A DNA stretch of 64,000 nt from assembly GCA_964016885.1 (NCBI GenBank), contig OZ024745.1, positions 66,278,001-66,342,000 on the forward strand, read 5' to 3'. Origin of the DNA: Eledone cirrhosa (lineage: Eukaryota). Shown in pieces: positions 1-64,000 of this stretch; the stretch's first letter is position 1; the number at the start of each line of letters is the position of its first letter. The position numbers were made by a program, and so were the translations under genes. A model generated the notes under the pieces. That model was not told where the DNA came from. It made no database searches and saw only the letters and a list, made by a program, of their open reading frames with translations.

Positions 1-281
1 CACCTCATTTTCACAGATGAGAAAAGTATATTTTCTCGCCTGTCTTCTAGTCCAGCAGTCGAAAGCAGTGGGAGGGACTGTCCTGACGAAGGCCAGTTAA
101 GCCTGAAATGCATAGACGGTTGTCCTCCTTGCGTCTGCTGGACATCACCAGAGGGCGTTAGCCTCCCTCCTCCCCCGGTATTTCCATAGCTACGGCTTCC
201 TGAAACCGTATTTCCTTGGAGATACAAAATATTTATACATATTGTATAAAGCTATGCTTGAAGCGAAATCATATTTCTTTT
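1..281 (+). mobile_element. 3' end (pseudo-LTR) of a PLE or retrozyme running into (TA)n; begins before the window
   Basis: Contains a hammerhead motif (76-121) and ends directly in a TA array, like the PLE 3' ends later in the window. Confidence 0.6.
76..121 (+). ncRNA. Minimal type-I hammerhead ribozyme
   Basis: Stem I gactgtc/gacggtt; core CTGACGA (83-89); stem II aggc-cagttaa-gcct; GAAA (105-108); palindromic stem III tgca; predicted cleavage after TA at 114. Confidence 0.8.
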
Positions 282-301
282 ATATACATATATATATATA
301 C

Positions 302-343
<42 letters not shown>

Positions 344-453
344 ATATATATATATATATATGTATATATAATATATATATATATATGTATATATAATATA
401 TATATATATATGTATATATAAATATATAATATATATATAAAATATATATATAT

Positions 454-496
<43 letters not shown>

Positions 497-500
497 TACA
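282..500. repeat. (TA)n microsatellite
   Basis: Imperfect TA dinucleotide array. Confidence 0.95.
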
Positions 501-828
501 GAGTACCCGACCTCCCATGGGTACAAGCTGAAGCATATAAACAATATGCCCCCGCACCCCCCACTGCAAGGTGGTCGTGGAGGTGCCACGGCAAAAAAGC
601 ACCCAGCCCACACTGTAAAGTGGACGTGTAGGCGCCACGAAAAAGCACCCAGCACTCACTGTAAATGAGGTTGGTGTTAGGAAGGGCATCCAACTGTAGA
701 AATCAAGCCAGATCAGTTCCTGTATGAGCAAGGCATGGTCAGTCGACCAGACACTGCACACAAGAGGACAACCCGTCTAATCCATGCTAGCGTGGAAGAA
801 CGGACGTAAAACGGTGATGATGATGATA
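501..828 (+). mobile_element. RTE LINE 3' UTR and (GAT)n tail
   Basis: Matches the 3' UTRs of the RT-bearing copies at 5572-6443 and 8081-8925 (aaaagcacccag repeats, ggaagggcatcc...gtagaaa, gatgat tail). Confidence 0.75.
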
Positions 829-830
829 TG

Positions 831-898
<68 letters not shown>

Positions 899-2790
899 TA
901 AAATAATATATAATTGGTATTTTGTGTGTTTGAAGTAGGTTTTATATCCCACACTTCTATTTACTTATTCATAATTTGGATAGAAAGATGGAAATATATC
1001 CTGCAGGCTACTGTATTTTTAAGGGGTGAAGCCAAACAAGATATCCCTTACGGGGATTTATAGACATTATAATTAAACAAAATTTTTTCTTCTCCTGCTT
1101 TTGTTCTCCTCATCCCCTTCTCCCTCCTTCTTTTTTATAATAATAAGAGGAAAGGTTATGATGGTTAATCAATGCTGCCTGCCCATTTCATACTAGAGTG
1201 ATAGCCAAAAATGTGAGAAAAATAGAAGTTTAACAATACCTGAAATAGGAAAAACAGATAATGTGGCATTATCACAAAGTTGTTATAATCCAAATTGAAA
1301 TAGGAGGCACAAGGACAGTAGAGAGAAGTTTGAATATCTGGTTAAAGATGTTAGATGCAGAGGTGGATTTTCTGACTTTACAGAAAGTTTGTTTTTTTTG
1401 GCATAATAAAACTACAAGAAAGGTGCTAGATAGTTAAGGTTGCAAGAGACAGTTTGATATTTAACTATCCAAATGCTGAAAGAAGAGTGCATGCAGGATA
1501 GTTTCCTTACCTTGTCTGCATCTCAGAGATCCAGCAGATAGCACTTCCATAACTGTAAGGTTTATCCTAAACTAGAAATTCTCTCTGTTAGCACTACCAG
1601 GCCAGATATTTCTGGAAAGTATTCATGGTTGAAAATTCTAGTCAATTGATTTTTGTCAATGTATAAAATTGCTCTGATAACATCAGCACTTTTACCCATA
1701 GCATAATGAAGTGGAATTTTCATTGACTATATTGCCTGACTGAGAGAGAACTGTGAACACCTGAAGACATTACAGTTGGTATTGAACTCCACAATTATCA
1801 TTTGACTCCAAACTGCAGCTTGGTCAAAGAAACAAACTGGAATCACATTTTACAAATAGTGAACACATTTACTTTCAAAGAAATGCAGGGCATGTCACAT
1901 CTTCTGTGCATGACTACATATCATTAGTCATAACATGTCTAGTCCTCCACACAATGGCTGTTGACAGCAATTGAATTACTTGATCTGTGGAATGTGTGCC
2001 TATCAAATTTGGCAAATGTGTAGGTACTCCATTCACACAGATATGAACTGGACCAAGGCACAACAGTCAGCCTGTAATAGATAACAGAGGCAATGTAAAT
2101 ATCCACAATCTCATCCTGAACTGTTCATATTTATATCTAAACAATACATTATAATTTTATTTAAGAATTTTTTGTTAAGTAATGTTCTAAGCATTAGCTT
2201 ACTAATGAAAGTGTCAGATATTTTAATAAATTTCTTTAAATGTTTATTTTCAAAATTAATTGAGACAATGGCAGTGTGTTTCATTAGAAATATGGTAACA
2301 AAAAGAAATAGATAAAGAAAGAATCATGTCCAGTTACATAGTCTGAATATAGAAAATATGAATAATAGTAATGTATATTACAAAGATTTTTATATTTACT
2401 GATACACCAAGTGAAATACATTCTTGTCACTTAATTTTTAATAGGAACACAAATCAATATTCTTATAGAAATTAGTGATACTGGCATTTTAAAAATCATG
2501 TTATTTTTTCCTTTGAGGGCTATATTTAAGTTTGTATTTTTAGATAAATATTTTAAAATAATTATCTATTAGTTATTTTTGTTTCATTTAACTGTTATGA
2601 TTTTTCGTGCTACTAATTTTAAGTGTCATGTGCCTAAAGCTAATGAATTTCTTGAACATTTTGAAGTAATTTGTTGCACAAATATGGCAAAATGGTTAAA
2701 TTTGATTATCATTTTAAAAAAAGAGGAAGAACTACAACTATTGCTGATACTATTACTACTACTTGTAATAATAATGGTGATGATGATAAT

Positions 2791-2934
2791 AATAATGGTT
2801 TCTGATTTAGGCACAAGGCCAGCAATTCTGGGACAGGGTAAAGTCAATTGAATCGACCCCAGTGTGTGATTGGTAATTTATTTCATCAACCTTTATTTCA
2901 ATGACCTTATAAGGATAAAAGGCAAAGCTAACCT
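2791..2934 (-). mobile_element. SINE fragment (family of 13585-13925)
   Basis: Reverse complement of ctttgcctttcatcctt...ggccttgtgcctaaatcagaaaccattatt. Confidence 0.6.
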
Positions 2935-3489
2935 AAGACTTGTCCAACTGTTAATCAATACTTTTCTACAATATGTTTGGTCTCTACCTTTCAATTTCTT
3001 AGATGTTACGCTTATGAGAGGAAATGAAAAAAAAAACATTTCCCATAATTTCTGATCTGTTTCTTCTTGGGGTTGCAAGACCAAGTGAAAACATGCGAAA
3101 TTGAGCTGGCCTGTGAGCCCCTCCGAGGCCATATCGCACTGGATGGCATCCCATATGCTCTGGGGGGATTTGACATCTACAGGGGGAAGAGGAGGACTGA
3201 TGTCTACTGGGTGGAGCCTGGGCCGGTTCCAAGTCTCACAGGTGACTTCATGTTCCTCAACCACAGTGGGTTCCATTGTGTTGTGGATAACCCTGTTGAT
3301 GAGGACACGCCAAGAGGTTACTGATGAAAGAAATGCTAGCAAAGCGAGTGAGACCGGACACCAAAACCATCATCTCTAACAGCTAAGGTGACCAAGGCAA
3401 CCTCTCGACAGCAGCTTTTATCAAGACCAACATTTCATCTGTTTGGCAAGTGCCCATCCCAAATGTGCCCAAGGATGCTACACCCTCTG

Positions 3490-3830
3490 CTCTCTAATGT
3501 CCCAAATCCTCCACTCCTGAGGCTAGCAAAAACCCCCAAACTAATCAAAGGTGATGTCTTGACTGCAGTCACAGTGGTTGCCTCAGCGGACACAATCTTC
3601 CACTCCACCGAGGAGATTATAGCTGCTCTTCGGGTCAAGCATGCTAAGCCACCTGCAGACCTCAGACCCATACTCCCACCTGATTCTCCCCTTCTCTTTG
3701 TGGCATCAGACGCAGACATCATGTCTGCCATCATGTCCTTCAATGCCAGCAGCAGCAGAGGTACTGATGGTCTCCAACGTGGCCACCTCAAAGTGTTGCT
3801 ATCCATCTATCAGCCAAAGCCAAATGCTGC
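3490..3830 (+). pseudogene. Decayed N-terminal RT region of a CRE-like non-LTR retrotransposon
   Basis: ORF 3388-3837 contains ALRVKH..P and IMSAIMSFNASSSRGTDGLQRGHLK, resembling the SF..GS.GGPDGLRP.HLK motif of CRE-clade RTs; no catalytic core follows. Confidence 0.45.
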
Positions 3831-5571
3831 CTTCTGAGTGCAATTATTGATAGTAGTAGTATTGTTTAGCCCCAACCAGGTGTGACCATTCTCTGTTTTG
3901 CTGTATCAGTGAGTATATTATCCAATGTCATCATCATTGCCATCATCATCATTGCCATCCACTTCCATGCTGTCATAGGCTGGATGGTTGCCACAGTTCA
4001 AGGCTAAATGTGTCAGGGCAACTAATCTTGCATGGTTTCTACTGTTGCATGACCTACATAATGCCAACTACCTTACATGGTCTGCAGGATGCATTTTATG
4101 ACACCAGTATTATCACTTTACATAAGAGATTGTGTGAATTTTATTGTATTCTTTATTTAAGACAGTAAGATGTGATTTGAGTGAGAGTTGGTTGCTATTC
4201 TAGTATATTGAGTTGGCTCTCAATAATTTCTTTTGCTGTGAGGAGTCGGAAAAACTAATATATTGAGTGATGACCCTACTATAGAGTAAATCCCGCTCCT
4301 TTTAACTAGTTCCCTATCCACTTTTCTCTGGTAAAAGTGACAATACTTCATGAACATCTTTTAACTATTTGATTCTCTACCCATGAATGACTTCCTCCTT
4401 TCCCTGTAAAAGTATGGAAAATTTTGGAACTTTTTAACAAAAGCTTTTGTCAGCACTGTGTGGAAATTGAAATTCACAGAAGCATTTTTTCAGCTTTCCT
4501 ATCTTTATTTCTTGAATGAATTTTTTTATTCTTATTTCCATTGTCCTAAATATAAATTTACTTATTGCTTATTACCAACTGTGAAGGGGAATTCTTCTTA
4601 CCTGTTTTCTTTTTACTTATAATAGGATAAAATGAACCCCAATTTCTAGCTGACTGAAAGCTAATCGATTGGTTCCCTGGTTTTCTGAAAATTGTGATAG
4701 AATCCGCTTTTGTCAAAGAACCCCAGGCATATCTTTTTCATTATTTATGCAATATCTATTGTCTTTCGAAAATTATATTATTTGTCTTTGTACCAGTTAA
4801 CTGAAATTATGATATTTGTTTCATTTATCTTTGATATGGTTGTCACTAGAGAGTCACTGTCTGAAATGTTATACAATAGTCTCTGTTGCCAGTCATACTA
4901 TAGTTCTCTGTTTAAAACTGTGATGGATTAGAGTGTCAGTTAGAATGTGGTATTTGTTAAAACACTTCTTTATCTGAGTTCAAATCTCATCAAGTTTAAG
5001 TTTGTATATGTTCATCTTGAGTTCAATTGGTGATAGATTAACATGGTTGAAGTTGACAGGCTCCTTTCATGATGGAAAACTGAGTGAACTAAGACTTCTT
5101 CTAATGACAGCATTTAGGGATGTGTCAAGCGAATGAACTTGCATTGTGGCCCCATCATACTATGGTAATGTTGATAATGATGATGAGAAAGGGTATGATA
5201 TATCATCTTTTTAACGGCTTCTTTCCCTACTAGCAAATATATATATATTTAGATTGTCTTTGCACATATAAACTTGCATATCTGAGGAGATGTTGAAGAA
5301 AAGTCAGAACCCAGTCATTATGATTGTATCTTGACTTGATAAATATTGAACCAAATGTAATATGCCAATTAAGTTTATACATATGCAGCAACACTAATTT
5401 TGATTCTATTTAATTTACTTGTATTCTGCACACTACAGCTGCCATAACTCTGGAATAAAACCCAGCAGGAGACAGACCTCATAACAGCATTGAGTGCCTT
5501 GTATGCCATGCCACCTGTAACTGTAGTTTCACACCTAACTAACATATATATATATATATACATATGTATAT

Positions 5572-6443
5572 ATGGGAGGACTCTGTAGACACAGTAGACA
5601 TCTTCTGTTACCTAGGTGACCGAATTAGCAATGGAGGTGGGTGTGTTCTGAAAGTAAAGTAACTAGGGTAAGAGCAGGATGGAAGAAGTTCAGGGAGCTA
5701 TTACCACTGTTAGCTGGAAAAGGCTTTTCCTTCAAAATGAAAGGCAGACTGCATGATGTGCGCATACAAACAGCAATGTTGCATTGTAGCAAAGCCTAGG
5801 CTTTGTATTCAGAAGACTTGCATAGATTAGAGAGAAATGAAGCTTGCATGCTCCGATGCATGTGTAAGAGTAATATACATGAACAGCAAAGCATAAGTGA
5901 ATTGAGAGAGAGACTAAGCATAAGAGGAATCAAATGCTGAGTGCAGTACAGGAGATTACATTGGTATGGACATGTGATGTGTATGAAGGATGACAGCTGC
6001 ATAAAAAGGTGCTGAGCACTAGAAGTCAATGGAGTGGGGAGAAACAAGAAGACCTGGGATAAGGTAATAAAAACTGACCTTGCCCTATCAAAGGCGATGA
6101 CACAGGACTGAGACCTCTGGCGTTATGCAGTAATACAGAAGACCCAATTTCCCACGAGTACAAGTCGAAGCTGAAGCATATAGATAGTATCCCACCACAC
6201 CCTCCCACTGTAAAGTGGTCGTGCTGGTGTCATGAAAAAAAAGCACCCTGTCCACACTGTAAAGTGGTTGTGTAGGTGCCATGGTAAAAATCACCCAGTA
6301 CTCACTGTAAATGAGGTTGGTGTTAGGAAGGGTATCCAGCTGTAGAAATCAAGCCAAAATCAGTTCTGTATGAGCAACAGGACAACCCATCTAACCCTTG
6401 CTAGTGTGGAAGAATGGACGTAAAATAGTGATGATGATGATGA
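5572..6443 (+). mobile_element. 5'-truncated RTE-clade LINE (RT thumb/C-terminus, 3' UTR), decayed
   Basis: Translates with stops to FCYLGD..S..GG, GWKKFRELLPLL and RLHWYGHV; (GAT)n tail. Confidence 0.85.
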
Positions 6444-6689
6444 TATATTGTTGCAGAGTAACATTTAAATGACAAATTCTGTGTTTGGGTGATGAAATTG
6501 CCAGAAATCTGATACATTGTGGCCATTTCAATACTTTTACAAGTGATTGGCTAGGTAAGGTTTCATGCTAGTAGCAGGGGGAATGGGCTCCCCTGAGGAT
6601 AACAGCCTCTAGAAAGGAATCCTAATCACCCTACCCATCTCCCACACCTTTACCCCCCACCCCCGCCTCAGTCCCCAGATCACATGATA

Positions 6690-6915
6690 AAGGCACCCAC
6701 TTCACACTGTAAAGTGGTCATGTAGGTGTCACAATAAAAAACACCCAGTACACACTGTAAATATTGTTGGTTTTAAGGGCATCAAGCCATAGAAACCAGG
6801 CCAGAAACAGTTCTGTATGAGCAGGAAATGGTCATCTGATCTGATGTGACTAACAACAAGTTATCTAACCCATGTTATTATGAAAACAATGGTATATTAA
6901 ATGGTGATAATGATA
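6690..6915 (+). mobile_element. Diverged RTE 3' UTR / SINE tail
   Basis: cacactgtaaagtggtc repeats, aagggcatc, gat tail. Confidence 0.6.
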
Positions 6916-7239
6916 TCTTGAACCATAATTTCATTGGTGTTAAACAAATGAGAGTACACATTTTCCCTCTGAGCAGGGTTACTAGTAGATACAGCAGCAC
7001 TTAATTGCCATACTGTAACAAATATGGAAAGGAAGTGGTAAGAGTGCATGTATAAGATTTAACACACATGAGAGACAGAATATTTTCTTTTATGAAAGAT
7101 ATTTTTATCCCCAAATTATAAATGAGTAAAATGTTCCAGTTAGGAAGTTTCGGTCATTTTTTCAATTTATTCAATTTTTTCCTGTTTGGTATTTGTAATT
7201 AAGTACTGTATATATTATTTGTTTGCAAAAGTATAAATT

Positions 7240-7390
7240 AGGCGGTGAATTGTCAGAATCATTAGAATGTTGGATAGATTGTTTTGTGGTCTTTGTTCCA
7301 ACTCTTTGAGTTCAAATCTCACCACGGTCAACTTTTTCCTTCATCCTATTAAGGTCGATAAAATAGTACCAGTCCAGTACTGGGGTTGAT
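7240..7390 (+). mobile_element. tRNA-derived SINE, degenerate
   Basis: B-box-like gagttcaaatc followed by tcatcc..ggtcgataaaatagtaccagt, shared with 13585-13925. Confidence 0.6.
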
Positions 7391-8080
7391 TTTTCCTCTA
7401 TATCTCTTTCTCACTCTTCCTCTGGAAAAATTTACTGTGTTCAGATCTGGAGAGAGATGGGCTTAAAAAATGCCCAAGAAATGCTGTATGTCACTACAGC
7501 ACCCTACAACTCCATTAAGAGTTACAGGACCATACCATATATAAATTACGAGTAAAACATTTAAAATGTCATATTGATCTATAATACATGGAGGTTGTTT
7601 CTAATGTAACCATGCAATTTCCACGGGGTCAGCTAGTTATAAATAACTTAGTTCTCATAACTTGTCTGTTGCTGGATGTAAGCAAATTGAGTGAGATCAT
7701 CAAAGTCAGTTAATTTTCAAAGTCTTTTAGTAGGAGAAATATAGGTAACAGGTACACTGGTTGATTATGTCTCATTTTCCGATTGTCTTATTCCAATTTA
7801 TTGAGTTTTATTGGTAAAAAAAAAAATCTATACATTTCTCTTCAGATGACTTCCTTGTCCATAAAATTTTATTTTTGCTCTATCAGTCGAATACACTTCT
7901 TTTTCTTATGTCATCATCCATTAGTCTGCATATAAAGCTAGAAAAAAATCTTACATAGCACAAACAGTATATAAATGAATACATTGATCGTTGAAATGTT
8001 TAGAGAAAATTATTTGACCTAATCTATTCATCTACCTTACCTACCTACCTACTTCACTCCCTACACACACACACATATAT

Positions 8081-8925
8081 ATCATCATCATCATCATCAC
8101 CGTTTTACGTCCGTTCTTCCACGCTAGCATGGGTTAGATGAGCCGTCCCGTTGTGGGCAGTGTCTGGTCGGTTGACCATGCCTTGCTCATACAGGAACTG
8201 ATTTGGCTTGATTTATACAGCTGGAGGCCCTTCCTAACACCAACCTCATTTACAGTGAGTGATGGGTGCTTTTTCGTGGGGGGTGTGGGGGCATATTGTT
8301 TATATGCTTCAGCATGTACCCATGGGAGGTCGGGTACTCTGTATTACTGCGTGACGCCAGAAGTCACGGTCGTGTGTCATTGTCTTTGAGAGGTGTAATT
8401 GGGTAAGGTCGGCTTTTATCACCTCATCCCAGGTCATCTTGGGTCTCCCGACTCCGTGGTTTCCATGGACTTCTAGTGCTCTGCACCTTTTTATGCAGCT
8501 GTCATCCTTCATACACATCACATGTCCATACCAATGCAACCGCCTCTCCTGCACACAGCATTTGATTCCTCTTATGCTCAGTCTCTCTCTCAATTCATTT
8601 ATGCTTTGTCGTTTGCGTATATTACTATTATACATGCATCGGAGCATGCAGGCTTTGTTTCTCTCTAATCTACGTAAGTCTTCCACCTTCAGTGCCCAGG
8701 TCTCACTACCATGCAACATCGCTGTTCGGATACACGCATCATACAGTCTGCCTTACATTTTGAGGGAGAAGCCTTTTGCAGCTAGCAGTGGTAGTAGTTC
8801 CCTAAACTTCTTCCATCCCGTTCTTACCCTAGTTATTGTACTTTCTGAACACCCACCTCCGCTGTTAATTCGGTCACCTAGGTAGCAGAAGCTGTCTACT
8901 GTTTCTACAGAGCCCTCCCAGAGAT
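8081..8925 (-). mobile_element. 5'-truncated RTE-clade LINE
   Basis: ORFs 8753-8959 (VDSFCYLGD, GWKKFRELLPLL) and 8309-8719 (MLHGSETW, RRLHWYGHV, GRPKMTW); catcat tail at 8081. Confidence 0.9.
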
Positions 8926-11119
8926 TGGTGGTACTTATATATATATATTGGTGGTACATATATATATGTTATATTATATGTATGTTATATATATATATAT
9001 ATATATAAATATATATACATACAATTTTTTCCTGTCCGCGACTATAGTTTTTCATAGTTAAAGCTGCATAATGTTTTTTTTTCTCTTTTTATTTGTGTTT
9101 TAATTTACTCAGGTTAATCATTGGTTCCTTCATGAACATACTAAAAGGAAATCTTGTGTATATTCTCAGTTGTTGTTCATGTACATTATCCATTTTGTTT
9201 ATGACCAGTTATCAGTGCTTCATAAGAATAACCTCTATGTTGTTACAATCTAGTACTAAAATATCTAAACATTGCTATTAATAGTAGAAATGTATAAAAA
9301 CAAATTCCTTTGTGTACTTTTATTTTAATGGATATGTTATATATAAAAAAAAATCAAGTAAGAATATTTCTTATCTGTAGAATTGGTTCATAAAATACTA
9401 TCATTTTCCATATGAAATCATTTGCAATTCATTTTAAACATTTCAGCTTCCATTATCTTAATAATGCTATGTGACTTTTATATTTAGGTCTTCAATTGTT
9501 CTACTTTTGCATTTCTTTATATATATATATATATTTAGTGGCAGCAATGATAAAGTGTATCAGAGTTTTTATCAAGTAAATTACTAAGATATCACAGTCC
9601 ACTCTTGAAATAAAAATTGTATACGTTTCATTGTGCATGCACACACACACATACACAGACGTACACACACATATGTGCACACACTTACACAAACACGTGC
9701 ACACATTGATGACAGTCAGAAACATAAATGCAATCTGTATGTTAATAGCTATTACTGGCATTAGTTTACAATTTGTTCTGGATGTTGCAGATAAATATTA
9801 CTATTCTTGTGTAATAAGAAAAGATGTATTTTGTATTCAGTATTTTTAGCGCAATCATTTTAGAAGTTCAGGCTATTTTGTATTGGAAACTCATAGATTT
9901 TCTAGGGAGTTTATGTTGTCATATCGTATAGTTTTGCATGTCAACAGAAAAATATTTCTCATCACTAGTGCAAAAATAAAATACATTAACTCAGTTTTCT
10001 AAACAGTAATGAGTTTTCTTAATGTAATTTGCTAATGTCTATTTTTTTTTTCTTTTGAAAAAGAATCAGTGGATAATAAAGAAAAGGATTGTCTGACAAA
10101 ATTGTTTCTAAAGAAAATTTACAAAAGCAATTTTCTGAATATGTAAATTTTATTACTTTTATGTAAATTAGTTTGTTTCTGTTTAGCAAATGATATTTTG
10201 GGAAGAACTATCACTCTTCTTTAGGAATTAAATTAACAAACCAAATAAAAGAATTATCAGATTGTCTAATGAATAGCAGTTCTGATAAGACATAAAACTG
10301 TTCTTGTATAAAACATATTTGGATTAATAATTTTTATTTAGCCTTGTAAGACTTGATAACCTCATTAATGCTGGTGTCAAAATATAATGCATGTAGCATT
10401 CTTTGTAAAGTAGTTGGAAAATGAGTGGGAACGACAAGGATGAATATCTCTGTAGTGCTGGTGCCTTAATAAAATACCCTCACCAGTATACTCTGTAGTG
10501 TAGTTAGTAAGAAGAAAGGCATCTAGCTTTAGAAACCATGCCAAAAATGGAAAGTAATAGTGAGACATAACACTCTGACATCTTTAGGACAGGAACACTG
10601 AAGAAGAATTGACTAAGGTTGTGGTGACCTTTTCAGCTCATGCCAGTATAGGAAGCAGACATAATATAAAAGGTGATAATGAACATGTTTTAGATTTATC
10701 AATGATAGGTGCAATAAGAAATTGAAAAAAAAAATGGTCAGATACTGAGTGCAAAATACTCAATATGAAAATGTAAAATAAAATAGAATTATTTAAAAAT
10801 TAATATTTGTTTTGTTTAATGACAGGAATATAACATTAGAGATAACCTGCTGTAACTAACATTAGTTAGATCCCTTCACATATTTATTTGAAATTTCATT
10901 TATTTCAACTTCATCTTTTCTTTATCTAGAATCAATAAACCAAGTACCATCAGCAATATTTCGTTTGTATTTTTATTTTCAAAAAATATTTGTTTGGTTT
11001 AACATACATAATAAGGAAAATGAAATGTACAAGTATGTACAAGTTTGTTTCATTCAACTTTGTATTAGTCTAGCTGATGAGTAATATTGTCACCAGTAAA
11101 CTATATTAAAAATTATCTT

Positions 11120-11535
11120 TGTGACATGACGAATAAACACCAAGTACACTCTGTAAGGTGGTCGTGTTGGTGACATGACAAAAGAGCATCCTGTCCACCC
11201 AGTTGGTGAAACATCAAAAAGCACCCAGTCCACCCTGTAAAGTGGTTGTGTTGATGGCAAGGCAAAAATCATCTAGTCCACCCTGCAAGGTGGTGAGGCT
11301 GGTGACACAATGAAAAAGTACCCAGTCCAACATGTAAGATAATTGTTTTGGTGCCACAATAAAAACTACCAAATCCACACTATAAATGTAGTAGGAATGG
11401 TATGCAGCGATAGAAACCAAACCAGAAGCAGTTCTATATGAGCAAGTCATGGTCACCTGATCTGACTTGTCTCACAATGGGATAACTCATCTAACCCATG
11501 CTAGCATGTAAAATGGCTGTTAAATGATGATGTTG
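11120..11535 (+). mobile_element. Diverged RTE 3' UTR with about six copies of a ~45-bp unit
   Basis: Repeated aaaagcacccagtccac...gtaaagtggt units; ends in acccatgctagcatg...gatgat. Confidence 0.6.
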
Positions 11536-12990
11536 ATGCTTCTAATTATGATGATCTTTCTTGAGAATAAGTCAATTGGTTATGCATGGCCTTATCTGTA
11601 AGAGCTACACCTTATAAGATCTTAGATAAAATGGTGTCATTTCTTCACATGTGATTTTCAGCTTAAGTAATAGAATAACATGGATTGATAAACTATTGTA
11701 TTCAAGTGCAATTATTGTATTCCATTGCTAATGTACTAAGTGATAAAGAGAATGTCAGTACAATTTTATTATTACTCACAACATCATTTTAAATCGTTCC
11801 CTGCCAGCAAGTGTTGGACAGGTTTACATAGAACAAGTCAGTACTGATCTCCCAGACAGGCCAGGGGTCTGCATCTCATCTTGCTTACATACAGTCTTAT
11901 GTTCTGCCAAGTGCATAGGAGAGGTTGTCCTATATTTGACACAAGTGAAGAGCCTTCTTTGTTCGGCAAGCTTTCTAGGAATGGATGCACTTCCTATCAC
12001 CAACAAACACTACAACAATTCTTAGTTGTATTTTGAATTTTTTCTTCTTTTTTTATTATACTGATCTGGAGGAAGTGGCTGTGCCTATGGAGTTCAGAAG
12101 CCCACTCAGACAGTTGAGACAGATGTGCTTGATGTACTTGAATAATCACAGGGAGTGTATTGGTAGGGATAGAATTAAAGAAGAATGGCATTTGTAGAGG
12201 AAGGGCAGGGGGTTATGTAGAGAGACATAATATGGGTACCAAGACACAGAAAGATGTGTGAAGAGTCTTATGTAGAGGTGGCATGATATCTTCTACAAAG
12301 CAACTATGCACCCCTAGGCATTACTCCCACATTTCTCAAAGACCAGCCACATTGTGAATATTTGGTCACCTGTGCTGCGTCTGAGGCAAAACCACACTGT
12401 TTTTCAGTTAACTTGAACTCGACAATATCCGTACATCACTTTGCCAGACACTTAGCATAGACCATTTATGTCAAATGACATTGAGTGTAAAAAGTTTCTA
12501 TAGATATTTTCAGAAACTATATAATTACTAACAGAAACTACTTTCTTTTTCATTGATTATATACTATATACCCTAAACATTTATAAACAAGTCTTGTGAA
12601 AGGTTTCACAGCATTTCTTGTAAATCAAAAGGAAATTGATAAATATCTTCATTGAATTCATGTCCAATTTTTAGTATTTGATTTAGTTTTGAGTGCAGTG
12701 AATAATATTTCTGAGACGCAATCTAGTTTCATGTAAAATGTAGTATTAGAAATTTCATTACCTTACCTGTTGCTATACACTTAAGTCCAATCTAACAGTT
12801 GAAGAGCCAAGTAGTGAGTTCCTTTCTTTAAAATTCCATCTTTCATATTTGAAATATATTGCTCTTTACATTAGGTTTTAGAAATTTCTCTTACAAATAT
12901 GAATAGTCAACAGATAAGAGAAATCCACAGCTCTCAATGCATAATAAAGCAAGATCAACATGTCCAACAGTTCTAATAATATTTGTTCTA

Positions 12991-13390
12991 TCATTCTAAA
13001 ATAATGAGTTTAGGGCTAGTGCTTTTTCTGACCAAAATCTTTAATATTTCTTTTATACATGAATATATCCTGATAAATGTTTCATCACTACTGGAGACAT
13101 ACCTTCCTATGTCAATCACTAGTAATCTATTGTCCATGATAATTTCAGCAATAACAATATTGTTGCATTTAACATCAATAAAATATTTGGCAGTGTTTGA
13201 CATGATAATATGGCTAAGTTGCTCATATACTATACTCAACAACCCTATTACAGCACCATCTTCTCCACTCAACTTAGTCAAACTTATAAAAACACATGAA
13301 TATAGTTTCAACATCAATTGTTTCATTGACCCAAACACAGATGTCCACCCTACCACTTCTGTTGTGACTAACTTCAAAATCAGTAGACCT
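12991..13390 (-). pseudogene. Possible decayed APE (EEP-fold) endonuclease of a mobile element
   Basis: Open frame in AT-rich DNA ending LLVIDIGRY....ILKIL....PKLIILE, loosely like the APE ..IY..P...LIILGDFN region; weak similarity only. Confidence 0.25.
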
Positions 13391-13584
13391 ATAGTAATAA
13401 ATTGGCAAGTAGAGAAAGTGCAATATGCTTAGAATGCCACAATGGCACTCATAAAATCTATCACTACATCTCAGTGAGCAGCATTATCCTCTGCAAGATG
13501 GGGGATGATACTGTGGTATCTTCATTATGGATTGGCAGTATCGGTAGAGGGTCGGTCACCATGCTTTGAAATATAGAGTTATGG

Positions 13585-13925
13585 TCCTTGCCATTCTGAG
13601 TTCAAATGCCGCCGAAGTTAACTTTGCCTTTCATCCTTACGGGGTCGATAAAATAAAGTACCAGTAATACACTGGTTAATTGCTGGCCTTGTGCCAAAAG
13701 TAGAAACAATTATTACATAGCTAGCTAGGGTAGTGGATTGATAGAATCAGTAGAGCGTCGAATACCATGCTTTTTGGCATAGAGTTACCACCCTTTACAT
13801 TCTGAGTTCAAATCTAGCTGGGGTTAGCTTTGCCTTTCATCCTTACAGTAATGAACTGGAGTCGATTTCGTTGACTCCCCCTTCCCCAAAACGTTTGGCC
13901 TTGTGCCTAAATCAGAAACCATTAT
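13585..13925 (+). mobile_element. Two tandem tRNA-derived SINE copies
   Basis: Two copies of ttctgagttcaaat...ctttgcctttcatccttac...ggccttgtgcc..aa..agaaac.attatt. Confidence 0.75.
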
Positions 13926-16552
13926 TACTTTGCTGACAACCTGCTTATCATAGGACTGCTCATTCAGGGTTGACTGCAAACTATCGACAACACTATTGGA
14001 GCAGAATGGGTCATTGACTGACTCTATTAATTCAACATGTTCTATTTCTTTCCATTAACAATTTGTAATTATTCCACAGTTTTCATGACAGTGTGATATA
14101 TTTGGTGTGCATTAGAGCAAGAAAATAAACTTCCAGAAAGTTGAAATCTGGTTTCAATTAATAATTGAAAAAGAAATGTATAACAAAACGTACTATTCTT
14201 TACTCTAAATATAGAGCTTGTATCAAGTCAGAAGAAAATTATATTTCTTGTGTTGAATGTTTCTGCAACTGAACAATGAATAATTGTGTACTTTTCCTCG
14301 GGGATGTCTTGGTTCATCATTCTCATTTCTTGGACTTATCTAAATGATTATTTTCTCAATAGAAAAAAAAAACAATTTTTTTTCTAAACCAATTTCGAAA
14401 TCTTGCCAAATCAGCCTTCTTTCTTGTGAAATTTGTCTGTAGACTTGCTTTATAAGCTATAATTAGTGTTCTCTGCTTCTTGAAGTAGTCTTGTTTTATA
14501 TTTAATTTTCTTTTCTTAATTTATTTGTTTAACTCCTGTCACAGTTTACATTGCAATGCAATTTACACACACAAACATGATGTGCACTTCTCTGATCCTA
14601 TGTTAGCAATAAAGTATTACATGAAAAAATAGACATTTTTTTTTTTTTTTTTAATAAAAATATTTATTCCAAGCATAATTTGGAATTTCCTTTTCATTAA
14701 TTGGATTGTTTCATCAGGATTCCATCTTCATTTTTCATGTCTTTGAAGTTCTGAATAAAGAAAATGAGATTCTGAAATAGGGATTCAGTTTTTTGATTGC
14801 AAGGACATTAGTAAGCCCAGGTATATGACAACATTATTTGCTCCATTTTCTAACTTTATGTGGATCCATTTTTAATAGCTTCTATAATAGAATTCTTTTG
14901 CTGTCTTCAGATTGCGCAATTATAAGCTCAGAAATCAATAGTTCTTTTAATCTTCTTGATTAAAAAAACTTTGATGTTATGTACGTATTGAATGTTTAAA
15001 GAAAAAAGTATCTATTACTTCACCATGCTTCCCCATTTTTTCCTGGGGACAATGAGCTTACTCCAAATTGATTTGGCTAACTTTATTGATTTCTTGGAAG
15101 ATTTTATGTGAATATGTTTATGTATTTGCTTGTATGCATGTATATACTTGAGGAAAATAGAAAAGAAGAAGAATATAATGAGGAATACATCTTTAGGAGT
15201 TGAGGGATATCTGAAAATATAACATGGTGCTCCTATTATTTATAACTCTAACATTCAGATGTCCAAAATTTTGTTAGCAAAATATCAATTGCTACTTTCT
15301 TCCTGTATGCTGCAATTATGAAATAGAAGTAATTTTTTTCAATATGCTCCCATAGAGTCACCTTCATTCTTTGTTGAGAAACTCCATGAAGGTTTTATTT
15401 AAATGGACACATCATCACATACGTATATACTAGCTTATAAAGTGAACATTATTTCCATAGAAAATCATAGGATGCTTCTTTGCCATAACCTTTTATTTTT
15501 TGTGGCAATAATCTCTTCCATCACATCTCAACTTCAAAATGTATTTTTCGATTCAGGTAAATGTATTAAACCTTTTAGAGTTGTTTTATATGCTAGGATA
15601 AACAGTATTTGTTTGTATTGTTTACTTTCCTACCTTTATATTTTTCGATTCTAGAATGAATGTTAATTTATTTTGTTGCTCTAAATGCTTTATCACTAAC
15701 TACACGATTTTAATAACAGTTATAGTAATATTAACTGTAGTATTAAGACACTTTAAAGCTTATACAAAATACCAACATATGTTCTACATTTCCACATAAG
15801 AGTCAGTTTTCATAATTTTCTGACGACATACACACAAACTGCAAAAATATTTCTCTTCAATAAACCCGACTCGTTTTTCTAGCTTCCAAGCTGTGACCAT
15901 ACCCACTTTTTTCTGATATACTGAATTCAAAGTTATTTTAATATCATTCATTTCTACGATGAAAGTTAAAATTTGAAAGAGATTTGGTGGCAATTATTAG
16001 CCATGCTTAGACCCATCTCTCAACAATAAATAAAACATACACAAACATATGCAACACATACAATACCTTATATACTGACCACTCACTAAAATTTCACTTA
16101 AACCACTAAACTAAAACTCAAAGAAAACCTCACCAGCTTGTTGCTAAAACTATTTCTCCTACTCAGCCCAGACAAATGGATAAAACAAAAAAGTAACTGT
16201 AACACAGAGGCTCTTGTTCTTTTTTGTGTCACCGGCCACTTTCACATTGAGAAATTTTGTACACTTACCTGTATAGTAAATATTCAAAAGCATACCAAAA
16301 ATATTTGGTAAAAGTTTGTTACTGGTTTATAAACTAAACTGATTTTTTATGATGTAGTAAAAATATCAAAGGGAGGTAACAAATAACGCAGGAAACCAGC
16401 TGCTAATATTGTATTAAAAAAAGAAAATGAAACCACACTTGACCATTTAAAACTGTATTTTATTAAATTTAATTATAAAGGATATAATTTAGTTTTATTG
16501 TCAAGGTTAGTTTTATGGTCAAGGTTAGCAAATATGTTGCTATGGAAAAATA

Positions 16553-18150
16553 TCACATTTTGAAGCAAACAGAAGTGAATAGGAGAGTGTTTTGAAAACA
16601 AATTATTTTATCAAACTGTTCAACAAAATGGAGAACACAGTTGCGTTTTGACAACCGTTGTACTTCAATGTGGTACAAAGGCCTCTCATAGTCATCATCA
16701 TTATCAAGGTAGAGTCGACAGAAAATTCGTTCAGACAAAGAATTCGATTTTAATTTATTCACAGTAAAAATAACTGACAGCAGTACATTACTAAGTCTGC
16801 CATTGATATTTTTTGCCACCAAATACTGCTGGTGAGTCACACTGATTGGTCCATTTCAATACATAATACTAATGCATCACCATCAAAATACACTGCCATG
16901 AGGCTAGCCACATTTTCGATGCCTTGCAGTGTGGCAACCTATTTCATCTTTTTAATCCAGGTGATAACATCCCTGTCATTGCTGAAGGCTTTGGATGCAT
17001 CACTACTCATTCTTGTTTTCATCGCCATATCGTATGTGAGATTGCAGAAAGTAAATAATAATAATTGTTTCTACGTTTGGCACAAGGCCAGCAATTATCC
17101 CACTGTATTACTGGTACTTTAAAATAAAAATAGTGTCAAAAATAGCTTGTTGTAAGCAAGCATAGGGACCTATCTTTGCGTCTTGAATCCAAACTGAATC
17201 TCCATGCACAAATGTTCACCTGTTTTACATCCGGCCCCAAAATACAGAGAATCTCTCATACACAATCATAGCACTCATAAACAGGCATGTACACAAGGTA
17301 CAGTGTTCTGACCAAAGAGAGCATGAAAGGCCTGCAAACTCTGATGTCACGTCACTGACCACATGCTTCCAGCAAGATCTCCTCTGCAATTCTGGTACCC
17401 ATCTCCACAACAAGGAACTTTTAAAACAGGGTGTGAAAGTTCAAGTTTTAAGAGAGAGGAGAAGCCTCTGTATCTACCTACCATGGCAGGCACCAATATT
17501 TTACAATGGGATTCTTGGCACATAAAAAAATAGCTTCAAGAAGTCTAAAATACCTTTTGAGTGAAGCAACAATTGAACAATGAACAGCATCTCTTCGCAA
17601 GGTTGAATATTTTCATTAAATAAACAAACACACATCATCAACAAGCATTGATATCACACAACTGTTGATTTGTTAATGTGTATTTAAAATTATGAACTCT
17701 GGAGATTTATGGATGAATTGATATTTGATATTGGTGGCCATTTCATTTATATGTCGAGAAGTTGTGTTTTTACTAAGTGGAATTGTTTCCATAATTGTAC
17801 CAGTCTTTTCCTGCATTTCAGCCAAGAGAACTTTTTCAATACAGGTTGAAGTGATGTTTCTCTTATAGTGTAGGACTGAATGACATTTGCGAGCAGTAAC
17901 ACAATGTATGATGCAATCATCTCCTTATCTTGCTGCGTGGTTGCTTTCTGAAGTTCTGAGATCAACATTTCCCACTTGTTGAATGAGTCTTATGTTGTAA
18001 GAAATTTAACTAAGGTTATAATGTAAATGGCATTTTAAGCATGAAGGCTTCCTGCTTTGTTGCTCAATATTTGGTTGCACATAAGACACCGAGGAGAAGT
18101 TACAAACAAATAAGATAAATACATAATGATGTATTGATGACAAAGTTTCT
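16553..18150 (-). mobile_element. Decayed hAT (Charlie/Buster-type) transposase remnant, interrupted
   Basis: ORF 16553-16840 RIFCRLYLDNDDDYERPLYHIEVQRLSKRNC resembles the LL.HTEVRWLS.G motif; N-terminal-like remnants near 17750-18150. Confidence 0.65.
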
Positions 18151-21100
18151 TAAATGGAGATATTGGGGTATTTAAAAATCGTACAAAATACAGAGAAAAT
18201 AGTAAGAACAATAGATAACAAAAGTTTGGTTAACCTACTGAAAGTCCGTTTTCAATAATCCACAAATATGATAACACAAGAGCATTGTAATCACTTGGCA
18301 ATCAATATAATCCTGCCAAATCAATGGGTGGCAGTAGTTCCAGCTGCACACATCAAAAGACTGGTGTAGTGGTTCTGAGAACAATGCGGCTTTGCAGATG
18401 ATCAATGCAAATTGACAAATGGAAAGGCGCTCCCACTCAAGTTAGAAGAGAACTATTGACCTTCAGGAGAAGCAGCGACCCTTGGTTGTATTCAGCAACC
18501 AAAACAAATATGAAGTACACCAAATCCAATGGTCCTATGACAGCCCTGGTTACTCTTATTTGCGAATGTAAACTCGGCCAGATTAGATTAGATTCATGTG
18601 GCTGTCTGTTTATATGAGCATGCACATTGAGCTGTGAGCAGGTCTCATTTTGGGATTCTTGTATTTTGTCTAGCCTCTTTCTCTATGACATGTTGTCAGA
18701 GTTCTTAGAGGTCATCATCTGTATCAATTGTATGTGTGTTCTTTCAGTGCTGACAAGTTTATGTCGAGATCATTTATTAATTTTACTGGCAAAAGTTGTT
18801 CTTGATCTTCCATTATCTGACTTATATTTGAAAAAAACATTTTGTTTGGAGAACTATTTGAATGTTAATGTCCATTTTCATATTAGAGAAAATACTACTA
18901 TATTGTGTTAAAAGTTTTAAATTTCTAAATATTAATTCACAACTGATAGTGATTAGACAATTGATGTCATCTGCAACAATATTTGATTTACGAATGAGAA
19001 ATATGAGTCAAGGAAGTTATTTCTCATTTCTGTTTCTGCTATTCATTTTTCTGTGAATATATGTCATTTAGGTCATTTCTATTTCGAAACTAGTTTAGGA
19101 TATTTTACAAATATTGTTGTCATCTAGCCTCAGGTCAGATCTGAACAAGCAGACCTATGGTCAAAATCATTCCAGCCATAATCATTCATTCTTATTCAAG
19201 CAGTGTGTACTGTGGACTACATTATCCAATGTAACTAACCCTTTCTTTAAGATATGTAATTTGAGGACACTTTGGCTGCTATTTCTAACAGATTGAACAT
19301 GTAATATTATATTCTTTTGACATTTATGTTAGGGGAAGCCATATTTACTTATAAACATTGCAACATTGAAATCTACTTTTGTCATTCTCCAAACTAACAC
19401 AACGAGAGCTATGAGCAAAGTTTGACTTCTTGGATTGTGTTATTTCTCTTTCTTTTCAAAGTTGTTATTTATTTTCCCATCCCTAATTTGTTGCAAAACA
19501 CCTGAAATTTCTGATTAATCTATACAATTTACAAAAAAGTTTCTTTTTCAATGATTGATGTCTAGATCCAACTTAATTATTTCACTTAAAATTCAAAATT
19601 TATTTTCGAAATATTAAATTTTCCTAACAGTAATTCCATTAGTTTTATGTTTGAGTTAATAACTGAGAATTCAAAAGCAATTTACTTATTTTCAATATAT
19701 ACCTATACATCATGATGCTGAATTGACTAATGTCATGACTAAATGCAAATATGGTTTGCATTAGCTTATCTTGAGACAGAATAATCAGTAATCAAATAAT
19801 TACACAATAGAAAAATTGAATAGCTACAAATTTTTCAGGAGCACTCAACAACCAATTCTCCCAGACATAAAAGAAAGAAACAACAAATATTCATTTAATG
19901 ATAAAGACGATAATAACAACTTCATTTTAATTGTATGAAAATATAATCAATTTGTTATATATTAATATAATCATTTATGGTTTTGATAGGTGACAATAAA
20001 ATAAATAATAATTTACTTCATTGTTTTTACCATTTATTTTTATATGACTTACTCTCATACATTGATTATATCTCTTAAAACTTAGGTAGTTAATTAAGAA
20101 GTTTAATTAGTTTTGATCCATGTTATGAATAGATACCTACTGGAAATAAATTTATTAATCTTCAATACTACTGTTTAATATCTATTTTATATGCTTGCAT
20201 GGGTTAGAGAGTTGCCACATGTTGAGGCTGGACTGATCAGGTGTATAGGTCCTCCTTTATGCTTTGTTTTGGCTTGGTTTATACTGCTGGTTTCTCTTCA
20301 TAATTCCAACCTCTCTAAAGCACGTACTGGGAGAATATTATCATGACTCCAGCACTATCAGCATAGATGGAGAACTGGAGGCGTTTTTCATGGTACTAGC
20401 ACTACCACAATACAGAGTGGACTGGGTGCTTTTGTCGTAGCACCAGCACTACATCATTACAATGCCTGCTCATTGTACATGGCCATGCTGGAATGGAGGG
20501 ATTGTTGTGGACTATGTCTCACTTACATTGCATGGCTATATATGAACATTAATCTGAATAACAATTTTCTACACACTAAAAGGTAAGAGTTTACTGAAAT
20601 TCACGATACCTGTATAACAAAACGATTTTGTAAATATTGTCAACTAGAAATATTATTTAATCTATTATATATTCTTTTTATAGTATTTTGGTTTGTATTT
20701 CTAGTTCATATTTATTTTCACATAGCAATGAAATAATTTTGATTTATGTTCAGAATAGAGTGCTTTATGGCATTTGTTCTATACAGTTATGAATCTGTTA
20801 CAAAGACCAAATATTCTCTTCTGTATTGTACAAATCATACATCTGGTATGGAAAATATGTCCAGATCATAAGAATCCTAAAATACAATTTGTTAAATCTA
20901 ATAGCAAGACTACAGAACTTTCCCTCTAATAGAGTCTTCCATTCAATATGATTAATTCTGATCGAACATGGGTGAAAATACAAAATATACCACTAATTGC
21001 TATTCTGTATCATAAACAGTATTGCAGACCCTTATAATCATGGAGAAGATTTGTAAAAGACACATATTTCCAATGTTAATGAAGATTTAGTCAAATGCAA

Positions 21101-22754
21101 TATTAACAATGCAATGAAGCTTCTGATGTTGCCATGCATAAGGATCAGTGGCAATAGCAAACTAGCAAATGTTTTTAGTGACATCGAAACAGCATTTTAA
21201 TGTTCTTTTATACTAAAAATAGTTATAAATTGTAGTATAGTTTCATTAGAATAGATCCCTTAAAAATTAGAGATCTAATGCTGCAATTAAAGCTAATCAT
21301 TTGGATCTATTTAATATTTTCAGGAAGAAAAACTTTAGCATCAAAGTTTTTAAATGCTATTGTATTTCTTTCATTTGATTTATTGTGTAATATTTTAATT
21401 TTGGTTATATGTTTAAAAGAAAAGAAACCTCTATCCAGACATGTATTAGTATAAGATTTATTTGATCAAGATTTTGAGAGGTAATTATTATGAATACATA
21501 TATGGAGTTAGATGGTATAAACCAATGGAAGAGAATAAGCTTACTTTATATATGTAAATTTTATATATTCAATTATTCTCTAAACCTTCCTTTCCCTATT
21601 CATGCAAAAATTGCCTTTTTTCATCCACACTGAATTCCCCACCATATTTTCTCATCTTTACGAAATTGGTTTCACTAGTGAATATTCAATGAGGAACATT
21701 GAAGAAATGACTTTAGAAGTGAGGTTTGCTTGATTCACCACCGTTGTCATCAACATTCAATTATCAAATTAGAAAGGCATCAGGTGTCTTGCTTATTTAT
21801 AATCCTTATTTAATTGCCTGAATTGTTATTATGTGAATGTGCTTAATAAAGCACAAAATCAAGAAAATAAGATTTGGTCATAATTAAAATATCTTCTTTT
21901 GTACTTTCTTAATATCAATTTCCTCTAGTTAAATAAGATGTTACTTCTAGAATACACACCACTAATGCAGTTCTTGCTCACATCACAAAGTTATAGTTAA
22001 CATTTGGCAAATCTTTCAATTCTCTTTTATAACCATTCTTTCTGACTATTAAACATCTTCACTTGATATCAATAGTAGCATGAAAGTTTCATTAAGAATT
22101 GACCACACTCAACTTGGATGAATTTGTTACTGTCTTCTGTTGACTAATTTCCCCAGTGATTTCACTGAAGCATGCAGGAAGATATTGCAGTAATTATGTT
22201 GGCTGGTCTCTGGATCAGCCCTCCTTGGAGGGTTAGAAGGAAGAAGAAAATAGAGAGAAAATCTGAAGATTTATACAACCCAATTGAAAGAAGCAGTAGA
22301 AGTAGTAGCTGGAAGTAAAGCAGATAATGAACGGCCAACAAAGATTAAAAGAATAACAAAGAACAATTCTCTCATAATAATATATCTATTTGTAAGCCAG
22401 TTTTTCCAGTTGAATATCTTTGCTTGACAGAATCTGTCCAATAGCATTGCTAATATACTATACTTCAAACTTTTCACTGATACAAAACACTTTTAGAGAT
22501 TATTCTAATTCTACTTAGGCTAAAAATAAGATACATTCATAATTTAACCATTTTCTGAATTCCGGGTAGGATTTTTTTATCAGCTATGGTATTTTATATT
22601 GCATGTTTATAACAATTGTATACATTTTCCCAGAAATATACTGTAAAGGTTATATATTCAAGTTTTGAAATTTTTTTTATATATATGTGTGTGTGTCATC
22701 ATCATAGTATAACGTACACACACACACATATATATATATACACATATATATATA

Positions 22755-23086
22755 CATCATCATCATCATTTTACGTCCGCTTTTTCCTGCTTGCAAGGGT
22801 GGGACGGGAACTGATTCTGGCTTGATTTCTACAGCTGGATGCCCTTCCTAACACCAACCTCATTTACAGTGAGTGCTGGGTGTTTTTTGCCATGGCACTC
22901 CACGACCACTTTGCAGTGGAATGATAATGACCCCAGTCCCTATCATCTCATTTCTATAGCTGAGTAAACTGGAGCAATGTGAAATAAAGTGTCTTGGTCA
23001 AGGAAACAACACATCACCCTGTCTGAGAATTGAACTCACAACCTTTCGATTGCAAGGCCAATGGTCTAACAACTAAGCCATGCGCC
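22755..23086 (-). mobile_element. Full-length ~330-bp tRNA-derived SINE with RTE-derived 3' tail
   Basis: A box tggcttagttg, B box gagttcaattc, central ccttgaccaagacacttt; 3' part matches the RTE 3' UTR; (GAT)n tail. Confidence 0.85.
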
Positions 23087-23654
23087 TTTATATATACATA
23101 TATATATACATAATATATACATATACATATATATATACATATATATATATATACATATACATATATATATATACATATATATATACATAAACATATATAT
23201 ATACATATACATAAACATATATATATATATACATATACATAAACATATATATATAAATATACATAAACATATATATATAAATATACATAAACATATATAT
23301 ATACATAAACATATATATATACATATATATACATATATATATACATATATATACATATATATACATATATATACCCATATATACACATATATATACATAT
23401 ATATACCCATATATATATACATATATATACACATATATACACATATATATATATACATATATATACACATATATATATATACATATATATACACATATAT
23501 ACACATATATATATATACATATATATATACATATATATATACATATATATACATATATATACATATATATACATATATATATATAAATATATATATATAC
23601 ATATATATACATATATATATACATATATATACATATATATACATATATATATAC

Positions 23655-23685
<31 letters not shown>

Positions 23686-23760
23686 CATATATATACATTT
23701 ATATATACATATATAGACATATATATACATATATATATACATATATATATACATATATAT
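23087..23760. repeat. Imperfect (TA)n array
   Basis: TA with C interruptions. Confidence 0.95.
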
Positions 23761-23771
23761 TTAGGAGAGAT

Positions 23772-24486
23772 GGTCACCAATTTTAGGAGGCTGCGTTGTT
23801 TTACGATTTAGACGGGAGTTCGTTTCCCTAGCTTGGCTGCTAGGACATCTCTTCTATTTGTTATTAGGTGTAGGTAAACAATTAAGCAAAAAGAACATAC
23901 CTCGAGATTATATGTACATGAGCATTTTAATCAGAGCATTAAACAAAACAGGTTATCATATCAGTTGCTCCTTGATTGGTAATTCGTAATTATCATTTCG
24001 TGGCGGTGTTCAAATATCCCGTGACCGCATGGTGTGACATCGCTGTTTCGCCACAGTGAAATGCTTTTGCTCCCATCAACACACAAAGTTGAAAAAGAGT
24101 GTATTCAGCTACTGATGTCAGAACGTGACGTCAGAACTAAGGTCAGTTAATCGACTGCCTCCAAAGTCAAAGCTAGGTGGCGTGATCTTCTACATAACCT
24201 CCCACGAGATTTTTAGAAAAGGAAATAAAAATCGGTTCATCGGACCATGTATGTAGAAAAACGATGAGCAACCAGCAAAAACCCCAAACCAAGGAGCAAT
24301 CAGCCCAATCAAGCACGAAGGGCACAACAAATTTCAAAAGAACATATGAAATAAGCATGCAAGAACCAGAAAGAAAAAAAATTATAATAAAATATAAATA
24401 CAATTTTTAAAAGTTCAAATAGTTCAAATAGGAAATACTGGATTAAACCGCCGCACAATTGGAGCTTACAAATATACAATGCTACA
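23772..24486 (-). mobile_element. Probable Gypsy LTR (~23782-24486) followed by a primer-binding site TGGTGACC (23772-23779)
   Basis: Starts TGTAG right after pol and a purine run; ends CTAAA (near-inverted CTACA) 2 nt before TGGTGACC. Confidence 0.55.
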
Positions 24487-26318
24487 CAGTTTTTTTGGCC
24501 AATATATCCTCCGACCGAATGGGTCGTAGTCTTATATCTTGGTGATGGGGGGGGGGGGGAACAGGTGTGTGTGCGAAAGAAAAAGACGGGGGCATTTGTG
24601 GCTCAGGTGTGGTAGCGTATGTGTCCAAATGTGCTCGGTTGAGTCGATCAATAGAAACCGTCTCAATGGGACCCTTAATTTCTACAGCGAAATGTTTCTC
24701 GGAACGAGCTAATACACGGTAGGGTCCAGAGTACGGTTGTGTGAGAGGTGGTCTCACAGCATCGTTTCTCACGAACACATGAGTCCACGAGGCAATATCC
24801 CTCGGGACTGAAGATTTTACAGTTTGCTTCCTCGTATCCATCGGCAGCGGGTCCTGAAAATAGGAACGCAGACGGGATACGTAGGAAAGCGGATCTTGTT
24901 CAGCAAGATCGACAGGGGCAAGCATTTGCCCAGGTAACGCTAGAGGAGCACCATATAATAATTCGGCCGAGGAGAACCCAAGGTCCTCCTATATTGTTGA
25001 CCGAATCCCCAACAACACAATAGGGAGGTATACGCTCCAACGCGTAGAGTCAGGAGAAGTCGGTAGAGCGGCTTTCAGTTGTCGGTGAAGCGCTCTACCA
25101 TTCCATTAGAGGCAGGATGATATGCAGTAATTCAGATGCGTTTAGCGCCGATGATCTTCGTCAGTTCATGGAAGAGGTTCGATTCAAACTGCTTTCCAGG
25201 GTCCGTGGTAATTGACATTGGTACTCCATATCGAGCGATCTATCCAGGCACAAGGGCACGCACTGTCGTATCAGCAGTGATATCTTTCAAGGGGATGGCT
25301 TCGGACCATCGCGAAAAACGATCGATAACAGTCAATATGTAATTATGACCACCGCTGATTGGCCAAGGTCCCACGATGTCAACATGAATGTGGCGAAACC
25401 GAGCGTCCGGGTTACTAAAAGTACCTAGAGGAGTCTTAACATGCCTGTGAACTTTTGATTTCTGGCAAGCAACACAGAAACGGCACCAGACAGTAATTTC
25501 ACGTCTCATATTTGGCCAGAAGAATCTAGCCGTTATGATTTTACTGTGGCAGAAGATCCTGGATGTGAAATGCCGTGTAAAACAAGAAACACAGTTCGAC
25601 GATGGTTCAACGGACAAAAGGCCGTGGCACATCCAAAGAGACGTCGCAAAGGATCCGTCCGTCTGCGGTCGATAATGGTAGGTATTTGATCCTGCAATTC
25701 ACAAATTCAGACGATGTAACATCCAACGATTTGAGGGTAGGCTGATCGGCTGCCAAGCGATTCAAATCTATGTCATCGGACGACGAGATCGAAGCAATCA
25801 GTAAACGAGACAGGGCGTCGGCCGCTGTATTCATAGAACTTGGAATATGTTGAATATCATTAGTAAATTTAGAAATGAGATCGAGATGTCTAGTTTCTCT
25901 GGGTCAGTATTTGTCAGCTTTTGCTTGCAAGGCGAATGTCAATGGCTTGTGGTCCGTGAAGATGGTGAAGATGGTCCGTGAAGATGTGCGAAAAATGCTT
26001 CACCGATAAGTATATAGCTAACAACTCCCGTCCAAAGGTGCTGTAGCGGGTTTCGGCAGGTTTAAGCTACCACGAGAAAAATTACAACGGTTGCTGTTGA
26101 TCATTCCTACTTTGTTGCAAATCTGCGCCCACGGCAGTATCCGACGCATCAAACAAAACGAAAGCTTAGCATTGGACACTGGGTGAGCCAGCATAGATGC
26201 ATTGGCTAAAGCAATTTTCGCATTCTCAAAATCCTCGAGCTGAGTTTCATTCAAAGAAGTGTCTTTATATTTCTTTCGGCAATTTTTCAAAATGTCCGTC
26301 AAAGTTAAGAGTAGCTTA

Positions 26319-26320
<2 letters not shown>
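24482..26320 (-). pseudogene. Ty3/Gypsy pol fragment (RT connection, RNase H, integrase), frameshifted
   Basis: MLAHP, FTDHKPL, NTAADALSR, FFWPNM..C..CQKSK, HVDIVGP, LTVIDRFSRW, PYSGPYRVL (GPY/F) motifs. Confidence 0.92.
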
Positions 26321-28494
<2,174 letters not shown>

Positions 28495-28650
28495 ATTCTG
28501 GACTAAAATTAGTCCAGAATTAGCCGTCGAAACGGCTTGAGCTCAGCTGTCGGGGTCTTACTGGTTCCTATTACCCACTCTACTACATCAAGTATTGAGT
28601 ACTTTGGTGCGTTATGGTCCACCTGGTTCCTTACCACATTTCCTTCGTTA
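28495..28650 (+). mobile_element. Short PLE-type 3' end, 5'-truncated inside a hammerhead
   Basis: Hairpin attctggactaa-aa-ttagtccagaat, then GAAA (28529-32), stem III cggc-ttgagctca-gctg and GTC triplet; CTGANGA absent; TA on both sides. Confidence 0.5.
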
Positions 28651-30287
<1,637 letters not shown>

Positions 30288-30535
30288 TTTATTAAAATAA
30301 CAGATTAAAGTTTAAGCAAAGAATCGCTGCTTTCACCCTTAACAGGATCTTCTGAAACTAACAAAGTCAATCTGTAAACGCAGAACTGGATATTTCAAAA
30401 AACGTTGCAACCGGAGGAAGACAGGAAGACGATACTTTGGTTCGTGGAAACGTTCGCTTGCAAAGAACGGAAAAAAACGAATAATACGTCATTAATAGGA
30501 GCCGTGAAAACAACTACGCGCTAAGACAGAACCAC
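30288..30535 (-). mobile_element. 248-bp copy of the 3' terminus of the Hydra-like PLE at 33831-36965
   Basis: Matches 33831-34078 with one substitution seen by eye; carries the hammerhead copy at 30300-30375. Confidence 0.9.
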
Positions 30536-30552
30536 TTCTACTCAGTTTTGAT

Positions 30553-31920
30553 GTGGTAAGCCTTTACACCAACATTACACATGATTTAGGAATAAAGGCG
30601 GTTAAATACTGGGTGGAAAAACATAGAGAAGTGATTCCCATTAGATTCACAGCGCCATTTATATTAGACGCAGTTAAACTTATTCTGGAAAACAACACTT
30701 TCTTCTTCAATGGAAAGAATTACATCCAAATTAGAGGCACAGCGATGGGAACGAAGTTTGCTCCCGTTTACGCGAACTCTGTAATGGGATACTTAGAACA
30801 ACAACTCTACCAAGAAATAGAGGAAAAATATAGTACTGACTTTAGAAAGTACATTGAAAAATCTTGGAAGAGATACCTTGACGACTGTTTCATCATCTGG
30901 ACAGAATCTCTAGATACTCTGGATGAGTTCAATATCCTCCTGAATAACCTACACCCATCTCTCCAATTCACAAAAGAGATGAGTAGGACCAAATTACCAT
31001 TCCTAGATATAATGATAATCAAAAACGACACCACCATTACCACGGATATATATTATAAACACACAGACACCCATCAATATCTGAATTTTAAGTCGTGCCA
31101 TCCACCTCATACAAAACGCAACATCCCATACTGCCTAGCCAGAAGAATTTGTACCATTGTAGAAGATACGAATACCAGGTACAAACGCCTAACAGAACTA
31201 AGAGAATTTTTGCTCAAACAAAAATACCCATCTCTACTTATAGAAAATGGCATACAGCGGGCTATAAAAATACCTATACAACAACTTAGAACAACCCAAA
31301 GAAGAAGAAACCAAGAACTGGTCATACCATTTATAATGACACACAACCCATGTCACCAGAATATCTTCAACACTGCCAAAGCAAACCTACCGATCATTGC
31401 TCAAAGTAATGAATTAAAAGGCTTAATCACAGATCGATCTTTGACTCTTAGTAAAAGACAGCCAAAAAATTTGAAGCAATTGCTAACAAAAGCAAAGTTT
31501 GACCTTAACAACAAAGACCAATCATTCACTGTATCTAAATGCAATGATAATCGATGCGGCACATGTCAATCCATACACGCCGGTCAATATATGAAAACAA
31601 AAACTGGAAAAATATTCACAAATGCAAATATGAACTGCAAAAGCAGAAATCTAATTTACTGCATTAAATGCCCGAATTGTGAAGAACTATATGTCGGTCA
31701 AACTGGAAATGCACTATCGGAACGTGCACGGGTACACCGTCAACAAATCAGAGACCCACATGTCCGTCAGATACCCCTAAGCGGCCACCTGGCAACATGT
31801 GGTCAGGGAATATTTATAATATTCCCATTCTACAAATTACACAGCCCAAATGAAATCAAGAGAAAAATCAAAGAAAAGAATTTTATTGATAAATTCAAAC
31901 CCAAGCTAAATGAACAATAA
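30553..31920 (+). CDS. Neptune-like PLE, 5'-truncated: RT core plus GIY-YIG endonuclease
   Basis: SFDVVSLYTNI, GTAMGT, WKRYLDDCF, LPFLD, YYKHTD, SCHP..KRNIPY, C..RC.TC linker, NLIY..C..C..YVGQTG. Element spans ~30536-32452. Confidence 0.93.
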   Translation: MVSLYTNITHDLGIKAVKYWVEKHREVIPIRFTAPFILDAVKLILENNTFFFNGKNYIQIRGTAMGTKFAPVYANSVMGYLEQQLYQEIEEKYSTDFRKYIEKSWKRYLDDCFIIWTESLDTLDEFNILLNNLHPSLQFTKEMSRTKLPFLDIMIIKNDTTITTDIYYKHTDTHQYLNFKSCHPPHTKRNIPYCLARRICTIVEDTNTRYKRLTELREFLLKQKYPSLLIENGIQRAIKIPIQQLRTTQRRRNQELVIPFIMTHNPCHQNIFNTAKANLPIIAQSNELKGLITDRSLTLSKRQPKNLKQLLTKAKFDLNNKDQSFTVSKCNDNRCGTCQSIHAGQYMKTKTGKIFTNANMNCKSRNLIYCIKCPNCEELYVGQTGNALSERARVHRQQIRDPHVRQIPLSGHLATCGQGIFIIFPFYKLHSPNEIKRKIKEKNFIDKFKPKLNEQ

Positions 31921-32119
31921 TAACGCCTAGGGGTATTACTTCTACTACCACTATGACCATGACCACTAACAACAACAACAACAACAATAATAATAATAAT
32001 AAAAGTGATGTTGATGGTGATGATTAATAGAAAATGCTATTTTCATCATTTCAAAAAAGCAAAACAATTGATACGTTGGATATGACTATTGGTCGTTAGC
32101 ATGCTCAACCAGCCGTGAC

Positions 32120-32235
32120 GCTTAAACCAATCAGCTGTAGTAATTCAGTGAAACTACACACTGATTGGTCGAAATACAGTTTACAGGGCTTTGTATTCTG
32201 GAGCCACTTTTCTCTGTATAAAATGTATAAAAGGT
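32120..32235 (+). promoter_or_regulatory. Putative Pol II promoter in the pseudo-LTR (two CCAAT boxes, TATA-like)
   Basis: ccaatcag near 32127, ctgattgg at 32161, two tataaaa at ~32217-32232, about 70 bp upstream of the hammerhead. Confidence 0.45.
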
Positions 32236-32295
32236 AGGAAATTTACCCATCTCATTACAGTTGAAAATTGCAAACTCGACTGTCACCACATATCA

Positions 32296-32334
32296 TGAAC
32301 CTGAAGATTGCGAAAGCATGAAAGTACTTGTTCA
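32296..32334 (+). ncRNA. Minimal type-I hammerhead ribozyme
   Basis: tgaac / CTGAAGA / t-tgc-gaaa-gca-t / GAAA / gtac palindrome / TT / gttca. Confidence 0.75.
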
Positions 32335-32452
32335 ATTAACACTTAGAATTTAATATTCTATCATACTATTTCATTATAATACCATTATATATATTTTAAA
32401 GGATTGTAAATAAAACGAGTAAATCAGACAAAGTTGGAATTCCTCTTATTAA

Positions 32453-33830
<1,378 letters not shown>

Positions 33831-33842
33831 TTTATTAAAATA

Positions 33843-33918
33843 ACAGATTAAAGTTTAAGCAAAGAATCGCTGCTTTCACCCTTAACAGGATCTTCTGAAA
33901 CTAACAAAGTCAATCTGT
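33843..33918 (-). ncRNA. Type-I hammerhead-like motif with variant core CAGAAGA
   Basis: Minus strand: acagattga..agttt / CAGAAGA / tcctgttaagggt / GAAA / gcag-cgattct-ttgc / TT / aaact.ttaatctgt. Confidence 0.65.
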
Positions 33919-34828
33919 AAACGCAGAACTGGATATTTCAAAAAACGTTGCAACCGGAGGAAGACAGGAAGACGATACTTTGGTTCGTGGAAACGTTCGC
34001 TGGCAAAGAACGGAAAAAAACGAATAATACGTCATTAATAGGAGCCGTGAAAACAACTACGCGCTAAGACAGAACCACGTTCATGGTGTAAAAGTGGTCG
34101 TAGACTAATGTTCTCATAGGTAGTGCATAGAGACGTTCTCTGGCAATGAACGAAAAAACGAAGATAATAAGTCATATGTGGAGCGTGGAGAACAATAGCA
34201 CGCAAAGACAAAACCATGTAAATGGTATAACAGAAGTCGTAGACTAAAATTCTAACTAGGAGACCAAATGAATATCCTCTACAGAGTTAAGAACAAAGTA
34301 AATGAATACAATACACAAGTAATAGAAACAAATAAATACATACACGCAAACAGATACGTACATACACAAGGATACGCAAAACCTTACCATAGGTATACAA
34401 AACCACGCACATATAAATATGTGTGTGTGTGTATGCTTGTGTAAAAATAAATAAATAATTATATAAACGTATATAAGTAAATAAATACGTATATAACAAG
34501 CGCACAGACATACCTACAAATAAATACACGAATGTTCGGAGACGTAAGTCAACTAAAACAAGAAATACACATATACACACACCCACCATACGTACGAACC
34601 TGCATACTCACGCGGACGCAAAACTCCCATATACACATAGCCAAACCCTAAATACCAAATATGTAAAAAATATACGCCGTAACAGTCAAATATATGTACT
34701 AGAAGGTATACATACCTTCACAAAACATACGGGTAATATATACTTACCTCTGCAAATAAGTAAAGGAATAAACAAAACATATACTTAGTTCCCGCATCAA
34801 GACGTAAAATATCCACGTATAGATCGTG

Positions 34829-36958
34829 CTATCCGTTAGGGTATATCGTGGGGCTGTAATACAGGAAAGTTTTGTGCAATTTATGTTTACAAGCCGAAAT
34901 TGCCTCAAATTTTTTGTTTAAGATGTGGTCTGTGGCGTAGAGTATTTCCAGGGCCTCAGCGGCGCAGAGGTCACATGGTCTTTTATTTCCGTAATACGAT
35001 CTAGCCCTAGCTAGGATCTCCCATTGTAACTTATATTGGGTGTGGTTGTCTTTTAGACTCCAGATATAAGCTGAAAGTGACGTCATATTCCTTCTTAGAG
35101 GGTAACGAAAAGAATGGGTATGCATGTAAAGACGCTGCTTGAAACTATTGGTGGTTAACCCTATGTAGGCCCTACGGGACGTGGGTGTTACAACCTTACA
35201 TTTGTAGACAATGTTACTAGAGAGGCATTTCCCGGATAGGGGGCAATCAGCCTGATTCCTACAATTACAGTTAGTACTAACTACAGGGTTGCACGTGTTC
35301 CTACGGCTAGGTAGTTTAGCTAAATTTGAAGCTGTGATGTTATGTACAAGGTTAGGAGTCGTAGAGTAAGACATTTTAATAGTATTTCTATTAAAAATTT
35401 TACTATATTTATGTGTAGGGGGAAAATGCTTCGTAATAAGAGAAAGAAAGATCTTAGCTATTGGTGTGGCCACCTCCATATTATATGGTGGGTTAAACCA
35501 ACAAATGCGACGGGATCTATTTCTTCTAGGTCTATTTTCGTACTCTGTATAAGCTACCTTATCGACAAATCCACTTCGAGCAAGAGCTTCATTGTAATAA
35601 GTGGAATGGTCGTTGAAAATGCGCTCGTTGGTGGAAAGACGGGAAATCCTCAACGAAACGTTTTTTACCAGGTTCTTGGTTATGCTGGCAGGATGATTGG
35701 AATGCTTACTTATGTAATTAAGCGTATCATTCGGCTTTCTATACGGGTAATACAACCCATTCAGTAAATTGAGGGTAACGTCGAGGTAATTATCGACCGA
35801 GAGATTGGCCTCAACCTGTATAGAGAGGTTGAAGCCTTTAAAGAAGGCAGTTAGTTCTTTTCTGAACCTGTCGCAAGCACGAGGTCCGCACTTAGTCATG
35901 GTCAAAAGACCATCGTCACGGTACAAACCACCGCCCGCGTTGGGGAATTCGTCCTTGATAGAGAAAAGAAGGAAAAGGCCAATAAGATCAGTAACCTCCG
36001 CAGAGTCACTGGCGCCCATACTCACGTCGAATGGGGTACTATTGGATTTTTTTATCCAAATAGAGTCGTCGAAATTAATCACCGACTTTCGGGCATTAAG
36101 GATGACATCAACTTCGAAATCCTTAACCAGTGTGAGTGTTTTAGCGAAATTGATAGCTCTAAGGAGAAGTGGTAAAGTGATGGAGGAGTAGTAATTGTTG
36201 ATGTCGAATTGGATAAAACGGCAATGTTCCTTGTTACATATGCCGTTGAACCAATCAATCACCGCGAAGGAATTGTTCCACAGTGCGAGAGGGGCCAAAC
36301 TTCTAATTTCAGGTATAATTCTATCAAGAATCGTTTTACTAAGTCTACCTAAATCGGACTTCGTAGGGTTAATAATCCGAATAGAGGGGTTGTTCAGAAA
36401 ATTGGATTTGTGATCCTTCAGGGTAAAGTGGGGAGAGATACGGTCCAGAGGTTCGGTCCGGTCCAGGATGTTGAGATCAGATGTGATTTTAAACCCAGCA
36501 TCGTTGATTTCATTGATGACACACCGATTAGTTTTACGGTAATCCTTAGTTACGGCATTATGTAGTAGTTGATGGTAAGTACTGCGCTCCACTTGATATA
36601 AGTTGCCAGTTTTGTCGGAATGGACGTGCACGGCGTTAGAATCCTTAATAGAACGAATTCTATTCTTCAGGTCTTGCTGGAAGGAATTGCTCCTATTCCG
36701 AAATTTGATACTCCGAATGAGTTCCAAGACATCATTTTCGAAGGGTAGCAAAGCTGGGTTCCACGGAGGGTTATTATAGGTTTTAAATACAAATTTATCC
36801 TGTTTGTTGTCTGCTTTTCGCGGATTAACGATATAAAAGGCACGCCAACGCAACCTTTTAATGAACGCGTCTGTTTTCTGTATCAGGAGTTTTAGGTATG
36901 TTTTCCTGCTTGGTACGGGTATGTTCTTTGTAGAAATATTCAGATGTTGTTTCTGCAT
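34829..36958 (-). CDS. Hydra-clade-like PLE, uninterrupted 709-aa RT plus GIY-YIG ORF
   Basis: KNIP..IKRLRWRA, QFDINNYYSSI, MGASDSAEV, LYRDDGL, NYLDV, SNHP, WFNPPY, CNCR...CPL..KC, NIVY..YIG, C-terminal CDLC..E. Element spans ~33831-36965. Confidence 0.9.
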   Translation of the reverse strand: MQKQHLNISTKNIPVPSRKTYLKLLIQKTDAFIKRLRWRAFYIVNPRKADNKQDKFVFKTYNNPPWNPALLPFENDVLELIRSIKFRNRSNSFQQDLKNRIRSIKDSNAVHVHSDKTGNLYQVERSTYHQLLHNAVTKDYRKTNRCVINEINDAGFKITSDLNILDRTEPLDRISPHFTLKDHKSNFLNNPSIRIINPTKSDLGRLSKTILDRIIPEIRSLAPLALWNNSFAVIDWFNGICNKEHCRFIQFDINNYYSSITLPLLLRAINFAKTLTLVKDFEVDVILNARKSVINFDDSIWIKKSNSTPFDVSMGASDSAEVTDLIGLFLLFSIKDEFPNAGGGLYRDDGLLTMTKCGPRACDRFRKELTAFFKGFNLSIQVEANLSVDNYLDVTLNLLNGLYYPYRKPNDTLNYISKHSNHPASITKNLVKNVSLRISRLSTNERIFNDHSTYYNEALARSGFVDKVAYTEYENRPRRNRSRRICWFNPPYNMEVATPIAKIFLSLITKHFPPTHKYSKIFNRNTIKMSYSTTPNLVHNITASNLAKLPSRRNTCNPVVSTNCNCRNQADCPLSGKCLSSNIVYKCKVVTPTSRRAYIGLTTNSFKQRLYMHTHSFRYPLRRNMTSLSAYIWSLKDNHTQYKLQWEILARARSYYGNKRPCDLCAAEALEILYATDHILNKKFEAISACKHKLHKTFLYYSPTIYPNG

Positions 36959-37460
36959 GATGAATATAAGTCAGTAGAGTGCTCAATCGGTGTGTCATCA
37001 ATGAAATCAACGATGCTGGGTTTAAAATCATATCTGATCTCAACATCCTGGACCGGACCGAACCTCTGGACCCTATCTCTTGGGAACATAATCTACATTT
37101 ATTTCTACTATTTTGATAAGGGGTGGCCCTTTTGAGCACACTCCAGGTCAGGTTATATTCTATATTCCTCTTTCTATAATTATTAATTATTTCAGCTAGA
37201 GATGTTGTATTAGCTAGTGCGGCATTTTTAAAACTATGTTTGTGGGTATTAAATCTTACCTTAAAATTGTTAGAGGTAGCTCCTATATATGAATAAATAG
37301 AGTCCTGGAGTGTGCTCAAAAGGGCCACCCCTTATCAAAATAGTAGAAATGAATGTAGATTATGTTCTCAAGAACTTTTCGAAATAATAAAATCTAAGGA
37401 TATCCTATTAAATAAGCGACAGGAATTAATAATATCGTGTAATCATAAACTGAGAAAAAC

Positions 37461-37685
37461 CTTTAAATATTATAAACCTAATTAATATACACTTTAGAAA
37501 TTAATATATAAATTATTTTTAATTTAGTTAACCTATAATTAATATTCTACTACTGATGAACTACATAATTCTGCTTTAAATATTATAAACCTAATTAATA
37601 TACACTTTAGAAATTAATATATAAACTATTTTTAATTAGTTAACCTATAATTAATATTCTACTACTGATGAACTGCATAATTTAG
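37461..37685 (+). repeat. ~113-bp tandem duplication spanning the PLE stop codon
   Basis: ctttaaatattataaacctaattaa...ctactgatgaact occurs twice. Confidence 0.85.
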
Positions 37686-37854
37686 CTTTCCTTCTTACAA
37701 ATATCATTTCCTAAAACTGATACCATTAAGTAAACATATATAATGCTTTAACTTCAGGTTATGACTCTATGTTCCTTGAAAACTATATATATTTACTATT
37801 TCTCACTAATAAATTTAATCCCCCCCAATAATTATATGTATATATGACTGTGTA

Positions 37855-37899
<45 letters not shown>

Positions 37900-37906
37900 A
37901 TATATA

Positions 37907-37957
<51 letters not shown>

Positions 37958-37983
37958 ATGTGTGTGTGTGTATATATATGTAC

Positions 37984-38014
<31 letters not shown>

Positions 38015-38745
38015 AGTGTATATATGTGTGTATATGTATATGTGTGTGTGTGTATATATATGTATATATATATTTGTATAAGTGTATATATATATATATA
38101 TATATATATTATTTTTATATTCTTTTAATCTCCCCTCATCTTTAGCAGCACTTTTCAACTGCATCTAACTCTTATTTATCATATCTATATGTATTAGTAT
38201 AATTTTATCAATATAAATATACCCTTCAATTAAATTAATTTTATATTCTTTTCATAGATGTATTTTTTTCACTAACATTCTTATCTTAAAACTTTTGTCA
38301 CCTTAGATATTTGTATTGGCATTACTATTTTATAATAGCAACTGCTTGTATACCTTTTACTGACCACCTGACCTAGTTTCACCCCTAAAATAAGCTTCAA
38401 TTACTACTATTTTGCCATTTGGCCAATTATTAACTTTCTATTGGTTAATTCTAAACCTCTTACCAAACAGACAGAATATATTAGATCTTTGTTGGTTTTA
38501 TTCAATGAACAAATAAAATTATTTCTGAGGTCAGCATATGACCTATTTCTTCCCTAAAATAATCCTTCATTCATAATATTCTTTTCCATCCAAAACTGAA
38601 ATCTACCTTCCTCTACCCATAATTTAAGGGTCTTCTACTACTATATTACTATCTTGAGCCTCACTATCTCCTGATTGGTCAATTCAAAACCTGTTCCCAA
38701 ACAGACCTATTGTATTGAATCTTTGTCTTTATCAATAAACAAATA

Positions 38746-38887
38746 TCATTATTTTTGAAGACAGCATATATATGTGTAGGTATGTATATTCCCTCTGATA
38801 GTTTGTATAAATATTGTACATAGATCTATAGAATATGAATACCAACTCTAACACATATATATCCTAGAAACGATCGTAAAATGATGG
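38746..38887 (+). ncRNA. Type-I hammerhead-like motif with ~105-nt stem II and TTGAAGA core
   Basis: tcattattt / TTGAAGA / cagc-atatatatgtg...cacatatatat-ccta / GAAA / cgatcg palindrome / TA / aaatgatgg. Confidence 0.6.
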
Positions 38888-39078
38888 ATTTTTTTTTTAA
38901 TATAAGTAACTGTTTCTTTGTTTATTCATTATTTCATTAATTTATCTTGACTCTGTTTTCCGTTTACTTTTCATCGAAAGTAGTTTTTGAATGCATCTTC
39001 TCTTTTCATGATATTCGGATTACATTGAGTTCTTCATACAGATTGGACACTAACGTAAACTTTTGGTAGATTTTTCTA

Positions 39079-40286
<1,208 letters not shown>

Positions 40287-40858
40287 TATCCCAGTACAAC
40301 CTGTCTCATGGTCGGGTCGTTGGCGACTAAACTGGCAACCCCACCAAGGTTTCTTGGTGAGGAGGGTGACTTTGGACATCATGCAGGACTAAAAACAAAA
40401 CCTGTCAAAGGGCAAAGGAGCTCTTAAGAGTCAATGGCCATCCAAAATCACCGGGAGAGATGACCCCCTTAGCCTTTGTCAAGGCAGAATTCTAGGAGAA
40501 GGAAAACTCTGATATAACACCTGCAACCCTGATGGTAATCCAATGATGTTAACTTGTTCTTCTTTTTGGTAAATATCATCTTGGTTAAGAGAGTGGGACT
40601 GGCTTTGTGCAGTGCCTTTGCTCACTATAAAAGCTTCACGGCGCAGGCATTGCTTTATATCTGGAGATCTCTCTGCACTTGTCCTCACATGGGCCCAGCA
40701 CTATGTGTCAATAATTGTCACAGGTGTAGTGTTTGTACCAGAGGTTTCAAGTCGCTGGCTGGACTAAAAAGTCACACTCGTTCAGCGCTTCGGTAGGGGT
40801 TCTCCTACATGGATGTAAAGTAGTGGCCGTACTCGAAAACGAGTTGGCAGCCACCATA
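40287..40858 (+). mobile_element. Internally deleted, non-autonomous RTE-like element
   Basis: RTE-like 5' UTR motif ggagaaggaaaactctga joined to a C-terminal zinc-finger remnant [17 protein letters not shown]; TA on both sides. Confidence 0.55.
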
Positions 40859-40860
40859 TG

Positions 40861-40931
<71 letters not shown>

Positions 40932-40964
40932 GTATATATATATGTATATATGTATATATATATG

Positions 40965-41102
<138 letters not shown>

Positions 41103-41199
41103 AATATATATGTAACTTTGAATAACTTTGAAATGTTTTGGCCAGTATTGGCCCAGGCCATGTCTAACTTAATAGCACCACCTGGCGAAGTCTTTCAAT

Positions 41200-44100
41200 T
41201 CAGGATTTGGGCACCATGGCCCATTCGAGAAGAGAATTACTGTTTGCGGAGACATATCCGGGTGTGGGTGGTTTGTCCGGGATTACTTGGAGGAATTTGT
41301 CCAAAGACTTCTTGAATTTTGTGTGGTCAGTTTCTGTTTTGACGTGTCCTGGTGTGATGTTGAAGAGAGCAGGGCCGATTGAGGTGAAATAATTGTGCCG
41401 TATTGTTGTTATGAGTTGCGATTTAGATTTGTGAATGGGACGGATAGCACGGGGCCCAAGCCTTGGGTGTATCTTGAAGGCGATGCCAACATCATTTGGG
41501 CAGTGATGATGGAACATTTTCCACATCATGCAGATAATATAACGCTCACGGCGACGTTGGAGTGAGTAAAGTTTCAGGTTTTCTAATCGACCCCAGTAGT
41601 CAAGGTCTGACATGCCATCTATCTTTTTCGTGATTGCCCTTTGAGGAGCTTCAAGTTTCATGATACTTTGTTTCGTGTGGGGAGACCACAGTGGACAACA
41701 GTATTCAAGGTGTGGTCGGGCAAAAGTAGAGAAGAGAAGGATAATGGTGCGGGAATCTCTCGACTGGAAGGTTCTGAGGATCCAGGAACACATTCTGCGG
41801 GCCATATCAACTTTGCTGCTTATATGCGTGGTCCAGCTTATGTTGCTGTCCACGGTTACTCCCAAGTCTCTGATGTTGTTAGATGCCACGTGAGTTTCCC
41901 CGGAGGGAAGGGAGTACGGGAGTTTCAGAGCATCCTCTTTTCCAAAGTGGATCAGTTCGAATTTGTCTTCGTTCAGTAACATGTTGTTCTTTTCTGCCCA
42001 TTGGGTAACAGCCAGTAGGTCTGACTGAAGGCTTATCCGGTCATCCACGCCATTGATGACCTTTTGGAGCTTGGAATCATCAGCGAAAATTTTAATGTTG
42101 CTGTGTTTGATGATGTCAGTGATGTCATTAATATAGATGATGAAGAGAAGTGGGCCCAACACAGTGCCTTGTGGGACCCCACTACTGACTTTGGCTGGGC
42201 TTGATTTGACTCCCTCAACTACAACATGTTGGGTTCTGTTTGACAGGAAGCTCTTGATCCACTGCAGCAGCCTTCCAGTGACACCAATATTGGACAGCTT
42301 TCTCAGTAGAATGTTATGATCAACCCTGTCAAAGGCCTTGCTGAAATCAAGGTAGATAACATCAGTGTTGGAACCCTCTCCCAAGGCTCTCAAAATGTCA
42401 TCAAAGTGATGCAGTAGCTGCGTCAGGCAATCCCTTCCATTACGGAATCCATGCTGGTTGGAGTTCAGCATATTGTTACTCTCAAGGAAGTGGGTCATTC
42501 GCGATCTCACCACTCTCTCAAATACCTTAATGATATGAGAGGTGAGTGAGATTGGACGGTAATTCACGGCAAGGGATTTGTTTCCCTTTTTGAAAACTGG
42601 GACAACAGACTGGGATAGAAGGTTTTCTGGCACATATCCAGCATCCAGTGAGTTCCGCCACATATTGGCAAGAGGAGATGCAAGTTGGTGTTGACACGCC
42701 TTCAAGACACAAGCAGGGAACCTATCGGGACCTACTGCTGAATTATGCTTGATTTCCTTTATTGCCGCCAAGACATCAGGGGCGCCAAACGTTATGTCCG
42801 ATAAGGTGTAATGGGGAGTAACATCGCCGATACAGCCCAGATCGGCCATATCAGGATTGCTGAAAACAGAGCAGTATTGTTTCTGCAGTATCTCACCCAT
42901 GGTTTTAGCATTGTCTTGAAGAGTGCCATTTTCATCAATTAGAGGGCCAACAGTAGAGCCAGTGATTTTGTGTTTTTTTGCAAATGAAAAGAACACTTTG
43001 GGATTGAGTTTGATCTTCTCAATGGCCCAGGCCTCTTCAGCTCTTCTCTGATTGTTGATGAGGGACATTATGTTGTTTTGGAGGTTATGTTTTTTAATCT
43101 CTAGTGATGAAATGGCAGTCAAGTTGATGTGTTGCTGCTGACAGTATTTCAGCTTGTTGATTTTTTTGTTCGTTCTCTTAATTTTTCTGATGAGCGTTTT
43201 TCTATTTCTAGGGATTCTGCTCTTAGATTTGTTTATAGTTCTTAATGGGGTGTGTTTAGCACATATGTTTGTAACAGTGTCCACAAATGTCTGCCAGGAC
43301 TTTTTGATGTTAGTGGGTGTATGAGTGTGCGTGAAGGACCAGTCGACATGTGCAAGATCATGACTGATCGCTTCCCAGTTTGCATTGTGGAAATCCATAG
43401 CGTCAAACGGATGGATAGGAGAGATGACATTGGGTTTGTATATTGGACGGTGGAATCTCAGATCACAGAGAACCATGTCATGATCAGAGAGTAGAGTTTT
43501 CTCCACTGCAATATTGTGGATATTGTCAGTGTGATTGCTGAAAATTAAGTCTAGGACGTTTTTGTGGCACCTCGTTGGTTCGAGCACCAGTTGGGATAGG
43601 AAGAAATCATCCATGAAGTCAAGAAGCGATTCCACAGCTTCCCTGTCAGAGGTTGAGGCAGAAGAACCTGGTGGCAGGCTGTTTGTGGACCAGTCAACTC
43701 CGGGGAGGTTGAAGTCCCCCATCATTAAGATGTTGTCAGGGTGACACTCTTGGATGAAACACTTTATGCTGTTGAGGCATTCCTTGAAGCATGGTACAGG
43801 CGTTTGGGGTGGCCTATAGAGCCCAACTACTAATAGGTTGTTGGTTTGACTGAATACAGTGACTGCTTCACAGTATCCATTAGTGAATATGTTCATAGCC
43901 TCTGTTGAGAAAGAATTATGGACATAAATGGCAGTTCCGCCCTTTCTTCTGCCAGCGCGATCAGCACGGATGGCTTTGAAATTTTTCACTTTCACCTCGG
44001 CTTCCAAGTGGAGGTTACTGAGATGGGTTTCAGTGAGGACGAAGAAAGGGATGTGGTTTGGATGGACATCAATCCAGTCCTCCAGGAATTTGATCTTCCA

Positions 44101-44319
44101 TTTTTGAGTATTGGTGGAAGGGCTGATGCCTTGGGCGTTAAGCAAAAATGTAGAGGCGAGAGTGGATGGTTTTAATTGTTTTGGTGTATTGTTAATTTGT
44201 TTGTTTGTTAATGGCAGCAATGGGAGTTTGTGCAGTGGGGTGATAGTGGAGGGTGGTGCTGGGTGATAGCTCGAATGTTTTTTTCCAGTTCTTTTGCCAG
44301 ATTCATTATGGCTAAAAAA
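41200..44319 (-). CDS. CR1/L2-group LINE ORF2 (APE endonuclease plus RT), uninterrupted, no AUG start
   Basis: LLNAQG, LTETHL, YRPP, GDFNLP, LDLIF, SDH; [38 protein letters not shown]. Element spans ~41113-44985 with (ttcaaagtta)2 tail. Confidence 0.95.
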
Positions 44320-44972
44320 GAGGAAGAAGTTTCCTGTTTAGAAGACTGTTGGTGACTGTGGTAGTGGTTATTTTTATGTAGGTTATGGTTTTTGTTTTTG
44401 CTTTTATTTTTAATTTTATTTTCATTTGTCCGACGGGTCCCCGGGAGATGGGTAAAGGGACAATCCCGGTCTAAACACAATCTGTCTCGCAGGGAAAAGC
44501 GGCAGATTTGTGGATTCCTTGTTTGAGTTATTGGTGGTTGTGTTGGTGTTAAATTAGAGTATGTATTATGGTGGTGGCTGTTTGTGGGGATAGATCGTTT
44601 TGTCCTAGGTAAATGGGTGAATTTGCAGCCACTATCCGTACATATTCTATAGCGTAGAGAGTAGCGGCAAATGATGGGGTTTCGAGTGGGTGGGTATGTG
44701 GGTGTGTGTGTTGTGAGAGGTGTAGATGATGGTTTGGGTAGGATTTGACGACCTTTGTGGACTGTGCGAGGGAGAGTTCTTGTTCTGGTATTAGAAGGTA
44801 AATTCCTTGACATAGCAGTAGACAAAAATGTTGTAGTAGTAGTAGTAGTAGTAGGCAGAGATGTTGGCAGTGGTGATGATTGGACTGCTGGGCCAGAGAA
44901 AGGATGTGGCGTTTCATGCTGTGAGACAGAGGCTACTGGGGGGTCAATAGTTTCATTTAGTAGATCGGCCAT
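44208..44972 (-). CDS. LINE ORF1 (~254 aa) with two CCCH zinc fingers
   Basis: ATG at 44972 (MADLL); [19 protein letters not shown] and [19 protein letters not shown]; overlaps ORF2. Confidence 0.8.
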
Positions 44973-44985
44973 TGTTGATGAATAT

Positions 44986-45679
<694 letters not shown>

Positions 45680-46560
45680 TTCAAAAACAAACATCATCAT
45701 GCAATAATATTTGTGTTTTCATCAGATAAAACAGGGGACATGATATGAAGGCTAAAAAACACTTGTGGATAGTGCAGTTTTAAATCAACATATGAAAAGT
45801 AATTTTAGATTGATGTGTGATATTGGGAAAATATTTTTTTTAGAGAGGGGGGTTGAAAGGATGAAAAAAAGGGAAGGAGATGAGAGTGAAGGTGGAGAGG
45901 GAGAGATGGGTGATAGAGAGAAAGAGATAGTTTTTATAACTGAGAAAAGATATATTGTTTTACATAGAGAGGTTGAAAACCGTTGGAAGATAATGTATAA
46001 ATTAAAAGAATTTGAAAATTAACGAAGGGAAAAATATGTACGAAGAAGGATAGGGAGTTAATATGTATTGAGATTAAAAAGTTTGATGATAGAGAGAAAA
46101 GAATAATGTATTGCGGATGAATATTCTAACGTCAAAAAAAAAAAAAAAAAAAATTGTGTGTATGTTTACAAGTATTATGGAAATTTGAAAATTAACGAAG
46201 AGAAAAAATTATTAAGGTTTGTGTATTGAAGGATTTGAGAAAAATAATGTCAAGTTAAGGTTTGTATATTGAAGGAATTGATAATATGTGCGAAGAAAGA
46301 GTTAATATGTATTAAGAATGAGTTAGATGATGGGGAGAAGAAAATATAATAAATTAAGGATGAATAATCTAGCGTCAAAAACACATGTATATGTTACGAA
46401 GGATTTTATAAGGTGAAGATAGAGTGACGGTAATGAGTAAACAAGTATTATAGAGTGTATAATACCCTTTAAAGTAAGGTAGGAAGATGGGTATATTTTA
46501 AAAGAGGTGTATGTATATGTGCCTTTGAGAAAAGATTCTAAATTGATAAAGAATTGAATA

Positions 46561-48180
46561 TTAGCTGTATACTTTGTGAAAAGTCTTATGGAATTTATGC
46601 AAGCAGATAGAAAACAAATCTGTACGTCTATTTATTATAGAATCTAGATTAGAGATAATGGTAAATTTTTCATTTAGGCAGAGATTACAGATTTTAGATA
46701 GAGAGCTGTTCAAGTATGAAGACGCAGAAGAAACCTTCTTCCAAAAGATGGTATATTTAATGTTTTTGTGTTTCAAGGACCATATGAGTTCTGAGAGAGC
46801 CGTGTTGGTTCTTTTAAGTTTGTATTTAAAAGATGAATGATGATCATAGAGACGAGCTTTAAAAGAGGTGGAAGTGGAGCCAAAATAGGTGAAGGAATTG
46901 GTGCTAGTTATAACTTTACATTCATAAATTAAGTTTTTATCAAGACAATGGTTGTTGAGAGGACATTTATTTTTAATGCGGCAGTTGCAATTAGAGAGAT
47001 TATTAATGAGTGACCTAGTGTTATCTATAGAAGGAATTGAATTGGAGAAGTTGTTTGCGATAGGAATAATAGTTTCTTGATTTAGAGTTGGATTATGAAC
47101 ATTTAGCGAAGTTGTGTTTGACGTTGTATTTGGGTTTACAGAAATTAGCCTAGGGTTTACAATGACGTCGGGAGTACTATTTCTGTTATTATGAAATTCA
47201 GTGTTGGAAGGAAGAGATTTAGTATTTAGTATTTTATTGTTGTGTTTAGAGATAATGTTGGAAATATTGGAGGATGTAGAATAAGAAAATTTTATGGTGT
47301 GTTTGTTAAATATTTTACTATAGATATGTGAGGGAGGGAAGCATTTATTTAAGGCACTAAAGAATAATTTATGAATATTGTTATTAATAGAGATGGAGAA
47401 AGGAGCATTATACCAGATTATGTTTTTGTATCTAGGTCTTTTATTAAAGTTATTGGAATGATCATGATTAATTATTCTACTGTAAGTTTTTCTAGAATTT
47501 GTTTCTTTACTATATTTGATTTTATCAGGATAGCCGGCTTTAGAAAGAGCGTTATTATAGTAATTGGCGTTAGCATCAAAGATGTTTTTATTAGAAGATA
47601 TGTTAGATATTCTTTTTCCAATATTACTAACTATAGCATTCTTGATATTGGTAGGATGGTTAGATTTAAAGTTAACATAATTTAGGTTCTCATTGTTTTT
47701 ATGGTAAGGGTAATATAGGCCAGTGTCAAGATTAAGAGATACATCCAAGAAATTAGCTAGTTTGATACTGTTATCAAATTCAATTTTTAGGTTATGTTGG
47801 TTAAAGAGATTACGTATATTGTTCTTAATAATATTAAGGTTAACTATATTGCAATTTAAGATAGTAAAGAGTCCATCGTCACGATAAATTCCTCCGCGAA
47901 GTTGAGGAATTTTCCGACTCAAAGAGTTCAAAATAAAGATACCAATTAAATCAGTCAATTGGGATGAATCGGATGCTCCCATTGTGATGTCGAAGTTGTT
48001 AGAGGTATCGGCTCTGGTCCAATATTCGTTGTTGAACTCTAGGATGGTTTTACGTGCGGTGAGGATGATGTGAAGTTCATCTGTGGTGATGTCAGAATAT
48101 TTAAGTGCGAAAGATAGAGCATTATTGAGAAGTGAAGGCGAAATGGAGGAATAGTAGCTGGCAATATCAAATTGAATAAA
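46561..48180 (-). CDS. Hydra-like PLE RT plus GIY-YIG (truncated)
   Basis: IQFDIASYYSSI, MGASDSSQL, IYRDDGL, NFLDV, CNCR...CPL...C, NLIY..YFG, CNLCLNE. The first ~50 aa of the called ORF come from the inverted pLTR. Confidence 0.9.
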   Translation of the reverse strand, partial: FIQFDIASYYSSISPSLLNNALSFALKYSDITTDELHIILTARKTILEFNNEYWTRADTSNNFDITMGASDSSQLTDLIGIFILNSLSRKIPQLRGGIYRDDGLFTILNCNIVNLNIIKNNIRNLFNQHNLKIEFDNSIKLANFLDVSLNLDTGLYYPYHKNNENLNYVNFKSNHPTNIKNAIVSNIGKRISNISSNKNIFDANANYYNNALSKAGYPDKIKYSKETNSRKTYSRIINHDHSNNFNKRPRYKNIIWYNAPFSISINNNIHKLFFSALNKCFPPSHIYSKIFNKHTIKFSYSTSSNISNIISKHNNKILNTKSLPSNTEFHNNRNSTPDVIVNPRLISVNPNTTSNTTSLNVHNPTLNQETIIPIANNFSNSIPSIDNTRSLINNLSNCNCRIKNKCPLNNHCLDKNLIYECKVITSTNSFTYFGSTSTSFKARLYDHHSSFKYKLKRTNTALSELIWSLKHKNIKYTIFWKKVSSASSYLNSSLSKICNLCLNEKFTIISNLDSIINRRTDLFSICLHKFHKTFHKVYS

Positions 48181-48459
48181 TTCTTTTAATTTATACATTA
48201 TCTTCCAACGGTTTTCAACCTCTCTATGTAAAGCAATATATCTTTTCTCAGTTATAAAAACTATCTCTTTCTCTCTATCACCCATCTCTCCCTCTCCACC
48301 TTCACTCTCATCTCCTCCCCTTTTTTTCATCCTTTCAACCCCCCCTCTCTAAACAAAATATTTTCCCAATATCACACATCAATCTAAAATTACTTTTCAT
48401 ATGTTGATTTAAAACTGCTCTATCCACAAGTGTTTTTTAGCCTTCATATCATGTCCTCC

Positions 48460-48530
48460 TGTTTTATCTGATGAAAACACAAATATTATTGCATGATGAT
48501 GTTTGTTTTTGAAATGCGCATAATAAAATA
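48460..48530 (+). ncRNA. Type-I hammerhead ribozyme with long stem II
   Basis: tgttttat / CTGATGA / aaaca-caaatattatt-gcat-gatgatgtttg-ttttt / GAAA / tgcgca palindrome / TA / ataaaata. Confidence 0.8.
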
Positions 48531-48841
48531 CATGGAACTCCTTTAACCATCTTTTGATCTAATATATTATGTATACTCCAGTCCTACAAACTGTAGAGTG
48601 CTTCTTATCCGATATCTGCATTGCTTTATTGTACTACAATAAAACTCACCTCCTACATTATACATACATATATATATATATATGTATATATACACAAATA
48701 TATATACAAACATACACATACATACATGTACATATACACATATATACACACATACACACATACATATATATATATATACACACATATATATATACAAACA
48801 TACACATACATACATGTACATATACACATATATACACACAT

Positions 48842-48884
<43 letters not shown>

Positions 48885-48911
48885 GACATACAAACATACA
48901 CACATCCATAC

Positions 48912-48943
<32 letters not shown>

Positions 48944-49089
48944 CCACATACATATATACCCACACGTACATACATCCATACATCCCTACACACATATATG
49001 TGTGTGTCTCACCGTTTACTCAGATATTCATGTGTATACATAAGAAGAGGGGGGGGTAGTGAAATGGAATTTTACCTCCGAGTGTTAAT

Positions 49090-51419
49090 TCATTTTTTCG
49101 TGTTCAGTAGTGGTTTAAATTTTTCAATGAAGAATTCTTCTTTATATCTGCGGAAATGTTCGTTATCCGACCATATCTTGAAGAAAGGGAAGATTGTGAA
49201 TTTTCCCTTCCCGCATGATGCAAAGTGTGCGCTACATGTGGTATTTCTGACTGTGGGGTCTTTAATTTGTTGTTTATGTACCCGGACTCTATCATGTAAT
49301 CCCGTTCCGGTTTCCCCAATGTAATACTCTTTACACTGTGGACATGTTGCGCAATATATTAGGTTTTTCGTTTTGCAGTTCATGTTAGCATTGACCTTGA
49401 AATTATCATGGTTTTTGAAGGACAACTGTTTGCCCTCTTCGATGAGTTCACAGGTTCCACGTCTAGGGTCCCGCATTTCGTCACTTGCATTGATTCCATG
49501 TTGGTCGTAAATTTTGCCTTGGTAATTAGTTTTTTAAGGTTGGGTGCTTGGCGTCTGCTATAAATTATCTGTGTGTTTTTTAAGAGTGCATTCATTTTGG
49601 TAGATTGCTGTAGAATCGGGAGATACTGCTTAGCAGTTTTCACAATGTTGATGTTCCCTGGGTTGTGAGTGATGACAAAAGAGATAGCAGGGTTTTCTTT
49701 TTTATGTTGTGGGTTTGGTTTTCTCAGTGTTGTTATTGGGATGTTCTTAGTCTTGGAGATGGCTGCGTTGATGAGTTTCATCGGGTATTCTTGTTTTTTA
49801 AGGAATTTTTTCAGGTCACATAATCTTTTTTCTTGTAGTACGGGGTGTGTTGCTATAGTGCAGATGCGCCTTGCCATGTTGAAGGGAATGTTCCTTTTCG
49901 TATGTGAGGGGTGTGCTGACCGGAAATTTAAGTATTGGTGTGTGTCAGTGGGTTTGCAAAATAGGTCCGTTATGATATTTTCCCCTTCTTTGATGATGAG
50001 GATATCTAGAAAGGGCAGTTCCTTTTCGTTACATTCCATAGTGAATTGTATAGCTTCATGAAGCCTGTTTAGGATCGAATAAAATTTTTGTAGGTCTGTT
50101 TGGCTTCTGTTCCAGAAGATGAAGCAGTCATCTAGGTAACGTTTCCAGTTTTTATTAATGTAGAAGGCGAAGTCGTGACTGAATGTTATCTGTAGTTGGG
50201 AATATAATTTTGCCTCTAAGTGACCCATAACGAGCGTTGCATATGTAGGGGCCACTTTGGTACCCATGGCTGTTCCTTTTATTTGTAGATAAAGTTCGTT
50301 GTCCAAGAGGAAGTGGTTGTTTTCCAATACTAATTTAAGTCCTTCCAAGATGAATTCTTTGGGGAATCTTTCTGAAATGTGACTTGAGTGTTTTGTAATC
50401 CAGAAGTCCACAGCTTCAATCCCTAGGTCGTGTGGGATGTTAGTGTACAGGCTTATTACATCAAAACTGACTAGGGTTGTATCCTGGTGTACTTTTTGGG
50501 GGATATAGTTAAGGAATTCCATATCATCTCTGATGTAGCTTGGAACTTTTTTACATAGGGGTTTGAGTATGATGTCTAATAGGTTGCTTAGACGTTGTGT
50601 GCTTGAGGCTGGGCCAGCAATAATGGGGCGTAATTTTAAGTCTGTCGGTTTTGGTGCTTCGATGTATGATGTATTTTTCCCTTTTATGTTGTTTTGGATT
50701 TCTATGGATTTGTGAATTTTTGGTAATCCATAGAAATTGCTGGTTTTCATTTCGAAGTTGGTTAGGTAATCTACTTCTTTTGGTGTTAGGTTGTTTTGGT
50801 ACTTTGTTGTTAGTTTGCATATTTGGTTTCTCGATTTCTTTTCTTCGTTTTTAGTGATTTTCCTGTAGAAGTTTTCGTCATTCAAGTGTGCTAGGACCAT
50901 ATCTTTGTAGTGGTTTGTGTCCATGATGACGATTGCTCCACCTTTGTCCGCTTCTTTTATTATTATTGAGGAATCTCTTTGTAGCTTGTTCAATGCTAGT
51001 AGTTGGTCTGTAGGGATGTTGCATTTGTGTCTCGTCTCGGCCGTATTTGTACGTGCTGATCGGCGAAGGCAGGTTATGTATTCCTCCAGGTATTTATCTC
51101 TATTTAGCGGGGGTGTGAAGTTCTTTTTGTTTTTCACCAGTGATTCTTCCTCGTATTGTACACCCTGGAAGAATTCTCCTAAGCGTAATTTTCGACAGTA
51201 TTCTTCTGTGTCTTTTATAACATCGGCTGTATCTGCTTTCGGAGTGGGAGTGAACTTCAGTCCATTTTCTAACAGTTGTATTTCTGGTTGTGTTAATTTC
51301 TTGGCTGATATATTGATTATTTTTGGTTCGATTGGTTCTTTCTCGTCAGGTGCCACTTGAAAGGTGGTGCTTTTTTCTTTTTTTCTTTCATTTGGTGCGA
51401 GGACCCTAGTCCTAAAAAA
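49090..51419 (-). pseudogene. Neptune-like PLE ORF2 (RT plus GIY-YIG), one frameshift near 49470
   Basis: GLKFTP, KEADKGG, FYGLPKIHK, RPII, SFDVISLYTNI, GTAMGT, RYLDD; NCKTKNLIY..C..C..YIGETG in the next frame (49090-49476). Confidence 0.93.
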
Positions 51420-52531
51420 TGGGTGCCATTTGGGATAGGGGTGTTTCTGTTGTGGTGAAACCTTTGGCCCGCCGGAACTTCATGTCGGTAACTGGTTGGG
51501 CGATAGACTCTTGCGTGGCCGTTGCTGTATGGGGGTCTGGTTCTTCTGTTGATTCGTTCAGTATTCATGTGTCTTTGATTTTGTCTCCGGTGATTGTTCT
51601 TGGTGTTATGGCAGTGGTTGTATCTGGTTCTGGTGTTGAGTATTGGGGCTGTATGTAGTTGTGTGTTTGGGGTTACCCAATATCTGGTTGTTGTTGGTTT
51701 ATTGTGTGTGGGTGCTTCATTTCTTGTGTTGTTGTATTTTCCTGAGTTCTGGGGTTTCCTATGGGTTTGTTTTCTGGGTTTTATTTGGTCTTTCCCATAG
51801 TTATCTTCATATTCTTGAAGCCATTGAGTTCTTGACTCCAAGATTTTCTTTGATTTTAACTCCTCTCTAGTTGTATCTGTCTGCCATAGGTTAAGGAGTT
51901 TTTCACGTACATTGCCGCTGCTTCTTTTGTTTATTTCCTCTTGGATGGTGGTGTCGCATTTTTCAAATTTCTCTTTGAATTTTGGCACTCTTAGGCGGAG
52001 TAGGGTGATTTCGGTCTCAAGTGTTTGGAGTGCTAGATTTAGTCTTGTTGCAGTTTCTTCCTTTGATTCCGATGGTATTTCTTTAATTCGGAATTTTCTC
52101 GGGAGGATAACTGGTTCCTTGCTACGCCATATTTCGTATGTGTCTGCTAGGTTTTCACTCCTCAAGGCTTTCCAGTATGCCTGTTTCCTTTGATTTAATA
52201 ATGGGTTCCAAATGTTTTTCATTTGGTTTCTTTTTCTGTAGGCTTCTTTTTCTAGGTTCAGTTCATTCCATTCTTTGAATGCATTATTGGTGATGGAGTT
52301 CTGTTCATGTGTAGCTATTTAAGGAGAAGAGGTTTGTTCTTGTTTTTGCCGGTCTGTAATTAGTGAATCAAGTTTTTCCCTATAGCTGCGTGTTTGTTGT
52401 TCCATTTCTAGTACGGCATTCGTAAGGGAATCATATTTATCTATTATTATGGTGAGTTTTTCTGATATTTCCTGTAGTAGTGTATCCGATTTGAGGGATT
52501 CAGTAGAGGATTTTGAACGTGTGTTAGCCAT
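51317..52531 (-). pseudogene. Upstream ORF1 of the Neptune-like PLE (~404 codons, helical/coiled-coil-like then basic), one in-frame TAA at 52319-21
   Basis: MANTRSKS... reads in frame through the single stop into ORF 51317-52222. Confidence 0.7.
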
Positions 52532-52715
52532 TCTGTCTTGTACAAGGGGATAGAATATTGGAAAATGTGTGTAATCCTTGGTACAGTTAGGTATATTAAG
52601 ACAGGGGGGAAGAAAAAATGGCTTCACTTGTGCTTTCAACAAATTTATTTTCTTCACAAAATCCAAAAAGAATTTTTCTTAAAAAAATTATTTTATAAAT
52701 TAAGTTGTTGGTTGT

Positions 52716-52782
<67 letters not shown>

Positions 52783-52907
52783 ATATATATATATATCTAT
52801 ATATATGTATATATATATATATGTATATATATGTATATATATATATATATGTATATATATATGTATATATATATGTATATATATATGTATATATATATAT
52901 GTATATA

Positions 52908-52978
<71 letters not shown>

Positions 52979-53015
52979 ATATATATATGTATATATATGT
53001 ATATATATGTATATA

Positions 53016-54010
53016 TCTTCATCATCTATATTAATGACATCACTGACATCATCAAACACAGCAACATTAGAATTTTCGCTGATGATTCCAAGCTCCAGAA
53101 GGTCATCAATGGCGTGGATGACCGGATAAGCCTTCAGTCAGACCTACTAGCTGTTACCCAATGGGCGGAAAAAACGACATGTTACTGAACGAAGACAAAT
53201 TCGAACTGATCCACTTTGGAAAAGAGGATGCTCTGAAACTCCCGTACTCCCTTCCCTCCGGTGAAACTCTCGTGGCATCTAACAACATCAGAGACTTTGG
53301 AGTAACTGTGGACAGCAACATAAGCTGGGCCACGCATATAAGCAGCAAAGTTGACATGGCCCGCAGAATGTTTCCTGGATCCTCAGAACCTTCCAGTCGA
53401 GAGATTCCCACACCATTATCCTTCTCTTCTCCACTTTTGCCCGACCACACCTTGAATACTGTTGTCCACTGTGGGCTCCCCACACGAAACAAAGTATCAT
53501 GAAACTTGAAGCTCCCCAAAGGGCAATCAAGAAAAAGATAGATGGCATGTCAGACCTTGACTACTGGGCTCGACTAGAAAAGCTGAAACTTTACTCACTC
53601 CAACGTCGCTGTGAGAGTTTTATTATCTGCATGATGTGGAAAATGTTTCATCAGCACTGCCAAAATGATGTTGGCATCACCTTCAAAATACACCAAAGGC
53701 TTGGGCCCCGTGCTATCCGTCTCAAACAAAAATATAAATCGCAACTCATAACAACAATACGGCACAATTATTTCACCTCAATTGGCCCTGTTCTCTTCAA
53801 CATCACACCAGGACACGTCAAAACAGAAACTGACCACACAAAATTCAAGAAGTCTTTGGACAAATTCCTCCAAGTAATCCCGGACAAACCACCCACACCC
53901 GGATATGTCTCCGCAAACAGTAATTCCCTTCTCGAATGGGCCACGGTAACCGAATCCTGAATTGAAATGCTTCGCCAAGTGGCCAAACATTTCAAAGTTA
54001 TTCAAAGTTA
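53016..54010 (+). mobile_element. 5'-truncated copy of the 41113-44985 LINE family
   Basis: Near-identical to the reverse complement of ~41113-42145, small frameshift near 53370, same ttcaaagtta tail, TA flanks. Confidence 0.93.
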
Positions 54011-54295
54011 TATATATATATGTATATATACATATATTTATACACATATATATATAAGTATCTATATATACATATATATATAAATATATATATATACATA
54101 TATATATAAATATATATATATACATATATATATAAATATATATATATACATATATATATATACATATATATATATACATATATATATACATATATATATA
54201 CATATATATATATACATATATATATACATATATATATATACATATATATATATACATATATATATACATATATATATATACATATATATATACAT

Positions 54296-54720
54296 AGAAA
54301 GATTTGAATGGATACAGTTTAGTTGAAAGGAATTTATTGACACGTGTTTCTATAACAGTTACATAACCTAAAACAGCTATCTACAAACTTTTAGTTATGC
54401 AGACATTCAATATTTCAATGTTATTATTTACTGTCATTTCATCAGAATAATATTACTGAGGACCTATTTAGTTTTTATAGAGAATATTAGGAGGGAGAGG
54501 TGAAGTTGTTAGAAGAATAGTTGAAGGAGTGGTTTTTCGATAGCAGTGAGAATTCTTGGTGGCAGTGAGTAATTAGATTCCCATCTGTTGTTTTGACATT
54601 TTTTATAGAATATATTATTGGTTATTTTTCTAAATCTATAGAAGGATTAGAGATAGTAAAGATATGCGTGGTTGGTTTTGTGTTTGCACTTAATTAACAT
54701 TCAGACTTAAATTTTTCTTT
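54296..54720 (-). mobile_element. Non-coding PLE-type 3' end (solo pseudo-LTR)
   Basis: Hammerhead ~40 nt from the TA junction; no ORF. Confidence 0.55.
54334..54450 (-). ncRNA. Type-I hammerhead with branched stem II
   Basis: ttatt / CTGATGA / a-atgacagt...actgttat-a / GAAA / cacgtg palindrome / TC (GUC) / aataa. Confidence 0.75.
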
Positions 54721-55034
54721 CAAGTGTACGTATCCTTTCACCCACGCATTCACACACAAATATATTTGCACACCTCTACAAAATACATATACTCACAATT
54801 CACATATTCATACTTACATATATATACACATGCATACACATATATATACACACATGTATTCATGTACATACATACGCGCTCATGTGTATACATTTTCATA
54901 CTCAACTTATCTTTATATACACACGTATAGACACACACATATATACATACATACTCTAGTCCATGTGTACACACATACACATACATACACATCCATATAC
55001 ACATATATACATACATATATATATATATACATAC

Positions 55035-55103
<69 letters not shown>

Positions 55104-55394
55104 TACACACATATACATATACACACACATACATATATATATATATATAAGCACTTTAATACATGAATACACTTACATCTAACTATACACATCAAACATA
55201 TATATATATTTACTTATTTATATACATTTTCACATATATATACATACTTATGGACGTTTTTAGACACATTCATTATCGCATATTTGTACCTATTCTCATC
55301 AGCATATCTTTTCATTATTAGTATGGTAATTTAAGGTTATTAATATATGTTGAGAAGAGATTGTTTTTATATTTTTCTAACTAGATTAAGGTTT

Positions 55395-57020
<1,626 letters not shown>

Positions 57021-57022
57021 AT

Positions 57023-57885
57023 CATCATCATCATCATCATTTAACGTCCATGTTCCATGCTTGCATGTGTTTGGACGGGAGTTTTCCCACTTGAGGCAAG
57101 AGTGGTTGTCTTGCTCGCATAGGACTGTCTGGCGGGATTTCTACAGCTGGATGCCCTTCCTAACACCAACCACATTTACAGTGTGGGGCTGGGAGGTTTT
57201 TACCGTGTTGCCTACACAATCACATTACAGCGTGGACTATCTGGCGGGTTTTCTACAGCTGGATGCCCTTCCTAACACCAACCACATTTACAGTGTGGGA
57301 CTGGGATGTTTTTACCGTGTTGCCTACACGGCCACATTACAGCGTGGACTGTGTGTTTTTTGTCGTGACACCTACACGATCTCATTTGTTTCGGCCTGGA
57401 TGTTGTGGCGCCAACATAACTTTACATTGAAAGGGGTGGTGTGGATGGGGTGGAGGTGGTGGGATGGGGGTGTATTTTGTTAGAGATGCCTACTTACGTT
57501 AGTAGGTTTTACTTTGTATTTAGGTAAGGCGGGTCTTCTCTATTACTGAGTACCACCAAAGGTCTCGGTCCAGTGACATTGTCTTGGAGAGGTCTAAGTG
57601 TGTGAGGTCGGAATTTATCAGCTCATCCCAGGTTTTTCTGGGTCTGCCTACTCCGTGGCTACCATCTATCTTTATTGCCCTGCACTTTGTTATACAGCTG
57701 TCGTCTTTCATGCGCATCACGTGACCATACCAACGTAGCCTTCTCTCGAGTAAACAACATCTGATCCCTCTTATTTCTAATTTTTTCCTTAGTTCGTTTA
57801 TGCTTTGCCGTTCACGTATATTACTATTACACATCCAGCGGAGCATGCAAGCTTCCTTCCTCTCTAGTCTGCGTATATCCTCTGC
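57023..57885 (-). mobile_element. RTE LINE 3' end, related subfamily
   Basis: ORF 57520-57903 [18 protein letters not shown]; ~110-bp duplication in the 3' UTR; (GAT)n tail. Confidence 0.88.
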
Positions 57886-57933
57886 ACACATATATATATA
57901 CATATATATAGATATATATATACATATATATAC

Positions 57934-57982
<49 letters not shown>

Positions 57983-58015
57983 CATATGTATATACATATG
58001 TATATATATATATAT

Positions 58016-58121
<106 letters not shown>

Positions 58122-58185
58122 CGTAAAATAAGAAAATATTTTTTAAAAAATTTTTAAAAAATTTTTTACTTACTTACTTAAATTT

Positions 58186-58267
58186 ACTCCAACTAATTAG
58201 TTTCTGCAATGGGATAAAGACAGTTACATAATCCAACTGTCGAGAATTCATTGCGTCATCAGGGAGT
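58186..58267 (-). ncRNA. Hammerhead ribozyme, inverted copy
   Basis: Reverse complement of 58852-58933. Confidence 0.82.
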
Positions 58268-58851
58268 CTATTCTCAGCTGAGCCTCCAGGCAATGCGCGG
58301 ACACTGGCGGCTCATATAAAAATAATAATTCGGTAGAAAGAACAGCTAGGCGAGGACTGGATTCTATGTACTGAAATTCTCACTGCTTCCAGTCAAATGG
58401 CCGATTCTAAAGAATCAATCACGTGACATAGAGGCTAGTTAGAAGGAATGGGTTGGTAAGATGACTGACGCCTACTAACACCCCAAAAAAAATTTTGAAG
58501 TGGTTTTGGCAGGTTTGCTCGACAAATCAGTGATTTGGAGATAAATATAGATAATTTAATATATCAACTAACATAGGCGCACAGATGTACGTCCATGCCA
58601 GCAAATACACAGGTTATGTCATAGTACCTTTTTTGGGGTGTTAGTAGGCGTCAGTCATCTTACCAACCCATTCCTTCTAACTAGCCTCTATGTCACGTGA
58701 TTGATTCTTTAGAATCGGCCATTTGACTGGAAGCAGTGAGAATTTCAGTACATAGAATCCAGTCCTCGCCTAGCTGTTCTTTCTACCGAATTATTATTTT
58801 TATATGAGCCGCCAGTGTCCGCGCATTGCCTGGAGGCTCAGCTGAGAATAG

Positions 58852-58933
58852 ACTCCCTGATGACGCAATGAATTCTCGACAGTTGGATTATGTAACTGTC
58901 TTTATCCCATTGCAGAAACTAATTAGTTGGAGT
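58852..58933 (+). ncRNA. Type-I hammerhead ribozyme
   Basis: actcc / CTGATGA / c-gcaatg..gacagtt..aactgtc..cattgc-a / GAAA / ctaattag palindrome / TT / ggagt. Confidence 0.85.
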
Positions 58934-59410
58934 AAATTTAAGTAAGTAAGTAAAAAAATTTTTAAAAATTTTTTTAAAAATATTTTCTTATTTTACGTCT
59001 TTTATATTATTGTTCTGCACCCTCCTGCATTGAACCACCTAGGTACTATGACATAACCTGTGTATTTGCTGGCATGGACGTACATCTGTGCGCCTATGTT
59101 AGTTGATATATTAAATTATCTATATTTATCTCCAAATCACTGATTTGTCGAGCAAACCTGCCAAAACCACTTCAAAATTTTTTTTTGGTTTTTGGGGTGT
59201 TAGTAGGCGTCAGTCATCTTACCAACCCATTCCTTCTAACTAGCCTCTATGTCACGTGATTGATTCTTTAGAATCGGCCATTTGACTGGAAGCAGTGAGA
59301 ATTTCAGTACATAGAATCCAGTCCTCGCCTAGCTGTTCTTTCTACCGAATTATTATTTTTATATGAGCCGCCAGTGTCCGCGCATTGCCTGGAGGCTCAG
59401 CTGAGAATAG

Positions 59411-59492
59411 ACTCCCTGATGACGCAATGAATTCTCGACAGTTGGATTATGTAACTGTCTTTATCCCATTGCAGAAACTAATTAGTTGGAGT
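59411..59492 (+). ncRNA. Type-I hammerhead ribozyme, second tandem copy
   Basis: Same as 58852-58933. Confidence 0.85.
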
Positions 59493-59677
59493 AAATTTAA
59501 GTAAGTAAGTAAAAAATTTTTTAAAAATTTTTTAAAAAATATTTTCTTATTTTACGTCTTTTATATTATTGTTCTGCACCCTCCTGCATTGAACCACCTA
59601 GGTACTATGACATAACCTGTGTATTTGCTGGCATGGACGTACATCTGTGCGCCTATGTTAGTTGATATATTAAATTA

Positions 59678-59713
<36 letters not shown>

Positions 59714-60569
59714 AGATATGTTACAAAATAAGTCATCTGGGACATTTCTATGGCACAAGATTACAACATAACTTGGAAAGATTGTAAATTCAAAATGAAT
59801 CCTTTCAAATAAATATTATTCACTATTTTCTAAATAATGAATAAATAGCTTTAATTTGATGAAAAGTATTATTAGGATAATATTCAAAAAGGTTTTTTGT
59901 GACTATATTCTGTTCCATTGAGGCTGATATTAAATATTAAATACTGGAAATTTTCTGACAAATAAAATAAATTAACATGATAGAGAATGAAAATATAAAC
60001 ATGAAATTTCCAGTGTCTAACAAATTGAACACAACCAGAGTTACATCAAAGTAGCACGCATACTACAGACACCCAATATAACTCACTCAATCAAGAACCT
60101 CATTTAATATTAGCAAGAACTCATATGATCATAGGAAGTATAACTGTGTTTCAATGAAGGTTCTCAAATTTTTGTGGACCCAAGTTACCAAACATAGATT
60201 TCATCATCATCCTGCAGACTTGGCCAAAATCAGTAGACTCAATGATAGATCTCCACATGGGTCTGCCACTCATGGCAGTAGCTTGTTCCTGAATGTAAAC
60301 ACCCACATCCTTGGCTATGACATCTGGATATGCAAGCTTGCTGTGAGACCCTTGTCGTGAGGCAGATGCAGGTTTTCAAAGCCCAAAATAGTATGCAGCT
60401 TCATTTGAGGCCTAATGACAATGGCCAGCAAACCCCACCCTCCTTCTACATCAGTTATATGTGGCAGACCTTTATATATCCCTCGGAGAGTCTTGTGGTC
60501 CCTCCAGGTTATATTTCGAAAATGTCTGAGAAGTGATGTATTGGCTCCATCAAGACATCTGTGTTGCTT

Positions 60570-61660
60570 GCCTGATAGTTACTTGGAAGAGCCTGATGTT
60601 GGAGGAGTTAAGAAGACAGGTGTATGAAGACAAATATTTACCATGTAAGTTGACCATGCTTGGGCTTTTCTGGTGGCAAAATTATTCCCAGATTCCATGA
60701 TCTAGGACCCAAGGTGCTTAGTCTTTGGCCTTTTTAATAGTACTGCCATCTTCAGCTTTGAGGATAAATTCATATGAAGAGTTAGAGATGTAGTCTGTCT
60801 TGCTTTCATTAAGGTGAAAGCCAATGAGGCAACTTGCTTCTTGAACTGAAATAAGTTGATGCTGGGCATTCTCCATGCAGTCTGCTAAAAGAGAAATATC
60901 ATCAGCATAGTTGAGATCTGTGAGATGAGTTGAGGGGTGTTAGAAACTCATTTGAGGTTTGATTGCAATGCCTTTATCATTGATTGTGTCCAACGAGAGT
61001 TTTAGGGCAGGCATAGTCTCAAGCAATCACAAATAGGTATGAGGCAACTATGTCACCTTATAACACTCCTGCAAAGATTTCAAAGAAATCGGTTGAACTG
61101 TCAAGTGTAATAATAGTGGCATTACTGCTCTCATAACAATCTTGTTAGGTATGCCATACAGTGAGAGAATTCCAAAGAGAATATCTCCGTTTATGCTGTA
61201 ATAATAGTGGCATTACTTCTCTCATAACAATCTTGTTAGGTATGCCATACAGTGAGAGAATTCCAAAGAGAATATCTCCGTTTATGCTGTCAAAAGCCTT
61301 TTTAATACCAACAAAAACAAGAGGCATTTCTTTGTTTGATTTTCTGATCTTCTCAACAATCATTCATAGTGATAGAATCTGTGCAAGAGTGAACCCTCCA
61401 TGTCTAAAACCATTCAGATTGATGTAATAAATTTTATCTACAAAAGGTACAACACACTTTAGATTAAATTTGTTGTATACTTTAGCAGCAATAGGCATCA
61501 GTGAGATTCTGCAGTAATTTTTGGGTGATGAAAGGTCACCTTTCTTAGGAATTAAAATTATGCTACTTTTAAGCCACCTTGAGGGTGGAGAAAGATTATC
61601 ACATATTTAATTGCACATTAATAAAAATTAAAAAAATGATGCTACGTTAGGATCCTTCCA
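60570..61660 (-). pseudogene. Decayed non-LTR (RTE-like) RT
   Basis: KAFDSIN, LTDLNYADDISLL, PKKGDLS..NY motifs with stops; ~90-bp internal duplication at 61110-61290. Confidence 0.75.
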
Positions 61661-61933
61661 AATCAAACTGATTTAAGGCATTATGATTTTAGAAATTTGG
61701 TCATGGAATTCAGTATATAGTTCCCAAAATGGGGAAAAGATTTAAAAATTCAGACTGAGAGAGAAATATAACTTAGAAATCATCATTCATTTTTGAAAAT
61801 ATTGAATTTATTTGAACTGTGTTGAATAAAAGTATAACAAAAATATCTATATTGATATATTCAGTAGGTTGTATATCAATGAAATGATTTCTAAATTATA
61901 TGTTTAACTTTTAAAAAGTATATTGATAAATTA

Positions 61934-62453
61934 CTGAATATACTCATTTATAAGTCTACCTGAGTATAAGCCAAACCACCCCCTATTTTATGTCTGAGAA
62001 ATGGGTAAAATACAAACCCTGTATATAACCCCAGGTTGCTAATCGACACAATGTTCTTAGATGGTGCGTTTTTGTAAATTCCCATGATTGGAGAATATTT
62101 TATGATATCTAACATAGCATTAAGTGTAGTTTAGAGTACAGCTTTTGTTTCGCAACTCCATTTTTTTTTTTTTTCATTATTTCTACTTCCGCTTTTCCCT
62201 GCTTGCAAGGGTGGGACGGGAACTGATTCTGGCTTGATTTCTACAGCTGGATGCCCTTCCTAACACCAACCTCATTTACAGTGAGTGCTGGGTGCTTTTT
62301 TGCCGTGGCACCTCCACAACCATTTACAGTGGAATGATAGGGACCCCAGTCCCTATCATCTCATTTCTACAGCTGAGTAAACTGGAGCAATGTGAAATAA
62401 AATGTCTTGCTCAAGGAAACAACACATCACCCGGTCTGAGAATTGAAGTCACA

Positions 62454-62513
<60 letters not shown>

Positions 62514-62741
62514 ATGTTTGCTAGGGTGTATACGATGCTGTATGTATGTGTCTGTAAAAATACTTCAAACGTGTAGTAAAACAGTGTTTCATTGTAATAC
62601 AATCCCTTCAGTTATTTAGTCCTTTTTTAACATAGATATTAAAGCTGGCGAAAATATTTACCCCCAAATATATGTCTACACCGTATTTCATCATCGAACT
62701 TCATGCCACATATTTGTTGACTTATACACAAGTATACATGG
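61934..62741. mobile_element. Possible Tc2/pogo-type MITE with a nested SINE
   Basis: Imperfect inverted termini ctgaatatactcatttataagtc / gacttatacacaagtatacatgg; TA at left. Confidence 0.4.
62185..62456 (-). mobile_element. SINE of the 22755-23086 family, head replaced by (CA)n
   Basis: Close match to 22775-23043. Confidence 0.85.
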
Positions 62742-64000
62742 CAATTATTTCTTGCCACTTGTAAATATACATTAGTTACAAATTTCATAAGACCCAGAAA
62801 ACCAGAAGCAAGACATTTTGTCTGTTGCTCTGAAACTTCCGCCTATCTACCGTCACAGAATGGTATGCTATTTTTTAAATTCTGAAAGGATAGTCAGAGC
62901 AAATACTACAATGCATTTTGTCTTTCTCTTTATATTGAAGTTTTGATATTAGTTTGCCACATTCATCATCAGCCTAACAATAAAATACAGTTTGCAATTT
63001 TACTAAATTATTTCAAAATCTGAATGATTTTCAAAATTGATTAAAATACAGACAATGTATTTCTTTTAAAATATTTTCACAAAATAATTAAGGAGTACAT
63101 GTTAATTAAGTAATTATATTTGATATATTGTATTTAAGCAACAAAGATTGAATAACAACAAATGATATTACCATCTAGCGTATATAAAAAAACATGTAGA
63201 TGATAATTCAAATGAACATTAGTAAAATCTTGTTAATTTAATGTTGTCATATTTAATGTAGTAAGCATCAGAAATTCAATTAAAAATACATATGCAGTGA
63301 GGAAAAAATAGTATTAGCTCAAAAATAATTAAATTTAGTAATTTTAACAAGTGTGGAAGCAAATTTAAAACAAGGTTCAGTATTATTAGAAGAATAAACT
63401 ACACCAAACTTGCAGAATTAGTGATGAGATTTAGAATATGGTCTATGAATAGGCGTGAGAAATTAGCATATTTTAAAAAGAAAATTAGGTTAATTATTCA
63501 ATAGCATCTACGTTTCCCTGATAGTAAAAAAAATACCTCTATGTGATTATTCAATATGCTAGAAATCGCAACTAAATACTCCCTTACAACTACCTACCCT
63601 TTTAAAATGTAACACTACATAGAAGAATTTCAGAGATAAATTAAGTCTTAAAAAATATGGAATCCTAACTAGAATGTCTTCACTCCTAGTTATATTCTAT
63701 CAGGGTAATCAAAAGGTACTGTTTCAATTAATACCTGGATTGCTGAAGTTTACAAATATATGCAAACATTTTAATATCATCATTGTTGACTTTCCCTACA
63801 AGCAAAGGTTGGATGGGTCTGAGGCATGCATCATGAGTGCACTGGGTACAACTTATCATGGTACCAACACTAGGGAGGCTGTCATGTCTGTGGTATTACT
63901 GAAGAGTCCTCATGACTGCTTGGCAAGTTGTCTATAGCTAGATGTATATTCTATCACTAGCCACTTTGCAGAGGTTACAAGACTCATTTATTGTGTATGT

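Follow-up and report, generated by a model that had tools for sequence, protein, structure and literature searches.

The 64,000-nucleotide stretch of Eledone cirrhosa DNA analysed here (the window) contains a composite insert formed from the 3' parts of two Penelope-like elements (PLEs), one Hydra-like and one Neptune-like, which are joined head to head and bordered by TA arrays. A full-length Hydra-clade element lies to the right. The features of the locus, in window coordinates, are as follows.

29594..30041, no strand: TA/TACA array on the left side of the composite insert, probably the array originally targeted
30042..30287, no strand: copied TA flank of the neighbouring element, equivalent to 33572-33830
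30288..30535, minus strand: 3' arm of a Hydra-clade PLE, 248 bp, short form, without the 88-nt tail of the family
30508-31920, plus strand: Neptune-like frame with the C-terminal part of RT, a Cx4CxxC linker and GIY-YIG
30533..30535, no strand: junction microhomology CAC, 3 bp, found in both parents
30536..32452, plus strand: Neptune-like PLE, 5'-truncated inside RT, 1,917 bp, short-form 3' end
31921-32452, plus strand: Neptune-like 3' UTR, within the 30536..32452 part
32453..33571, no strand: TA array separating the insert from the duplicated flank, with no collinear homologue in the window
33572..33830, no strand: source copy of the duplicated TA flank, matching 30042-30287 in spacing
33831..36989, minus strand: full-length Hydra-clade PLE of 3,159 bp with a short-form 3' end, the likely origin of the 248-bp arm
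34829-36970, minus strand: open 713-aa frame of the Hydra-clade neighbour, inside 33831..36989
36985-37080: inverted 96-nt piece of the Hydra-clade neighbour, next to the full-length copy

The minus-strand Hydra-like terminus of 248 bp meets the plus-strand Neptune-like element at 30535/30536 with zero TA between the arms, and the outer end of each arm adjoins a TA/TACA array with the 3' ends pointing outward. An earlier note on this DNA had described the same spacer-free join with both 3' ends facing TA, and this description is confirmed. The spacing of C interruptions in the array 29594..30041 differs from that in the array left of 33572. A tRNA search with ARAGORN over 28400-29700 was negative.

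In Pfam the Neptune-like frame matches GIY-YIG (E 1.5e-6) and part of RVT_1, and it is 52% identical to a relative at 49380-51479 on the minus strand. The alignment starts at residue 11 of the frame and residue 336 of this longer relative, which falls within the RVT_1 domain of the relative (282-474) and places the cut inside RT, as the earlier note had read it. Compared with many other genome copies the arm is 99.7-99.9% identical over 1,652 bp (2-5 mismatches), so few that the Neptune-like family is very young, and the ages of the arm and of the duplicated block are compatible. The arm ends TTATTAA/TA and lacks the tail of ~53 nt present in 24 of the 30 sampled Neptune-like ends, and the short-form ends in this sample belong to same-family complexes in 6/6 cases.

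The proteins of the two arms have only 31% identity over 55 amino acids in the GIY-YIG core and also differ in their motifs, which bears out the assignment of the arms by the earlier note to deeply different PLE clades. Section 11 of Craig et al. (2021, PMC8557442) lists as traits of the Hydra clade a C-terminal GIY-YIG EN, DKT replacing DKG, an RWK motif, insertion into (TA)n and a canonical hammerhead ribozyme, and the description of the clade in that article also gives a linker in which CxCx5C replaces CX2-5CxxC and an EN without CCHH in which CxxC and CxH flank the conserved E and N. The 713-aa frame gives no match in Pfam, and its residues 582-636 align with the Neptune-like Pfam GIY-YIG domain (31% over 55 aa, E 2e-4) with IVY...YIG readable in the sequence, placing GIY-YIG at the C terminus as in the Hydra clade. 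SDKTGN is present, RWR takes the place of RWK, and reading by eye shows the linker CNCRNQADC, a single Cys between IVY and YIG, and CDLC ... CKH, in keeping with the linker and EN of that clade. The Hydra-like short-form end abuts TA at 3,250 places in the genome (<=2 mismatches) compared with 0 for the reversed control. Rfam gave no match of any kind at the gathering score in the whole window, and with the limit relaxed to E 10 neither 33831-34830 nor 31900-32452 showed a hammerhead; a broader loose Rfam search was dominated by TA matches to microRNA models. The Neptune-like frame combines a PLE-type RT with a C-terminal GIY-YIG in Pfam, and its linker CNDNRCGTC has the form Cx4CxxC with CIKC ... 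H ... H in the EN, as read directly from the frame rather than by alignment to the CCHH columns. The zinc-finger-like CX2-5CxxC linker is common to Neptune and Nematis and CCHH is found in the Neptune EN, while RT phylogeny separates Neptune from Nematis and from Penelope/Poseidon. The element could also belong to Nematis, and Neptune-like is used as a working label.

The Hydra-like arm at 30288-30535 matches 33831-34078 over 248 bp with 1 mismatch (99.6%, E 5.6e-126, BLASTN of the insert against the window), and position 33831 is the 3' end of the minus-strand element bearing the 713-aa frame. By itself an identity of 99.6% is unremarkable, as unrelated loci reach 99.6-100% over 248 nt, and the case for a local origin is made by the shared flank together with the lower identity (96-98%) of the remaining 39 scored genome matches. 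The flanks 30042-30287 and 33572-33830 have 13 consecutive C-to-C intervals in common, 12 being exact and one measuring 41 against 54, with 0 mismatches in 211 aligned bases, and within the 64-kb window 33583-33697 is the only stretch that shares collinear runs of spacing with 30042-30287. The arm brings with it about 246 bp of TA flank from the neighbour, and between the whole duplicated block and its source there are 1 substitution and a single TA-run change of 13 nt. The presence of this flank indicates that the template was likely the copy 3.3 kb away, either as read-through RNA or as DNA, and not a random RNA of the family. An initial alignment had extended the flank homology to 28745/32453, and the spacing of the interruptions places its true ends at 30042/33572. 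The left edge of the block lies within a pure TA stretch of <=12 nt and the right edge is a 3-bp microhomology at exactly the position of the Neptune-like 5' end, a coincidence that ties block and arm together. Window position 36989 (element base 3159) is the recurrent 5' limit among other Hydra-like copies.

Around the join the neighbour reads ...GAACCAC/GTTCATGG and the Neptune-like copies read ...CGAATTCAC/TTCTACTCAG in 29/29 others. The CAC at 30533-30535 is common to both parents, so the breakpoint may be placed anywhere from 30532/30533 to 30535/30536; the earlier note had suggested inspecting the junction for microhomology, and these 3 bp are the outcome. Both sides of a 300-bp join query were matched by the window alone among the 40 of 2,283 candidates that were scored, the other 39 matches beginning at query base 146. 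None of the contigs of public runs X16, X17, X18, X1 and X15 over 30250-30850 and 30490-30580 bridges 30535/30536, and their loose ends at 30533 carry the usual Neptune-like upstream sequence of other copies.

Head-to-head pairs are very common in this genome, where Hydra-like short-form ends number at least 3,250 and Neptune-like 3' ends at least 6,201, both families being mostly young or well preserved. In a partly hand-curated sample of 60 Hydra-like short-form ends, 39 are joined to an inverted arm of the same family, 14 arms are unpaired and 5 adjoin other non-TA sequence. A partner from another family with its outer end in TA and zero spacer is found in 3/60 (L085, L097 and L118), and all three, like the window insert, have the foreign 3' end pointing outward. 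Same-family pairs are the prevailing arrangement in both families, and partners from elsewhere are rare. Hydra/Neptune joins number 0 among the 60 Hydra-like and 0 among the 30 Neptune-like sampled ends, and a literature search at the level of abstracts found no PLE pairs of different families. Among 100 listed Neptune-like 3' ends, neighbours within 5 kb form 19 (-,+) pairs compared with 0 (+,-).

The geometry of the window insert, with two 5'-truncated arms, outward 3' ends and no spacer, is standard for the pairs of both families, and the insert departs from them on two counts. The arms of a typical pair come from one family, and one arm has an extra terminal tail (about 88 nt in Hydra-like and about 53 nt in Neptune-like elements) with the partner arm having none, whereas neither arm of the window insert is tailed. 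The composite insert is a rare variant of this common layout. At the junctions of same-family pairs the arms overlap by about 0-8 bp or are separated by a few filler bases, and Hydra-like arms cut near base 250 occur elsewhere (L038 at 250 and L110 at 252). Arm lengths within a pair are unrelated, with either arm being longer and the tailed arm sometimes cut inside its own tail, a pattern more in keeping with separate priming of two strands than with a single fold-back. The two arms of same-family pairs are 98.0% identical to each other over 2,581 pooled columns, compared with 96.3% for random other loci, a gap too small to distinguish one source RNA from two.

The preferred reading, held tentatively, is that the insert arose from one composite retrotransposition event using two templates. 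In such an event the TA array would be cut on both strands, with the bottom-strand 3'-OH at 32453 priming Neptune-like RNA at an internal TA-like site to give the short-form end and 1,917 nt of copy. The top-strand 3'-OH at 30041 would anneal to the TA part of a read-through transcript from the adjacent intact Hydra-like copy and be extended through about 246 nt of the neighbour's flank and then 248 nt of its 3' end, after which the two cDNA 3' ends would pair via CAC/GTG, each being completed on the other. Read-through RNA would account for the flank copied along with the arm, although the template may possibly have been RNA or DNA, and it is likewise possible that both arms were made simultaneously. 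A slightly less probable proposal extends this to PLE pairs in general, namely that the second arm may be primed separately on any TA-bearing template at hand, here read-through Hydra-like RNA on one strand and Neptune-like RNA on the other. The earlier note had proposed priming by RNAs of two clades in one event; its clade difference stands and the layout matches standard pairs, the copying of one arm with its flank from a local neighbour, the lack of a tail on both arms and the 0/60 and 0/30 Hydra/Neptune joins tell against it, and it is kept as a possibility. The neighbour retains its open 713-aa frame, which is in favour of the composite event. The insert is a single case, with a join unique among the scored matches, which weighs against a one-event origin, and a one-event origin must suppose a Hydra-like RNA ending in the flank TA, as the source copy is tail-less. 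The 5/60 arms abutting other non-TA sequence place the background of unrelated junctions not below the rate of heterologous pairs (3/60).

An arm that is a near-identical copy of the neighbour including its flank is explained by a DNA template as well as by RNA, and a somewhat unlikely alternative is that the Hydra-like arm is a repair patch with no Hydra-like RNA involved. A Neptune-like intermediate, or a broken Neptune-like palindromic pair, would leave a left TA 3' end that anneals out of register 1.1 kb rightward, copies 33572-34078 off the bottom strand, dissociates and joins via CAC. The direct, same-orientation copying of 33572-34078 with its flank into 30042-30535, and the edges in a TA stretch of <=12 nt on the left and 3-bp microhomology on the right, are consistent with such a repair. 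It would also explain the missing tailed same-family partner, which is present for 6/6 sampled short-form Neptune-like ends, a frequency that makes a lost Neptune-like partner a reasonable alternative. Local DNA duplication in TA arrays is common (three 45-bp arms at L081; three 67-bp arms with the same cut at L093 and L094), and 28757-28830 matches 27256-27330. Such a repair would however have to invade the array 1.1 kb away and synthesise 507 nt, more than is usual for a repair patch; the lost Neptune-like partner has left no trace, and in the remaining local duplicates both edges fall in TA, which is not so for the window block. It is unlikely that the Hydra-like arm, by itself or as one of a pair, and a Neptune-like pair were inserted separately into one TA array and their inner parts later deleted via CAC, with the identity to the neighbour arising by local duplication, a 3'-transducing local copy or gene conversion. 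Independent inserts do crowd the TA arrays at distances of tens to hundreds of bp (L128/L144, L159), deletion between two pairs would easily leave two outer short-form arms as found, 14/60 Hydra-like short-form arms are solitary and cuts near base 250 occur; against this, three or four events are needed, the duplicated block stops on its right just where the Neptune-like arm has its 5' end, and the foreign partners all face outward (the window, L085, L097 and L118), unlike random nesting, four cases being weak evidence on this point.

In formal terms the order block, Neptune-like element, TA, block corresponds to an insert bracketed by direct repeats, and would result if a Neptune-like element had inserted into the neighbour's flank with a target-site duplication of ~500 bp (flank plus Hydra 1-248), bringing 1.1 kb of TA from its source locus. 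This is highly improbable, as the flank from 32453 is common to no other Neptune-like copy past about 45 nt; an end-plus-flank pattern had 12 matches in the genome, none collinear, and a second pattern from the 32453-33571 array had 4 genome matches, a chance level given 4 for the reversed control, with no adjoining Neptune-like end. The variant in which the Neptune-like RNA carried this TA by 3' transduction was rejected, no sibling flank being found in the genome with the end-plus-flank pattern and the one pattern from the array. Simple tandem duplication by unequal exchange is unsupported, as none of the arrays to the right is collinear with 32453-33571, a stretch that shares no collinear spacing run with any other array of the window either (the positive control, 30042-30287 against 33572-33830, gave 7). 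An assembly artefact, either a misjoining of two high-copy repeats or an error in the TA region, is very unlikely. In its favour are the thousands of copies of each family, the abundance of TA arrays in the region and the lack of a public contig crossing the join; against it, overlap-based assemblers do not join on a 3-bp overlap, the flank block has its own differences from the source (1 substitution and the 13-nt TA-run change), and real pairs at other places in the genome have the same layout.

The composite event preferred here can be compared with several known processes. In L1 twin priming both target strands prime and one RNA gives two non-overlapping parts, which are joined by microhomology as inverted segments. 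Both cut strands would likewise prime in the window insert, with a microhomology join and inverted segments; both arms however start at a 3' end, so that two templates are needed, and different ones. LINE read-through 3' transduction copies the downstream flank along with the element 3' end, and the downstream flank of the source copy would here accompany the element 3' end in a similar manner, with the differences that the flank is a microsatellite, that the new copy lies in the same array, at a distance of 3.3 kb, and that the RNA route is putative. In templated insertion, or synthesis-dependent break repair, nearby DNA is copied into a junction closed by microhomology. A nearby stretch is also copied here with microhomology closure, and the patch differs in its size of about 500 bp and in ending at retroelement cDNA.

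Arms of different clades cannot come from self-folding cDNA, and pairs of this kind therefore argue for two separately primed templates, the flank on the Hydra-like arm showing that the second template can be local. If true, separate priming would provide direct natural evidence for two-primer, two-template integration with a strong but leaky preference for own RNA. The single window case does not settle the integration mechanism alone, and the numbers of ends in the genome (at least 3,250 Hydra-like and 6,201 Neptune-like) mean that a full census of pairs, tails and partners could test integration models without biochemistry. In its treatment of endonuclease-bearing PLEs, PMC8557442, the main survey of these elements, calls the mechanism of the tandem and inverted insertions at (TA)n targets unresolved, and describes the origin of these insertions and of their one-end tail as an open question. 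The window insert resembles the insertions described there in its 5'-truncated arms, the inverted truncated copy beside a main copy and the (TA)n target, and differs in having a partner of another clade, no tail at either end and an arm with the neighbour's genomic flank. An extra tail at one end only is common to those insertions and to the pairs of this genome, with a size of 30-40 bp in PMC8557442 and here of about 88 nt in the Hydra-like and about 53 nt in the Neptune-like family.

The insert at 30288-32452 lies between TA/TACA microsatellite arrays and is composed of two arms of Penelope-like elements (PLEs) placed head-to-head with both 3' ends directed outward into TA. In a BLASTN comparison of the insert with the window (66278001-66342000 of the 3.0-Gb assembly searched), 30288-30535 matches 33831-34078 over 248 bp with one mismatch (E 5.6e-126). 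The matching sequence belongs to a neighbouring element with its left end at 33831 and a 713-amino acid frame (34829-36970) on the minus strand, and the 248-bp arm is therefore the 3' end of the neighbour in minus orientation. The second arm contains the following features.

30508-31920, plus strand: Neptune-like frame, C-terminal part of a reverse transcriptase (RT) and a GIY-YIG endonuclease (Pfam)
532 bp directly after this frame, to 32452, plus strand: Neptune-like 3' UTR

A longer relative at 49380-51479 (-) in the window has 52% identity to this frame, which from residue 11 aligns to residue 336 of that relative, and as the RVT_1 match of the relative spans 282-474, the Neptune-like copy is cut inside the RT just ahead of the FDVVSLYTNI motif. 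No TA spacer is present in the window sequence between the arms. The neighbour reads ...CAGAACCAC/GTTCATGG at the breakpoint, the Neptune-like copies read ...ACGAATTCAC/TTCTACTCAG (29 of 29 other copies fetched), and the window reads ...CAGAACCAC/TTCTACTCAG. Both parents carry CAC at the join, making CAC 30533-30535 a 3-bp microhomology. The junction at 30535/30536, the truncation within the RT and the outward 3' ends are thus all as the earlier note had described, and the microhomology it proposed to inspect is now defined. In a genome search with a 300-bp query across the join (40 of 2,283 candidates scored), a two-sided match occurs in the window only; the other 39 scored matches, at 100% identity, begin at query base 146.

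Judged by its motifs, the 713-amino acid frame shows the features given for the Hydra clade by Craig et al. (PMC8557442): DKT (SDKTGN), a CxCx5C linker (CNCRNQADC), CxxC (CDLC) and CxH (CKH) close to the C terminus, and the lack of a second Cys pair from IVY to YIG. The frame is unrecognised by Pfam, but an alignment to the Neptune-like protein places residues 582-636 on the GIY-YIG core of the latter. No hammerhead is found by Rfam in the whole window at gathering score or in 33831-34830 at E up to 10. In the plus-strand element the linker is Cx4CxxC and Pfam identifies a GIY-YIG domain; PMC8557442 gives this linker type as common to Neptune and Nematis, and "Neptune-like" serves here as a working label. 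The two proteins share 31% identity over 55 amino acids only, indicating that the arms represent two deeply different PLE lineages.

The two window copies of the 248 bp stand apart among 41 scored genome matches (1,450 candidates), all others being 96-98% identical. The microsatellites left of 30288 and of 33831 are alike in their C-interruption pattern, with common C-to-C intervals, outward from the element, of 20, 41 (54 in the neighbour), 8, 14, 12, 16, 18, 12, 14, 26, 18, 12 and 14, beyond which the two arrays part abruptly (12, 6, 12... versus 32, 32, 16...). Aligned directly, 30042-30287 and 33572-33830 have 0 mismatches over 211 bases and a single 13-nt TA-run difference. As a control, five-interval runs from 30042-30287 recur in the whole window only at 33583-33679, in 7 collinear runs; the same comparison gives no collinear partner for the arrays 29594-30041 and 32453-33571. 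A 62-nt pattern of the end plus flank has 3,250 genome matches at up to 2 mismatches, and among ten of these loci fetched the flank continues alike in just the two window copies. A flank common to the arm and the neighbour alone among the loci compared identifies the copy 3.3 kb away as the template, which was read 246 bases past the neighbour's end to give a duplicated block of 494 bp (507 bp in the source).

In a first genome sample about half of the Hydra-like copies have 88 nt past TTTATT before TA (long form), the remainder, including both window copies, meet TA directly at TTTATT (short form), and two Hydra-like arms stand head-to-head at at least 10 of 28 loci. A second sample comprised the first 60 places among the matches listed, all short-form ends, with 5 kb fetched for each and the class set by the junction partner of the arm; a script returned 36 same-family pairs, and editing by hand removed L117 (low-complexity) and added L115, L083, L132 and L140. 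A same-family inverted arm is joined at 39 of the 60 ends, and the majority of these partners end in the 88-nt tail. Of the other ends, 14 meet TA or another microsatellite directly, one is a tandem (L133), one is of uncertain class (L129) and five meet other sequence (L085, L097, L110, and the mutually duplicate L100 and L101). Pair junctions have approximately 0-8 bases of overlap or a few filler bases; arm lengths within a pair are unrelated, either one can exceed the other, and the cut in the tailed arm frequently falls within its tail.

The Neptune-like 3' end has 6,201 genome matches, and the 100 listed include 19 (-,+) pairs of neighbours no more than 5 kb apart, against 0 (+,-) pairs. 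Within 30 sampled ends, 24 carry a ~53-nt tail after TTATTAA and six are tail-less; all six tail-less ends are in same-family head-to-head complexes and all eight lone arms are tailed. The pairing behaviour of this family is the same as that of the Hydra-like family. In both, pairs usually have one tailed end (~88 nt Hydra-like, ~53 nt Neptune-like) and one tail-less, the tail-less boundary being a TA-like site (AATAAA/TAT and TTATTAA/TATA, respectively). Hydra-like short-form arm lengths in L081-L140 group at ~37-48 nt and 65-83 nt, and Neptune-like arms frequently extend just 191-197 nt inward of the 3' end, stopping at positions 1721-1727 in terms of the 1,917-bp arm; these clusters suggest pause or cut sites.

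The window insert has the geometry and junction of a normal pair but differs in that its arms come from different clades, both are short form, and one carries the flank of its source. Hydra/Neptune joins occur at 0 of 60 Hydra-like and 0 of 30 Neptune-like ends sampled, and the Neptune-like matches in L081 and L128 are separated by TA from the sampled Hydra-like arm. Foreign partners are present at three of the 60 Hydra-like ends. In L085 the partner of a 128-bp arm is a 5'-truncated unit from a tandem family (period ~516 nt) that contains CTGATGA and terminates in TA. In L097 a 724-bp arm meets a piece, from another high-copy family, that halts ~35 nt before the usual end of its family and is followed by TA. 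L118 is a mosaic in which Hydra-like arm 1-299 is followed by four filler bases, by 510-321 of that family in sense orientation, and by the endonuclease C terminus and 3' UTR from a different Hydra-clade family, which run into TA. In all three, as in the window, the foreign 3' end faces outward. The insert is an uncommon form of the head-to-head layout already known for PLEs, valuable for what a census of the Eledone cirrhosa genome could reveal on PLE integration. At L110 (587-1300) a 252-bp Hydra-like arm abuts a coding-looking sequence whose translation, read by eye, includes the P-loop-like GTGKT; the sequence may be a candidate helicase of a Helitron-type element.

The Neptune-like arm has 2-5 differences per 1,652 bases from many copies, indicating a very young family. 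Among Hydra-like 248-nt arms the median pairwise identity is 97.2%, with some unrelated loci 99.6-100% alike. Between the duplicated block and its source there is one substitution and one change in a TA run, which makes the duplication recent and consistent in age with the activity of the Neptune-like family.

We tentatively regard the insert as the product of one composite event with two templates, every step of which we infer. On the bottom strand, synthesis would have started on a Neptune-like RNA at its internal TA-like site; on the top strand, it would have started in the TA part of a read-through RNA from the intact Hydra-like neighbour, and the two cDNA ends would then have paired via CAC. 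Such an event accounts for the geometry and the microhomology, for the flank, and for why the right edge of the block coincides with the Neptune-like 5' end; it would also fit the tail rule if the Hydra-like RNA had ended in flank TA, its source copy being tail-less. The earlier proposal of two RNAs from different clades in one event was a reasonable reading of a correctly seen structure, but what the data establish is a local template rather than two RNAs. A DNA route to the same product, rather unlikely in our estimation, has the left TA end annealing out of register 1.1 kb rightward, copying 507 nt of DNA and joining the Neptune-like end; its trigger could be the breakage of a Neptune-like palindromic pair, and this would account for the absent tailed partner. 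Sequential insertions trimmed by deletion, with the identity to the neighbour arising by duplication or conversion, require more events and are somewhat less likely still. For a long duplication of the target site, with 1.1 kb of transduced array, the searches for a sibling flank gave no support, and an assembly error at the join seems unlikely given the form of the join.

Beside the 5' end of the neighbour, 36985-37080 repeats 96 nt of the element's own body in inverted orientation (98% complementarity with 36434-36529) and is followed at 37078-37373 by a further 83-nt inverted repeat enclosing a GIY-YIG C-terminal fragment of another family. Short non-TA inserts within TA arrays (29377-29593 and 28497-28665), in which ARAGORN finds no tRNA, have relatives beside PLE loci L039, L042, L044, L051 and L059. 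Three further features are distributed over 46561-48348, 41200-44337 and 24482-25903, listed in this order.

One of these intervals (-): second Hydra-clade family, CxCx5C, CxxC and CxH motifs
Within these intervals (-): long LINE-type frame, 1,045 amino acids
Within these intervals (-): fragments resembling LTR-retrotransposon integrase, by eye

Local duplicates of TA-array blocks occur at 28757-28830 and 27256-27330, in L081, and in L093/L094, L100/L101 and L064/L069. The duplicated blocks have the same interruption pattern and the same arm cut, and some hold short PLE arms; DNA-level duplication in or near TA arrays thus seems common.
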